A stretch of DNA of 63,809 nucleotides, the filler included, from Stramenopiles sp. TOSAG23-3 (lineage: Eukaryota): the NCBI GenBank assembly GCA_900128585.1. It is 11 parts of 11 records of this genome, joined end to end, with 100 filler letters (N's around TTAATTAATTAA, not from the genome) between each part and the next. Parts side by side here need not be neighbours in the genome. Positions count along the whole stretch, not along the records: positions 27,393 to 34,135 come from LT643263.1; 10 more parts are not named here. The stretch is one strand, 5' to 3'. Position numbers and translations under genes: made by a program. Of the stretch, positions 1-63,809 are shown in pieces; within the stretch, counting starts at the first letter, position 1; each line of letters opens with the position of its first letter. The notes under the pieces were generated by a model. It was not told where the DNA came from, made no database searches, and was given only the letters and a program-made list of their open reading frames with translations.

Positions 1-483
1 AAGAAGAAAGAAGAATTTAAAGAAAGAAGAATAGAAGAAGAAAGAAGAATTAAAAGAAAGAAGAAAGAAAGAAAGAAGAAGAAGAAGGAAAGAAGGAGGG
101 TAAAAAAAGAAGAAGAAAGAAGTTGTTCTTTCTATATAGTCCTTTGTTGTTGTTGTAAAAAGATTGCTTTTTTCGTTTTTTTTATTATTATTTTTTGATT
201 TGATGATTGATGGGAGAAGAAGAAAGAAGAAGATGATTGAAAAAGAGAAGAAGAAGGTGGTGGGGTGGAGGATGGTGATATATAAAAATAAATAAAAGAT
301 ATTCTTTATAAAGTTAATAATAATGTTAGAAGAAATGAATTTAATGATTGGAACAAATGGATATCTGAATAATAAACATACACACACACACACACACACA
401 CGAGCCCGTTTTCGTCGTTAGTTTGACCCACGAACCGGCACCGTTTTCTTCTTCCCCTTTCTTCTCCCAAGCGACCTACCTTC

Positions 484-2433
484 ATGGCTGCCACCGTCTT
501 TGTCGTGGATGCGACGCTTTTGGCCCGGGCGGTCTCTTTCGACAGCTGCGAGGAACCGGCCGTGTCAAAGTACCACGCGATTTTGGACGTGTTGAAAAAT
601 TACGTAGTGTACAATATGTTGACCCCAAAGCGAAAGAAGGACGAGCTTGCGTTCGTCCATTCTGGGTATTCCGGAACAGTCGGGGGCGGCGCCGACCCTC
701 CCCTCGATCAGCTCAACACGGCATCAGCGAAAATGTTGAAAACGCTGCAGGGGCTGAAAGACCTGGACGTGGGCAACGTTTCAGGTTTTGCGCTAGTCGA
801 TAGTATAATCCGGGCATGCGAGATGATTCAAGAGCGCGCCTCGGAGCGACCGTGCACGGGCACGAAGATCGTTGTCGTGACCGACGGGCGCGGCCCGTGC
901 ACCGCGGCGCCCGACGGAATGGTCCAGCTGGGGGAGAGCGTTGCATGCGCGATTCAGGCGCTGTCGTGCTCGTTCGAATTCCTCCTTATGGACTGTGGGG
1001 ACGATTTGCTCTCCTCTGAAGCGAAGCCGGAAGCGGGCGTGGCCGAGGCGAACGGCATAAAGTTGGAGAGTGGAGAGGGGGCGGGGGCCGGGCAAGTTCT
1101 GGGAACGTTCCGGTCGAACAATTGGGCGTCCAGGGTTCACGTCATCGATTCATGGCAGAGCTTGAACTGCTCTCTTCCCCACCGGGTGGACTTTTCGCGC
1201 CCAAGAATGGGCACGACGAAGGTGAACGGAGCCTTGTACATTACCCCATCGCTGAAAATAGACGTTAAAACGTACGCCAAAGTGCAGGTAGAGGCGAACC
1301 TGCCGACCGCGTCGAAACTGTCGAGGTTTGCCACCGACGAGAGTTCCATGGGGAAGGTAGAGTCCACCCCCGTTTTCAAGTGCGTGGACAACCCGGACGA
1401 AGAGGTCCCACGGGAGCACGTGGGGGATTCGTTCCCATACGGCGGCACCCTGGTGCCCGTGAACTCGGACGATAAAAAGAAGCTCAAGATGGAGACCGAG
1501 GCTGGCATTCACGTGCTTGGGTTTTACAGCCACACGGAGATCCCGCCGCAGGTCGTCCTCGCGGGCACCGTCGACGTCGTCGTCCCCCCGAGGGGAAACC
1601 ACCGCGCGCAGCAGGCCCTCCGGGCCTTCCAAACGGCGCTGCGAAACCGGAAGTACGTGGCGATGGTAAGGTACGTGAAGAAGAAAGACAACGACCCCGT
1701 CCTCGGGGTGTTAAAGCCGTCGTTTGCTGACCCAGAGGACAATTTTTTGTACCTGTGCACCCTCCCGTTCGAGCAAGACGTTCGTCGCTTCAAGTTCGAC
1801 CCGTTGCCCGCCTCCAGCCTGACCCCGGAAGAAAAGGCCGCGGCCCTCGGCATCGTCGACGCGCTCAGCTTGGAGCAGGGCAGGCCCGGGCGGAGCGTCC
1901 CGCACGCCCCGGAGCACGTGTACAACCCAGTAACGGAGCACTTTCGGTCCTGCTTGGCAGACCGCGCGCTCCTGGGGCGAGATTGCGAGCTGCCGGACAA
2001 GATGCCGCCCCGTTTGGCCGAGGCCTATCGGGCCAACAAAGCCATGCTCGAGAAGTCGGCGGAGCAGCTGAACAAATTCGCAAGCACGTTCCAGGTGGAG
2101 GAACGGACTTCGGTAAAGCGCGGGTGGGGCACCCTTAAGGGCGGCAAAGAGAAGGACCCAGGCCCGTACAGAAAGAACCCCAGGATACTGGACGAGAAAG
2201 CCAAGCTGAAAAACCAGTTCGGGCTCACAGGTACCCAGGCAGGAGCGGGCGGTGGGCAGCCTGCCGAGACAAGCAGAAGGGACGTGGAGGACAGCCTGTT
2301 TGCGCCTTCGAACAAACCGAACAACGCTTCAGAACTTTTTGGCGTGTCCTCGGAGAAGGCTCAGGCAAAAACGGACCAACCGGAGACGGTCATGTTGGAC
2401 GACGACGATGACGACGACGATGAATTGGAGTGA
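484..2433 (+). CDS. KU80: Ku80-like NHEJ DNA end-binding protein
   Basis: N-terminal vWA-like strand (ATVFVVD; KIVVVTDG), Ku beta-barrel motifs (FPYGGTLVPV, AMVRYVKKKD-DPVLGVLKP, LPFEQDVRRFKF), 'PEHVYNP', acidic C-terminal tail. Confidence 0.88.
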   Translation: MAATVFVVDATLLARAVSFDSCEEPAVSKYHAILDVLKNYVVYNMLTPKRKKDELAFVHSGYSGTVGGGADPPLDQLNTASAKMLKTLQGLKDLDVGNVSGFALVDSIIRACEMIQERASERPCTGTKIVVVTDGRGPCTAAPDGMVQLGESVACAIQALSCSFEFLLMDCGDDLLSSEAKPEAGVAEANGIKLESGEGAGAGQVLGTFRSNNWASRVHVIDSWQSLNCSLPHRVDFSRPRMGTTKVNGALYITPSLKIDVKTYAKVQVEANLPTASKLSRFATDESSMGKVESTPVFKCVDNPDEEVPREHVGDSFPYGGTLVPVNSDDKKKLKMETEAGIHVLGFYSHTEIPPQVVLAGTVDVVVPPRGNHRAQQALRAFQTALRNRKYVAMVRYVKKKDNDPVLGVLKPSFADPEDNFLYLCTLPFEQDVRRFKFDPLPASSLTPEEKAAALGIVDALSLEQGRPGRSVPHAPEHVYNPVTEHFRSCLADRALLGRDCELPDKMPPRLAEAYRANKAMLEKSAEQLNKFASTFQVEERTSVKRGWGTLKGGKEKDPGPYRKNPRILDEKAKLKNQFGLTGTQAGAGGGQPAETSRRDVEDSLFAPSNKPNNASELFGVSSEKAQAKTDQPETVMLDDDDDDDDELE

Positions 2434-2759
2434 TGAGGGAAACGTTTATTTTGATGGTCCAAAAACTAAATGACCTTTATAACTATTTAAATTAAATAAC
2501 AAGGATACGAAAAAATAATCAAATAATAATTATTAATATTTAAAATATAATGATGGTTGTTGGTGCTGTGGTGGTTGTTGTTAGTGCTGCTGTTTTTTCT
2601 TCTCTCCCTTTTTTGTTTGTTTTGAACTTTTGATGAATAAGACCACGATGATTGTACATCTTGCAACTGAAAAAGAAGAAATGGATTTTTTTCACGCACA
2701 TCTTAGAGCAGGAGGCACCCTATCTTGGTTGTGCCCCCCCCGCCCCCAAAACACATTAG

Positions 2760-3908
2760 ATGGTGTTTACCAAAGTGCGACCCGTACGTGAGGTGCCCTG
2801 CAATCGTGCAGTCGTCGTGGCATTCCTGTGCCTTCTTGTGGGGGCTGCAAGGGGTGCGCCCCTGGGGTTCAATGGATTGGATATCATTGAGTGTGCTGCT
2901 TTGAACGGTTCGTCTCCGTGCAAAGCAATGGGGACAGCAACATACTCAACTGAATACGACAGTTTAGATCGAGACGGTTCCGCCCGCTTTAGAACAGAGT
3001 TTCGTTTCGTGAGTGAAGACAATTTAATCGCATTCGAGAACGCACCCTTTTCATACCTTCCAAAATACGGCGGGTTCTGTGCGTGGGCCATCTCAAGCTT
3101 CAACGGCACGACGACGTCAAAAGCACCGTGGTCCCGTGATTGGTTAGGACCGCCTGTGGATTTGTTAAACTCGTGGCGTTTCGTAAAAAACGCACAGACC
3201 GGGCTGACGTCGCTTTATTTGTTCGGTGGAGAGGAGGGCTTGCAACAATTTTTGAAGGGTTTGCCAGAAACTGCCGAGAAGGCTGACAAATTATGGAAGT
3301 TTTGGTGGGGCAAGCACGGGGTAGAGCCACCTTACGCAATCGATGGTGGACCGTTTAACTCTGCATGCTTCACTGCCACTCTGGGGGAAGGAGATGGAAG
3401 CGAAGCGTTGAGAGATTGCCAAAAAAATCCGCAACCGTTGCCACCCCCCGGACTGTCGGTCCCACCCCCTCAAAAAAGTTCTTCTCAAACGGTCATTTTG
3501 ATCAGACACGGAGAGAAAGATGGTGGGAATGACCTGAGCCCACGCGGCTACCAACGAGCCCAGTGCCTCCCAAAACATTTTGCCGACGTCAACATTACCC
3601 ACTTGTATGCGTACACGGACCACCCCTCCAAACGTTCAGTGGAAACGTTGACCCCATTATCAGACGCAATCCATGTTCCAATCGACACAAAAACGAAGAG
3701 GGACGATGTACTTGGACTGGTCAATCGGATCGCAGCTCTCCCTTCGAATTCAATTGTGTTGGTCTGTTGGGAGCATAAGGTACTTAAACAGATCGCACTA
3801 GCGTTGGGAGTAAGTGATCCCCCAGACTACCCAAGTCATGTCTACGATACGGAATGGACGATTATGGAACACGGTGAAAAGATGATCAAAAGTCAGGAAG
3901 GGTGCTGA
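2760..3908 (+). CDS. Secreted fusion: YHS-like domain plus histidine phosphatase (phosphoglycerate mutase-like) domain
   Basis: Hydrophobic signal (VVVAFLCLLVGAARG); FRFVSEDNLIAFENAPFSYLPKYGGFCAWAIS matches the YHS-associated family; Pro-rich linker; LIRHGEK...LSPRGYQRAQCL...RSVETLTPL...LVCWEHK histidine phosphatase motifs. Confidence 0.75.
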   Translation: MVFTKVRPVREVPCNRAVVVAFLCLLVGAARGAPLGFNGLDIIECAALNGSSPCKAMGTATYSTEYDSLDRDGSARFRTEFRFVSEDNLIAFENAPFSYLPKYGGFCAWAISSFNGTTTSKAPWSRDWLGPPVDLLNSWRFVKNAQTGLTSLYLFGGEEGLQQFLKGLPETAEKADKLWKFWWGKHGVEPPYAIDGGPFNSACFTATLGEGDGSEALRDCQKNPQPLPPPGLSVPPPQKSSSQTVILIRHGEKDGGNDLSPRGYQRAQCLPKHFADVNITHLYAYTDHPSKRSVETLTPLSDAIHVPIDTKTKRDDVLGLVNRIAALPSNSIVLVCWEHKVLKQIALALGVSDPPDYPSHVYDTEWTIMEHGEKMIKSQEGC

Positions 3909-4140
3909 ACGCTTTTGCGAAAGATCTATAGAGCGCATGTAGAGACGGACTCACGTCGACCGCGAAATAATTTTTGCACACATCACATTATCCTCCTTGA
4001 AAACAAAAAATTGGCAGTTACGTCCTCCTTATATTACATAAAATTACAGAGTGGTGTGGTAGAGTGTTAGACGTTTTTTGTTGACATACGCAACATTCTT
4101 TACACCGTGTCCTACCTGCACACTCCTTCGCGTCGCATCC

Positions 4141-6750
4141 TTACCTCCTGGAGCGCCTTTTACCGCTGCCGCCCCCTCTGTTCTTCTTTCTCTCTCGTTC
4201 CCTCAACATTTTCTCTTTCCGCCGCTGCTTCCGGCTGCGACTGCGCGAGTCATCGTCGCTGCTTTCGTCCGAGTCGCTGCTGTCAAACATTCGACGGTTC
4301 TTTGGCACCCGTATCCCGATGTCCGCCTCTTCATCACTGTCTTCTTCCTCGCTGCTGCCGCTGCTCTCGTCGTAATGAGCGCCATGGATATTCTCGCCTT
4401 TGTAATAAATGGAGAACACATCGTTTTTCCGGGTATGGCTCTTCAAAACGAGGCAGTAGGGTCCATTTTTGTACTCTTCGTCCCCTGTTTCTTCGAGGAG
4501 ACTTTTAATGTCCCACTCCATGTCTCCTTCCTTCTGCTTCTCCATTATCTTCTCCTTGTCCCCGGCATGGTCGTCGCTGTGCAGTATCCAGACGAGCGCT
4601 TCGTCAAGGTTGCTCAGCGAGAACGAGTTGAACAGCGTCTTCGGGGGAATGTTGTCAACGAAGGACCGGCTGCAGAAAAAGAACTTGATCTCTTCCATGC
4701 AATGCTGTCGAAGCTTCTCGCGAAATTTGTAGGACGTGATCGAAAGGTTGTTCAGCAGTTTGACGTGCTCGTAGACCAGCCAGGAGAACGTTGCCCTTGG
4801 GTGGCCGTCCTCTTCCTGGTGGGTGATCAGCTCTTTAAAACGGTTCACGTAACAGCTGAGCCGGTTTTTTGTCCACAGGGGAATGTTCGCCACCGTTTCC
4901 CCAAAGGATTCGTAGACATGGCCGCTCTTGTGGTTTACGCCGTGTTCGACCAACAGCTTGATCTGGTTGACGATCAGGACTTGCAGTGTGTCAATTTTAC
5001 GGATGAAATAGTTGTGCTCTTTCACGTCCTCGTCGTCGCGCTCGTCCTCTAAGTCTAAATCGCTGTCGCTGTCCGAATCGTGCGCCATTTGCCGCATGAT
5101 TCTGTCCCTCTCTTGCTCCCTCGTGCCAACGCCACCGTACTCTTCGTCACTGGGATACATTTCTTCGTGCGAGTACTGTTGCTGAAAGATCAGCGCCTCG
5201 CGTTCGGCCACCCGGGTTTTCGCTTGCTCCCACCGTGGCGCGGTCATCATAAGGGCGTTCCCAAGCATGCTGCCCATGCGGTTCAACCGGTTTCCGTTCG
5301 AGTCGAGCTCGTGCGACGTTGGGCTGGACACCTGGCGGGGCCCTCCCGCCCTTTCCGGGGTCGTCAGCAAGTTCGCAAGGTCCCTGTTCGACACGTTCAG
5401 CCCCTTGCTTTTCGCTTCGGACCAAGTCGGGGGCACGTTGACGGCGGATGCCCGGCGCGGCCCGTGGGACCAAATGTGCATCATGCTGTTCGATCGGTGA
5501 ACACGGCCGGGCGAGATGTGGGTGTGCTGGTGCCCCGTCTCGCTGTCCACGCCCCCAGTCGGCCCGTAAGTGTTCTGGTCGTTCGAACCGTTCTCGGAAT
5601 CGCTCGCATCGATGTCTCGCTTGGAGACCTGCTTCATCAAGTTCAGGAAGCTGCCGTGGTCGTCGTAGTACTCTTCGTGGGACATGTGATTTAGCACGCT
5701 GCTGCCGCCCCCGATCGTTCGGGTGGGGGATTGGTGCGGCGACACCGTGGTCCCCCCGCTGCTGCGAACGCTGCTCATCATCAAGTTCAAATGCCCTGCC
5801 GTGGACTTCAGAGACCTCCTGATGACGTTGCCCACGTGGTCCTCCGGGCGCTCGGTGTGCTTCTGGATTTCGCTCTCTGCCTGTTTCGACAATACTTTCA
5901 GCTGGTGCTGTTTCTTCTGCTCCTGCAGCACGCGGGAGGCCTTCGTCGCCGCGCTCTTCCGGTAGTCGAGGGTAAAAATTTCCACCAACCCCCCGAACGT
6001 GTACGGGCGCGGAACGAGAAGGTTCAGCCTCTTGTCCAGGGTTTCACTGTTGAAGAGTGCCGCGTGGATGACGCTGAGCATGGCGTAGACGAGTTTCAAT
6101 TGGCTGGCGCGGGACAGGTCGGTATCGTTCGCTTGCAGGTGGGCCAAGTGCTTGAGCACAAAGCGCAGCATTTTCCCCGAGTCGAAGAACAGCTCTTTGA
6201 TGCGGCGATCGTGAAGCAGCGCCTCTTGCACTTCCAGCAGGAGCTCCGCGCACTTTTGCGCCTGGTGCGGGTTGCCGTGAACTTTTGTTTGTAGGATCTC
6301 CTCTTCCAACTCATTGTACAAGCCCCGGCAGTCCGACCGGTGCACTTCCATCTGTATGGAGACCGGTACGTTCTGCGCGAAGCGGATGGCGTGGTTCTCG
6401 TACGCCCGGTTCAGGTGCCAGAACAGCTTCGATTCCTCTTCCCACGTGTAGAATTCCAGAAAGCCCACTTCGGGGTCCCTGTGGGTTATTTTCAGGTGCT
6501 GCGTGCACCGGTTCAAGCGCTTGTTCGTGAAAATGTCCGCGGCTATCTTGTCCAGCCGCTCGATCCGGGTAATCTCCTTCAAGAGCCAGGGGGCGTCTAT
6601 TTCCTTTCGGTAGTTTTTATGTATCAGAATATGGATCCTGTCTTCCGACAGGGCAAGCACGCGGTGCTTTTTTACTGCGCTCCGGCTGTCTACCAGCACA
6701 ATTGTTTCGTAGTGCCGCAGGGAAGAGTACGCTTCTTCGCTGAGCACGCG
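4141..6750 (-). CDS. C12orf56 (DUF4551)-like protein, 5'-truncated by contig end
   Basis: LSEEAYSSLRHYETIVLV...VLALSEDRIHIL...TQHLKITH and RASQLKLVYAMLSVIHAALFNSETLDKRLNLL resemble human C12orf56 as I recall it; ORF runs into the N spacer. Confidence 0.65.
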   Translation of the reverse strand, partial: RVLSEEAYSSLRHYETIVLVDSRSAVKKHRVLALSEDRIHILIHKNYRKEIDAPWLLKEITRIERLDKIAADIFTNKRLNRCTQHLKITHRDPEVGFLEFYTWEEESKLFWHLNRAYENHAIRFAQNVPVSIQMEVHRSDCRGLYNELEEEILQTKVHGNPHQAQKCAELLLEVQEALLHDRRIKELFFDSGKMLRFVLKHLAHLQANDTDLSRASQLKLVYAMLSVIHAALFNSETLDKRLNLLVPRPYTFGGLVEIFTLDYRKSAATKASRVLQEQKKQHQLKVLSKQAESEIQKHTERPEDHVGNVIRRSLKSTAGHLNLMMSSVRSSGGTTVSPHQSPTRTIGGGSSVLNHMSHEEYYDDHGSFLNLMKQVSKRDIDASDSENGSNDQNTYGPTGGVDSETGHQHTHISPGRVHRSNSMMHIWSHGPRRASAVNVPPTWSEAKSKGLNVSNRDLANLLTTPERAGGPRQVSSPTSHELDSNGNRLNRMGSMLGNALMMTAPRWEQAKTRVAEREALIFQQQYSHEEMYPSDEEYGGVGTREQERDRIMRQMAHDSDSDSDLDLEDERDDEDVKEHNYFIRKIDTLQVLIVNQIKLLVEHGVNHKSGHVYESFGETVANIPLWTKNRLSCYVNRFKELITHQEEDGHPRATFSWLVYEHVKLLNNLSITSYKFREKLRQHCMEEIKFFFCSRSFVDNIPPKTLFNSFSLSNLDEALVWILHSDDHAGDKEKIMEKQKEGDMEWDIKSLLEETGDEEYKNGPYCLVLKSHTRKNDVFSIYYKGENIHGAHYDESSGSSEEEDSDEEADIGIRVPKNRRMFDSSDSDESSDDDSRSRSRKQRRKEKMLRERERKKNRGGGSGKRRSRR

Positions 6751-6850
6751 NNNNNNNNNNNNNNNNNNNNNNNNNNNNNNNNNNNNNNNNNNNNTTAATT
6801 AATTAANNNNNNNNNNNNNNNNNNNNNNNNNNNNNNNNNNNNNNNNNNNN
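6751..6850. other. Artificial contig spacer N44-TTAATTAATTAA-N44 (also 13600-13699, 20448-20547, 27293-27392, 34136-34235, 40972-41071, 47797-47896, 54620-54719, 61438-61537, 62624-62723)
   Basis: Identical 100-nt six-frame-stop linkers; contig lengths 6750, 6749, 6748, 6745, 6743, 6736, 6725, 6723, 6718, 1086, 1086. Confidence 0.98.
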
Positions 6851-6878
6851 TGTTTTAAAAAATTTTATTTAAAAAATC

Positions 6879-7799
6879 TTATTGTTGAGATCTAAAGATT
6901 ACTTCCTCTTCTTCCTGGACTGAGACGCGTTGCAACCTGCGCCCCCTCAACCTGTTCTTGTTTCTAGCCTCTCGCGCGTCCTTCATGTCTTGCTCCAGCG
7001 CCATGTCCTCCTCCAACAGTTTTTGTCGCCGTTCCTGTTCTTGCACGTACAAGTTGACCAAGTAAATTGACCCGAGGATGAACAGTGTGCAGAATATACT
7101 GCAGAAGAGGCACCATTTGATCGCCTTTTTCCTCCTGCGCCTGCGTTCTTCACGTTTTCGGATGGTTTTCTGCGTGTACTCTTTCCACGCGACAAAGTTC
7201 TGTTGCAGCACATTTCCCACGAAAAGCCTTTTTGCCTTTTCCAACTGCTTGGCTTTGAAGACTTTCATTTCGTGAACGAGTTTCTTCTGCTCTAATTTCG
7301 CTTCTTTCTCAAGCTTCTTCTTTGCGAGTTTCTCCTTTTCTAATTTTATCGCTTCGTCCATCTTGGCTCCCCGCCGCTGCACCTCCCGGTTCATTTTCAC
7401 CTCCAATCCCAAACGTATGCGTTCCCATTCGCTCACGTCTATCAGTCGCTGTGTGTTGTACCACGCCTTGTAGCTCTCCTGCTTTTCAAATTCTATTTTT
7501 TCTTCGTACAAGGCGTGATCTCTTCCCACCCGCTCGTATTTGAACGATTTCGGAAGTTTCTTCCGTTTTTTCTTGCTCTTTATGGTCCGGGGGGTTGTGC
7601 TGTTCGCCTTCTTGGCCCGCTGCGGATTGTGGACGACCTTTGAAGTGGAGCATGCCCCCTTCTCCCGCTGCTTCACGTTGTAGTTTGTCGGGCTTGCTGC
7701 CGAAGTCGTTGCTTGCAGCCCGCCAGGCGACCCCCGGGTCGTCTTCCTGCCGATCCCATTGCGAGGCGGCGAAACGTAAGGGCTAAGTGTTTTCGGCAT
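6879..7799 (-). CDS. Uncharacterised basic coiled-coil protein with one TM helix
   Basis: 306-aa ORF with ATG and stop in AT-rich flanks; K/E coiled coil; hydrophobic WCLFCSIFCTLFILGSIYLVNLY. Confidence 0.7.
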   Translation of the reverse strand: MPKTLSPYVSPPRNGIGRKTTRGSPGGLQATTSAASPTNYNVKQREKGACSTSKVVHNPQRAKKANSTTPRTIKSKKKRKKLPKSFKYERVGRDHALYEEKIEFEKQESYKAWYNTQRLIDVSEWERIRLGLEVKMNREVQRRGAKMDEAIKLEKEKLAKKKLEKEAKLEQKKLVHEMKVFKAKQLEKAKRLFVGNVLQQNFVAWKEYTQKTIRKREERRRRRKKAIKWCLFCSIFCTLFILGSIYLVNLYVQEQERRQKLLEEDMALEQDMKDAREARNKNRLRGRRLQRVSVQEEEEVIFRSQQ

Positions 7800-8504
7800 C
7801 CTCCCTCAGCAGAACGAACTGTATATTTCTCTCTATAATGTACGAAACAGACTATATAAAGAAGTTGTTGATGAAGAAAAAAACCCGTCTTTTTTTTTCT
7901 GCCTGCAAAGATGGGGAAGGTTTAAGTGAATGTGTTTAAATGCAACCATTTAATCGTTCAACAGTATATTATCTATTTTTTTACCCACCTCCATATCCCT
8001 CCTCCTTTTATTCCCTTATTATAAAATATAAAATATATAAATACATCATACTTCTTACTACACCATTGAGGAGTAAAAAGTAGAAAAAAAATAGAAACGA
8101 ATAAATAAAAAAATTAAATAAAAATTAAAAATAAAAATAGGATCTTCTACAAATAGGTACAGGTATACAGGCCTGTACCAGGTATAATACTTAGTACGAC
8201 GGTACAGAGGTTCACAACGTAGAATAATAATAATAATATTTATGAGTGAGTGAATGAGAAGAAGAAAGAAAGAAAGAAAGAAATAATAACGAAAGAAAGA
8301 AAGAAAGAAAGAAAGAAAGAAAAAAAAATATAATAATAATAAAAAAATAAAAAAGATTTCTATTCTTTCTTCTCTTTCATTTATATATTACTACATTACT
8401 CTTTTCTTTTTCCTATTCACACAACAAACGATTAATTTACTTAACTTTAGACCTTAGGGACTTTTAGACGACGAACTGTGTGCGTGCGTGTATGAGAGAA
8501 AGAA

Positions 8505-9182
8505 ATGCGTCTTTTAAAAAAATGGGACATGGTCTCCTTTCTTTTGCTGTGGGTGGGAATTTGTAGTATGGGGGGACGGGTTCACGCTCGAGGTCGTGCA
8601 TTGCGCGGCCCGGTGCCCGAAGAGGGCGACAACGCGGAGAAGAAATTAGAATTTAAATTAGAGGAAAAGATAATGAAGGATGACATTCGATTGAATAGAG
8701 TGAACCGGATAATCAAACGATTTAAGTCGGGGGAGGGACGGGCAGCGTCGACGGGGAACAGCGAAGCTTCAGTTGGGAACGCGACGGAGAAGAAGAACTC
8801 GGGCGACGCAGGGGTGATAGACAACACGGCCTCGGGAAACACGACCGTCGCCTTGCCCAAGCTAAGCTGGACGAGGGCCATGATGAAACGGGCCAGCAAT
8901 GCCACGGATATGCCGACGAAGATGGACCTTGAAAACAACAAAAACAAGGGGGAAGAGGCCAGGGGCAATTCTACGAACACTTTGACGGAGCCCGGCGCCG
9001 CTTTGGGCGGTGGGCTACAGGACAACTCGGCCCGGCCGCGTCCGTTGCCAAAGATACAGGGAGAATCATTTGCCGCCCCTTACATGAAGACGGGAGAATT
9101 GGACTCGGACGATGGTTTCGATGACTACGGTATCATGGCCAGTCCTGGCGGCAAGGACTGGCCAGTCCCCACCACCACATGA
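8505..9182 (+). CDS. Uncharacterised secreted protein with RxLR/LRG-like motif
   Basis: Signal peptide (VSFLLLWVGICSMGG) followed by ARGRALRGP; several N-x-S/T sequons. Confidence 0.7.
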   Translation: MRLLKKWDMVSFLLLWVGICSMGGRVHARGRALRGPVPEEGDNAEKKLEFKLEEKIMKDDIRLNRVNRIIKRFKSGEGRAASTGNSEASVGNATEKKNSGDAGVIDNTASGNTTVALPKLSWTRAMMKRASNATDMPTKMDLENNKNKGEEARGNSTNTLTEPGAALGGGLQDNSARPRPLPKIQGESFAAPYMKTGELDSDDGFDDYGIMASPGGKDWPVPTTT

Positions 9183-9211
9183 AGAGAAGCTAAAATATTT
9201 AAATCTATATG

Positions 9212-9264
9212 ATATTAAAAACAAGAAAATTGGCTGTTATTTAAGTTTAATTAAATTTAGCTTC
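9212..9264 (+). repeat. Dispersed conserved intergenic element, long copy
   Basis: atattaaaaacaagaaaattggctgttatttaagtttaattaaatttagcttc; near-identical to 13516-13565. Confidence 0.85.
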
Positions 9265-9433
9265 CTCATACCCTAATCCTATTAATCCCACAAAATGTAC
9301 ACCTTGTATTGATTTTAAAATTATAAATCAAAATAAAGTTTTATAACTTTTGTTTTTAAATTAATTAAAAATGAATCTTTTAAAGAATTTGACCTCGCCC
9401 CACCACAAAAAAAAACAATTGCTTTTTTTTCTC

Positions 9434-10738
9434 TCAGTACTTGTTGGAGTTCTTTCGGGCCAGTTTGATTTGTTCCGGAGTTAGCCAAGGCGAAGCATCC
9501 CAGCGGACGATGTTGTGCAACCCTCTGGCGGCTTCGTTGCGCTCATTCCCAGGCTTGGGGTTTTCCCCTTCCTGTCGTGCATTGGAAAGCAATGAATCGT
9601 CCAGGTGCCCTGGGCGGTTCGGTCGTCTGCCTTGAAAGTAAAAAAACTGCATTAGTATGGTAAAATCAAACATCAGCGTCCCGACGCTCCCAACCAAATA
9701 GGGCAGCGCCTTCACGATGGCGTCCCAGTTCACGGCCCGGAGAAAGATGCCGCAGGCGTACGTGGAGTTCCCCATGACCGCGCAGAAGAACATAATCGGA
9801 GACAGGCCTTCGACGGACCCGCGCTTGATGTTCTTCAATATTTGGGGAACGCGCGACGTCAAATAAATACACGCAGAGACCCACCCGAAGATTACGCCCA
9901 ACTCTTCCACGGCACTCGACGTGTCCGGCCCCACGTTGCACTCTTTCGGACGTCGGGCCGGCACGGGGCCATGGCGCCCGAAAAAAACGGACCCTTGCAC
10001 TTCCGGGAGGCCCTCGTCCGCGGCCGACAGCAGCTTTCGGCCCAAACGAGACGAGAAGCTTGCGCCTGGGGCTCCAAGCATACCATTCGCACCAAGCAGG
10101 GTCGTTGCACCAAACAAAAAGACAATCGGAAGAAAGAAGGCATGCAGGGCCCGTCCGTTGCTCCCGGATTTCTTGCCGTCCGTAAAGTAATCCAAGGAGG
10201 CGTCCCCCCCAGAGCCTTGGAGCAGGGGGTCCGAAGAGTGCCTTTGGTGGCCCTTTCCACCATCATTGGACTGGTTCTCTTCCAGGAGCACCGCGTCGTA
10301 CCCGTCCCCCGCCCCGTCGCGGTCGTCCTTGGCGTTGCAGCAGGACGTTTCCAAGTACAAATATTGAAACAGCAGACAAAAATCCATGCTGACAAACAAA
10401 ATGCTGGTGATTGTCACCGTCGACAACTGGCCAGTCATGAGACACGAAATCAAATTTAGGGAGTCCCCAAGCATCCACTCCGCCAAAAACCAAATACTCA
10501 GCGCGGAGGCCTTCCCGGCCCGGCAATTCTTCATAAACTGCGGGGCCTGCGCACAAAGCCAAAAGGCAAGCGAGGTGAGGCCTATCGTAAACCCAGTGTA
10601 GTCCCTCGTCGTGTACACACAGTCGGAGAAGACGTGGGCGATGAACAAACTGTACGGGTCCCCATGGATCGTGGCTGGGACGCACACGCACCCTCCCGCT
10701 ATCGGGGGAGAAGTTGTCGTGATATTGGTCGCTTCCAT
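9434..10738 (-). CDS. PQLC2: PQ-loop lysosomal/vacuolar cationic amino acid transporter (PQLC2/YPQ1-like)
   Basis: Two PQ-loop repeats (WLCAQAPQFMKN...ALSIWFLAEWMLGD; YLTSRVPQILKNIKRGSVEGLSPIMF), C-terminal LPYLVGSVGTLMFDFTILMQFF. Confidence 0.88.
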   Translation of the reverse strand: MEATNITTTSPPIAGGCVCVPATIHGDPYSLFIAHVFSDCVYTTRDYTGFTIGLTSLAFWLCAQAPQFMKNCRAGKASALSIWFLAEWMLGDSLNLISCLMTGQLSTVTITSILFVSMDFCLLFQYLYLETSCCNAKDDRDGAGDGYDAVLLEENQSNDGGKGHQRHSSDPLLQGSGGDASLDYFTDGKKSGSNGRALHAFFLPIVFLFGATTLLGANGMLGAPGASFSSRLGRKLLSAADEGLPEVQGSVFFGRHGPVPARRPKECNVGPDTSSAVEELGVIFGWVSACIYLTSRVPQILKNIKRGSVEGLSPIMFFCAVMGNSTYACGIFLRAVNWDAIVKALPYLVGSVGTLMFDFTILMQFFYFQGRRPNRPGHLDDSLLSNARQEGENPKPGNERNEAARGLHNIVRWDASPWLTPEQIKLARKNSNKY

Positions 10739-11206
10739 ATTTTCCTATACCCTCGCACGGATGGCCAGGTCAAGTCGTTCCTTCTTCTTATTCTCTCTCT
10801 CTCTTGTGCGTTGCACCGGGGCCAGGCCTCACTCAGGTCGTTCGTTGCAGGACGAAGGACGGACTATGAAACACAAACAGTCCAAAACAGAACACAAAAT
10901 GGAACTAATGTTATATTGTCAATATCTCTTTCTATCTCTTGTCTCTTCTACATACATACACATTCTTTCTTCACATTCTTTCTTCCTAGATAGATAGACA
11001 TTACATATCTTTCTCTTTCCTTTCTTCATTCTTCATATTAAATACTAATAATTTTTAAAAATGACAGACAGTGTACTACAGTAGTAGACATTAAATTATT
11101 ATTATTATTATATTCATTCACTCTTCATCATCTTCTCTCGAACCAGTACTACTACAGCACTACAGCCTGTATAATAAAACTAAAAAAATTAAAATGATCT
11201 CCCTCT

Positions 11207-11278
<72 letters not shown>

Positions 11279-11329
11279 TCNNNNNNNNNNNNNNNNNNNN
11301 NNNNNNNNNNNNNNNNNNNNNNNNNNNNT

Positions 11330-11386
<57 letters not shown>

Positions 11387-12095
11387 TTTCTTCTTTCTTC
11401 TTTCTTCCTGATGATTGACCGAGTGTGAGTGACCGCCTTTAAAATAAAATTAAACCTTCAATTCAAATCATCCAATATACTATATACTATAAACTATAAT
11501 TAAATACATTTTTAAAAATTAAATAGGAAGAAAAGGAAGGAAGAAAAGGAAGAAGGAAGGATGACTCACCGATTTATTAGTACATAAGTTTAAGTATACT
11601 AACTAATTAAATATTATAATTTTAAATAGAATACAATAATAAATATATTACATTTGGATTAATATTAATAGCTCAATATGTACTTTTGTTTTATTATTCC
11701 TTATTTATTATATTTATATACTATTCCTATTTAAATATGTACCAGCAGCCACATTTCGAAGAAGGATGAATAATATAATACTGGAATAATTATTACGAGT
11801 ATTATTTGCAGGGTCATTCTTTCTTCTTCTTCTTCTTCTTCGCACCGGCGCCGCAGCCCGTTGGCACATGTTTGTTTGCATTTCTTATTTGCTCATACAT
11901 TTTAATATTATGCGTAAAAAAAAAGTACTGACATATAAACTGAAAGTACAAAGACACATGAATGCACAGGTATTTCAAAGTCAAAGTCGCTCACCACTCT
12001 AAAAGGGTATTTATCAGTCGTACCTGTTGCCGACTGACCGATACGGCAATATACAAACGTTTTCGCACGACGAAACGATCGACCGAGCGACCACC

Positions 12096-13340
12096 ATGCG
12101 GTTTGCGGTAATAGGGTGCGGCGCCATCGGGCTGGAACATATTCGGAACATAAACATATTGGACGGGAGTTCAGTGGTCGCGGTAGCGGATAGCGTGGAA
12201 AAATCGCTCGGGTGGGCGAGGGAAGCACTGAAAGGACACGCCGACAACGTTGCGTTCGTCAAGGACTACCGAGAACTCTTCAAAATGGACCAAGTCGACG
12301 CCCTCATCGTGTGCACCCCGAACTGGCACCATATTCACATTCTCAGGGATATTTTGCCGAACTGCGCCAAGCATGTGATGTGCGAGAAGCCCCTTTGCAC
12401 GACCGTAGAGGATTGCCTGGAAGTGCGGGAGATGGTCAAGGAGCACTGCGGTGCGAACGGCCGCATGTTTTGGGTAGGGATGGAGTACCGTTTCATCCGT
12501 TCCGTCCAACGCTTGATAGACGAGGTCGACCAAGGCACCGTGGGCGCCTTGCGGATGGTCAGCGTCCGGGAGCACCGCTTTCCGTTCTTGAAAAAAGTAG
12601 GCACGTGGAACCGGTTGAAAAAGAACACGGGGGACACGCTCGTGGAGAAATGCTGCCACTTTTTTGACCTAATGTGCCGAATTGCCGGGCCGGAACATTT
12701 CCCAACAAGGGTCATGGCATCGGGGGGGCAGTCGGTAAACCATTTGGACGAGGTGTACGACGGTCAGAAGGCGGACATTTTGGACCACGCGTACGTCATT
12801 GTTGAATTCGACAACAAAGGCCCGCGCATGCTTCTGGAGCTTTCGATGTTCGCCGAGGCGTCGAAAAACCAAGAAGAAATTTCCGTAGTCGGCAGCAACG
12901 GCAAGCTAGAAGCGTTTGCCCCGGCGCACCAAATGAAGGAGGGGCGTGGGGAGGCGCCGGCCCCAAACTTTAGGGTTGGGCTTCGAGCGTTGCCTTGGGT
13001 CGACCGGGTAACCCCACCCCCGCCCGCGACCGTGAAGGAGTTTTACGAAGGCGCAGACCCGAAGATTCTCTCTGCTGGGTACCACGAGGGCGCGACGTTT
13101 TACGAGCTGCTCGATTTTGTGACGAAACAGGTGAATGGTGAGATGCCGACAGTAGACGTTGATGATGGTCTGCTCGCAGTTACTCTTGGGGTGGCGGCCC
13201 ACAAGTCCATTGATGAAATGCGCATTTGCGAGCTAAGCTCGTTGTTGCCGGCAGAAGTCATCAAGGAAGTAAAGGGAAGTCGCCTTCGACGGCGGAAGCT
13301 TATGGTAAGCCGGAAGCGGAAAAAGCCGAGCAGTATGTGA
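12096..13340 (+). CDS. Gfo/Idh/MocA family NAD(P)-dependent oxidoreductase (myo-inositol dehydrogenase-like)
   Basis: MRFAVIGCGAIG Rossmann motif, VCTPNWHH, CEKPL, GMEYRF, EHRFPFL..VG.WNR, GDTLVEKCCHFFDLM; ATG in CCACCATG context; C-terminus may be frameshifted. Confidence 0.9.
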   Translation: MRFAVIGCGAIGLEHIRNINILDGSSVVAVADSVEKSLGWAREALKGHADNVAFVKDYRELFKMDQVDALIVCTPNWHHIHILRDILPNCAKHVMCEKPLCTTVEDCLEVREMVKEHCGANGRMFWVGMEYRFIRSVQRLIDEVDQGTVGALRMVSVREHRFPFLKKVGTWNRLKKNTGDTLVEKCCHFFDLMCRIAGPEHFPTRVMASGGQSVNHLDEVYDGQKADILDHAYVIVEFDNKGPRMLLELSMFAEASKNQEEISVVGSNGKLEAFAPAHQMKEGRGEAPAPNFRVGLRALPWVDRVTPPPPATVKEFYEGADPKILSAGYHEGATFYELLDFVTKQVNGEMPTVDVDDGLLAVTLGVAAHKSIDEMRICELSSLLPAEVIKEVKGSRLRRRKLMVSRKRKKPSSM

Positions 13341-13474
13341 GCCGAAGCTGGCGGGACGGTGATCGGTGCTCAGTGGAAAGCGTTGCGCAGTGGACGCGTT
13401 TATTTTAAAGAAAAAAAGGAAGAATTGTAGTTACTTTAAACATTTTTAAATTTAGATCTCTTGGTGTGTTGTTT

Positions 13475-13565
13475 TAAAAAACAAGAAAAATTGGCTGTTA
13501 TTTTATAGTAAAATATATTAAAAACAAGAAAATTGGCTGTTATTTAAGTAATTAAATTTAGCTTC
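13475..13565 (+). repeat. Two tandem copies of the dispersed AAAAACAAGAAAATTGGCTGTTATT element
   Basis: Copies at about 13475-13503 and 13516-13565. Confidence 0.85.
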
Positions 13566-13845
13566 ATTATATTAAAATTAAAGAAAAAAGAAGGTGTCAN
13601 NNNNNNNNNNNNNNNNNNNNNNNNNNNNNNNNNNNNNNNNNNNTTAATTAATTAANNNNNNNNNNNNNNNNNNNNNNNNNNNNNNNNNNNNNNNNNNNNT
13701 ATTTTTGAAGAAAAAACAACAAATTGAAAACATTGAATTGATATAAACATGAATGAATCCAAACAATGAAAAAGAAACAAAGAAAGACAGAAGGCAAAGA
13801 ACTGAAATCTCATACCTACTATGACACCCCATCAACGCTAGTGTC

Positions 13846-16560
13846 ATGCGTGGTGTGAAAGAAGCAAAGGAGAGAACGCCCGGGGACGGTCTTCGGGACA
13901 GGACGGCGGCCCAGAAAAAGCATTCCCGCCCTGGGATACTGGGGCCGCACGATTTCTGTGCGGTGACAAAGGTTGGCAAGCAGAATTCGTTTTTAGGGCG
14001 CTTGTCGGACGTTGCGGGGGGTGGGCCCGTCGGGACGCACCACTTTGTTACTGGCGCGGACGTTGGGAGCGTGGCCGCCATCGCGGCGTACTTCTACGAC
14101 CTGATCCAGCGCCAGGAAACTACGTCGTTATGGGATGGGGGAATGTCCCGGGTCGTCACCGGCGGGACATTTTGCGTGTGGAACGCGTTTCGGTACGTGG
14201 ACCTGAGGGTCGAGTTCCAGGTCCCGGGGAACACGAAAGTGTACGTGGTCGACCTGGCCGCCGGAAAGACGTACCCCCCCGACGACGCGATTTGGAGGGA
14301 GTGCCGAGTGTGCTCCGCGCTTCGGGGGATGAGCCTGTTTCGAAAGAAGACGATGGTGACTTTGATCCCTGCCGAGATGCAAGGCCTCCCGTTCCGGACC
14401 TTTAACCCCGTCCCGTCGAGGGAAAAGATGAAGGAGTTCTTGGACGATGCGCTGCCCCTGTTCGGGGACAGCGCCAGGCTGGGGAGTGCGTCCGACCAGT
14501 TGCTCCCGGAGGAACTCCCGTCGGGGGGGAGGCTGGCGGTTCAAATTTTCCTGCTCATGATGGGGCGGGGCCAGCAGGGCGATGCCGTGGAATTCTTCGG
14601 AAAATTGGTCGTCCAGCACCCTTTGGTCGTGGTCTACATTGCGGCGCTGTGCCAAAAGATGGGGGAGACGAAGCGAGGGATGAGCCTGCTGTGCGCCATC
14701 CTGGCCCAGGACGACCGCGGGAACCGCCCGGCCTTCGCCCCCCTGCTGGCGGCGCAGGCAATGCTGCTCTTGGACGACTGCGCGGGGAAAGAGCTGCAGC
14801 TCGAGGAGGGCAAGCGGGCAAACTACGCCGTTGGAATCGGCAAGCGCCTCGTTACGATGAGGCCGTACTCGTACTCGGCGTGGATGCTGCTGGCACGCGC
14901 CTACGTCCACGCCGGGGATTTCCCGAACGCGATGCTGGCCCTGAACACCGCGCCCCTCCGCTACACGGACCGGGCGGTGGCCGTCCTGAAGAGGGACCCC
15001 TCGAAGCTCGCCCTGTCCGGGTGGGTCTTTGACTTTGCATGGCCCCACGGGGGCGTCGAAGGGAAGTGGCGGGAAGTGTTCTCTCACGACAACTTCATCT
15101 CGTTGAACTTCGCGGCGTACGATTTGTTGGTCGTCATGATCGGCGCCGTTGGGTGGGAAAAGTTCCTGAGCTTACGGAACAGCGTCTTTTTGGTCCACGA
15201 AGCCGGCGACAGCGACAGCGGCAGCGACGATGGTGCAGCGGGGGGAGAGGGCAGTGGTGATGCGGCAGGGGAAGATGGCCCGGTGCCACTGAAGGACGAG
15301 GATGGCGAGGCAAAGGCAGAAAGCGCCGGGGGCGAGGCTGGAACGGACGGACAGGGCAGCGCTGCTGAACCCAGCAAAGGGGCGGTCATGGACCGTGCCA
15401 TTTACCAGGGCCCGACCCCTGTCGTCGCATACTTTGGGAGGGCACGGCCGTGCCAGCCGGCCCTGGACGTTTTGATCACATCGTTGTACACCGACATGAG
15501 CGATTTTACAGACTGGTCGGCGAACAGCCCGGGCGACGTAGCCGAGTCGGGCAGCGACGGGGAAGACGAGCAGGAAGTGGCGGAGGACCAAGCGGACGGT
15601 GCCGGGGAGGAGGCTGGTGGGGCGGCGGGGGGCAACCATGGCGGAAATGGTGCGGTCGACGGGAGGTCTGGCACAGAACCAACTGGAAAGGGGGAAACGC
15701 CGGGCGAAGGCGCAAAACCGGGCGAAGAGGCAAAGCCGGGCGAAGAGGCAAAGGCAAAACCCGTCGAAGAGGCAAAGCCGGGCGAAGAGGCAAAGCCGGG
15801 CGAAGAGGCAAAACCCGTCGAAGAGGCAAAGCTGGGCGAGGACGGGGACGTTACAAAAGAGGGGGACGAGGATGCGAGTAGCGACGGCGGTGAGGCCAGC
15901 AACGAGGACGAGGAGAGTTCTTCCTCAAATAGTGATAGCGACAGCGAAAGTGGCAGCAGCAATGGAACCTACGACCATAGCAGCGACAGCGGTACGATTG
16001 AGAGCAGCTCGGACGAGGACAACGAGGAAGACGTTGACGCGGGCACCCTGACCCGGGGGATTCGTTTGGACAAAGTGCCGAAATCGGCGGACGGAAAGGA
16101 AGCGCACCGGTTGTTGCGAACGGGATACTTGCTGTGCCGTTTGAAGTACTACGACCTGGGGTTCAAAGTTCTGCACAAGTGCGTCAGCATTTCATACTCG
16201 TTAGACGCTTGGCTTGCGATTGCCATCTTGGCCACCCACCAGCCAACGCTACTAAAGGACAACCTGACGACCGCCTTGTTGGCCATCGTTCAAATCATAC
16301 TCTCCTTTGACGACACAATGGACATGGGCACCTTGAACGAAGCCCACCCGTTCATTCGCGAAACGTTGGTCCACATGGTCGGCACTCACGGGTTAGGAAA
16401 GGTGCAGGGGGCGGCGGCAAAAATATCCGAGCGATTTTCACACCACGCCGAAACGGGATCAATTCAGCTGCCCGAGGCGAAAATAAAATCCGTGTCCAAA
16501 TGCCTTGACAACGCATTGCGGGATGCCATCAAATGGAGGTCCCAAGGCTACGATCGGTAA
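13846..16560 (+). CDS. ChAPs family protein (exomer cargo-adaptor subunit, Bch1/Bud7-like) with TPRs and acidic insert
   Basis: LGPHDFCAVTK, GTHHFVTGADVGSVAAIAAY, GTFCVWNAFRYVDLRVEFQVPG, AWMLLARAYVHAGDFPNAMLALNTAP, AYDLLVVMIGAVGWEKFLSLRNSVFL are ChAPs-type motifs. Confidence 0.85.
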   Translation: MRGVKEAKERTPGDGLRDRTAAQKKHSRPGILGPHDFCAVTKVGKQNSFLGRLSDVAGGGPVGTHHFVTGADVGSVAAIAAYFYDLIQRQETTSLWDGGMSRVVTGGTFCVWNAFRYVDLRVEFQVPGNTKVYVVDLAAGKTYPPDDAIWRECRVCSALRGMSLFRKKTMVTLIPAEMQGLPFRTFNPVPSREKMKEFLDDALPLFGDSARLGSASDQLLPEELPSGGRLAVQIFLLMMGRGQQGDAVEFFGKLVVQHPLVVVYIAALCQKMGETKRGMSLLCAILAQDDRGNRPAFAPLLAAQAMLLLDDCAGKELQLEEGKRANYAVGIGKRLVTMRPYSYSAWMLLARAYVHAGDFPNAMLALNTAPLRYTDRAVAVLKRDPSKLALSGWVFDFAWPHGGVEGKWREVFSHDNFISLNFAAYDLLVVMIGAVGWEKFLSLRNSVFLVHEAGDSDSGSDDGAAGGEGSGDAAGEDGPVPLKDEDGEAKAESAGGEAGTDGQGSAAEPSKGAVMDRAIYQGPTPVVAYFGRARPCQPALDVLITSLYTDMSDFTDWSANSPGDVAESGSDGEDEQEVAEDQADGAGEEAGGAAGGNHGGNGAVDGRSGTEPTGKGETPGEGAKPGEEAKPGEEAKAKPVEEAKPGEEAKPGEEAKPVEEAKLGEDGDVTKEGDEDASSDGGEASNEDEESSSSNSDSDSESGSSNGTYDHSSDSGTIESSSDEDNEEDVDAGTLTRGIRLDKVPKSADGKEAHRLLRTGYLLCRLKYYDLGFKVLHKCVSISYSLDAWLAIAILATHQPTLLKDNLTTALLAIVQIILSFDDTMDMGTLNEAHPFIRETLVHMVGTHGLGKVQGAAAKISERFSHHAETGSIQLPEAKIKSVSKCLDNALRDAIKWRSQGYDR
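15700..15840 (+). repeat. 18-bp coding tandem repeat (P[G/V]EEAK), about 7 units
   Basis: Repeated ccgggcgaagaggcaaag / cccgtcgaagaggcaaag units. Confidence 0.95.
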
Positions 16561-16578
16561 AGAACAAAATTCAGTTAG

Positions 16579-16790
16579 TTAAAAACAAGAAAATTGGCTG
16601 TGTGTTATTTAAAGTTAGTTTAACGTTTAAATGGATCGATGTCGGTTAGATAGTCAAAGTCAGTCAGTGAAAACTTGGTTGAAAAAAAAAGCAAAGATCC
16701 CAATCAAAACACATTTTTTAAAACGTTAAAAACACCGAAAACACAAAAACTATTTAAATAACAAGAAAATTGGCTGTTATTTAAGTAATA
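16579..16790 (+). repeat. Two further copies of the dispersed element
   Basis: ttaaaaacaagaaaattggctgtgtgttatttaaag (16579-16614) and aacaagaaaattggctgttatttaagtaat (16760-16789). Confidence 0.85.
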
Positions 16791-16821
16791 ATTTATTTGC
16801 GCCTCTTTGAAATGAAATGTT

Positions 16822-18008
16822 TTACAAGGACGGGCTGGAAAAGAACCGTTTTAGAAGCGGTTGCTCGTGCTCCACAAAGGCATCGTTTGCCCCCCTGTAG
16901 GGATCATCCGCCCACCTACGGAACGCTTCTTGGTGCAGCCGATTGTACTCCTTCGTATTGGCAACGTGCGTTTTCATCAACGCCTTTCCTAAATCCACCA
17001 GCTGCAACCGTTTGCTTTTCTTTTCCCATATGGTTTGCTTCCGTTTCATTTTGGTCTCTTCGTTCAACCGCTTCCGGTTCTGGGCGCAGACCTGCTTTCG
17101 AAGGGAGATAACTGTCTTTCGGTTCGACAGGTATGATTCCCTGGCCTGCTTTATCTGTATGTTATTATTTCGTTGCTCGTCGCGCAAGCTGGCCTTTTCT
17201 TCACGCTCTTTCTTCCTTTTCATTACCTTTGAACGGTGTTTCATGCGCATGCTGTAGAACTGTTCATGTCGCCGCCGCCTTTCTTCTTCGGCGTACTGGA
17301 CGGTAGAAACGAACTCATGGTCTACCGTGTCCATCATCCGCCTAGGGAGCAATTGCGGCGTCCGTCGCCGCCGGGGTCTACCCGAACCTATCGTTTTGTA
17401 CTCTTTCTGTCGACGTGGGCCTGGCGCTGCTTCCTCCTCGCTGGGTGCGTGGTCTACCTGCCATTCGTTTATCAGGCTCTTTGCCCGTTTCAACATGTCC
17501 ATGTAGTCCCGTTTTCTAACGTGCGGGAAATCTGTATCAATGGTGTCTCGCTCTTTCTTCGTCTGGTACGTCGGGACAAATATCCTCGGTTCCTTCTTCC
17601 TTGTTTTTATCGGAGACACAAGAGAATTAAAGAAATCATCCTCGATCGCTTTTGCATCTGGCTTCAGGAACGACTCTCGAACGTGCACGGCGCACGCTTG
17701 CCCGTCGTTCCCTCGCTGCCGTTCAATCGGGGAGTGCACCAAGGACTCTAGAGATTCTTCCCCAATCGTCGAAAACGCGCCCGTCGTATCCAACGCCCCA
17801 GGAACCACCCGCTGGTCGCTAGCCATTAGGAACCTTTTTTATATCCAATAAGTTAAGGCTCGAAACGATGGAACTCACCAGCATACCTTTTAAATCTCGT
17901 CGAGAGCATACCACGCTGGGCAATAGGAACGAATGATCCATTCCAGTCTTCGTTTCTAATCGGTTTTAAATTCCATTCATCGTTTTGTATATACCATTGA
18001 TCTTTCAT
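16822..18008 (-). CDS. Uncharacterised basic coiled-coil protein; two exons (18008-17887, 17833-16822)
   Basis: Upstream exon MKDQWYIQNDEWNLKPIRNEDWNGSFVPIAQRGMLSTRFK joins the 334-aa ORF in frame across a 53-nt GTATGC...CTTAAC...AAG intron. Confidence 0.6.
17834..17886 (-). other. Predicted 53-nt spliceosomal intron
   Basis: AG|GTATGC donor, CCTTAAC branch-like site, AAG|G acceptor; removal restores frame. Confidence 0.55.
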
Positions 18009-18432
18009 TTCTCTCCACCAAAAGTGTGCAGATTGTTTTTTGGGTTAAATAATTTCTGAAAAACGAATTATACATCAATTGGAATACAGTACAAAGTAGA
18101 TGTGTTTATATTAAAGCTTTGAGCTGTTAATGTACAAAATGTAAATGGGACTGTTACACGATCTTGTCGAATGAAAACTTTCAACAAACAGCATTCCCGT
18201 CTCCTCGCTTATTTTCCGAATGTGACAAGAAACCAACGACAACTACAACACGATTTAACTTTATGCAAAGATCTTTAATAGGTACAAGCTTTAAGACACA
18301 TAAGTTCCTCTTAATGCGTAAGTTAATTTTTATAAAATTCAATCTTCCATGTTTTCTTGGAATTTCAATACACCCTCGGCGTATGAGGTACTGTGCCATT
18401 GCAGTGGGGTTTTGTGAAGGGACGCGACTGCC

Positions 18433-19914
18433 TCAATGAATGCCGTTTTTCCTTGACCGCGCAAGCCAGCCTTGATCGTAGCTAACGGCCTTTCCATTCT
18501 TTTCGGGAAACATGGTCGCTGCTTTGCTGTCGACCGTCTTGTCCTCGAAGAAGCTCGTGACGTACATACTTGTGTAGAGCGCCTTGACGCAGTTGTTGCT
18601 GTCTTTAAAACCGAACCCGCCAATTTCCAAGGCTTTGCTGCAGTGCTCCTCCACGGCGTTTGCCAAGGAACGGCCGGTCTTTACGTTCTTCAACCCACTC
18701 ATCGACGGGATGGCCGATGGCGTGTTGTAGGAGAAGTCCGCGACGCTGACTTTGCTCTCCTTGAAGAATTTCGTGACGGCAGTCCAGAGGACGTCCTTGG
18801 CAAGGGCGCCTTCGAACTCTGCCTTGCATTTCTTGAACTGGTCCGAGTTGTGGCTTGCGTCCTGCTTTGCCCACTCGTCGGGGCCACAACCGTTGATTTG
18901 CCCCCAGTTCCCGATCTCGTTAAGCCCCCCGGCAACGCCACTGTATTCACTCCCTCCTTCGCCCTTCAGGCCGAGGAAGGAGATGACGCCTAGCCCAAGG
19001 ATCTTTCCCAGCTTTTCTTCTGGAACGATGTGGGTGAGCTGCTCCCTTTTCTTGAAGTTGACAAAATCTTTGTGGCAATCGCCTTGGATTTTTGGCTTGG
19101 TCTTGTCGGGCTTGCCGCCTTTCTTTGGGAACTCCTTGTTGAACCACCCCAGCTTCTTCTGCTTCTTGCACTTGGTCCTCTTGTCGTCCTCGCACTCTTT
19201 GGGAAGGAAGACATTGCCGCACCCGTTGAAGGCCTTCTTCACTTCCAGCTTCATGGCCCTGAACTGTTCCAAGGTCTTCTCGTCGAAGATGGGGATAGCA
19301 ATTTGGGCACTTGCGCCACCAATGGTGAACGAGCCGAAGTTCGGGTTTCCCGTGTTTGCCACCATCGCACCCCACTCAAAGTAGGCTTCTTTGGTGCCTG
19401 GGATAGTTCCGCAGAATCCACTGTCCGTGGTGGCGAACGTGAAATCGCCGTCCTTGTTGGACTCCCCGCATATGGACCCCCACACCTGTTTGTTTTCGTC
19501 TTGCGAGAGAAGGCGCATGCCTGCCGTCGCCATCATCGGGACTTTCTTTTTGTTGTCCGCGTCGGCGTTCAAACCCTTCAGCTGGGCCAGCAGCAAGTCC
19601 TTGTACTCTCCCGCCGTCGTGGGGTTGGGGGTAACCGGGCTCTTGCCCACCTTGTTTTCAAGCGTGCAGGCTTTGGTGCTCGCGTACAAGTAAGCCGAAA
19701 GACCTTTCAAGGTCTTCCCGGCGTCCACGGACGCCTTGTCGCAGTTCGTCAGGACCTTTTCGGACGCGTCCGGTCCATAGCTGAAGAGCTTGCTGCCACT
19801 GCTTCCTGCATCGACCATGACAAGCTTCGTCTCGGCCTTTACCAGAACGGCAGTGTAGGCAACAACAAGGAGTGCCACCAGCGACAGTTTCTGTGAGGAT
19901 AGTTGGTTTCCCAT
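18433..19914 (-). CDS. Secreted GDA1/CD39 family NTPDase (apyrase), divergent; true C-terminus possibly extends to 18339
   Basis: Signal peptide; ACR1 DAGSSGS, ACR2 ATAGMRLL, ACR3 GTKEAYFEW, ACR4 TIGGASAQI. Confidence 0.85.
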   Translation of the reverse strand: MGNQLSSQKLSLVALLVVAYTAVLVKAETKLVMVDAGSSGSKLFSYGPDASEKVLTNCDKASVDAGKTLKGLSAYLYASTKACTLENKVGKSPVTPNPTTAGEYKDLLLAQLKGLNADADNKKKVPMMATAGMRLLSQDENKQVWGSICGESNKDGDFTFATTDSGFCGTIPGTKEAYFEWGAMVANTGNPNFGSFTIGGASAQIAIPIFDEKTLEQFRAMKLEVKKAFNGCGNVFLPKECEDDKRTKCKKQKKLGWFNKEFPKKGGKPDKTKPKIQGDCHKDFVNFKKREQLTHIVPEEKLGKILGLGVISFLGLKGEGGSEYSGVAGGLNEIGNWGQINGCGPDEWAKQDASHNSDQFKKCKAEFEGALAKDVLWTAVTKFFKESKVSVADFSYNTPSAIPSMSGLKNVKTGRSLANAVEEHCSKALEIGGFGFKDSNNCVKALYTSMYVTSFFEDKTVDSKAATMFPEKNGKAVSYDQGWLARSRKNGIH

Positions 19915-20707
19915 GGTTTCGGTAATTGGTTAAAGTGTAAGATGCGAGTAATGCTTTAATTGATACGTTACGTTTCTTTCTTTCTTTCTTTTTTTCTCTC
20001 TCTTTCTTTGTTTTTCTTCTCTCTCTCTCTCTCGTCTTTCTCTACCATTCCAATTGCACCATTGGATTTCAATCGCACCAATGGAGTCCAATTCCAATCG
20101 TACCATTGGATTCCACCATTTTCAGCTCTTTCTATTTTACGTTCTTCTTTTTCTTTTTCATCATTTTTTAAAACGAATCTTTCCCTTCAGATAGGTCATG
20201 TATTTTCATATACTAAGCTTAAACATCACACAGCATCGTTTTTTGACATTTTAAGTGTACTTAAATATATGGTGTCAAATATAAAATATTCGTTGCTTAT
20301 GAATTCAAAACGACAAATAATGTACATGCTGCGCCCCTACTAAAACATTTTAAAGATGCTGTGACTATGTTAACAATCCCCCCTTTTTTTGAAGAAGAAT
20401 TTGAAACAAAAAAATGAAAACCTTCCTTCTTTTTAGATAGGAAAATGNNNNNNNNNNNNNNNNNNNNNNNNNNNNNNNNNNNNNNNNNNNNTTAATTAAT
20501 TAANNNNNNNNNNNNNNNNNNNNNNNNNNNNNNNNNNNNNNNNNNNNAACAAAAATAGCTTCCTTTCTTCTTGATTTATTAGTATTAGCGAGATCTGGGA
20601 TAAAGTGTCTATTCGTCTACCCAATCTTATTGCCGTTGTTTTTGAACAGAAGGTTACCGACCGACGCTGTCACCCTAAAACTATTATAATCATTAATTAG
20701 GATACTG

Positions 20708-22429
20708 ATGATGGCAGCTTCGAAAATACGACTGGGTCGTTGGCCCCTTTTCTTAGTCGTTCTACTTTTTGCTGCTCGGTCGACAACAGTGTCGGCGCGA
20801 CAGCACGCAACGGTGTACTTTAATAGCTCGGCACGTTTTCCGTTTTCTATCAAAATTGGCGTTACCGATTCGCTAAATGGGGTAGCGGTCGGAAGTTACG
20901 AGCCGAGGGGAATCCAGGAGGGCTGGGACAAGTTGAAAGTGCACGGGCTGAACCGCACCGATGCCAAGACTGCGGCCAAAGGCATGGGCTTTCTTGAGGG
21001 ATACATCACCCAAGCTTCCATTTACAACATATCGCAAAACAATTACGCGGACTGGTTTTCGGACCAAGAGAGCGATAACCACCCTGGCCCAGTGTTCGAT
21101 TGGCTGGAAGAAAATTACGAGTGGATGAAGGGGGAAACGGCTAGGCAGCTGCAGCGTCAGGGGATCGACGGCCTGTCGGGGTCGCCCCCTGCCGCCTATT
21201 GGACGACGGTTGACCTGCTCACTGCGCAATTCGAAGGGATGATGCTTGGTTACAACCAAAAGGCACCGAAAAAGGAACGGCTGACCCGCGAGAAATTCTT
21301 ACTATTGAACTCGGACGGTGATGTCGAGTCTATTGTAAACCTTCCGTCTGTCCATGATGCCTTGGCCAGGCTCAACATTACCGCCAAGGCGGTCAAACGA
21401 AAGCAGGCGGAGCGGTGCTCGGCGATTTGGAAGTACGACTCGGTGGCCAGGGAGATCTACTTTGGGCATACAACGTGGGACAACTTTGACATGGCAAGCG
21501 TTCGCCAGCTGAAGAGTTACAAGTACGAGTTTGCGGGGATGAAGGCCGTGGAGGTCAGCATGTCGTCCAGCCCCGGGTTCCTTAGCTCCGTCGACGACTT
21601 TTATTTGACATCGAACAAACTGGCAGTGATTGAAACCACAAATGGGAATTTCAACAAAAAACTGTGGGGCAAGGTAACCACAAAGAGCGTCCTGTCTTGG
21701 GTTCGCTCCATGGTTAGCAACGTGCTGGCCGAGGGCACAAAAGAATGGACGGATATGTTTTGCTTGGAAAATAGTGGCACGTACAACAACCAATGGATGG
21801 TCCTGGACTTGGAGCAGTTCAAGGAATTCCAATCTGACCGAAGCATGGAGCACCTGCCCGCGGACACCTTTCGCGTCTTGGAGCAGCTTCCTGGAACGTG
21901 CGCCACAGACGACATGACTGCGCACCTGGAGTCCGACGGGTACTGGGCATCGTACAACATTCCCTTTTTTTACAGCGTGTGGAAGGACAGCGGGTTTGGC
22001 ACGAAAACGCCCAAGACCTATTATTCCCACGACGACTGCCCGCGCGCGAAAATGTTCGCCGCAAGGAACGGGAAAGTTGCGGACCTCGACGGCGTCAAAT
22101 CCTTGTTACGGTACAACGATTTTAAAAACGACCCAAACGCCGATGGGAACGCATGTTTTGGCATTTCTTCCAGGTGCGATCTAAACCCTACCGCCTCCAA
22201 ATCGTTTCGGTTAGAGGGTGGGATCGATAGCAAAGCGACGACCGCATCGTTGGCGTACAACATGATTTTTGTTGCACAAAATGGCCCTACGCATGACAAC
22301 CAGCCACCATTTAACTGGACTTTATGGGAGCAAGCAACGGCGCCCCCGCCAGGGTACAGCAAACTTCCTGTTCACACAGGTGCACCAGAGTCCTTCAATT
22401 TCGATTGGATCGGATTTGGAGGACATTAG
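20708..22429 (+). CDS. PLBD: Phospholipase B-like lysosomal Ntn-hydrolase
   Basis: Signal peptide; GFLEGYIT, RCSAIWK (N-terminal nucleophile Cys), GHTTW, SSSPGFLSSVDDFY, ETTN, NSGTYNNQW, WASYNIPFF, LRYNDF, GGIDSK. Confidence 0.92.
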   Translation: MMAASKIRLGRWPLFLVVLLFAARSTTVSARQHATVYFNSSARFPFSIKIGVTDSLNGVAVGSYEPRGIQEGWDKLKVHGLNRTDAKTAAKGMGFLEGYITQASIYNISQNNYADWFSDQESDNHPGPVFDWLEENYEWMKGETARQLQRQGIDGLSGSPPAAYWTTVDLLTAQFEGMMLGYNQKAPKKERLTREKFLLLNSDGDVESIVNLPSVHDALARLNITAKAVKRKQAERCSAIWKYDSVAREIYFGHTTWDNFDMASVRQLKSYKYEFAGMKAVEVSMSSSPGFLSSVDDFYLTSNKLAVIETTNGNFNKKLWGKVTTKSVLSWVRSMVSNVLAEGTKEWTDMFCLENSGTYNNQWMVLDLEQFKEFQSDRSMEHLPADTFRVLEQLPGTCATDDMTAHLESDGYWASYNIPFFYSVWKDSGFGTKTPKTYYSHDDCPRAKMFAARNGKVADLDGVKSLLRYNDFKNDPNADGNACFGISSRCDLNPTASKSFRLEGGIDSKATTASLAYNMIFVAQNGPTHDNQPPFNWTLWEQATAPPPGYSKLPVHTGAPESFNFDWIGFGGH

Positions 22430-22977
22430 TAGGATACAAATATTATACTATTATATATACTATCTAAAATAATATTTACTATTACCTATTATAAATTATT
22501 ATAAGTACAAATTATTTACACTTTATACAACAACAGACATCTCCTCCTTATGACTATATATACAATACACAACAACATCACACAGCAAGGGTTCTATTTT
22601 TACTTCTTCTCTCTTTTTCTTCTTTTTCTTTTTCTTCTTCTTTCTTCTTTCTTCTTTCTTCTTTCTTCTTTCTTCCTTCTTCTTCCTTCTTTCTTCTTTC
22701 TTCTTTCTTCTTTCTTCTTCCTTTTCTTCTTTTCTTCTTTTCTTCTTTTCTTCTTCTTCTTCTTCTTTTTCTTCTTTTCTTTTTCTTCTTCTTCTTCTTT
22801 TGTTTATTATTACGAACTAAGAAGAAGAAGAAGACGAAAGACCAGGCTTTGCTTTTAGCAAGCTGTCGATCTCATGTAAGAGTATGAAAGAAAGGGAGCA
22901 TGAAAAACAAACGCAAATAAGGGTTGTGACCTACTGCCGATCTGTTTTGCCAAACAAAGATTATAGTATTTTTAACA

Positions 22978-23718
22978 ATGTTGTCGAATTGTCTTGCCAC
23001 CACCTTCTTTCTTGCGTGTGCCTTTGTCCAGGCACATGGGAACGCCACCCCTTCTCCGCCGACCTTCCCAACTCGTTTCTCTGCCCGTATACATGAAGTA
23101 GAGAAGCAGGTGGGCGGTGGGTACAAGTCCGTAGACTGCGATTTGCACTGGGATGCAGAAAAGAAAATGACCGCGTACCGAAACTGCGGGAAACCGCTGA
23201 AACCAGGTGGCAAAGGTTCACAAATGCAAATGGTCCTCCGATTTAACGATACGCATAACGAAGGAAACTCAGGGACGGTGTACTTTGTTTACGGGTACGG
23301 CCCAGCTGGGAATACGTGCAACTTCTGGTGCGACCTTCAAGGCACAGAGCAATGCAACCTCCAAGAATCCTTGTGCCAGTACGACTACGTTGCGCACGCA
23401 AAGTACAACGAGACGATCTCATTGAATGGCACTAAAGCCAACGTGTTCAAATGGGACGACAAGTTGGGGCCCATCTCTATGAACTCCTTGACATTGAACG
23501 TCAATGCCTTGCATGGTGCTGAACCGATCTCAATGCATCGTGATGTTCACCCATTTGGCAAAGAACTCGGCACAATCGACACTTACTTTAGCCAGTGGTC
23601 GCCAACCCCACCTGATTCTTCTGTATTTGATGTTCCAGGGATTGATCAATGCGCTGAAGGCCAAGGCGCTCAATGTCAAAATGCTCTCTTGAAATTCTCT
23701 CCGTCCTTCCGTGTTTGA
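22978..23718 (+). CDS. Secreted ependymin-related (EPDR/LolA-fold-like) protein
   Basis: Signal peptide, PPTFPTRFSA start, beta-rich body, conserved-looking Cys, C-terminal PDSSVFDVP..C. Confidence 0.55.
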   Translation: MLSNCLATTFFLACAFVQAHGNATPSPPTFPTRFSARIHEVEKQVGGGYKSVDCDLHWDAEKKMTAYRNCGKPLKPGGKGSQMQMVLRFNDTHNEGNSGTVYFVYGYGPAGNTCNFWCDLQGTEQCNLQESLCQYDYVAHAKYNETISLNGTKANVFKWDDKLGPISMNSLTLNVNALHGAEPISMHRDVHPFGKELGTIDTYFSQWSPTPPDSSVFDVPGIDQCAEGQGAQCQNALLKFSPSFRV

Positions 23719-24567
23719 AATAGTAATTGAAAAGTAGAAGAAAGAGTTTCAAGTTAAATTAACCAATAATATTTGAACATGGATAATAATAAAATCCAAC
23801 AAAAAAGGATGATGCAAAAACTAGTTAAGGTTGATTAATATAGACGACTGTGAATTATATAGAGCTGAACTAATGGAATAAGCCACAACTTATACAAACA
23901 TCTATAATTCCTTAAATTGGACTGATTTCATCTTTTGATCTTTGAGATCCTCTCTAATATTTTAAATTACATGCTGTGATGATAAGAAGAAGATGAGATT
24001 AGGAGATCCTTGTCATTTCCCGGGAAGAAAGGAAGAAAGAAGAAAAAAGTTCTATTTTATTTTTACTATACAAATATATATAGGACATTACATTACAAGT
24101 ACAACAAACATTGAAGTAAAATTCTTAACTATTGTACTTGTAATGTACAATGTCCTATATAAATTCGTATAGTGAACATAAAATAGAACTTAAAAAGTAC
24201 AAAAGAAAAGACCTCCACCCCTTCCAGTTTTAAGGATTTATATATACAAGTAATAAATAAATATACACTTTCTACTTACTATTCAATGATACATCATAAT
24301 TGATATATTAGTTATATTACTTAATATATTGTGCGTGATTGAGAAGAAGAAGAATAGAAGAAGAAGAAGAAAGAAGACAACACCACCCTCTCTTCTTCTT
24401 CACCCGTACATGAAGTATTCACTTCTTTGTTTGGATTGTGAACGAAAGAAAGAAATATACCAAAACATTAACACCAGAAGAGTACATTCTTTATAACTAC
24501 ATCAGCCCAAAAGAATATTGTATATACACTTACTTTGCACTGAAAGTTTATACGAAAGAACTTATAA

Positions 24568-27225
<2,658 letters not shown>

Positions 27226-27396
27226 TTAAATTTTAACGAACTAGAAAGAAAGTACGCACGCGAACTCTTGTTTTTTTTAACATTTTGAAGGTNNNNNNNN
27301 NNNNNNNNNNNNNNNNNNNNNNNNNNNNNNNNNNNNTTAATTAATTAANNNNNNNNNNNNNNNNNNNNNNNNNNNNNNNNNNNNNNNNNNNNTGAG

Positions 27397-29643
27397 ATGT
27401 CGAAGGATCCCCCGGCAGCCGACACGGCAGCCGACGTTGCCGTGCCCGAAGCGGAGGAAAAGGTTGCCGACAATGCCGAGAACGATTGGGGCGATTTTAA
27501 TTCAGAGGAAACCCCAGCCGCGCCAACAGGTGAAGAAGATAGTGCTACCAGTGCGGCGGGCGACGGCGCTTGGGGTGATTTCAGCACAGAGGAAGTTCCT
27601 GCGCCTGCACCAGTTGAAACGGGAGCAGGGGGCAACGAAAATGGGGGCGACGCTTGGGGCGACTTCAACACAACGTCAATGGAAGACGCTTCGCCCAATG
27701 AAGCGGAGGATGCGGATTGGGGTAATTTTGAATCGACGGAGGGTGGTAACAAGGAGCCGAACGGGGGGGCTGGGGAAGTTAGCGGAGGCGAAGAAGAATT
27801 TGAGTTTGGCGATGATGATTTTCAAAATTCAAACGAAAGTCTGGAGGTGGAAGAAGGGGGCGACGGCGAAGACGACGACTGGGGAAATTTTGCAGAGAGC
27901 GAATCGTTTTCACCGGTGGAAGTTTCGCCTAAAATTCAAACTATTCTAACGCTCGAGGAATCCAAGTTTCACGAATTGACTACGTCTGTGTTTGGGAAAG
28001 GATTTGATAAAATTTCTAGCGAAAGCGGGTCGAAAGATACAGAGGTATCGGAGGCCATGTCCTCACAATTTTTGATCGACCTGTTGAGGGCGGGGCAAGG
28101 TCGGTCCAGCTCCGGATTGCTGTTTTGGGGACCGTCCAAATGCTTATCTTGCGGATGTTTGCTTCGGTTCATGTCGAAAAATTGTATAGTGTGCGGAAAG
28201 TCGACGGGAATGCTGGATTGGAAAGGCCGTGGTAAAGTAGGATCTATTGTTGAGAATAGGTTGCGCTCTGCGCTGCGTCTGCCCAAAGGCTCAAAACTCC
28301 AGCAAGACGAAGAAGACGCGTCTAAATTGTCCAAGTTTTCACCAAGCTTGACGCCCCGAAAAAGTGTCGAGAGCAGCCCGAGCGGGAACGGCCCAATGCC
28401 AAGTTTGAACATAAATGACAACGACGACGAGGAAGGCGCCAGCCTGTTCAATCTTAGCGAAACCAGTGTAGTAAATTCGAACGTCAATAGCGCACAGTCG
28501 GATCTATTTTCTGCATTTCAAAGCGCGCCGTCTCCCGTTCGAGGTGGCAGTGGCAGGGGCCCGTCAAACGACGTCTTTAGCACTTTTATCGGCATGGAAC
28601 CTGCCAACCCCACCGCTAACAACGACTCGAATGTGGATTTATTAAGCCAAACGCTGGCAGACTTTGGAATAAGCGCACCCACCAATTCGGCTGAGAACAA
28701 AGCGATGGATGCAGGCAAGGGCATCTTGGCTACCGAGGGGAATTCCCCAGTTCCAAATGCAATTGAAAAGGGCGGTGAGATGGGCAAGGCTTCTATGGCG
28801 CCCCAGGAAAGCGCATTAGATAGCGTTTTGAAGGTTCTCTCGTCACACGCAGAGTCAAACAAAAAGTCGAGAAGAACGAATGGTGATAGAAACGAACTGC
28901 CGCCCGAAGTTCAAAAGCTGATAGACGAATTAGTCGTACCAAACTACATGTTGTCGAACGTTCTCGCCCTCCCGATGCAGGCGACAGAGGAAAAAAACGA
29001 CGTTTTTGATGGCATTGATGTGCCGGCAAGCCCACCGGTACCAGAAGTTGCTCCCACGGAGCCCTTGGCTGTTTTGACTACGGCAAGTGCCTCGGACACA
29101 AAATTTACGGAGGGAAGTGCGAATGGTTTAATAGACAATAAGGTAGAGCAGCCGTCGTTACAAAGTCTTGGCGCACAGGTTTTAGCAGAACCAGCTGAAA
29201 AATCGCTCCTGCCTTCTTTCGGCGAACCTGTTGCGGATGAAGCGGAAAGTGTAGGTATGGCGAACCCAGAAGATACTGCAACTATCACAGTAGTCAAAGA
29301 ACATTTCCCCTCAGCATCTTTAGACGCGGGCAACGGCCGCACAGAACCCGTAGTTTCTGCAGAAGAAGTGCCAGGCGATGATTGGGGCGACTTTAACGAT
29401 TCGCCGGCAGGGGAAGAGGAACAGGGAAGCGGGGAGCCTGTTGCTACGGCGGAGTCCCCCGCCGCTGATCTTACAGAGTTCGGCGCGGGCGAAAAGGCTG
29501 GGGGGGCAGCTCGTGTTGATGTGGAGAACAGCTGTGGTGATTTTAGCACGGGAGAAGAGCCTGTTTTCGAACCGACCGAATCGCCCAAGGAAGAAGACAC
29601 TGCGACCAATGAAGCCGACGACGATTGGGGAGATTTTCAGTGA
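27397..29643 (+). CDS. Aftiphilin/gamma-synergin-like AP-1 accessory protein
   Basis: Seven acidic WG[D/N]F gamma-ear-binding motifs; CxxC-x10-CxxC; LIDELVVPNYMLSNVLALP resembles the aftiphilin/synergin C-terminal LPDLSFM..VLMFP motif; ATG is 4 nt from the contig start, so the N-terminus may be incomplete. Confidence 0.65.
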   Translation: MSKDPPAADTAADVAVPEAEEKVADNAENDWGDFNSEETPAAPTGEEDSATSAAGDGAWGDFSTEEVPAPAPVETGAGGNENGGDAWGDFNTTSMEDASPNEAEDADWGNFESTEGGNKEPNGGAGEVSGGEEEFEFGDDDFQNSNESLEVEEGGDGEDDDWGNFAESESFSPVEVSPKIQTILTLEESKFHELTTSVFGKGFDKISSESGSKDTEVSEAMSSQFLIDLLRAGQGRSSSGLLFWGPSKCLSCGCLLRFMSKNCIVCGKSTGMLDWKGRGKVGSIVENRLRSALRLPKGSKLQQDEEDASKLSKFSPSLTPRKSVESSPSGNGPMPSLNINDNDDEEGASLFNLSETSVVNSNVNSAQSDLFSAFQSAPSPVRGGSGRGPSNDVFSTFIGMEPANPTANNDSNVDLLSQTLADFGISAPTNSAENKAMDAGKGILATEGNSPVPNAIEKGGEMGKASMAPQESALDSVLKVLSSHAESNKKSRRTNGDRNELPPEVQKLIDELVVPNYMLSNVLALPMQATEEKNDVFDGIDVPASPPVPEVAPTEPLAVLTTASASDTKFTEGSANGLIDNKVEQPSLQSLGAQVLAEPAEKSLLPSFGEPVADEAESVGMANPEDTATITVVKEHFPSASLDAGNGRTEPVVSAEEVPGDDWGDFNDSPAGEEEQGSGEPVATAESPAADLTEFGAGEKAGGAARVDVENSCGDFSTGEEPVFEPTESPKEEDTATNEADDDWGDFQ

Positions 29644-29830
29644 ACTGTGAAGCAAAGATAAAACACTGTGGGGAGAAATTTGCGAAATCTTAATATTTAT
29701 TTCTACGTTTAAAATGAGAGTCTTAAAACATACTATATAATTTGGTTTTTTTTTATTTCTACGTCGTCGTATTATACTTCACGCATGTACACTCTTGTAT
29801 AAACGTTTTTGTGCATGCATCTTTTCATTG

Positions 29831-29900
29831 CTCGCTTTTCATCAGGTGCAAGTTGCAGTTCCATTAATTTTGTTTTTCTACAACACACCATCATCCCGAG
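29831..29900 (-). promoter_or_regulatory. Eukaryotic SECIS element in the 3' UTR of the deiodinase-like gene
   Basis: Minus strand CUCG-GG-AUGAU-GGUGUGUUGUAG-AAAAACAAAAUUAAUGGAA-CUGCAACUUGCACC-UGAU-GAAAAG-CGAG: AUGA/GA core, 12-bp helix II with a UU bulge, A-rich apical loop, short helix I. Confidence 0.85.
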
Positions 29901-29945
29901 AGCTTTTCAAGACGGGGGGAAAATACATTCGCGCCATCGCTAACT

Positions 29946-30593
29946 TTACGCGTCGATGTTTTGAGACAACCACGTGTCCACCTCTTCTGGCAAATACCCA
30001 TCTGGCCCAAGGTCGCCTTTGTAAGCAACTGTTTTGTCTTTTCCAATAACGTACAACCTTTCGGGCCAGCTGGCAAACGCCTGTTGTGCATCATTGGCCA
30101 TGCTATCCACAACAACTTCCATGTCACCGTGCAACCGCGTGGCAAATTTCGAGCAAATTTCGAAGCGATCTTCGATAGTTTTCGGTTGTTCAAAGCACAC
30201 ATCGGTATACAATTTCCATTCATCTGAAGCATGCGCTTCTGATATATATACTGCCAGAAAATCGACCTTTGAACGAAACTTCTCATAGATGCCAGTCAAC
30301 ACCCTGCTCTTTTTTCTCCACGGGCGTCAGCTGAAACTTCCAAAAGTCAAGACTAAAGGGCGCCCCTCGTTGGAGTATGTAGTAAGGGAAACCCTCTCTT
30401 TTTTGGCATTATATACCGAAACCGTCGGCATTTCGTCGCCTACTTTTAAGTCTCCTTCCGTTCGAATATCGTATTTGGCCAGAACCTTCTCCGAGAACGG
30501 CCCACTTTCTAGGTTAGCAACGTCCTCCACGTAATCATCCTTTTCAAAAAGTAAGTTGAATTTTCCTTTCGCCTCTTCGAAAGAGGCGGCCAT
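29946..30593 (-). CDS. DIO: Iodothyronine deiodinase-like selenoprotein (215 aa, Sec at UGA 30327-30329)
   Basis: ORFs 30327-30593 and 29946-30302 are in frame: RPLVLTFGSFS-U-RPW...FLAVYISEAHASDEW...VVDSMANDA...FASWPERLYVI...YKGDLGPDGY; SECIS downstream. Confidence 0.92.
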
Positions 30594-31148
30594 TATATTC
30601 GTATTATTATCCCCCTCCTCAAAGAATTATACAAAAGTAGAAAAACGGGCTGCTTGTTCTGAAAATCCTCTTATATTAACTGCACGACTAGTCCATCATA
30701 TTCACCAGTTTCACATTTGATTTTTGCAAACCATTTCATTAATAAAAGGAGTGAGAGTAATCTAAACAGTAGTAGTATTTTTGCCATCAAGAATTCTGTA
30801 GGGGGGATGGTTGAAGAAGGAAGAAGAAGAAGAAGAAAGAAAGAAGCTTCTTCTTCTTCCCCACTTTTCTTCCTGCCGGCATTTTTTTGGTGCTTACGCA
30901 ATACTATCTTCCTACTAAAATTACATAACTAATAAATTATTAATACTATTTTTTAATTATATTCAAATAGTTATTTTATCTATACAACGAATTCAATTAT
31001 TCAAAAAAAGAAGAAAAATTTCATGATTTTAAACATTAGGCATCATTCCTTAATCAAATAAACCAAGAGGAGTCTCTGATTTTATTACAGTAAGTGGTGG
31101 GCAGGCAAGAATACCCAAAGAGATCATAGAAGCAGTTCTCCCTCCTAA

Positions 31149-31691
31149 ATGGATTCTGCACCACCGAGTGAAGCGCCCGTCGTTTACCTGGCCTCACCTT
31201 TGGGGTTTTCAGAGAGCGCAAAAACGTACGTACTTCCACAGATCGTTGCACGACTGGAAGCGGCAGGGGTTCAAGTTTATGAACCGTTTAGTGCCAACAA
31301 CCAGAACGGACTAGGTCCTGACAGTGGCAACAAAATGTGGGCATTGGAGATCGCATATGCCGACGTTGAGGCTGTAAAAAATTCGGACGCAATCTTTGCT
31401 GTGTTGAACGGGCTTCCGCCCGACGAGGGAGTTGCAGTTGAACTCGGTGTCGCCATAGCCCTGGGAAAGCCGACGTTTCTCTTTCGGGATGACTTTAGAA
31501 AAGTTGCAGATAGCACCACATTTTCATGCAACTTGATGCTCTACGCTGGGCTCCCCATGGAGGGATGGGAGAAGTACATTTATGACTCATTAGACGAGAT
31601 AACCGACCCGAACAAAGCGATGGTGCAATGGGTAAGTAGGTTCAAGAGAAACGGCGGCGGCGATGTTGTTGTAGAGAACGGAAACCTTTAG
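31149..31691 (+). CDS. Nucleoside 2'-deoxyribosyltransferase / nucleotide N-hydrolase family protein
   Basis: VYLASPLGFSE, YEPF, D.EAVKNSDAIFAVLNGLPPDEGVAVELGVAIALGKP, NLML. Confidence 0.88.
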   Translation: MDSAPPSEAPVVYLASPLGFSESAKTYVLPQIVARLEAAGVQVYEPFSANNQNGLGPDSGNKMWALEIAYADVEAVKNSDAIFAVLNGLPPDEGVAVELGVAIALGKPTFLFRDDFRKVADSTTFSCNLMLYAGLPMEGWEKYIYDSLDEITDPNKAMVQWVSRFKRNGGGDVVVENGNL

Positions 31692-31811
31692 GGGGTCATA
31701 GTACGTCAAATCACTTGTCAATTAAAAAACAAATTATATTTAATTCTGAAGACTCACTCCGTACGTTCTTCGTACGAGCTCGTATGAACGAGTGCAGCGC
31801 CCGCCCCACTT

Positions 31812-33323
31812 TTACAATCGTCCGTGGGTCAGCCTCCCTCGTCGCCCCGCCCCGCCCCCGTCTACCTGTGCTCTGAATTCAAGCTCTTCCCCAAAGTCCA
31901 TAACTTTATATCTCCAAAAATCGTACAAAACATTGTGTTCCGACATGACCCATGGGTGTTCTGTTCCCTGCCTGGGCATTCGGTCTTCGCTCCGAGTCAA
32001 GTAGCCACTCTGCAGCCCCAAAATATTCCCCCCCGTGTTTTCGCTGACGTTGTCTGCTCGCGGGCAGAACTCCCCGATCCCCCGCGAGTTGCAATGGTTG
32101 ATCAAGTCGCACACGTACTTACTCACGAGGTCTGCCTTCAGCGTCCACCCGGCGTTGCTATACCCCACCGTAAACACGAAGTTTGGAATGTCAGACAGCA
32201 TGCATCCCCTGTACCCAAAGTGTTCCTTTGGCACGTACGGCCGCCCGTCCACGCTCACCTGTATGGTGCTCATCGGAAAATTCTGCTGAAGGTTCAACCC
32301 GGTAGCAGATACGATAATGTCCGCCTTCAGCAGGTCCCCTTTCCTCGTCAATATGCCGTTCTCCTTTATTTCTTCGACGTGGTCGGTAACTACAAGCGCT
32401 TTCCCGATTTTGAGGGCGTGGAAAAAGTCACCGTCCGGACATAGGCACAGCCGCTGGTCCCACGGGTTGTACTTTGGGTTGAAATGGACGTTGGCATCGA
32501 AGTCCTCGGGGCACTGCGCGCGAATCCAACCCATCAGGGCCTTCTTCGACTGGCGCGGGTACATTTGGCAAACGTCGTAGACGGCCTGCTGGCGGAAAAT
32601 GTTCTGCCATCGCTTCACGCTGAAGGCAATGCTCTCCCCGAGCCAGGGCTTGAGCATGTTGTAGAACCAGTCCTTCTTCCTAGGGCTTGATATGAAGTAC
32701 GACGGCGAGCGCTGCAGCATGGTCACTTTTGCCGCGCCCCCCTCGACCAAGGCCGGGACCATCGTCGCCGCCGTCGCCCCACTTCCTATCACTACGATTT
32801 CTTTGCCCTTGTACTCCAGGCCCTTTGGCCAGGTCTGGGGGTGAACGAATTGCCCCCGAAACGACTCCCGGTTCTTGAACTCCGGGGTGTGCGGGTTCTC
32901 GTACGAGTAGTACCCGGTGTTGAAGACCAGGAACTGGCACTTGTACACGGTGCGGTTCTCCGTGATAACGGTCCAGCGCTGGGCGCTGGAGGAGTACGAG
33001 GCGGTCAGCACGTTGGTACCGAAACGAATGTGCCGGCGCAGGTCGTTCTCATCCACCGCATTTTCCAAGTACTCGAGAATTTCCTCTTTCGGCGAAATAA
33101 TAGAATCGGACGTCCAGTTTTTCCAGCTGAACCCGAACGTGTACATGTCGGAGTCGGAGCGAATGCCAGGGTAGTTGAAGAGGTCCCACGTGCCACCCAA
33201 GTTTGACCTCCTCTCTAGGACCACGAACGTCTTCTTCGGACAGTACCTGGAAAGGTGGTAGGCCGTGGATATCCCACTTATACCGCACCCAACGACAACT
33301 ACGTCAAGGGTTTCCGTATTCAT
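31812..33323 (-). CDS. ethA: FAD-dependent Baeyer-Villiger monooxygenase, EthA-like
   Basis: VVGCGISG, GGTWDLFNYPGIRSDSDMYTF, TGYYSY, FRGQFVHPQTWP (BVMO fingerprint), VIGSGATA, LQRSPSY, FNPKYNPWDQRLCLCPDGDFF, WTLKADL. Confidence 0.92.
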   Translation of the reverse strand: MNTETLDVVVVGCGISGISTAYHLSRYCPKKTFVVLERRSNLGGTWDLFNYPGIRSDSDMYTFGFSWKNWTSDSIISPKEEILEYLENAVDENDLRRHIRFGTNVLTASYSSSAQRWTVITENRTVYKCQFLVFNTGYYSYENPHTPEFKNRESFRGQFVHPQTWPKGLEYKGKEIVVIGSGATAATMVPALVEGGAAKVTMLQRSPSYFISSPRKKDWFYNMLKPWLGESIAFSVKRWQNIFRQQAVYDVCQMYPRQSKKALMGWIRAQCPEDFDANVHFNPKYNPWDQRLCLCPDGDFFHALKIGKALVVTDHVEEIKENGILTRKGDLLKADIIVSATGLNLQQNFPMSTIQVSVDGRPYVPKEHFGYRGCMLSDIPNFVFTVGYSNAGWTLKADLVSKYVCDLINHCNSRGIGEFCPRADNVSENTGGNILGLQSGYLTRSEDRMPRQGTEHPWVMSEHNVLYDFWRYKVMDFGEELEFRAQVDGGGAGRRGRLTHGRL

Positions 33324-33859
33324 CTCTTACCGGAAAGAAAAAAAAGAGAAGAGACGGGTGGACGGGTGGACGGACGGACGCCAGGCGGGAGACAAACAAC
33401 GAACGAGCGAACGAACAAACGAAGGAAGGAAGGAACGCACAAACCACAAACAAGACACGCAAACGCACAAACCACAAACAAGACACGCAAAGAAGAGCTA
33501 AATTAACAGGTTCACAGAGAAGGATAAACAAACCAAAGCAAACAAAAGCCAAGAAGAATTAAAATGAGAAGAGAAAATGATGGTCTGAATCGAACAAAAT
33601 TAATTCGGGTGGGGCCGCCCTTCCTCCTCTCCTTCCTCGGCAATTTTTATTATATCCAACCCACCCCCCGACGCCTATCAGATGAGTGGATTATTAAATA
33701 TGGAATTTAGTAGTCGTTCTAGACTATACCAATGCCATTTTATACGTAGAATCCGAGATGAGTGGATTGAGTTAGAGTTGAGTGAATTTTAAAAAATAAA
33801 TAATAAATAATAAAACCAAAAAAATACAAAAATAATATATAAAGCATCATCATCATCAT

Positions 33860-34385
33860 TCTTCTTCTTCTTTTTTTTCTTCTTCTTTCTTCTTCTTCTT
33901 CTTCTTTTTTTTCTTCTTCTTCTTCTTCTTTTTTTTCTTCTTCTTCTTCTTCTTCTTCTTCTTTTTTTTCTTCTTCTTCTTTCTTCTTCTTCTTCTTCTT
34001 CTTCTTTTTTTTCTTCTTCTTCTTTCTTCTTCTTCTTCTTCTTCTTCTTCTTTTTTTTCTTCTTCTTCTTTCTTCTTCTTCTTTCTTCTCTTTCTTCTCT
34101 TTCTTCTTTCTTCTTCTTCTTCTTCTTTTTTTTCTNNNNNNNNNNNNNNNNNNNNNNNNNNNNNNNNNNNNNNNNNNNNTTAATTAATTAANNNNNNNNN
34201 NNNNNNNNNNNNNNNNNNNNNNNNNNNNNNNNNNNTTCTTCTTCTTCTTCTTCTTCTTCTTCTTCTTCTTCTTCTTCTTCTTCTTCTTCTTCTTCTTCTT
34301 CTTCTTTTCTTCTTTTCTTCTTCTTCTCCTTCCTCGTTTTTTCTCTTCTTTTCTTCTCTTCTTCTTCTTCTTCTTTTTTCTTCTT
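33860..34385. repeat. Compound (TTC)n microsatellites at the two contig ends flanking a spacer
   Basis: Long TTC/TTTTTTTTC runs on both sides of the spacer; likely cause of the assembly breaks. Confidence 0.9.
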
Positions 34386-34542
34386 TTTTTGTTTGGGGTG
34401 TTGTTTTTTTGTTCTTCTCCCCCCCCCCGCCGGGCGGAGGCATTTTCTTCACCACGCCCCCATATTATAGTTTTTTTATTCAATTTTATGCGAAGACACT
34501 ATTAAATGAGTTTAAAAACGTAGACATTGAACCAACAATCAT

Positions 34543-35541
34543 ATGCGATTTTGCAGAATTGTTTGTATTGGAAGACAAAGCTTTCCCCGTTCGCCAAGAA
34601 GATATCGTTGGAAGTGCGCCGTGCGAAGAATGTCCTCAATTGTTAGCCTGCTGGATATAGGTGCAAATATGATCGATCCAATGTTTCGAGGGGAATATCG
34701 AGGGAAAACGAGGCATCCCTCCGATTTGAACTTAGTACTTGAACGTGCATGGGCGACAGGACTACGAGAAATCATCGTGACGGCAGGTAGTAAGACCGAG
34801 GCCCAGGAAGCCATCAACTTTTGTGCCGAGACTGACGAGCGGCTGTTCTCTACCGTTGGCGTTCACCCTACGCGATGCAACGAATTTTTGACCTCGGATT
34901 CATACTTGGATGAGCTTTTGCAAATATGCAAGAAGGGAAAAGAGTCCGGCAGGGTGGTTGCGGTTGGAGAGTTTGGTTTGGACTACGAAAGGACGAATTT
35001 CTGCGATATTGAAACGCAGAAAGAATGGTTTCAGAAACAGTTCGTCCTGTCCGAGGAAACTAAGCTACCGCTTTTTCTGCACAACAGGAATTCAACCAAA
35101 GACCTAATCGAAATACTAAACAAAAACCGGGAGCGGTATACTGGAGGTGTAGTTCACTCGTTTGATGGGACAGTGCAAGAAATGAAGGAGCTTGTTGGAA
35201 TGGGATTGTACATAGGCATCAACGGGTGCAGCTTGCGGACGGAGGACAGCTTGAACGTTGTTAAGGAAATACCGAAAGAGCGTTTGCTCATTGAAACGGA
35301 CGCGCCCTGGTGCAGCATCAAGAAGACGCACCCTGGCTACAAGTTTGTAAAGACACACTGGGAAACAAAGAAGGAGAAAAAATTCGTCGAAGGAAAATGT
35401 GTGAACAGCAGGTGTGAGCCATGCCACCTGCTTCAAGTCTTAGAAGTTGTAAGCAGTGTGCGGGGAGAGGAAGATCTCGAAAACTTTGCCACTACCATTT
35501 ACGAGAATAGCAAACGTTTGTTCTTTTCGAATAGCCAATAA
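34543..35541 (+). CDS. TATDN1: TatD family nuclease (TATDN1-like); Arg-rich N-terminal extension, alternative start at 34630
   Basis: DIGANMIDPMFRGEYRGK..HPSD, STVGVHPT, VAVGEFGLDY, LPLFLHNR, GVVHSFDG, IGINGCSL, IETDAPWC, RCEP. Confidence 0.93.
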   Translation: MRFCRIVCIGRQSFPRSPRRYRWKCAVRRMSSIVSLLDIGANMIDPMFRGEYRGKTRHPSDLNLVLERAWATGLREIIVTAGSKTEAQEAINFCAETDERLFSTVGVHPTRCNEFLTSDSYLDELLQICKKGKESGRVVAVGEFGLDYERTNFCDIETQKEWFQKQFVLSEETKLPLFLHNRNSTKDLIEILNKNRERYTGGVVHSFDGTVQEMKELVGMGLYIGINGCSLRTEDSLNVVKEIPKERLLIETDAPWCSIKKTHPGYKFVKTHWETKKEKKFVEGKCVNSRCEPCHLLQVLEVVSSVRGEEDLENFATTIYENSKRLFFSNSQ

Positions 35542-36224
35542 GCATGAGAAGTTACTTGAAGAACAATGTTTTGTCGTTCATTGTTGACTTTTATTCTCTA
35601 CGTACATGGTAATACTGTAAGAACTAATCAATCTCAGGAGTCCAGAAAACACAGACGACGAGAAATTTTCATTTTTGACAGTTGTTGTTAAAGTTATTAT
35701 TTTATATTTCTTCTTCTTCATTTTATTCTTCCCTTTTTTTATTTAATATTTATTACCAAAAGTTGTTGTGTGAGAAGGCACAGTGCACAGTGTCACAGTC
35801 AGCACAAATATGGGTTCTGATTAGAGTTATTTCTTTTAATGTACTTTTATTACTTCGTCTATATAAAATGTTGAATATATTCTATTATTTTCATAATATT
35901 AATTTAAATACAATTAGTTAAAAACGTTCAAAAGAGTTTTTGGATAGTTTTTTGTGTAATACTGTGTGTATATATATATTAATAATGTTCTTCAATATTA
36001 GACGATCCATACACCAGTGGTGGTGTCTCAGTTGGAATGGTAAAAATGAACTAAACCTTAGTACTTCGTTTACACAAGGTAATCAAAGAGATGTATTTGA
36101 ATTCATTTCAAAAAGCATCTCCAGCAGTTCATGATGGATTTTTGCTCACTCATTTAAGTATCAAATTGTTTGCCTTAACGATCGCGCTGATTTTGTAAAC
36201 TTTGAATGTAAAAGAGTTTGAAGT

Positions 36225-36968
36225 ATGGACGACCGGTTACCTTTAATTCCGAACGAAGGAAGGAGCACTTCCTCGAACGAGAAAATAATATACTCGGTAG
36301 TTGCAAGGGGTTCCGATATTCTTTCGGAAGTCTTCGACGGCAACAAGCCTGCAACGGGAAACTACGCAACCGTAGCTGCCCAATTGCTGAAACGTTTCCC
36401 TACCGTTGACGCAAAAAACACGTACAACTGCAACGATGACTTAAACTTTCACCTGCTGTCCTCTGGTGGGCTCTTCTTTCTCTGTTTAGCGGACAAGTCG
36501 GTGAAGTTACGCATAGCATACTCGTTTCTTGGGGAGACGGAGTCGTCTTTTCTAGATGCTTACGGGGACAACTGGAAAACCGCAAATGCCTATTCCTTGA
36601 CAGCATTTAACAAAAGAATGAAGGCCTGCATGAAGAAATGGAACGACCCGAACGTAGACAAAATCTCCAGAATCCAGAGTCAGGTGGAAGACGTGAAAGG
36701 GGTTATGCAAAACAATATATCCAAAGTCCTGGAGCGCGGAGAGAAGCTTGAGGTTCTTGTGGACAGAACGCAAAACTTAGCACAGAGTGCCCAACAGTTT
36801 CACAAACGCGCCAAAAAAGTAAAATGCGCCATGAGGTGGCAAAATATCAAACTGTACCTAATCTTTGGAATGATTGCTCTGATCATCGGATTGATCTTGT
36901 ATTTCTCTTTTAAAGGCGACGATTCAGGAAAGAGTGGAAGCGCCACAACCACAACTCCTGCACCATAA
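36225..36968 (+). CDS. VAMP7: Longin R-SNARE, VAMP7-like
   Basis: Longin domain (IIYSVVARG...ILSE, LRIAYSFL), SNARE motif VKGVMQNNISKVLERGEKLEVLVDRT, C-terminal TM. Confidence 0.92.
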   Translation: MDDRLPLIPNEGRSTSSNEKIIYSVVARGSDILSEVFDGNKPATGNYATVAAQLLKRFPTVDAKNTYNCNDDLNFHLLSSGGLFFLCLADKSVKLRIAYSFLGETESSFLDAYGDNWKTANAYSLTAFNKRMKACMKKWNDPNVDKISRIQSQVEDVKGVMQNNISKVLERGEKLEVLVDRTQNLAQSAQQFHKRAKKVKCAMRWQNIKLYLIFGMIALIIGLILYFSFKGDDSGKSGSATTTTPAP

Positions 36969-37145
36969 AAACGTGGAAAAAAAGCCAGGAGCAGGAAAGT
37001 TATTTTGGCCCGATGGATTGAATTAAGGTTCTTCCCCGAAAATATAATATTAAAGAGTTTTAAATTTTTTAAAGAGTTGTCAACTCTGGCTTCAGAATCT
37101 TTACTTTGAACTTACACACTTAACTTGTACTTACAAGTCATTTTT

Positions 37146-40100
37146 TTAGAAATCCAACGAAGTCAACCTGCCCTGGTTTCTGCTGGAACCTTCTTTTCCG
37201 CCATGGTCCCTTTCTTCCGTAAACAGATCCTCCATTGCATCAAGGATACCCTGGCTTTCCACGCAATTTTCTAGTGCTAAATGGCGTGAGAAGTAAATGG
37301 GACAGTCAATCGATGAGCATGCAATTCCATGGTCCGGACGCCCATGCCCCTGGCAATTCAGGCAGGTATGGATTGCCTCCGCCCTCTTTCTCTCGCACCT
37401 GGTGACTTTCACTTCAACGTGAAACCGAGCCACAGGCTTGTTGCTAGCACAGGAACTGCACAGAAAATGTTTGCTCGCCCCAACTTCGCCGCAAAGAAAA
37501 CAGTGAGTACTCTGGAAAAACTGGGTGATCAATTTTCCCGAAGAGTTTTTTTCTTTCGCGAAAGCACCCGCATTACGGTGCCGAAATACTGGACGGGGCA
37601 TTGTGTTGTACCACGAGTGGACATCCCAATCGTTCGCCAATTTGAACATCCTATCCAAGACCTGCAGAATCTGCCGAGCATAAAATGCAAGGTTCACACG
37701 AATAGAGTAATCGTTAGCAACGCGTTCTGGGGCCACTGCAAGATCAGCTATTTTGTGCTTGTTGCTTAAGGACGTGCCACAGCAGATGACATACGGTATA
37801 AACTCCCGGTTGATCGGTCGCGCCATGGGATCTGAACGCATCTTGGTCATGGCCACAACCATATGGGGGGGGAGAACTTTATAGTTTTCCCTCACTTTTC
37901 TAAAAAATATGAAACGAGACAATGGAAGGTCGCCCCGAAGCAGCCTTTGCATCGAGGCAAGAACATTCTTTCGAAGGCGCTCTTGGGCTCGGTTGGCATA
38001 GTTCTTACCACCCTGCTTTGTCTTGAACAGAACCAGCAGTGCCTCGCGAAGGGTATCGGCAACTACTGGACATTGGTCGCTCCGCATGGTCTCAATGCCT
38101 TTGTCATCCAGTTTCGGTTTATCTCCGGGCGACTCGTACATCCAACCAACGTATCTTTTTTTTGTTTGTAATACACATGGAAGGTACACTTTCTCTAGTT
38201 TCAGCAGCATTGGCTGAAGATTGGTTTCAGACACGCACTTGCTTATTCTGGATCCCACTTCGAAGGCCTTCTCGACTGAGATCCCCTCTTTCATCTGTAC
38301 AAACAGGCTATCCGTGTCGCCATACACAACTCTATTAACGTGGTTAGCGAATTCCCCAGGCTTTTCTTCGACCATTTGGATTGCTTTGAATAGCCGGAAT
38401 CTTCCTGTGATGACGATTGCATCCGCAATGTCGCTGCAGGGCATACGACCACTGAAAGAAGCGGACGTGTAACCATACGTGACGTTAGATATCATCTTTA
38501 AGGCATACTGCCTTGCATCCAGGATTCTTGCAAGGATTTTCTCCCCTTTGGACTTTGCAGTCTTGAGCTCTTTTTTCACCATAATGCGGGTGTTCAGAAG
38601 CTCTTCCAACATATCGGGCAGTATCCCGCGCCGATTTCTGGAAGAAACAAACATGACGCCGTTGCGTGCCATATGTGATTTGGGGTCATTAACGAAATCT
38701 CTCAGACCGTTCTCAACTGGAGGCTCGTAGAACCGCTTCGCTCCGAGGCGCTTTGAGACTTTTCCGTCTCCCCCCATTCGCCCGAGGCAAGTAGAATAGC
38801 ACATATTGTACGCGATCATCAAGCTAGGGTACAAAGACTGGAAGTCGAGGACCACAACGGGGGTTTCCTCATAAAACTTGCTTTCTGGCTCGAGCGTTAG
38901 CGCTTGCTCCTCTAAGGCCCGCTGGGATGCAACGTCGGATTTGCTAGGGGAATACAGCACGTAATTCTTGGGCTTGGTGATTCTTAGCATGACGCTCTCC
39001 ACTCTAAATTGTGAACCGCGCCACAATACGCTGTAGAAATCAATTCCAATCAGGCGCGCCATCTCGCTCGTTCGTCCGATAAGATCAAGTTTGTACATTA
39101 TGTCGAGGTATACGTTTATCTTCCTAGCAATATGCCGAATAGTTCGGGAGCGAAGGTGGTGCCTTCTAAACCACCGAACAAGAACTAAGTGGTCGTGCCG
39201 TGGTAGCCTCGTACGAAGCAAGTGCCATGCCACATTTTCAATGGAATAACCTTTTAGCTTGATCGTGGGCTCTTTGTGCATTAAACGCCACATGCTTAGT
39301 GTTATCCTCCCAATGATGAATATGCCAGCGTTTGGGTCTTTCCCGGTCATATTTAATTCATGGCGATGGTCGGTACGGGACATAGGAGTACGAGAAAAGT
39401 CACGCTCCAATTTGATGCCCAGGGCTCTCCCCCTCGCCAACAAATAGCCCCACGAGTACCTTTCGATGTCCCACCCGATAAGAATATCTGGGTCCACGGC
39501 ATGAACTAAGTCCACCGCGCCCATAAGCAGTTCCCTTTCATTGCTTACGATTGTAACATCGAGGCGCTTTGAGTTCTTCCCCGTGCGTTTCGTTGGTGGG
39601 TATATTCCAAGACCGCCTAGGTTAATGGAAGACTTTAAATTGTCGCCGGCTACGTTCTCGCCGACTACAATAATGCCCTGTCTACGGGTTCCGTAGCTGG
39701 CTCCTGGTACCCCACGGCCGTTGTCGCATTCAACAGTGTATACAATCATAACGACTTTGTCCTTTGAAGGATCAGGCAGTCTTCTATCCTCCCGCAGCGA
39801 TATTGCAAACGTTTCTAACGCCAACCACGACATTTGCTGCGGTCCGCTGTCTAAGCTAAATTCAGATTTTTCAGACGTTAACGAAGGGTTCTGTTGAACC
39901 AAATTCATCCGGTGACCGACACTGCTACTTTGAGAGCTAACGCCACTATCCGGCGAAGGCAAGTTTGACACGTGTTTTGTTTTGTGCCTCAACTTTCTGG
40001 ATTTATCTCCATTGATTAATACACTGGCAGTCGGGGGAATCCTATTTAGCGTCCATACTTGCACGTCCCTAGGGGCAGAAACTTCCAATAGGAACAAATC

Positions 40101-40971
40101 AGTGTTGCCCTTCACTTCTGCGACAATTTGCTTTGCAATAGAAATTTCCACGGGCGTTTCCGCATTTGGGGAAACGTGCTCGAGTTCTTGGGAATAAGAA
40201 TCACTTCTTTCTATCGAAATTGGTGCCGGGGGGAATCTTTGCGACTGCACAATTTTTCTGTTTTGGGAAACCGGTGGTCTTCTCGAGGGGCTGAACATGT
40301 CCATCATTGCCCCCATGGTCGGAATTGTTTTCTTGTCCCCGCGTATGTGTCCCTCCCTTTTTGTCTTGTACGTTCCCATGTTGCTGGGGAAATTAGTCAA
40401 TATCGACCCAGCCCCAAAGGTTGGTACAGGGGGCATTTTGATTGACACTTTTGCAGTCCCTGCAGCCCGATGGTTGTCGACTGCAGTGGCAGGAGAGTCA
40501 TACTCTCGAGGCCGCTTTTTGCGCAATTTTATGGGCGAGGGAGTAAAAATTTGTACATTGTCATTGCTACTGCTAGAACTACCGCGTTCGACTCTGTAGG
40601 CAGGCGCTATGCTTGGGGGACTAGGAGTGTAAATGGTCCCTTCTAAAAGCTGTGTGCCTGACATGCTCTGCGGGGAAACCATGGGATCAGCAAAAATGTT
40701 GTTTGTAGGTCTGGGCACATCATCTTCGCCGATTTCATCAAAACTCCCACGAACACTTCCAGTTTGGGTTATTTCGCTCCTGTACTTCTGGAAAATTTCT
40801 TCCATTTCCAAATCTGGGTCTATTATTCTCCCATCAGGCCCGACAATGGGTTCATCGTCAGATGCCTGTTGTTCCTCTAGCTCTTCATCTCGAATCTGTT
40901 GCATTTGGCTCAGCATAAAAAAACGCTCTTCTTTTCTATCTTCAAGCTGTACTGCTTTAGCAAACACTTCT
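37146..40971 (-). CDS. REV3: DNA polymerase zeta catalytic subunit, 5'-truncated
   Basis: VLWRGSQFRVESVMLR, LDFQSLYPSLMIAYNMCYST, RQYALKMISNVTYGYTSASFSGRMPC, YGDTDSLF, KKRYVG, C-terminal CysA/CysB clusters. Confidence 0.95.
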
Positions 40972-41284
40972 NNNNNNNNNNNNNNNNNNNNNNNNNNNNN
41001 NNNNNNNNNNNNNNNTTAATTAATTAANNNNNNNNNNNNNNNNNNNNNNNNNNNNNNNNNNNNNNNNNNNNAGAGAGAGAAAGAAAGAAAGAAAGAAGAA
41101 GTGAAGTTTCAAATAATATGAAATGAAAGTAAAAAAGAAGACGTGTTACAAAAACGTTGGTAATCTCAGTGGTTGTATCAAGATAGACATTTAAATAGTA
41201 AAGAGAAGCAAGAAACCCAAGTGTTCTGCCATCTTTACCCCTTTTTACATTTACCGCGTTGAAACTTTGTTTGGAAAAATACAA

Positions 41285-42415
41285 ATGTCAAGTAACGCCT
41301 CTTCCTCCTCGACTGCCGATGACGGCTCATTTGTAAAAATCGACTCAAAGGATGTCAAGCTCAGGCAGCGAAAGACGTCCATTACTGGGCGGAAAAAGTC
41401 GCAATCGCAACTGAATACCGAAGCCATCCTCTCCGGTAGTATCGATTCCATATCAAGGACCGTGCCCGAGCAGTACGCAAAGTACATGCAAAAGCTGAAA
41501 CCCGTTATCAGTCCTGTGATGGACGTTTTGTACATTATAGTGCCGTACGTGTTCATGCTCGCCTCGAAGTTGAAAGACGTGTGGGAAATGCTGCAACCTT
41601 ACCACCCCGAAGAGCTCGGTGGGGCCTTTTGTGGCCTCCTGATGGTATACTTTGGTGGCACGTATGTATCGACCATCGCTGCTGTTGAAGCATTTCGGCA
41701 ATGCGGGTGGCAGCGCACCGAGACCCACGTGAAGGTGCTGATGGAAAACTACCGCGCTGCCAAGGTGGAATCGGCGAAAGACGACGCACGGGACGACGAC
41801 GGCGATGGAATCCCAGATATTCAGCAGATTTCAAATAACGACCTGTACCGTCGCAAGCTTCTTCTTCTTGCGAAGTCTGTCAACCCGGACAACGTGACCA
41901 ATGCCTTGGCAGGAATATGGTCAGGGGTCTTCGGTGTCGTTTGTACTCTTCGGATACAATTTGCGCAGGCGGTTACGCTGGGCGCGGCCATCGGGGACGT
42001 GGTCCACAAAGGCGTGCACAAGTACTTGGAACCGACCATTCTGACCATGATACCCGAGGAGCACAACTATTTGAGGAAATGGGTCCCTTCGGTTGTGCGC
42101 TATACCTGCCGCTCCTTTGCGGTGTCGATCGCGTGGCTGCTGCAGCGGGTCATCAGTGCGTTCCACAGTGCCATTCGTGGGAGTGAGATGACCATCAAAG
42201 GGGTATCAATGTATCTTAAACGCCACGGTCACATCGATGAAGTGCCGAAGGAAGGGTCGCAGCTATGGTTTTGCCTAATGTTCGGCCTCGCCATTTCTGG
42301 ATTTTTGTGGCAGTTGCGCATGGGATTTACCTTGCCGTTTCCACTAAATGTCATATTCCTTCCATTTAGCATCTTTGAATGGTTCTTGACCAACATGATC
42401 GGATCAAACCTCTAA
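41285..42415 (+). CDS. Uncharacterised multi-TM protein with DxDxDG Ca-binding-like loop
   Basis: GLLMVYFGG..YVSTIAAVEAFRQCGW, DDARDDDGDGIPD, GFTLPFPLNVIFLPFSIFEWFL. Confidence 0.75.
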   Translation: MSSNASSSSTADDGSFVKIDSKDVKLRQRKTSITGRKKSQSQLNTEAILSGSIDSISRTVPEQYAKYMQKLKPVISPVMDVLYIIVPYVFMLASKLKDVWEMLQPYHPEELGGAFCGLLMVYFGGTYVSTIAAVEAFRQCGWQRTETHVKVLMENYRAAKVESAKDDARDDDGDGIPDIQQISNNDLYRRKLLLLAKSVNPDNVTNALAGIWSGVFGVVCTLRIQFAQAVTLGAAIGDVVHKGVHKYLEPTILTMIPEEHNYLRKWVPSVVRYTCRSFAVSIAWLLQRVISAFHSAIRGSEMTIKGVSMYLKRHGHIDEVPKEGSQLWFCLMFGLAISGFLWQLRMGFTLPFPLNVIFLPFSIFEWFLTNMIGSNL

Positions 42416-42850
42416 ATATTGGACACTCAAGAAATTGCCGAGACGCCGGCTAGTGGGGATATTTGGCTCTGCGGCTTTTGAGATGTTTGGCAAAGAGTGT
42501 TGAAGCCTCGGTGGTTATTTTGTAGTTTGTTTAAAACAAAGTAATCACCTGATACAAAAACACTCTAATAATACTTCTTAAGACGTATTTTATTTTACGT
42601 ATTAATCATATATTGGTATCATACAAAGTAACATATTATCTAAGTCAAGATATCATACTATATATTTTGGTTTTTCATTAGTTTTTTATCTTAAGTCAAG
42701 ACAAAGCGACACGGGTATAAATTTGATTAGTAAAACCACAAAGAGCAGCAACAAGTTCGCAGTACATCTCATGAAGGAACGTAAACCTTAAATGGACAAA
42801 GGCCCTCCTCTTTCAAAACGTGCGACCGTGGTTCGCTTTGCGAACCTTTG

Positions 42851-43931
42851 CTACATATGCGATGCAGACCAGCCTCCAGGATTGCCGGAACCGCCCAGCC
42901 ACCTCTCATGGTTCACTTGCCCTATTCGCGTATACTTATTTGCAAATTTCTTAACAGGAACGGGCAATGGAAGTTTCAACGACTTGCTCCGTTCAAACCA
43001 TCCAAACGTTGGGCCCTTTCCCATTTTCTTCTTTGCCCTTACAATATTTACAGCTTTCTCCCATTCGCTGGTAGTAATGAAATGAAACATATTTTATATG
43101 TTAGTACACACCAGGGCAATTTTTGTGGAAATGTAAGAAAATAGGAGGATGGTTGGGGAATACTTACCTTGGTTCATAAATTGGATCGACCAGAACATCA
43201 ACCACTTCTTCCTCCGTCCCTTGAATCAGACGTTTGTTTGCTCTTTGCGCAGCTTCTTCCTCTTCAATCTGTATCGTCGCGTGGACCTTTCGTGATTTGT
43301 AAAGGTCGAACAAGGATTTTCTCGTTGACTTAAACCGTTCCAGACGCTCCATAGTATCCCGATTTTCCAGCATGCTGGCTACCTTGGCGGAAAGCTTGCA
43401 TTTTTCCAACAGCGAATCGAGGCCCTTGGAAACTTCGTTGAGAATGTGAAATGATTCGTAAATGTGATGTGGGCAGCCATGCCGGGTCAATTTTTTCTGG
43501 ACCTGAATTTCCCCATCCACCGACTTAATTTTAATCTTCAACTTTTCGCTTTCGAGTTTTATCCGGTTTCCCAACAGACGCAGGCCCACGGCGATCCTTT
43601 TGCCGTACTGTTGATCGCGCGACTGAGCCGGCCGTGGACCGGCCCTGATGTGGTCCGGCTCGTTTGCGATTAATACCTTCCTCATTTGCGCTTCTTGCTC
43701 TAGCAAGGAAAACAGCGCAAACTCTTGCTCGATTATGTCTTTCGGGGTTGAGTGCGACCCCAAGATAATGTCATGGTACACCTCATCTGCATCTTGTTGT
43801 ATCTCTATCCATGCAGAATAAGTCTGGCTCAATTTTTGAAGGGAAGAGAACCGTTTCGTCATTCGGTGCTTGGTCGTTCTCCATGATTCGACACACTTCG
43901 ACATGGTGCGCTGGTCGTACGTTTTCTTCAT
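42851..43931 (-). CDS. Uncharacterised coiled-coil protein; two exons (43931-43168, 43067-42851)
   Basis: The ORF-track stop lies inside a 100-nt intron; splicing gives ...IYEPSEWEKAVNIV... in frame with ORF 42851-43090. Confidence 0.75.
43068..43167 (-). other. 100-nt spliceosomal intron with full consensus signals
   Basis: AAG|GTAAGT donor, TACTAAC branch point (43100-43106), CAG acceptor; frame restored. Confidence 0.85.
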
Positions 43932-44388
43932 CCCAACAGGAGAGGCTTGCCCGGCGCTCCTGGTGATGAATACAAGGTGAGAGGCATCAAAATATATGAT
44001 GGAGGGGAATGTATTCTTCGTTGATTGCGTTTACTTTTTTGAAAAATATAATATTAAATATTTTCACTCCGTACATGTTTTTTGTAGAAGTAACGAAGTC
44101 AACCATATTTTATTATTATGATTATGACATAATAAATATAATAAAAAGTGTTTGTTGTTGTTGTTGTCACCAAACACAAACGGTAAAAAAAAATCCTATT
44201 CACCTATCTAATATATTTTTATTAAGTATCCTTTCGATGTATATTACTAAATCTTATTATTAATTCGAGAATATAGTGGTTCGTTGCTTATCATAGTAAT
44301 TCTATAATATATTGTACGTATAATATACCCCGGTAGTAGTTTCCGGAAACGACAAACGCCAGGGCCAGACAAAAAACAAGAGAAAGAA

Positions 44389-46317
44389 CTAAAACGTTTC
44401 GTTAAACTGGCTGTCCATTCGATGGCTCTCGCTTTTTTTCAAGGCTTGAATGGAATTCCAGACTAACATTCTTTCTTTTTTGTTGGGAATGTGCAAATCA
44501 TCGTCATCCTCTAAATCCTTCAATTCGATTTCTATCAACAGGACGCCGACGATGTCGCACAATTTGAACTTATTTATTATTGGGGCGCTGACCTTTATAT
44601 GCTTTAGCCACGCCTCTACGTTTTCCCACGCCCACTTGACCACCGGCAAATCGGACAGATTCGGGTCTTCCTCGTCAGTGTCACTAGAATCGCTGGATGA
44701 TGCCGCAGGGGGGGTCTTCTTGTTTCCCATCCGAATGGCAAGGATCCTATCGACCTCCTGTGCGCGAGATTTCTTCGCGGCTGCTGCTGGTGGCGGTGAA
44801 ACTTTACCGTGTCCATGGCCGATCTGTTCCTCTGCCTTCCGCAAACGCGCTTTCAAAGTTGCGATTTCGTCCTTTAGCTCTTCTATCTCCCCCATTGCAT
44901 TGGATAGCGTTCGCATAACCTTTTTCATCTCAGACGACACGGCGGCGCGCGCGATGCTCGTCAAATTTGCAACAGTGTTGGCTTCCGCGCCTTGCTTTGC
45001 CAGAGCCGAGGTAGGCGGACGCGGTGGTTGGGCCGCCGCAGTGGCCGCCGGCAGCGGTCCAGGCTCTTTTCGTGCCTGTACGCCTTCGCTCGCGAGGAGA
45101 TCCTGAACGTATTCCCGAAGTTCGCCTCGGATAGCGTGGATTGCTATCTGGCGCCGTTCTTTCTCCTCTGCCAACTGCCCGCCCATTTTGAAGACATTCT
45201 CGTAGCACTGTTGAACGCGCTCCTGAACTTGTTGCAGCGCTGCTGCGGGGTTCTTGCTGCTTGACGCCCCGAGCAAAAGGCTCGGGGAAATCTTGTGCTG
45301 CGTGCCGCCGACTGCCCCACTCGTGCTTTCCAGCAACCGCACGCGCTCGTCGAACGAGGCAATTATCTCACGCTTGCACTTTGTCATGCTAGCGTCCAAA
45401 TGGTTGTCGATTCTATTCCAAGACACCTCGCTCAAAAGCGAACCGTTTGCATTTGCGTTTGTGCTGTTGTTCATGCTCGTGTTTGTGCCACCACCCAGCA
45501 GTGACATGCCGCTTGTGTCGTTCATGCTCCCGTTGAAGGAAACCATGCTACTGTTGCCCACGTTGCTTGCCCGCGTTAATGCGGACACGCGCGCGGACGC
45601 GGCATCGGCGCGATGAGAAATTTCGTTGGACTGCTTTGACATCTGGTCCATCCGCCGGTTTGCGATTGCAAACTGTCGGCCTACGTTCTCCAACTGCACT
45701 TGAATTTCCGACCTTAACGGTTTTATGCGCGTGCCTATGATCCTATCTACTTCCCCCCTTCCGACGCACTGCATGACGCCTTTTTCCGCGCTTTCAGATT
45801 TTTGTTGGAACAACTTCAGCTGGTGCAGCACGTTATCGTAGCGCAGCGCAGTTTGAGAGGACTGCTGTTTCGTGCTCGACATCTCTCTCGACAAACGAAC
45901 GCTTTCGTTAACCTGTGCGTCCACTTTCGACAGGCACCGGTTTACTTTCAGTTCTATACTATGTAATTTGCGCTGCTGCTCCAGGCTGTCCTCCATCAAA
46001 GACTCCAAGCGCGCCCGACTATTGTGCCGAGCTGACGGCGACGACGCACTTCCTAACGGGGAGCCAAAATTGGAAAGGGGAGAGAGGGGCATCCGATTGT
46101 TTGACGGGGAATTTACAGCGGACATGTTGAGCCTTACATTGCTCCGTGGAGAAGGGCTCGATGACATTGACGAGTCTGTCCGGGCAGAAGCAACCGCCGG
46201 AACAGGTCCGACAATACCCGTCTGCACAGACCTTGCCGACGAGAGGGTCGAAAGGGTCGACTGGATTATCTCGTCAAAGTCCGCGTCGTCCGACATCTGG
46301 TTTTTTAACGCATGCAT
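44389..46317 (-). CDS. Coiled-coil protein with C-terminal SAM domain
   Basis: PVVKWAWENVEAWLKHIKV...FKLCDIVGVLLIEIELKDLE...LHIPNKKERMLVWNSIQALK. Confidence 0.8.
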   Translation of the reverse strand: MHALKNQMSDDADFDEIIQSTLSTLSSARSVQTGIVGPVPAVASARTDSSMSSSPSPRSNVRLNMSAVNSPSNNRMPLSPLSNFGSPLGSASSPSARHNSRARLESLMEDSLEQQRKLHSIELKVNRCLSKVDAQVNESVRLSREMSSTKQQSSQTALRYDNVLHQLKLFQQKSESAEKGVMQCVGRGEVDRIIGTRIKPLRSEIQVQLENVGRQFAIANRRMDQMSKQSNEISHRADAASARVSALTRASNVGNSSMVSFNGSMNDTSGMSLLGGGTNTSMNNSTNANANGSLLSEVSWNRIDNHLDASMTKCKREIIASFDERVRLLESTSGAVGGTQHKISPSLLLGASSSKNPAAALQQVQERVQQCYENVFKMGGQLAEEKERRQIAIHAIRGELREYVQDLLASEGVQARKEPGPLPAATAAAQPPRPPTSALAKQGAEANTVANLTSIARAAVSSEMKKVMRTLSNAMGEIEELKDEIATLKARLRKAEEQIGHGHGKVSPPPAAAAKKSRAQEVDRILAIRMGNKKTPPAASSSDSSDTDEEDPNLSDLPVVKWAWENVEAWLKHIKVSAPIINKFKLCDIVGVLLIEIELKDLEDDDDLHIPNKKERMLVWNSIQALKKSESHRMDSQFNETF

Positions 46318-46741
46318 GAAATGATCTTCCAACACAACAGAGGGATGTTTTCAACAAACAATATATCCATAACCGTTCTATTCCAAGCTTTTTAAAAATA
46401 ACTATACATGTATAGTATATAGATATACTTCAACAAATTCAAAATCAATCAATCACACATTGTATTATCTTCGGTGGAAGAACGAACACAACAAAAAAAA
46501 AAGAAGAAGAAAAAATGAAGAAATCTTCTTCATCAAAAGAAGTTGATACAGCATGAACACACCATTATTTGGGTGATTTTTTAGTAGTACAGGGAATTAG
46601 TAGGAGGAGCGAAGTGTTTTCTATTTCATTCACGAAAACTGTTTTCTTTTCACTATTAATATATAAATAGAATATAGTATACTGATTTATATAGGTATAT
46701 TAATATTACAAGTACTAAGTATACTAAGATTTTCAACAAGT

Positions 46742-46753
46742 TTTCGCGCGAAA
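46742..46753. promoter_or_regulatory. Palindromic double E2F-like site in a divergent promoter
   Basis: TTTCGCGCGAAA in otherwise AT-rich DNA between the SAM gene and the H3-like gene. Confidence 0.35.
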
Positions 46754-47167
46754 TAATAATACATAATGACAACATAGAATATATTAATACTACCTTCATA
46801 TTATAAACTGTACTTCTCTTCCTATTAGTTTTATCTTTTTCTGATTTTTATTATTTTTTTTTTTGGTAAAAAAATAATAAAAAAAAAAATATCTTTTTTT
46901 TTCAACAATTTTTTTATTATTTTTTTTTTGTCTTCTTCTTCTTCTTGGTTCATAGTAGTATAGTGTACCAAGGTAACATCTGCGTATAATAGTAGTACCA
47001 CCGACCTTTCGTGCATTAATAAAGATGAATTGAAGGTATGAGATGAATAGAGAGAGAGAAAGAGAGAAAGATTTCTTTACGGTCATTCTTTAAAATATTA
47101 AATCTTTATTATCTTTCCTCGTATATTTAATACATTTGAAACGACAGCCCGCTACCTTACAGAAACG

Positions 47168-47506
47168 ATGCCACGAACCAAAACCCCCACGAAAGCGTCC
47201 AAAGCTCCACTCCGTTCGAAGCGCGTTCGCCGAACCCCTCAGCGTTTCCGACCAGGGAGCGACCTTCCAACTGAATTGAGCGAGATGGTACGAAACATTG
47301 CATGCAAAGCTGCGCAAAAGTCTAACATCCCGTTCCAGACCGACGCCCTCGGTACGCTCGAAGACGCCCTTGAGGGTATCCTTGAAAAGGTCTTTGTGGC
47401 CGCCTACTCGAAAGCGAAGGAGCGTGGAAGCCAAGAAATCGAAGCGTCTGACATTCAAGAAATTCACAAGATGATCATGAACTCTCCCTCGCCACAGCGT
47501 CCATAG
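47168..47506 (+). CDS. Divergent histone H3-like histone-fold protein
   Basis: PRTK, KAP, QRFRPG, MVRNIA, PFQTDALGTLEDALEGILEKVF, IEASDIQ align with H3 landmarks. Confidence 0.75.
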   Translation: MPRTKTPTKASKAPLRSKRVRRTPQRFRPGSDLPTELSEMVRNIACKAAQKSNIPFQTDALGTLEDALEGILEKVFVAAYSKAKERGSQEIEASDIQEIHKMIMNSPSPQRP

Positions 47507-47896
47507 ATCGATGAAAGGCGCATTACTGGTCTGGTGTACCAAAACAAGCGTACGATTAGAGAGTGTTGGGGTATTGACCCGTACGATGTTCTAAAAAATA
47601 TAAGAGTTTTTAAATTCTTATAAAGGTCTCGTAAACTTGGTAAATTAATTTAAACACAACATTTTCTTCTTTACTTATCAGAGAATTCCGGAGATTGACT
47701 TTCATAATTTTTAAAAACAAAAACAAATTATATATAGTATGTTTTAAGTCAAAAAAGAAAAGAAAAAAGAAGGTAAAACCGTTCAAGAACCCAAACNNNN
47801 NNNNNNNNNNNNNNNNNNNNNNNNNNNNNNNNNNNNNNNNTTAATTAATTAANNNNNNNNNNNNNNNNNNNNNNNNNNNNNNNNNNNNNNNNNNNN

Positions 47897-48328
47897 AACG
47901 GTGGCGCAACGAGCAGCGCGGGCGATAGTACAACCGTCGAGGAAAACCAGGAAGGGGAAGGCACGGAAGAAGATGCTGATAAGGACGACTGGGGTCTCTT
48001 TGTGCTGGACAACTTAAAAATGACCATCGATGGGTCGCTTATGGGTATGACGAGCTACATAGACGATTGTTTGTCTGAAACGAAGCCTTACAAGGACGAC
48101 TCCCTGCACGACCGGGAGATTACCCCGGAAGAAGAAGCGCAACAATTAGCAGATCAAATTAAACTTTTTGAAGATTTCGCGAAAGAAGCTGGCGAAGAAA
48201 TTCTCCAGAGCATCGTGGCTGAAGGGGAGCAAAGGAAAGAAGTTGAGCAGATGATTCAGGCAGATGTGGCCGAAGAAGCTGCAATGGCGGCCGCTGCTGC
48301 GAAGAAATCATCGGAGGGGCAAAAGTGA
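47897..48328 (+). CDS. C-terminal fragment of an uncharacterised acidic protein (5'-truncated)
   Basis: Frame open from the contig start (NGGATSSAG...) to TGA at 48328. Confidence 0.65.
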   Translation, partial: NGGATSSAGDSTTVEENQEGEGTEEDADKDDWGLFVLDNLKMTIDGSLMGMTSYIDDCLSETKPYKDDSLHDREITPEEEAQQLADQIKLFEDFAKEAGEEILQSIVAEGEQRKEVEQMIQADVAEEAAMAAAAAKKSSEGQK

Positions 48329-48371
48329 ACGGGAGCGAGAGAGTTTAAGTTTAAGTTTAATTCATTTTAAA

Positions 48372-49277
48372 TTAAGTTATGTTAAGTTTATCATCCGAAA
48401 GCGCCGAAGAAACGAGCGGGTTGCTCATGGTTGCATACGCCTCTCCTTCCTGTACTTTGCTGTTAGGAATTGGTGAGAACAAAATGCGTTTGTAGTTGCT
48501 CATGCATCCATGGTCATTTGGGTTTTGTTTCCCAAAATATACCCCTTTCAACTGCTCGTTCGTTGTCGTTGCATGCGAGACTAAAAAACAGTGGTACCCG
48601 TTGAGGCCGATCAGTGTCATGAACAAAATCATGCAGTAGACGGCAACGCCAATTTGCACCAGCGCACTTGCCCCAGTGGAATCGCTCAAATACTTTTCCA
48701 AAGACTCGCCCGCGCGCATGCTCTGGTACGCGATGGCCCACGTAGTGAGCGCAAAGACAACCACCGACAGGGCCGTTGCGCTTGTGACAAATTTAAAAAA
48801 GAAAGGGTAGTTTCGTTTGCCGACAGCGTTGCCCGTCCAGGGACAATAGTGATCGAAATTTTCAATCGCGGTGTTCGTTTGCCGGCAAATTTTTGCCCGC
48901 TTTTCTTCCAGGGGGACTTCCTCGTTGTCTACAACCAGAACATACTTTGTAAACTTGGTCTCGCTGCCGTCCAGCTGGTATTCTATCTCTTTAAACGGCA
49001 AAATCCCTGGTTCCGTCGTGTAACACAGAAACAGCTGGCTCGAAGCGTACAAAAACAGCACACCGACCACAAGGGAACAGACAACGCCTGCTCCCGCGGG
49101 CAGGCTGCCTGCAACGGAGAAGAACCATACTGCACAGGGTATGGCCATCATAAAAAAACTAACCCACACTAAATTAACAGCCCCGCCATCGTCACTGCTC
49201 AGAACCAAATACTTTCCCTTACATACTGGAACATAGCGCCCAACCGAACTTTTGAAGCTGGTTACACTCATACCCAT
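48372..49277 (-). CDS. DHHC-family palmitoyltransferase (Erf2/ZDHHC9-like) with DHYC variant and degenerate Cys-rich domain
   Basis: Four TMs, TEPGILP, FDHYCPWTGNAVGKRNYPFF, TTNEQLK, NPNDHGCMSN. Confidence 0.88.
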   Translation of the reverse strand: MGMSVTSFKSSVGRYVPVCKGKYLVLSSDDGGAVNLVWVSFFMMAIPCAVWFFSVAGSLPAGAGVVCSLVVGVLFLYASSQLFLCYTTEPGILPFKEIEYQLDGSETKFTKYVLVVDNEEVPLEEKRAKICRQTNTAIENFDHYCPWTGNAVGKRNYPFFFKFVTSATALSVVVFALTTWAIAYQSMRAGESLEKYLSDSTGASALVQIGVAVYCMILFMTLIGLNGYHCFLVSHATTTNEQLKGVYFGKQNPNDHGCMSNYKRILFSPIPNSKVQEGEAYATMSNPLVSSALSDDKLNIT

Positions 49278-49707
49278 TTCTACCAACGTTGTGCAAAAAA
49301 CAACGAACGCACTGTTGCAATTGTTTTTTCAAAAGAGCACGTCGTGAAACCTTGAACCTAATGATGAAAGAAAAAGGTCGCCTGTGGTTTAAACTCTTTG
49401 GCAAGAATGAGTAAACAAAATTTTCCTAGGGGATAATATTCGACATGGCTGAGGAGAAACGACAAGAATGTTCACAATTCGGTGTAAGTAGATAATAACG
49501 TAATCGTGCTTTTGTTGAGGAGGATTTCAGATTGAAATCGTTTGTTTTTTTGTTTGTTTCTTCCTTCTTCTTCTTCCGTTCGTTGTTTTTTTTTGGAGGG
49601 GATGGACGGACCCAAAGGAATGAAAAGAAAGTTTTATATAGGGAATAATTTCTATATTGTTTTAATATATAAGTATATTTAGAATTGTATTCGAATAGCT
49701 GTACAAA

Positions 49708-49745
49708 GGGCTTGGGTTTGGCTTAGGGTTTAGGGCTTAGGGTTA
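49708..49745 (+). repeat. Short interstitial telomere-like repeat (telo-box-like)
   Basis: gggcttgggtttggcttagggtttagggcttagggtta. Confidence 0.6.
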
Positions 49746-50134
49746 TCCTTCTGTCATTTGAAGAGGAGGTTGCTCTGTTGCTATTCGTATCTTATAGAAA
49801 ATATTGATCTTTTCTTTGGTACAGTTTGTGTAATATTAGTACAATATATGTGTAGTTTAATTAAATAAATTCCTATCAAAACGACACACTGTAATAATGT
49901 TTGAAAAAGGAATGATGAAGAAGTAACAACAAGAATTTTAACGATATGAATTACTACACAGCAAGGAGAAGGAGAACGGAAAAACAAGATGCGGAAGAAG
50001 AAGAAGAGAGAAGAAGGGAAGAAGAAGAAAGAAGAAAAAAATAAAAAAAAAAAAGACGACTTCTTTTTTTTCTTTCCTTTATTATACTTTTTTTATATTA
50101 TTATTGAAAAACAAACGTAAGGACGTTGATAAAA

Positions 50135-50800
50135 TTATAAACCTTCCCCGAAATCTTCTCCTAACAAATCTAAGCACTCCTCCATAAAGTCTTTCTCCCC
50201 TCCGTTTTTGTACTGCCATCCCGCACGCACGGCGTCTCGAAAAACCTTAACAACGTTTGTCCCATCGGCAGCGGAAACAAACTCCACAGGGGGTAGCCCC
50301 TTCTTTTTTGAAAATGCAAAACTCTTTTTGGTAACTTTGTAGTCCACGTCGATTTTATTTGCAAGCACAATCACCGGGATGTTCTCCCGGTACTTGCGCA
50401 ACTCTGCGTACCACTCGTTGAGATTCTTGTACGTCGATTTTCTCGTGACGTCAAAGCAAAGGATGCACGCGTGGGCCCCGAAATAGTACGAGGGGTGCAT
50501 GCTTGAGAAACGTTCCTGCCCTGCCGTGTCCCAAAAATCAACTTTCACTTTTTTCCCGTCTACTTCATCATCATACCGGAACAGTGTTAACGCATAGGTG
50601 GACAACTGTCTGGGGTGGTAGTCCCCCATTAAAAATCTTTCTACAAGCTTCGATTTGCCAACGGCAGAATCCCCAAGCAATATAACTTTTATGTCCGCCT
50701 CGGGCAAGTCGTCCATGTCGTTGGCAGCAGCGTCTGCCGACACTTTCTGACCACCCTGGTCCGCAACACTTACAGACTTCTTTCCTTCTCCGTCACTCAT
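50135..50800 (-). CDS. RABL2: Rab-like GTPase RABL2 (intraflagellar transport)
   Basis: LGDSAVGKSKLVERFL...QLSTYALTLF, DFWDTAGQERF.SMHPSYY, NKID, VSAADGTNVVKVF; no C-terminal prenylation Cys. Confidence 0.93.
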   Translation of the reverse strand: MSDGEGKKSVSVADQGGQKVSADAAANDMDDLPEADIKVILLGDSAVGKSKLVERFLMGDYHPRQLSTYALTLFRYDDEVDGKKVKVDFWDTAGQERFSSMHPSYYFGAHACILCFDVTRKSTYKNLNEWYAELRKYRENIPVIVLANKIDVDYKVTKKSFAFSKKKGLPPVEFVSAADGTNVVKVFRDAVRAGWQYKNGGEKDFMEECLDLLGEDFGEGL

Positions 50801-51125
50801 CGCGGTTCTCGTTGTAACCTAATTCTTTTCTTTAAAAAGATAATATCGTAAATTTTGCGGTTAATGTCCTAATTGAACGGTTTGACACAAACCCATATGA
50901 ATCGTGGCATTCCGTTCGTTATCTTTCGTTTTATGCATTCCTTTTCGGTTCAATCGTTGTGCTTACTACAAAACAGAAATATGAACATAAATACCTTGGT
51001 ACTACTACACACACAAGGTATTATTACTCCACTTATACAGTACTACATCATAATAAAATATTTTAAAAGTATAAATAAAGAAGAGTTTAGTGTACATCAT
51101 TACAATTTAAAACAAATATATCTAT

Positions 51126-51342
51126 TATCATCTTCAGTTATCATATCCTCCTTCTCTCTCTCTCTCTTCTTTCTTCTTCTTTAGTTTATACTTTATACTA
51201 CGTACGTCCTACTCCCTCCTCTATTTATAACTATCATTTTCAGTTATCATATCCTCCTTCTCTCTTTCTCTCTTCTTTCTTCTTCTTTAGTTTATACTTT
51301 ATACTTAAATACGTACGTACTACTCCCTCCTCTATTTATAAC
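51126..51342. repeat. About 105-bp intergenic tandem duplication
   Basis: tatcat.ttcagttatcatatcctccttc...tactccctcctctatttataac at 51126-51230 and 51232-51342. Confidence 0.9.
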
Positions 51343-52099
51343 GTCCTTCTATGATATGATTATGTTAATTTTGAGTGACTCGTTGGGTGAAAACTATCAA
51401 TTCACCGAAAAGATAAATAATATACTTAATATGTATATAATGTATTCTAATGTAATTATATCTATCAATACATTTCCAAAAATACAAACACAACTACGGT
51501 ATTAATGATATTTATAATGTAGTATATTGACATTTTTATCATGAAATGATAAGTACATATATATCTATCGTTATATACTTTTCATAGGTAATAAGAAGAA
51601 GGAAGGCATCGAAAGCATTCATTTGCTGAAAAGAGGGGGGCTTCGAATAAGAATTAGAGATAGGGTTTTTTTTATAATATTCATATAGGTATATTTGTAT
51701 ACTATTATTGTACTTTCTGTTAATATAAAAGGATACTTAAATATCACTAGAATACGAAATTGTAATTCTATTGTAAAACATTATCCTTTCCATTGATTAT
51801 TTTTATATTATATTGTGTTTAGATCATACAGTTATATAGGAAATTATTTGATGAAAATTGAAGATTGAATAATGCCGAAACGAAAAAAAAAATGGAAAGT
51901 TAATCAATAGAGAAAGCAAGAAATTTTTCAACTGGTAACGATCTTAGTACCAATGGAAAAAATCAGTCTCCAACGGGCTTTAGGGGGGATCACCAGTCGC
52001 GTGTAATTTGTTCATTACACCATATAGATCAGCAAAGAGATACAACGTGTTGAACGCTTCTTATTACAGCAAGTTTTCAGTCAACGTGTAACTTTGATA

Positions 52100-52822
52100 A
52101 TGGCTCGGAACAGCGGGAGAATGACCAGTCGAACTTTAGTATTATTAGTGCTCGCCTTTTTTGCGGCCGCCGGCGTACTCGTGAACGGGGAAATAGTCAG
52201 TGATAGAATCGTCGAAGAGACGGGGAACCCGGCTTTGCGTGGGTCTCTTGGGTTTTTGGAAGCGGGTGAACGTGCCAGGGGAGGGGACGGAAGTGACGAG
52301 GGTGGTGAGGATAATAGTGGCTCCGGCGAAACTCCAGAGAACGGGGAGGACTCCGACAGTAAATCCAACGACGAAGAAAATGAGGCAGCAAATGCAGTAG
52401 AAGAGGCCGCAGAGCAGCAAAAGAAGGAAGACGGGGGGCAGGAAGAAACTGCTGCTGATAGTGAGGATAATAGTGACGAAGGCGGTGATCTGGAGGACAT
52501 GTTGAAAAGTGGCTTGAAAGCGCAGCCTAGTACCAAAATGTCAGGCCAACTGCCAAAGTTAGCGAAAGAGTTGAGAGTGAAAGACCAACTGGTGTCACGA
52601 AAAAACGAAAAGGCGGCGCCTAAGGCCGCACCCCAAAGCCTTAAATCGAAGAAGAAGCGATCGCCATGGGCTGATTTTGTAGGCAGTTTAGAACCAACTG
52701 GAGTTGCATCAAAGTGCACCACTACCTGCCGCAAGTCACGGAAAAGAAAGGCGCAGGTTTGCGAGACCTTCTGTGAGCCGATTGTCGCTGCAGAACATGT
52801 GAAGCCGAAAAATGCTCTTTAA
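52100..52822 (+). CDS. Uncharacterised secreted acidic protein with LRG motif and C-terminal Cys cluster
   Basis: Signal (LVLLVLAFFAAAGVLVNG), NPALRGS, D/E-rich middle, CTTTC...CETFC. Confidence 0.72.
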   Translation: MARNSGRMTSRTLVLLVLAFFAAAGVLVNGEIVSDRIVEETGNPALRGSLGFLEAGERARGGDGSDEGGEDNSGSGETPENGEDSDSKSNDEENEAANAVEEAAEQQKKEDGGQEETAADSEDNSDEGGDLEDMLKSGLKAQPSTKMSGQLPKLAKELRVKDQLVSRKNEKAAPKAAPQSLKSKKKRSPWADFVGSLEPTGVASKCTTTCRKSRKRKAQVCETFCEPIVAAEHVKPKNAL

Positions 52823-52968
52823 ATCAACACTAAACATATATCTTACACTTTTTTATTAAATTAAAAGACGCATTTTTCGATCTACGTTCCCATCTACTTC
52901 GTACTCTTCTATAGATTACGTTTTGGCTGTGCGCGGTGCGGGAACCAACCCCCTTCTCATTTTCCTGC

Positions 52969-54619
52969 CTACTCCCAGTCATCATCGTCCTCCTCCTCCT
53001 CGTCGTCGGAACTATTGATGGCCCTCCGAAGGTTCCCTATCGCCCCTTGCAACGCGCTAAATATGTCTCCTCCTTTGTTCACATCCTTTGGCTCGATCTC
53101 TTTCAGTTTTCTGTCCTTGGCTTTCTTCATGTTTCCTCTCTTGAACCCTGAAATCTGAGCGAGAAAGTTCTTCCCGGAACCACCACCACTGGGCTTACTC
53201 GGAGGCGCTATAACGCGACTTGATGCGCTCTTTAGTTTACCCTTTTTAAACCCTGCAATGTCCGACAAAAACCCGCCACCCTGAGCTGGACTTTTTACGC
53301 CGGGGGAAGGCGAGCCTTTGCTCGTTGAAGTCCGGCTTTTCCCGCTCTTCAGGCGCCCTTTCTGGAAGCTTGTAATTTCCGAAAGAAAGCCGCCGCCGCT
53401 ACCAGCGGCTCTTCCGGTCGCTTCGCTTCGGGAGGCGGCACGACTTGATGCAGTTTTCAATTTCCCTTTTTTGAACCCGGTAATCTCAGACAGAAACCCA
53501 CCCACCGCAGGAGGGGGGGAACCCTGGAATGCCCGACCGTGCTTTTCCCCAGGGGAAGATAACCTTTGCTCAGATTTTTTTTTCAAGCTGCCTTTTTGAA
53601 ACCCTGTGATTTCTGAAAGGAATCCGGTACCGGCTGCCGCAGTCTTTTGGGCGGGCGGAGAAACTTGCACTGCTGGTGCTTGAGTCTCCGTTGGCATAGG
53701 CCGAAAGAATTCATCGATTGCGCTGGCCGGTATCCCATCCCTCATCATCGCTCCCCGGATCGCACCATCTGGAATCTTCATACTTTTCATTTTCTTGTAC
53801 TTAACTAACTTTCCCGTCGACGTGCCCTCCAGTGCCGCCCCGCGCTGCTGAGGGGGTGTCTGCTGCTGCACTGCGTTGGGTGCCTTCGTGCGTGGTACAA
53901 TTACTGGGGCTGCCGCGCTCGTTGCAGCTGCCTGAAAGAATTCATCGATTGCGCTGGCCGATATCCCATCCCTCGTCATCGCTCCCCGGATCGCACCATC
54001 TGGAATCTTCATAATTTTCATTTTCCTGTACTTTCCAAACTTTTCGAACTTTTTATCAACACCTGTGGTCTCTTGTCCTCCGTCAGGCATTGCGGTTGCA
54101 CTAGCATTTTGTGTCACTACCAGTACTTTTACAGATGCGGCAGTGACTGACAACCTTGAACCCAGCGACTGCGTGTTTGTCTTACCCGCCCGGGATCCCT
54201 TCGCAGCATTTGCCCTGCGATGAGCAATGTTCGAAACTTGGTCCTCGGCTTCATCCCCTTTCGAAGGCTTTCCGTGCTGGTCGGTGCTTTTTAAATTTTG
54301 GGGGGCTTTGGGAGAGGATAAAAACATACCAATTTTCGTGTTGTCGCTCGGGCGGTCCCACTTAGTCTCGCCAGATTCAGCATTGTGGTAAAAGAAGCTC
54401 CCCGGGTTATCTGGCTCCTCCACTTCCTCCCACCCGTCTATCATCGGAAACAACACTTCCATGTAATCTGCTTGGACCAGACCGCGCTGTTTTTTTTCAA
54501 CGTCCAAAGCAATCCAAAACCCGTCCTTCTTGTCCTCATACAGCTCGACAATTGCCCCTTTCTGAAGCGCCAGCCCGCCGGCCCCGTCAGCCTCGTGGTC
54601 AAAGAGCATTCGCGCGAAC
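52969..54619 (-). CDS. SH3 + WW + 2 CCDC53-like helical repeats + 5 WH2 + CA protein (WASP/WASH-like Arp2/3 activator), 5'-truncated
   Basis: MLFDHEA...LALQKGAIV...GFW...GLVQADY (SH3); GWEEV...FFYHNAESGETKWDRP (WW); 2x KY.KM..MKIPDGAIRGAM.RDGI; 5x FL..I..F.KG.LK; IFSALQGAIGNLRRAI...DDDDWE. Confidence 0.82.
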
Positions 54620-54968
54620 NNNNNNNNNNNNNNNNNNNNNNNNNNNNNNNNNNNNNNNNNNNNTTAATTAATTAANNNNNNNNNNNNNNNNNNNNNNNNN
54701 NNNNNNNNNNNNNNNNNNNTTTTGTGTTGCTTGTTTTTTTGTTGTTTGTTATTATGATTATATAAAATAAACCGTTGCCACCTTTTAATAAAAATACTAC
54801 CGCACTTCTTTCTTCCTCTCCTTCTTCATTCCGATTTCACAGTGACACATTGCGTCAAGATAGAAAGTGTGCCGTGCGGAAGAAGGCGTAACGAAATACC
54901 TACCGGAATGGTAATCTGTTAACATTTCTCAATTTATTTGTTTTCACTTCAACACTGACTCGATCTAG

Positions 54969-56099
54969 ATGTCTTCCTTTCCAGCGCTCCAAAAGGGGGC
55001 CGCCATAACCAACAAACGAGCTGTGGATACGAGCGAGCAGGAGTATGAGCATGGTGCGAGGTCGACTTTTGGTAGCCGCCGACAACCTACAAAGGCAACA
55101 ACAGCGCAAGTCGAAAACGTCGAATGCGAAGTAACAGGCAGCTCAACAGCTGCAAGGAGCAGCGTCTCGCTCGACCCGAAGGATCCCGGGATCGAGCAAG
55201 CAATCAAGCGACTGGAGGGAAAGTCGTTCATCAAAGATTGTATCATCCCCGAGATCCAGTGTCTACTCAGAGTCTCAGACCAAAAAGCAAAGCATGCCTA
55301 CCTCCAGGCCCTTTCCCAGTACGGGCTTGTATGCATGCTGATCCTCGCATCGTTGCTTGGATCCGCTCTGAACCCGTTAGATCCCGGAAGCTATCCCGAA
55401 GCAAACCCTGGTCTTGTCGCGGCGTTCAACATGCTATCCATGATCATTTGCTGCGCTTGTCTGTTCGGGACGTGCATCTTTCTGCTCGAGGGGATCATCA
55501 TGGAAGGCACCCCGGAACATCGCGTGCATGGTATTATTGCGAGAGCAGACCCGCTGTTCCACTTCGGAACTTCCATGGCGGCGGTTGGGATCCAGTGCCC
55601 TTTACCTTTAATTTTGATTCGTGCGTGGATTTCTGGGTTGGACGTATTTCAATGCATTGTGTTGACCGTGATCTGTGCTGGAATATATACAAGAATGAGC
55701 TTTGTCTACTTCAGACATTTGCAAACAAACTGGCCTGTGGAGGCTCAGCGGTGGACAAAGATGTTTTTTCCCTGTTTGTATCGGCCGGAGCGGAGTCATG
55801 CCGCGATCGACGAGTTGGTTGCGGAATTGCGGTATTTACAACAGCCCAGGGAGAAGACGCTACGTGTTTCGCAGCTTGGTGAGTGTCTGGAGAAATACTT
55901 TGGGGTGGAAAGCGGTGTCGATGAGGGGGGTTGGGACCTGGCGGCGTTCCTGCAGCTCGTCGAACGCGAGGCGGGTGGGAGACTCGCGCCAAACGCAGAA
56001 AGACTCGCAAAAAAAGCTTTTGAAAAGACGGTTGAGGCCAAGCTTGAGAAGCTCGCCGATGAGGCGGTGGTTCTTGCCTTGACAAAGAACAATCTTTGA
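54969..56099 (+). CDS. Uncharacterised 4-TM membrane protein
   Basis: 376-aa ORF with four hydrophobic segments. Confidence 0.7.
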   Translation: MSSFPALQKGAAITNKRAVDTSEQEYEHGARSTFGSRRQPTKATTAQVENVECEVTGSSTAARSSVSLDPKDPGIEQAIKRLEGKSFIKDCIIPEIQCLLRVSDQKAKHAYLQALSQYGLVCMLILASLLGSALNPLDPGSYPEANPGLVAAFNMLSMIICCACLFGTCIFLLEGIIMEGTPEHRVHGIIARADPLFHFGTSMAAVGIQCPLPLILIRAWISGLDVFQCIVLTVICAGIYTRMSFVYFRHLQTNWPVEAQRWTKMFFPCLYRPERSHAAIDELVAELRYLQQPREKTLRVSQLGECLEKYFGVESGVDEGGWDLAAFLQLVEREAGGRLAPNAERLAKKAFEKTVEAKLEKLADEAVVLALTKNNL

Positions 56100-56871
56100 C
56101 TGGGTACAATCTTTGCGTAAGTATTTCTTTCGTGTACGGCGTCCGTCGTCGGCACACCAACACAGCGGTTTCTTCGTGCCTGAAAGAGAAATTCAATGTT
56201 CTTATTCGGTTGCCATGTAACACCCGAACCGAAAGTATATGAAAAGAAATAGTATAGACTCTAGAAATACAAGAATTTCCATACAAGCAAAACCATTTAA
56301 ATTTTCTTGCTTAGTTCCAACTTAATACATAGTCTCGTATTGCCACAAATGCCAACAGCACCCTAATAAATAAATAACAAAAACAACTTTTCGCGGAAGA
56401 AAATCTCAAAATACAAACCACACACCATATAATATCTATTATTTAAATAAAGATCCTAATACGGTAAAATATAGATATTCTTCTACTTTTTGAAGATTGA
56501 TAATATTATAATGCTGTGTTTATGCACTTTTTTATGCAAAAAACAAGAAGCGAAAATCATTCTAATAATATTTATAAAAATAAATAATAATAAAATACAA
56601 CGCATTTATTTATTTTTAACATAGACACAATATAGGGAAAACATAAAAGAACTTCGTCGTGTAGGAATTTTTTTAATNNNNNNNNNNNNNNNNNNNNNNN
56701 NNNNNNNNNNNNNNNNNNNNNNNNNNNNNNNNNNNNNNNNNNNNNNNNNNNNNNNNNATGAAAACGTTTATTGTCTTTTGCGATCAGATTGGATTATTCT
56801 TCAATTCGCACCATTTTACTTTTCGCTAAAGCCAACACGTGTGCCAGCAAACTACCTTTTTTTTTAATAAG

Positions 56872-58137
56872 ATGAGCAAGATTACGACCAGCAGTGTGGC
56901 TGCAGGGGACGTCGTGGACGTTCCGCTCCTAAAGCTTGAAAGCTCTGGGATGATGATGATGGGGAAGGGGATCACCACCATGCAGTTCTACAAAGGGGAT
57001 TCTCAAGAGGCTGTTCAATTTTTGAAAGAGCGCTTACAGCTAGTGGCGGAGCAAAACCCATGGATCTGTGCGACGATTGTGAAGGGTACCGGCGGCCTAA
57101 AAGCACTTCGGTACCCGAAGGCCGTTTCGATAGACCAGATCTTTGCACAGGACGATACGCTTGTGCTGACCCAGGAGATACCGTACCAGGAGCTCGTCCA
57201 GCGGGTGGGTAAGTCCAGTGCACACGTGCCCAGCGGAAGCACAATCATGAAGACAAAGTGCCCGGTGACAAAGTGCACCGTTGCAAAGACCGGCTCGAGC
57301 GACGGCTTTGTGGTGCTCTTTTCCATTTCTCACGTCATCGCGGACGGGTTTACGTACTACTCCATTTTGGACATGATCTTTGAGGGCGCTGAAATCTTCC
57401 CCATGGATCCCGTGCGAAACGAGGCTTACAGAGAGAAACTGCCGGACGTGATCGGGAAAAAAGATGAAAAATGGATGACGAAACCGGGCTGCGGCCAAAT
57501 CTGCAACTTTCTTGGCATCATGTGTTGCGGGAGGAAAAACATGCCAGTCTACTGCTACACGGTGGATCCTGAAAAGCTTAAGGCGGAGAAGGAAAAGGCC
57601 AAGACAGCCCCAGGTGCCCCAGAGTTCGTGTCCACCAACGATATCCTGACATCTGGGTTCGGCCGAGCCACTCAAACGCGCCTTCTGACCATGGCCATGG
57701 ACTTTCGTGGCCGTATCGATGGACTCACCAAACAGACAGCGGGGTGTTACCATGCAGGCCTGCTGTTCGGTCCGGAATGCTACGAGTCCGCCGGTTCCAT
57801 AAGAAAAGCGTTGACAGGCCCAGCCCCGCTCTCTCGGGCTGGGAAACTGCCAGGGTGCTGCGGCGCTACAAAGGGAAACTGGACAGCGATGATTTCAAAC
57901 TGGTCCAGTGCATCGAAAGGCAATTACTCCATTCCCAACTGCGAACACTTGCTGCATATTCCATACGTTCAGACAAAGGACATGCCCGTGGATTTTTGCA
58001 TCGTGTTCAAGGCTCGCAAGGATGAAGTCGCTGTGATGCTCGGGCTGCAGTACGGACAATTCGCTGACTTGAAAGCCGAGCTTCCAATTGACAAGCCAAT
58101 ATCTGCTAATATGTTCGTTGAAGGACCTCCTTCGTGA
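56872..58137 (+). CDS. CoA-dependent acyltransferase superfamily protein (HxxxDG)
   Basis: LKERLQLVAEQNPWIC, FSISHVIADGFTYY, FVSTNDILTS, AMDFRGR. Confidence 0.78.
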   Translation: MSKITTSSVAAGDVVDVPLLKLESSGMMMMGKGITTMQFYKGDSQEAVQFLKERLQLVAEQNPWICATIVKGTGGLKALRYPKAVSIDQIFAQDDTLVLTQEIPYQELVQRVGKSSAHVPSGSTIMKTKCPVTKCTVAKTGSSDGFVVLFSISHVIADGFTYYSILDMIFEGAEIFPMDPVRNEAYREKLPDVIGKKDEKWMTKPGCGQICNFLGIMCCGRKNMPVYCYTVDPEKLKAEKEKAKTAPGAPEFVSTNDILTSGFGRATQTRLLTMAMDFRGRIDGLTKQTAGCYHAGLLFGPECYESAGSIRKALTGPAPLSRAGKLPGCCGATKGNWTAMISNWSSASKGNYSIPNCEHLLHIPYVQTKDMPVDFCIVFKARKDEVAVMLGLQYGQFADLKAELPIDKPISANMFVEGPPS

Positions 58138-59103
58138 TGAAGGGGTATGCAAAGTGTAAAAACGATACTACAAATTCGTACGTGAAAAAATACGTAGCGA
58201 TGAGGGTGGTGTGCAGTTGTATCAAAAAAAATAACCTGACAAGGTGTATTTCGTACCTCGTAATAAACGACTTTAAAAATATACGAGCTCGTATACTTCT
58301 AGTTAAGAAGAAGAGGAGATGGTATTACAATAGAAGAAGAACAAAACAAAAAATATAATAAAAAATTAAAAAAATTTATTATTTAATAAAAAAAACAAGA
58401 GTTCGTGTGCGGTGCTGCGTCCAGCCTAAGTGGTAATTAACATAGACACAGCAATGGTATAATGGAGAGAGACGAAACATTGCGAGTGCAAGTATCTTTG
58501 GCGCGGAATGGAAAAATGGTACACGACTTTGTGTTAACTATTTCAAACGAAGAGATCTTTATGAAAAAAAGATAATTTTTACAATTTGAATCTGTCAAAT
58601 ATCTTTTCAAATACACGAAATTATGCGCCTACGAGCCGTTTTTTCTGACCCTGCAAAGAAACAAGTGTTCATGCCGGCGGCGTTTGGTCAAAATCGTCCA
58701 TTTCACAAGAAATTGTCCCTTGGAACCGTAATTCCAAGTCATTACAGGGCAAACAATTTATAAACGTTTGTTGAAGGTCGAACATTGTGGGCGGAACATT
58801 TTCCTGGTCTAAACTTATTCAGTTAGGCGTCCTCCTCCCTTTCTTTTGTCATTTAATGAGCGAACACTTTCATACTTTAAAATTCGAGTCGGATTTTTTT
58901 TCGCGCCAAGGACACTCAACACTTTATTAAACAGGTGTCTACTATGGCATTTGACTTAAAGAAAAACAGCGACGGTCGTGTTTTTCTTTCTTCACAAAAA
59001 TGGTACTAAATACATAGGAATAGCATTAACACCGAATGCCAGGGATCTATATACAATACAAAAAAATACTGCGTACAACTTCTAATACTAGAACGACTAG
59101 TTT

Positions 59104-61088
59104 CTACTCCTCGTCTGCTGCGTCCCCCGGCCTCCGGTTTAACCTCTTGTGACGATGTCGCTCGTCGTCGCTGTCCCCCTCGAGCCGGTTTGCATCGGGA
59201 CCTTGCTTTGCAAAATACTCCTGAGCCATGACCACCCGTTTTCTATCCCCCATCTTCAGCCCGAGTTCGCGCATGTCGTCCTGTGTCAGTGCCAGGAACA
59301 CCTGAAAGTCAATGCCTTCCTCTTCGAAACCAGTTCGAACTTTTCTTGAAGCGTGCGAATTCCGGAGCGAGCGTTGTTCCGCCCACGTTTTGCAGTCTTC
59401 TTCGTTCTTTCCCGTTCTTCCACCTTCGCGGGTCGTTCGGAGTCGCTTTTGTTGCTCTCGCTGGCACCTTTGCCCCCGCTTCTCCGTGGCCCGCGTCCCA
59501 CCGGACCGCTGGCGGCGGTTTGTTGCTGCGGGGGAACAGCCGATGGCTGCACCCCCCATCCCGCATTCGAGTACGTGACGCCAGGGTTGCCGAAGTACGG
59601 CACGTTTGCCGTTGCAAAAGGGTAGTGCTGCGATTGCTGGCCCTGGTGCTGGACGACCTGCTGAGGGTATGCATACATTTGAGGGTGAAACTGGTGGTGC
59701 GCCCTAGGGTGCGGGTGCTGCTGAGCCATCGCCGCTGTACCGGGGGAGGCGTACGTGTAAAATCCCGCCGCCCCGGGGCCCTGCGGCGGGGGGGACTGGA
59801 GGCCGAAGGGCTGGTTCATTGCCATGAAATTGACGTTCGTCCCGGGTGCTGCCCCCCCCTCCGCGGTGGTGGCGGCGACAAAGTTGGCCGCGTTCGCCCC
59901 CTGGCGGTACATCAACTGCTGCTGCTGCTGCCAATCGTACGGGTCGTAACCTTGGTAGTTCAAATTGTACGGCTGGTAATTGTACGCGGCGCCGCCACCG
60001 TCTTTCTTCTGCTTCCCCCCGCGATTACCTTGGAGGTCTCTGCGATTTGGTCGTTTTTTCGTAATGCTGGACGAGCTCGGACCTGCCTGCCTGCCCTCAC
60101 CGTCCGCTTCGCCTGCATTGTCTGCGTTGGACTTTTTTTTAGGGTTGTTCTCCGAAGGTGCCTCTGCGCTCTTTCTGTGCTTCGAGAGGAGGCCCTTCTT
60201 GTTGCTGCTCCCGCTGTCCGGGACGTCCCGTTGCCTCTTTTGCCTTCGCTTGTCCTTTTGCGGCTCGGCAATGCTAACTTTTACCGGCACAGAACCGACC
60301 ATGTCCTCGTTCTCCACGACGGTCCGAACAGCCTTCGATGCCGAATCCACGCTAATATATTTTACAAATGCCATTCCCTTCGGCTTTCCGCTCTTGTACA
60401 GTAGTTTCACGTACTCCAATTGCCCAAATTCAGAGAAGCGGCTCTTTATGAAGTCTTCCGTGAGCAGCTCGGCGGGGCCCTGGATGAACAATCGAGACTC
60501 CCAGTCTGCAACGCTATTCCCACTCCCGCCGCCGTCCGTCTCATGCACAGCCGTGTCCTGGTCATCGTCCTGGTCCCGAAGGTGCCTTGGTCCGGACGAG
60601 CCCTCGCCCTCCAGTACGTCGGACTGGTCCACACGTGCTTTTCCAGCACTCTGGTCCACAGCTGGAGTGCTCTGTTCCCCTGCCGGGGTGGACGCCGCCT
60701 TCGCCACTGCGGAAGACGAGGACTCGCTAAGAGTGAGACCGTCCAGCTGATCCAACGGTTCAACGTCCGGCGGCGGGACTTTCGAGTCCTCGGCGTCGTC
60801 GTCTGTCCTGATCTCTTCACCCTCACCCTCTCGATTTTCTTCTGCCGCTACATTCTGGCGCTTTTCCAGTGCACTACCTGCCTCATCCTCTTTGGCCTCC
60901 ACCCGCCCTTGTTCGCCAGTGCCAGGCTCGCCACTAGCGCCCTTTGACGTTTTCCTCGCCGCACCGGCATTCTTCCCACCACCACTCTCCCGCTTCGAGA
61001 CAACCATTTTTCTCCCCCGTTTCCGTGCCCCGTCCCCCCCGCCGCCGCTACTGGAAGTTTCACTTCGCTTCTTCTTTGCCCCAGACAT
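59104..61088 (-). CDS. RRM + Q/P/Y-rich low-complexity + SAM domain RNA-binding protein, with apparent frameshift near 59328
   Basis: RRM (RLFIQG...FSEFGQLEYVKL...KGMAFVKY); SAM (FEEEGIDFQVFLALTQDDMRELGLKMGDRKRV) is in a different frame ending at TAG 59104. Confidence 0.72.
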
Positions 61089-61537
61089 GTTCGCAACCCC
61101 AAACCTATCGTAAGAAATTGGACCGGGACAAACGCACGTTATAATCTATATAAAAGTGGGACGAACAACAGTCGTTTAAAATGTACTCATAAATTCAAAT
61201 ATGAGATGTATTATTGTTACTTTCGAATTTTGTTGATGTTGCATTTGACACATGATGATAAATGAATTATCATAATTTATTTTTTATTATACCAAAAGAA
61301 GAAGAATAAAATATAATATTTTTTTAGTAGAGACGACGGACGACGACGACAACTTCTTTCCTTATTTTTTTTGTTTTTGTTGCTGCTATGCTATGTTTTG
61401 TATAATATTAGGTAATGCGATCGAGGACGACTAAAAANNNNNNNNNNNNNNNNNNNNNNNNNNNNNNNNNNNNNNNNNNNNTTAATTAATTAANNNNNNN
61501 NNNNNNNNNNNNNNNNNNNNNNNNNNNNNNNNNNNNN

Positions 61538-62231
61538 GTGCGTCTTGAACTACAGCATTCGAGTGGGTGTCATTCTTCTCGCCGGTGTCGTTTGTGCTAT
61601 TCCCGGAGGAAAGAGCACGGCTGGCACTGGAAGATCCGTGCGCTGTGCCATAATAACTATAGAATTGATCAGCAACCACATCGATTCGTTTCAAAAGCCA
61701 GCCCGCCTTTCCTTGAATCGCATGGGTAAAATGTTGCATCAAGTTATAAAATTTTGAAAAATTAGGGAATTCTGCAGAAACGCCAGCAATGTGCGGCCTT
61801 TGCGCCGTGAAGCTTTTCTTCAGCCATGCCATCGCGGACGCATAAGACAGGCCGCGGAAGAGCATTAAAAACGCCAACAAGACGTTCGGTGACCTGCTCC
61901 TTCCATTTTCACAACACACTACGATTGTATTCACACCTGAATCCTTCAGCTTGCAGTGTATTACTGTGGAAAAATCGATCAAAATATCGCAAAATTGTCT
62001 TACACTCCCTGGTGCAATAAAACTGTCATGTTCAAACCCCTTTGAATGTTTTACACACTCTAGTGCCACTCTAACATCCAACACAAAATACCCGAGTCCC
62101 ACAAACTTTTCTCTCCAGCGTCTACTCAGCGCATTTTTCTGATTAGTGCAAATAATACGTTTGCCCGTCCGAAAATCAAACAAACTAGCAAATTCATGTT
62201 CTGGTTCTCCTACTGCACGGAACTTTGACAT
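61538..62231 (-). CDS. Dual-specificity/PTP-like phosphatase domain protein, 3'-truncated
   Basis: IVVCCENGRSRSPNVLLAFLM (CX5R), LSYASAMAWL, QRP...PN..F. Confidence 0.75.
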
Positions 62232-62549
62232 TTTCACGCACTGATAATATGCACTTGAGATATCCGAACGATTTCTAACTAACTATACAACGCCTGAACA
62301 AACCCCAAAGCTTGAGCACAGGTCCCTTCTCCAAATAAATCTCGCGTTGTCTGTCGTGCTGTCGTATTATTTGCTTCCACTGTAAATATCGTTTTCCAAA
62401 CTACCATTCATAAAATCACGCTGTACGATGTGAACATTTACCGACGATGAAAGAACTTTTCTGACTACACAAATGAAACTGCTGTTTTGATTTTATTTTT
62501 TATCTTGACTATATATATTAAAGCATCTGTCGCTTGAGTTGTTTGTTGT

Positions 62550-62621
<72 letters not shown>

Positions 62622-62723
62622 TCNNNNNNNNNNNNNNNNNNNNNNNNNNNNNNNNNNNNNNNNNNNNTTAATTAATTAANNNNNNNNNNNNNNNNNNNNN
62701 NNNNNNNNNNNNNNNNNNNNNNN

Positions 62724-63643
62724 GTCTGTTCTAATAAGAGACGATATACAGCGGTAAGCGAGTTGCCCCTCCCATTTTGATTTGGGCTTACACCGGATTT
62801 TGTTGTAACCTTTTCAGGACAATACGCATATAAAAACAAGAATTTTCGCTTTCTATCTCTAGAGTTTTGATCAGCTAATTTCATATTATGTATAGGATTC
62901 GACGGGCAAACCTTCAACACTAGTGCTACGTTTCCGTAATTCTCTTCATCGCATTGGACAACGAGCAAGCGTCCTGATACAGTTCCAATAAGCAAAAACG
63001 GGTTTCCTCTGCATGATCGCCAGAATTGAACACAGAGTCTTCCTGGGCCTTTTCTTAAAAGCAACCGAGAATTTTCTCTGGTTTCGCTCTGGAATTCTGC
63101 AAAACTATCCTCCGGCGTTGCCCGTGCATAACTCTCTAGCAACTCCCCCTTTCGGCTGGGTACGTTTGGCCTCGTTGAACAAAATCCGTCACCAATTGAG
63201 CCTTGGTACATGTGTGTACGTGTATGCTGTATTCCAACAGAAGGCATTGATTTTATTATTAGTGCTAAAGCCGGGATTGAATACACAGACCCATTCTTAC
63301 AAAGTATAAATAATGCTCTCCCATTTTCATTAAAAGCCAAAGAGGTGATATCAAAATTTTCAGAAGCGTTTCGTTCTCTCCCTTTTACCGTGCTGTTTTT
63401 TCCTGACCTTTCACATTTACGAGATATCCAAGGCAGAAAACGCACTACCGGTAGGACTTTGACACTATTTGAATAATCCCCCGGGACCCCAGAATAGCGC
63501 AACACAACAAATCCATTACTGCACGCAGCAGCGACAAAGCTAAAATGCTCCGCCTGACAAAAAGTGGACGTCACAAAATGAACTGATTCGGACTGTCGTT
63601 CTTGTATTGACAAAATTCTACAAAAAGTATAAATTTCTTCCAT
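62724..63643 (-). CDS. Beta-propeller (WD40-like) protein fragment, 3'-truncated
   Basis: ITSLAFNENGRALFILCKNGSVYSI, LLIGTVSGRLLVV; runs into the spacer. Confidence 0.5.
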
Positions 63644-63809
63644 TGTGAGTACGGGGACTCTCCAGTCACAGAATCTATGTCAGCACACGACAATTAATTC
63701 TGGGCATTTTCTGCTACAAACAAACAACGCTAGAAAATAGGAGAATTGACTTTTATTTCATTGTCATCCATATGTCACAATTTCCACTGTTCTACTGAAC
63801 GAAGGTCTT

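What the first reader, a model, noticed from the sequence alone, without database searches (positions are those of the whole stretch)
29831..30593. Hidden iodothyronine-deiodinase-like selenoprotein: in-frame UGA plus canonical SECIS
Seen: two ORF-track fragments are one reading frame interrupted by TGA (30327-30329) exactly at the deiodinase catalytic position (RPLVLTFGSFS-U-RPW versus vertebrate RPLVLNFGSCT-U-PPF). It continues into YISEAHASDEW and PERLYVI...YKG..GP.GY. About 50 nt after the TAA sits a SECIS: AUGA/UGA core, 12-bp helix II, A-rich loop. Known: eukaryotic UGA-Sec recoding needs such a 3' UTR SECIS, and deiodinase-like selenoproteins have been reported in some algae. Unusual here: no N-terminal TM anchor (apparently soluble), no Cys at U-2, and Arg/Trp in place of Pro/Phe after Sec. 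Inference: a soluble reductive dehalogenase for marine organo-iodine/bromine compounds in a protist without thyroid hormone.
Basis: partly seen in the sequence, partly recalled or inferred. Interest (0 to 1): 0.8.

Follow-up and report, generated by a model that had tools for sequence, protein, structure and literature searches.

The report
Hidden deiodinase-family selenoprotein gene
An uncultured marine protist carries a small gene of the thyroid-hormone-deiodinase enzyme family whose apparent stop codon most likely encodes selenocysteine, so gene finders cut it in two; genes of this kind are already known from algae, amoebae and bacteria.

Summary
On the minus strand, 30593..29946 is one 215-codon frame with a single in-frame TGA (30329..30327). 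It matches Pfam T4_deiodinase (E 9e-38). The TGA falls on the catalytic selenocysteine of mouse Dio3 and Dio2. The predicted fold matches those two structures best.

The TGA is not an error. An identical metagenome contig and an RNA-library contig carry it, and 80 of 80 related loci have TGA at this column. TGA also ends 12 of 30 long ORFs in the window, so it is an ordinary stop there.

A type I SECIS-shaped hairpin lies at 29903..29830, starting 42 nt after the TAA. Two distant protist orthologues have SECIS-shaped hairpins in their 3' UTRs with different helix sequences. Rfam's models do not detect any of them.

The selenocysteine machinery could not be checked because no genome is held.

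The "unusual" features are real: no membrane anchor, no Cys at U-2, and URPW after Sec. The proposed role as a dehalogenase of marine organohalogens is untested, and the thyronine-contacting residues are not conserved.

Deiodinase-like selenoproteins are already published for bacteria, Dictyostelium and algae. This is a new, unannotated member of a known kind, of modest interest.

The parts
29946..30593 (-). Coding sequence of the deiodinase-family selenoprotein: 215 codons plus the TAA stop, in a single exon.
   Evidence: Searches give the frame. Pfam PF00837 scores E 9.1e-38, 130.3 bits, over residues 34-212. Full-length orthologues are collinear: P0002 at 60% identity and P0004 at 49%.
30327..30329 (-). 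In-frame UGA, read as selenocysteine 89.
   Evidence: It aligns to the catalytic Sec (Cys in the crystal constructs) of Dio3 4tr3 and Dio2 9h48. TGA stands at this column in 80 of 80 loci. The RNA-library contig X18 record 7 (30096-30394) carries it unchanged.
29830..29903 (-). SECIS-shaped element (type I) in the 3' UTR.
   Evidence: The minimum-energy fold gives helix I, an internal loop, helix II and an A-rich loop. My descriptor hits it. Orthologues L002 and L003 carry analogous elements. No Rfam hit.
29891..29894 (-). AUGA, the 5' half of the SECIS core quartet.
   Evidence: Read. It lies in the internal loop of the fold.
29841..29844 (-). UGAU, the 3' half of the SECIS core (the GA of the tandem G.A pairs).
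29859..29877 (-). Apical loop of 19 nt that begins AAAAA (the conserved unpaired A's).
29784..29945 (-). Minimum extent of the 3' UTR that contigs from RNA libraries cover.
   Evidence: X15 covers 29784-29934, X19 covers 29794-29944 and X16 covers 29799-29949. These are three studies, each contig with 0 differences.
30594..30647 (-). Minimum 5' leader that an RNA-library contig covers.
   Evidence: X18 record 8 covers 30499-30647. No in-frame ATG lies further upstream, and the upstream in-frame stop is 28 codons before the ATG (read on L001).
29752..29757 (-). AAUAAA hexamer, a possible polyadenylation signal.
   Evidence: Seen by eye. Not tested.

Best explanation
What it is. This is a genuine, intron-less nuclear gene of an uncultured marine protist. 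It encodes a 215-aa member of the iodothyronine-deiodinase (Pfam PF00837) branch of the thioredoxin/peroxiredoxin-like fold. The protein probably lacks a membrane anchor.

Shown here:
- The UGA at 30329..30327 occupies the catalytic selenocysteine position.
- That UGA is conserved in relatives.
- A hairpin with the architecture of a type I SECIS lies in the 3' UTR at 29903..29830.

Inferred:
- The hairpin recruits the SBP2/eEFSec machinery, so the ribosome inserts Sec instead of stopping.
- Gene finders that read TGA as stop therefore split the gene into 88-aa and 118-aa pieces.

Chemistry, inferred from the family. The selenolate of U89 attacks an electrophilic atom of the substrate. In the animal enzymes this is an aryl iodine, which gives reductive dehalogenation. 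The conserved relay Ser86 / Ser88 / Tyr116 / Glu119 / His121 (Dio3 Ser167 / Thr169 / Tyr197 / Glu200 / His202) would assist. The oxidised selenium would then be reduced by a thiol. That thiol could be the Cys133 kept in most of this subfamily, or an external reductant, because the Dio3 cysteines 168 and 239 are absent.

Substrate. It is unknown and is probably not a thyronine, because the equivalents of Dio3 Arg275, Phe258 and His219 are Leu195, Pro177 and Pro137.
For: Family membership:
- PF00837 scores E 9.1e-38, 130.3 bits against a cut-off of 27.
- phmmer against PDB chains gives Dio3 4tr3 at E 4.5e-25 and Dio2 9h48 at E 3.2e-19, with the UGA on the catalytic residue.
- The AlphaFold model has pLDDT 86.9 and pTM 0.82.
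- Its best Foldseek matches are 9h48 (E 3.1e-16, TM 0.82) and 4tr3 (E 2.1e-15, TM 0.79). The next match is ResA at 6.5e-9.

The UGA is real and conserved:
- L001, an independent metagenome contig, is identical over residues 1-215.
- An RNA-library contig spans the UGA without change.
- 80 of 80 loci (3 protist, 77 bacterial) have TGA at this column.
- Among 119 database proteins that span the column, 86 have C (the query's substituted C included), 27 W, 4 S, 1 A and 1 a gap. W is taken here to be TGA read under code 4; that is my inference. This is the usual Sec/Cys pattern of a selenoprotein family.
- Protein conservation continues on both sides of the UGA: P0002 is 60% identical over 99% of the length.

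TGA is otherwise a stop in this organism. It ends 12 of 30 long non-overlapping ORFs, and read-through adds only 5-92 codons.

SECIS:
- The minimum-energy fold has SECIS architecture.
- The descriptor also finds one element in the sense 3' UTR of each protist orthologue. In L002 it lies 124 nt after the stop and is type I. In L003 it lies 53 nt after the stop and is type II with a GGGCG/CGCCC mini-stem.
- Helix sequences differ among the three while AUGA...GA and the A-run are kept.
- Background is 17 sites per 127,618 nt at >= 9 bp.

Uniqueness: 1 of 103 comparable TGA sites in the window has a domain across it.

Eukaryotic nuclear context: the neighbouring genes encode synaptobrevin/longin, ubiquitin, ChAPs and a family B DNA polymerase whose named relatives are DNA polymerase zeta.
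Against: - Rfam's covariance models reported no SECIS match at E <= 10. This held for the window and for L002 and L003.
- The L003 hairpin folds no better than shuffles: z -0.21, with 79 of 200 shuffles as good.
- With only three protist sequences, SECIS covariation cannot be tested statistically.
- No whole genome is held and the window has no tRNA gene. So tRNA-Sec, SPS2, PSTK, SepSecS, eEFSec and SBP2 are unverified.
- No close named relative exists from which to infer them. The best named hits to the polymerase are at most 49% identical.
- The RNA evidence is low-depth assembled contigs (depth 2-7) from environmental RNA libraries. These can contain DNA, and they show neither transcript ends nor translation.
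- Nothing shows Sec incorporation or any enzymatic activity.
- The dehalogenase chemistry is carried over from animal enzymes whose substrate-binding residues are not conserved here.
Confidence: 0.87

Rival explanations
1. It is a real selenoprotein with the same recoding mechanism, but it does not remove halogens. Instead it acts as a peroxiredoxin-like selenol peroxidase or general thiol/selenol oxidoreductase, as was proposed for the bacterial deiodinase-like proteins.
For: - The fold is Prx/ResA-like beyond the two Dio structures.
- Pfam AhpC-TSA matches at E 8.1e-06, 26.2 bits against a cut-off of 26, over residues 51-131.
- Ser86 at U-3 sits where the Prx Thr/Ser-x-x-Cys motif has its Thr/Ser. 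That motif is recalled, not taken from a call.
- The Dio3 thyronine contacts Arg275 and Phe258 and the relay residue His219 are replaced.
- The authors of PMC1088965 suggested a redox function for the bacterial homologues (passages read).
Against: - The Dio-specific insertion (loop D) and its edge residues E119, H121 and W126 are invariant across the whole subfamily. These residues distinguish deiodinases from peroxiredoxins (PMC11592359, passages read).
- The T4_deiodinase score is about 100 bits above the AhpC score.
Confidence: 0.35
2. The TGA is a true stop. The locus would then be a pseudogene, an assembly error, or two separate small genes of 88 aa and 118 aa, as public gene calls have it.
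For: Public collections hold the two pieces as separate unnamed proteins: P0197 (88 aa, on 42 contigs) and P0194 (118 aa, on 38 contigs). The 118-aa piece would have to start at GTG.
Against: - The TGA is identical in an independent metagenome contig and in an RNA-library contig.
- TGA stands at the same column in 80 of 80 loci.
- Neither half alone forms the thioredoxin fold; the domain match runs across the TGA.
- Both halves are conserved at 49-60% identity in distant orthologues.
Confidence: 0.03
3. The organism reads UGA as a sense codon generally (Trp or Cys), so no Sec or SECIS is involved.
For: Some gene callers produced full-length versions with W at this column: P0002, P0004, P0010 and P0012.
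Against: - TGA terminates 12 of 30 long ORFs in the window, with short, variable read-through extensions.
- Of 103 TGA sites with open flanks, only this one shows a domain across the TGA.
- No homologue is expected to place Trp at a catalytic Sec/Cys column, and 85 database homologues other than the query have Cys there.
Confidence: 0.02

Closest known systems
Vertebrate iodothyronine deiodinases DIO1-3 (structures: mouse Dio3 4tr3, mouse Dio2 9h48)
   Same: - Same Pfam family and same fold, with 32-34% identity in the structural alignment.
- Catalytic Sec encoded by UGA and a SECIS in the 3' UTR.
- Conserved FGS-x-[ST]-U motif.
- The Tyr/Glu/His/Trp edge of loop D is kept: Y116, E119, H121, W126.
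- The ERLY and GP.GY motifs are kept.
   Different: - No N-terminal membrane anchor.
- Phe instead of Cys at U-2 (Dio3 Cys168).
- Met158 in place of Cys239.
- Pro137 in place of His219.
- Pro177 in place of Phe258.
- Leu195 in place of the carboxylate clamp Arg275 (residue roles from PMC11592359 passages; the Cys239 role is recalled).
- URPW instead of UPPF after Sec.
- Activity on thyroid hormones is not expected and was not tested.
Bacterial deiodinase-like selenoproteins (Sargasso Sea selenoproteome, PMC1088965; reviewed in PMC13188914)
   Same: - 35-45% identity.
- TGA at the same column in 77 of 77 bacterial loci.
- Shared subfamily signatures DVC[YF].QPK and WPERLY.
- No Cys at U-2 in 75 of 77 loci.
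- In a quick unrooted tree the protist clade lies next to the bacterial clade, with SH-aLRT 80 and 92 and long branches.
   Different: - The bacterial genes carry an N-terminal hydrophobic segment (judged by eye).
- They have UPPF after Sec.
- They have a short G+C hairpin about 13 nt after the UGA inside the coding region, which is bacterial-SECIS-like. Covariation for that hairpin was not shown.
- The protist gene instead has a 3' UTR SECIS of eukaryotic shape.
Deiodinase-like selenoproteins of non-animal eukaryotes: Dictyostelium discoideum (PMC2375036) and the algal DIO family (PMC7539508)
   Same: Eukaryotic, non-thyroidal organisms with a Sec-containing PF00837 homologue, a 3' UTR SECIS and unknown function. 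The algal paper states that 80% of algal DIO members are Sec forms (passages read).
   Different: I could not compare sequences. The algal paper's supplement could not be read and no named algal or Dictyostelium sequence was among my hits. The Dictyostelium element is described as type II with a very long mini-stem, whereas the window's element is type I.
Peroxiredoxin / AhpC-TSA and ResA-type thiol-disulfide oxidoreductases
   Same: Thioredoxin-like fold with the nucleophile at the N-terminus of helix alpha-1. There is a borderline AhpC-TSA match.
   Different: - Only 12-19% identity.
- These proteins lack the Dio insertion (loop D) that the window protein keeps.
- The Pfam score favours T4_deiodinase by about 100 bits.

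Membership tests
Iodothyronine deiodinase family (Pfam PF00837, T4_deiodinase) | Profile match above the curated threshold over the catalytic domain. | tested here: met
   130.3 bits against a cut-off of 27, E 9.1e-38, profile positions 58-236 of 237.
Iodothyronine deiodinase family (Pfam PF00837, T4_deiodinase) | Thioredoxin/Prx-like fold with the Dio-specific insertion, closest in structure to solved deiodinases. | tested here: met
   The model has pLDDT 86.9. Its top two Foldseek matches are Dio2 9h48 and Dio3 4tr3 at E 1e-15 to 1e-16, seven orders of magnitude better than the next fold. The loop-D region aligns with one 1-residue gap and one 2-residue insertion.
Iodothyronine deiodinase family (Pfam PF00837, T4_deiodinase) | Sec (or Cys) nucleophile in FGS-x-[ST]-U at the start of helix alpha-1. 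| tested here: met
   FGSFS-U89 aligns to FGSCT-C57 of chain 4tr3_A, which is Sec170.
Iodothyronine deiodinase family (Pfam PF00837, T4_deiodinase) | Proton-relay and loop-D edge residues (Dio3 Ser167, Thr169, Tyr197, Glu200, His202, Trp207, His219). | tested here: inconclusive
   Six of seven are kept: S86, S88 (Thr to Ser), Y116, E119, H121 and W126. The His219 equivalent is Pro137. Residue roles come from PMC11592359 passages.
Vertebrate-type thyroid hormone deiodinase (DIO1-3 proper) | N-terminal transmembrane anchor. | tested here: not met
   The N-terminus MAASFEEAKGKFNLLFEKDDYVEDV... is acidic and has no hydrophobic stretch. This was judged by eye; no TM predictor was run. Orthologues P0002, L002 and L003 are alike.
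Vertebrate-type thyroid hormone deiodinase (DIO1-3 proper) | Thyronine-binding residues (Dio3 Arg275 clamp, Phe258) and the cysteines Cys168 and Cys239. | tested here: not met
   Their equivalents are Leu195, Pro177, Phe87 and Met158 (alignment, chain offset 113).
Vertebrate-type thyroid hormone deiodinase (DIO1-3 proper) | Reductive deiodination of iodothyronines. | not testable with these tools
   This needs an enzyme assay.
Eukaryotic selenoprotein gene (UGA-Sec recoding) | In-frame UGA aligned to Sec or Cys in homologues, with protein conservation on both sides. | tested here: met
   TGA in 80 of 80 loci. Among 119 database proteins spanning the column the counts are C 86, W 27, S 4, A 1 and gap 1. 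Orthologues are conserved over 98-99% of the length.
Eukaryotic selenoprotein gene (UGA-Sec recoding) | [quoted passage not shown] | tested here: inconclusive
   All listed features are present in the minimum-energy fold and under my own descriptor, also in orthologues L002 and L003. However, no Rfam model matched at E <= 10, and SECISearch3 is not available here.
Eukaryotic selenoprotein gene (UGA-Sec recoding) | Sec machinery in the same genome (tRNA-Sec, SPS2, PSTK, SepSecS, eEFSec, SBP2). | not testable with these tools
   No genome is held for this window. ARAGORN finds no tRNA in the window.
Eukaryotic selenoprotein gene (UGA-Sec recoding) | Selenium in the protein (75Se labelling or mass spectrometry). 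| not testable with these tools
   This needs an experiment.
Peroxiredoxin (Pfam PF00578, AhpC-TSA) | Profile match above threshold over the whole domain. | tested here: inconclusive
   26.2 bits against a cut-off of 26, covering only profile positions 1-81 of 124. The match lies under the far stronger PF00837 match.

The most novel reading that the evidence does not exclude
The anchor-less URPW proteins (the window, P0002, L002, L003 and relatives, all so far from marine environmental sequence) form a protist-specific lineage of the bacterial-type deiodinase-like selenoproteins. This lineage would have entered eukaryotes by gene transfer. To keep Sec, it would have had to exchange the in-frame bacterial SECIS for a eukaryotic 3' UTR SECIS. 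The protein would now act in the cytosol as a selenium-dependent dehalogenase of iodinated or brominated phenolic metabolites, with loop-D Cys133 as the resolving thiol.
Probability: 0.12. Interest if true: 0.6.

Novelty: new member of a known kind. Interest (0 to 1): 0.3.

Why it matters
The practical point is annotation. In public collections this gene exists only as two unnamed fragments of 88 and 118 aa. The locus is therefore a clear example of the systematic loss of selenoproteins from automated gene calls in protist and metagenome data.

The biological point is smaller. It adds an anchor-less clade from uncultured marine protists to a family whose function outside animals has been an open question since 2005-2007. 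That clade is known here only from environmental sequences.

The clade keeps the catalytic core of deiodinases but not the thyronine-binding residues. That makes it a reasonable candidate for asking what the ancestral substrate of deiodinases was. It does not make the question more testable than the already known bacterial, Dictyostelium or algal members do.

Tried and rejected
- Rfam search for SECIS. No SECIS model matched at E <= 10 in the window's 3' UTR or in L002 and L003. Only chance-level hits to unrelated families appeared (K10_TLS, mir-991, TCL6_1). I treat this as a sensitivity limit of those models, but it is a negative result.
- Whole-genome search for Sec machinery. No genome is held.
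- tRNA scan of the window. No tRNA gene was found.
- Earlier findings of this scan. Nothing on selenoproteins in this genome and no look-alike of the protein.
- Bacterial SECIS covariation.
  - RNAalifold on 24 bacterial loci predicted a different, weak structure.
  - My named 6-bp hairpin was paired in 72.2% of cells, no better than column shuffles (255 of 500 as high). The two registers of the hairpin do not share alignment columns.
  - The hairpin is therefore seen only in individual folds.
- Lineage assignment through the family B DNA polymerase. Only environmental sequences reach 61-70% identity, and named species are at most 49% identical. No lineage, and so no lineage-based inference about Sec use.
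- Supplement of the algal selenoproteome paper, to see which algae carry DIO. The file could not be read, so the claim that no identical clade is in print cannot be made.
- A second selenoprotein gene in the window. None of the other 102 TGA sites with open flanks has a domain across the TGA.
- RNA contigs.
  - They do not cover 30395-30498 in X18, and no single contig spans the whole mRNA. Gaps in contig cover are not evidence.
  - A poly(T) loose end at 29721 (X15) belongs to a contig that matches only 32 nt here, so it is not taken as this gene's poly(A) site.
- Tree. A quick search, unrooted, with many long branches and no vertebrate sequences included. I draw no conclusion on donor or direction of transfer.
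Full report
**The observation**

They share one frame. Reading TGA through joins them into a 215-codon frame, 30593..29946, with a single TGA at 30329..30327 and a TAA stop at 29948..29946.

The quoted motifs are present as described: RPLVLTFGSFS-U-RPW, YISEAHASDEW and WPERLYVI...YKGDLGPDGY. The coordinates in the finding (29831-30593) run from the 3' end of the putative SECIS to the start codon.

**What the protein is**

The read-through product matches Pfam T4_deiodinase (PF00837) at E 9.1e-38, 130.3 bits against a cut-off of 27, over residues 34-212. A far weaker AhpC-TSA match lies underneath it.

Against PDB sequences the best hits are mouse Dio3 (4tr3, E 4.5e-25) and mouse Dio2 (9h48, E 3.2e-19). 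In both alignments the UGA falls exactly on the catalytic Sec, which is Cys in the crystal constructs.

An AlphaFold model built on a 44-sequence alignment has mean pLDDT 86.9 and pTM 0.82. Foldseek against the PDB ranks Dio2 (E 3.1e-16, TM 0.82 on the target) and Dio3 (E 2.1e-15, TM 0.79) first. ResA-type and peroxiredoxin folds follow from E 6.5e-9 downward. Family membership is therefore secure by both sequence and fold.

**Is the TGA real, and is it a stop?**

- An independent metagenome contig (L001) encodes the identical protein with the same TGA.
- A 299-nt contig from an oligo-dT RNA library (X18) covers 30096-30394, across the TGA, with no difference.
- RNA-library contigs from three further studies cover 29784-29949, which is the 3' UTR with the hairpin. 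Others reach 30647 upstream of the ATG. These are low-depth assembled contigs, so they show presence, not transcript ends or translation.
- All 80 of the 80 related loci kept from the metagenome scan have TGA at this column. Three are protist-like (L001-L003) and 77 are bacterial-looking, with G+C of 0.52-0.72.
- In a library of cluster representatives the family has 2,526 members at E <= 1e-3.
- Among the 119 listed proteins that span the column, 86 have C (the query's substituted C included), 27 W, 4 S, 1 A and 1 a gap. I take the W rows to be TGA read under a code-4 gene call; that is inference. The result is the usual Sec/Cys column of a selenoprotein family.
- Many other database entries are fragments that end at the TGA (P0025, 88 aa, 99% identical) or begin just after it (P0003 and others of 118-127 aa). 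In public collections this very gene exists as two unnamed pieces.
- TGA is an ordinary stop in this organism. It ends 12 of 30 long non-overlapping ORFs of the window, and reading through adds only 5-92 codons.
- As a control, I took all 103 TGA sites in the window that have at least 40 open codons on both sides. Only this one has a Pfam domain running across the TGA.

**The SECIS**

From 42 nt after the stop the RNA folds, as its minimum-energy structure, into these parts:

| Part | Detail | Coordinates (minus strand) |
|---|---|---|
| Helix I | GCUC.C / G.GAGC | ends of 29903..29830 |
| Core, 5' half | AUGA, in the internal loop | 29894..29891 |
| Core, 3' half | UGAU, in the internal loop | 29844..29841 |
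| Helix II | 12 bp with a UU bulge | between the core and the apical loop |
| Apical loop | 19 nt, begins AAAAA | 29877..29859 |

The folding z-score is -2.30, and 4 of 200 shuffles fold as well. This is the architecture of a type I SECIS.

A simple descriptor of my own asks for [AG]UGA, a helix II with one bulge allowed, AA at the start of the loop, and GA on the 3' side. It found 4 sites with at least 10 bp in the 127,618 nt of both strands. A slightly wider version found 17 sites with at least 9 bp and 4 with at least 11 bp. A hit in a given 200-300-nt 3' UTR is therefore expected only a few times in a hundred.

The same descriptor finds one element in the sense 3' UTR of each of the two distant protist orthologues.
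- In L002 (49% identical protein) it lies 124 nt after the stop. Helix I is AAUAC/GUAUU and the loop is AAAAAAUGAAACA.
- In L003 (46% identical over the full-length alignment; 40% in the best tblastn segment; G+C 0.66) it lies 53 nt after the stop. It has an AAAA bulge and a GGGCG/CGCCC mini-stem, which is the type II form.

The helices differ in sequence among the three, while the AUGA...GA core and the A-run are kept.

Two results count against this reading. Rfam's models reported no SECIS match at E <= 10 for any of the three. The L003 hairpin is no more stable than shuffles, with z -0.21. Three sequences are too few for a covariation statistic.

**Comparison with relatives**

The bacterial loci share the subfamily signatures DVC[YF].QPK and WPERLY with the window protein, and they lack Cys at U-2 in 75 of 77 cases. 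They differ in three ways:
- They begin with a hydrophobic segment (judged by eye).
- They have UPPF after Sec.
- In individual folds they show a short G+C hairpin with a GGU-containing loop about 13 nt after the UGA, as a bacterial SECIS would. My covariation test of that hairpin was not conclusive.

The protist clade has instead a conserved acidic N-terminal extension of about 45 residues without any hydrophobic stretch, and URPW after Sec.

A quick unrooted tree puts the window, P0002, L002, L003, P0006 and P0008 on one side of a branch (SH-aLRT 80), next to the bacterial clade (92). An animal-like form with a membrane anchor and GSCT-U-PPF (P0010) lies apart. Long branches and the lack of a root forbid any statement on direction.

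**Residues and mechanism**

I numbered residues through the 4tr3 alignment with a chain offset of 113. That offset places Sec170, His202, Trp207, Phe258 and Arg275, all named in PMC11592359 (passages read), on C, H, W, F and R of the chain.

| Dio3 residue | Window residue | Kept? |
|---|---|---|
| Ser167 | S86 | yes |
| Thr169 | S88 | yes (Thr to Ser) |
| Sec170 | U89 | yes |
| Tyr197 | Y116 | yes |
| Glu200 | E119 | yes |
| His202 | H121 | yes |
| Trp207 | W126 | yes |
| Cys168 | F87 | no |
| His219 | P137 | no |
| Cys239 | M158 | no |
| Phe258 | P177 | no |
| Arg275 (carboxylate clamp) | L195 | no |

The role of Cys239 as a resolving cysteine is recalled, not read here.

So the catalytic core and the Dio-specific loop D are retained, while the thyronine contacts and the vertebrate cysteines are not. 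Cys133 in loop D is kept in most of the subfamily, including the bacteria, and is a candidate resolving thiol. That is inference.

The most likely chemistry is selenolate attack on an electrophile followed by thiol-dependent regeneration. I put the non-dehalogenase redox reading at about 0.35. Most of the remainder goes to a dehalogenation reaction on a non-thyronine substrate.

**Context**

The neighbours are unrelated eukaryotic housekeeping genes: phospholipase B, a ubiquitin-domain protein, a nucleoside deoxyribosyltransferase, an FMO-like oxidoreductase, TatD, a longin-synaptobrevin and a family B DNA polymerase whose named relatives are DNA polymerase zeta. No operon-like functional link is apparent.

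The organism has no close named relative. The best named polymerase hits are at most 49% identical. Earlier notes of this scan call it an uncultured marine protist.

No whole genome is held and the window has no tRNA gene.

**What is known and what is new**

- Bacterial deiodinase-like selenoproteins with bacterial SECIS elements were described in 2005 (PMC1088965, passages read) and are listed in a 2026 review (PMC13188914, passages read).
- A Dictyostelium deiodinase-like selenoprotein with a type II SECIS was described in 2007 (PMC2375036, passages read).
- DIO is one of 42 selenoprotein families catalogued in algae, 80% of its members being Sec forms (PMC7539508, passages read). The supplement that would list species and sequences could not be read.
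- My literature searches found no functional study of a non-animal member. This holds only for the library searched.

The gene is thus a new, so far unannotated member of a known kind. The anchor-less URPW clade may be a distinct subfamily, but I cannot show that it is undescribed.

**Verdict**

The selenoprotein reading is very likely (about 0.87). The specific dehalogenase function is not established. Interest is modest (0.3).

Noticed in passing
L003:446-505: In the G+C-rich protist orthologue the 60 nt that start at the UGA fold into a very stable hairpin (-42.6 kcal/mol). The window's own gene (-11.9) and L002 (-14.7) have nothing comparable. It could be a Sec-redefinition-type element or just a composition effect.
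   Followed up: no
L004-L080 (TGA positions listed): All 77 bacterial-looking metagenome loci, mostly from soil-type contigs, encode deiodinase-like proteins with TGA at the catalytic column. They also have an N-terminal hydrophobic segment and a short G+C hairpin with a GGU loop about 13 nt after the UGA. The hairpin occurs in two registers, and covariation was not demonstrable.
   Followed up: partly
L050:304-2058 and L072:301-2055: A continuous 585-codon frame joins an N-terminal region that looks like a Gfo/Idh/MocA-type oxidoreductase to a C-terminal deiodinase-like domain with GSCT-U-PPF. The oxidoreductase assignment is by eye, from the MSTSAPSPERTVRWGLVGCGDIAERR... start. The representative search also lists many 400-900-aa proteins with the domain at their C-terminal end.
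   Followed up: no
window 29722-29750; also 42654-42675 and 47731-47748: A short A/T-rich motif lies in the gap between the convergent genes 27397..29643 (+) and the selenoprotein gene (-). It recurs at two other intergenic places in the window. RNA-library contigs from other transcripts share 29708-29754, and one of them continues into poly(T).
   Followed up: partly
window 27397-29643 (+): A 748-aa acidic, low-complexity ORF with many W-G-[DN]-F repeats and a Cys-rich stretch (CLSCGCLLRF..CIVCG). It has no Pfam match at 1e-5. It is convergent with the selenoprotein gene, and its TGA stop lies about 140 nt from the furthest RNA-contig cover of the selenoprotein's 3' UTR.
   Followed up: no
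window 29946-30593; proteins P0197 and P0194: Public collections hold this gene only as two unnamed pieces: 88 aa on 42 contigs and 118 aa on 38 contigs. Orthologue clusters likewise consist mostly of 104-129-aa C-terminal fragments.
   Followed up: yes
window about 11.2 kb and about 27.34-27.39 kb: Runs of N show up as X in translations. One lies within a TTTCTT-type simple repeat near 11042-11425. The other lies just upstream of the ORF that starts at 27397.
   Followed up: no
window 37146-40916 (-): The ORF is only part of a DNA polymerase zeta gene. An identical environmental protein is 1,811 aa long (P0214). The gene therefore extends beyond this ORF, through introns or upstream exons.
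   Followed up: no
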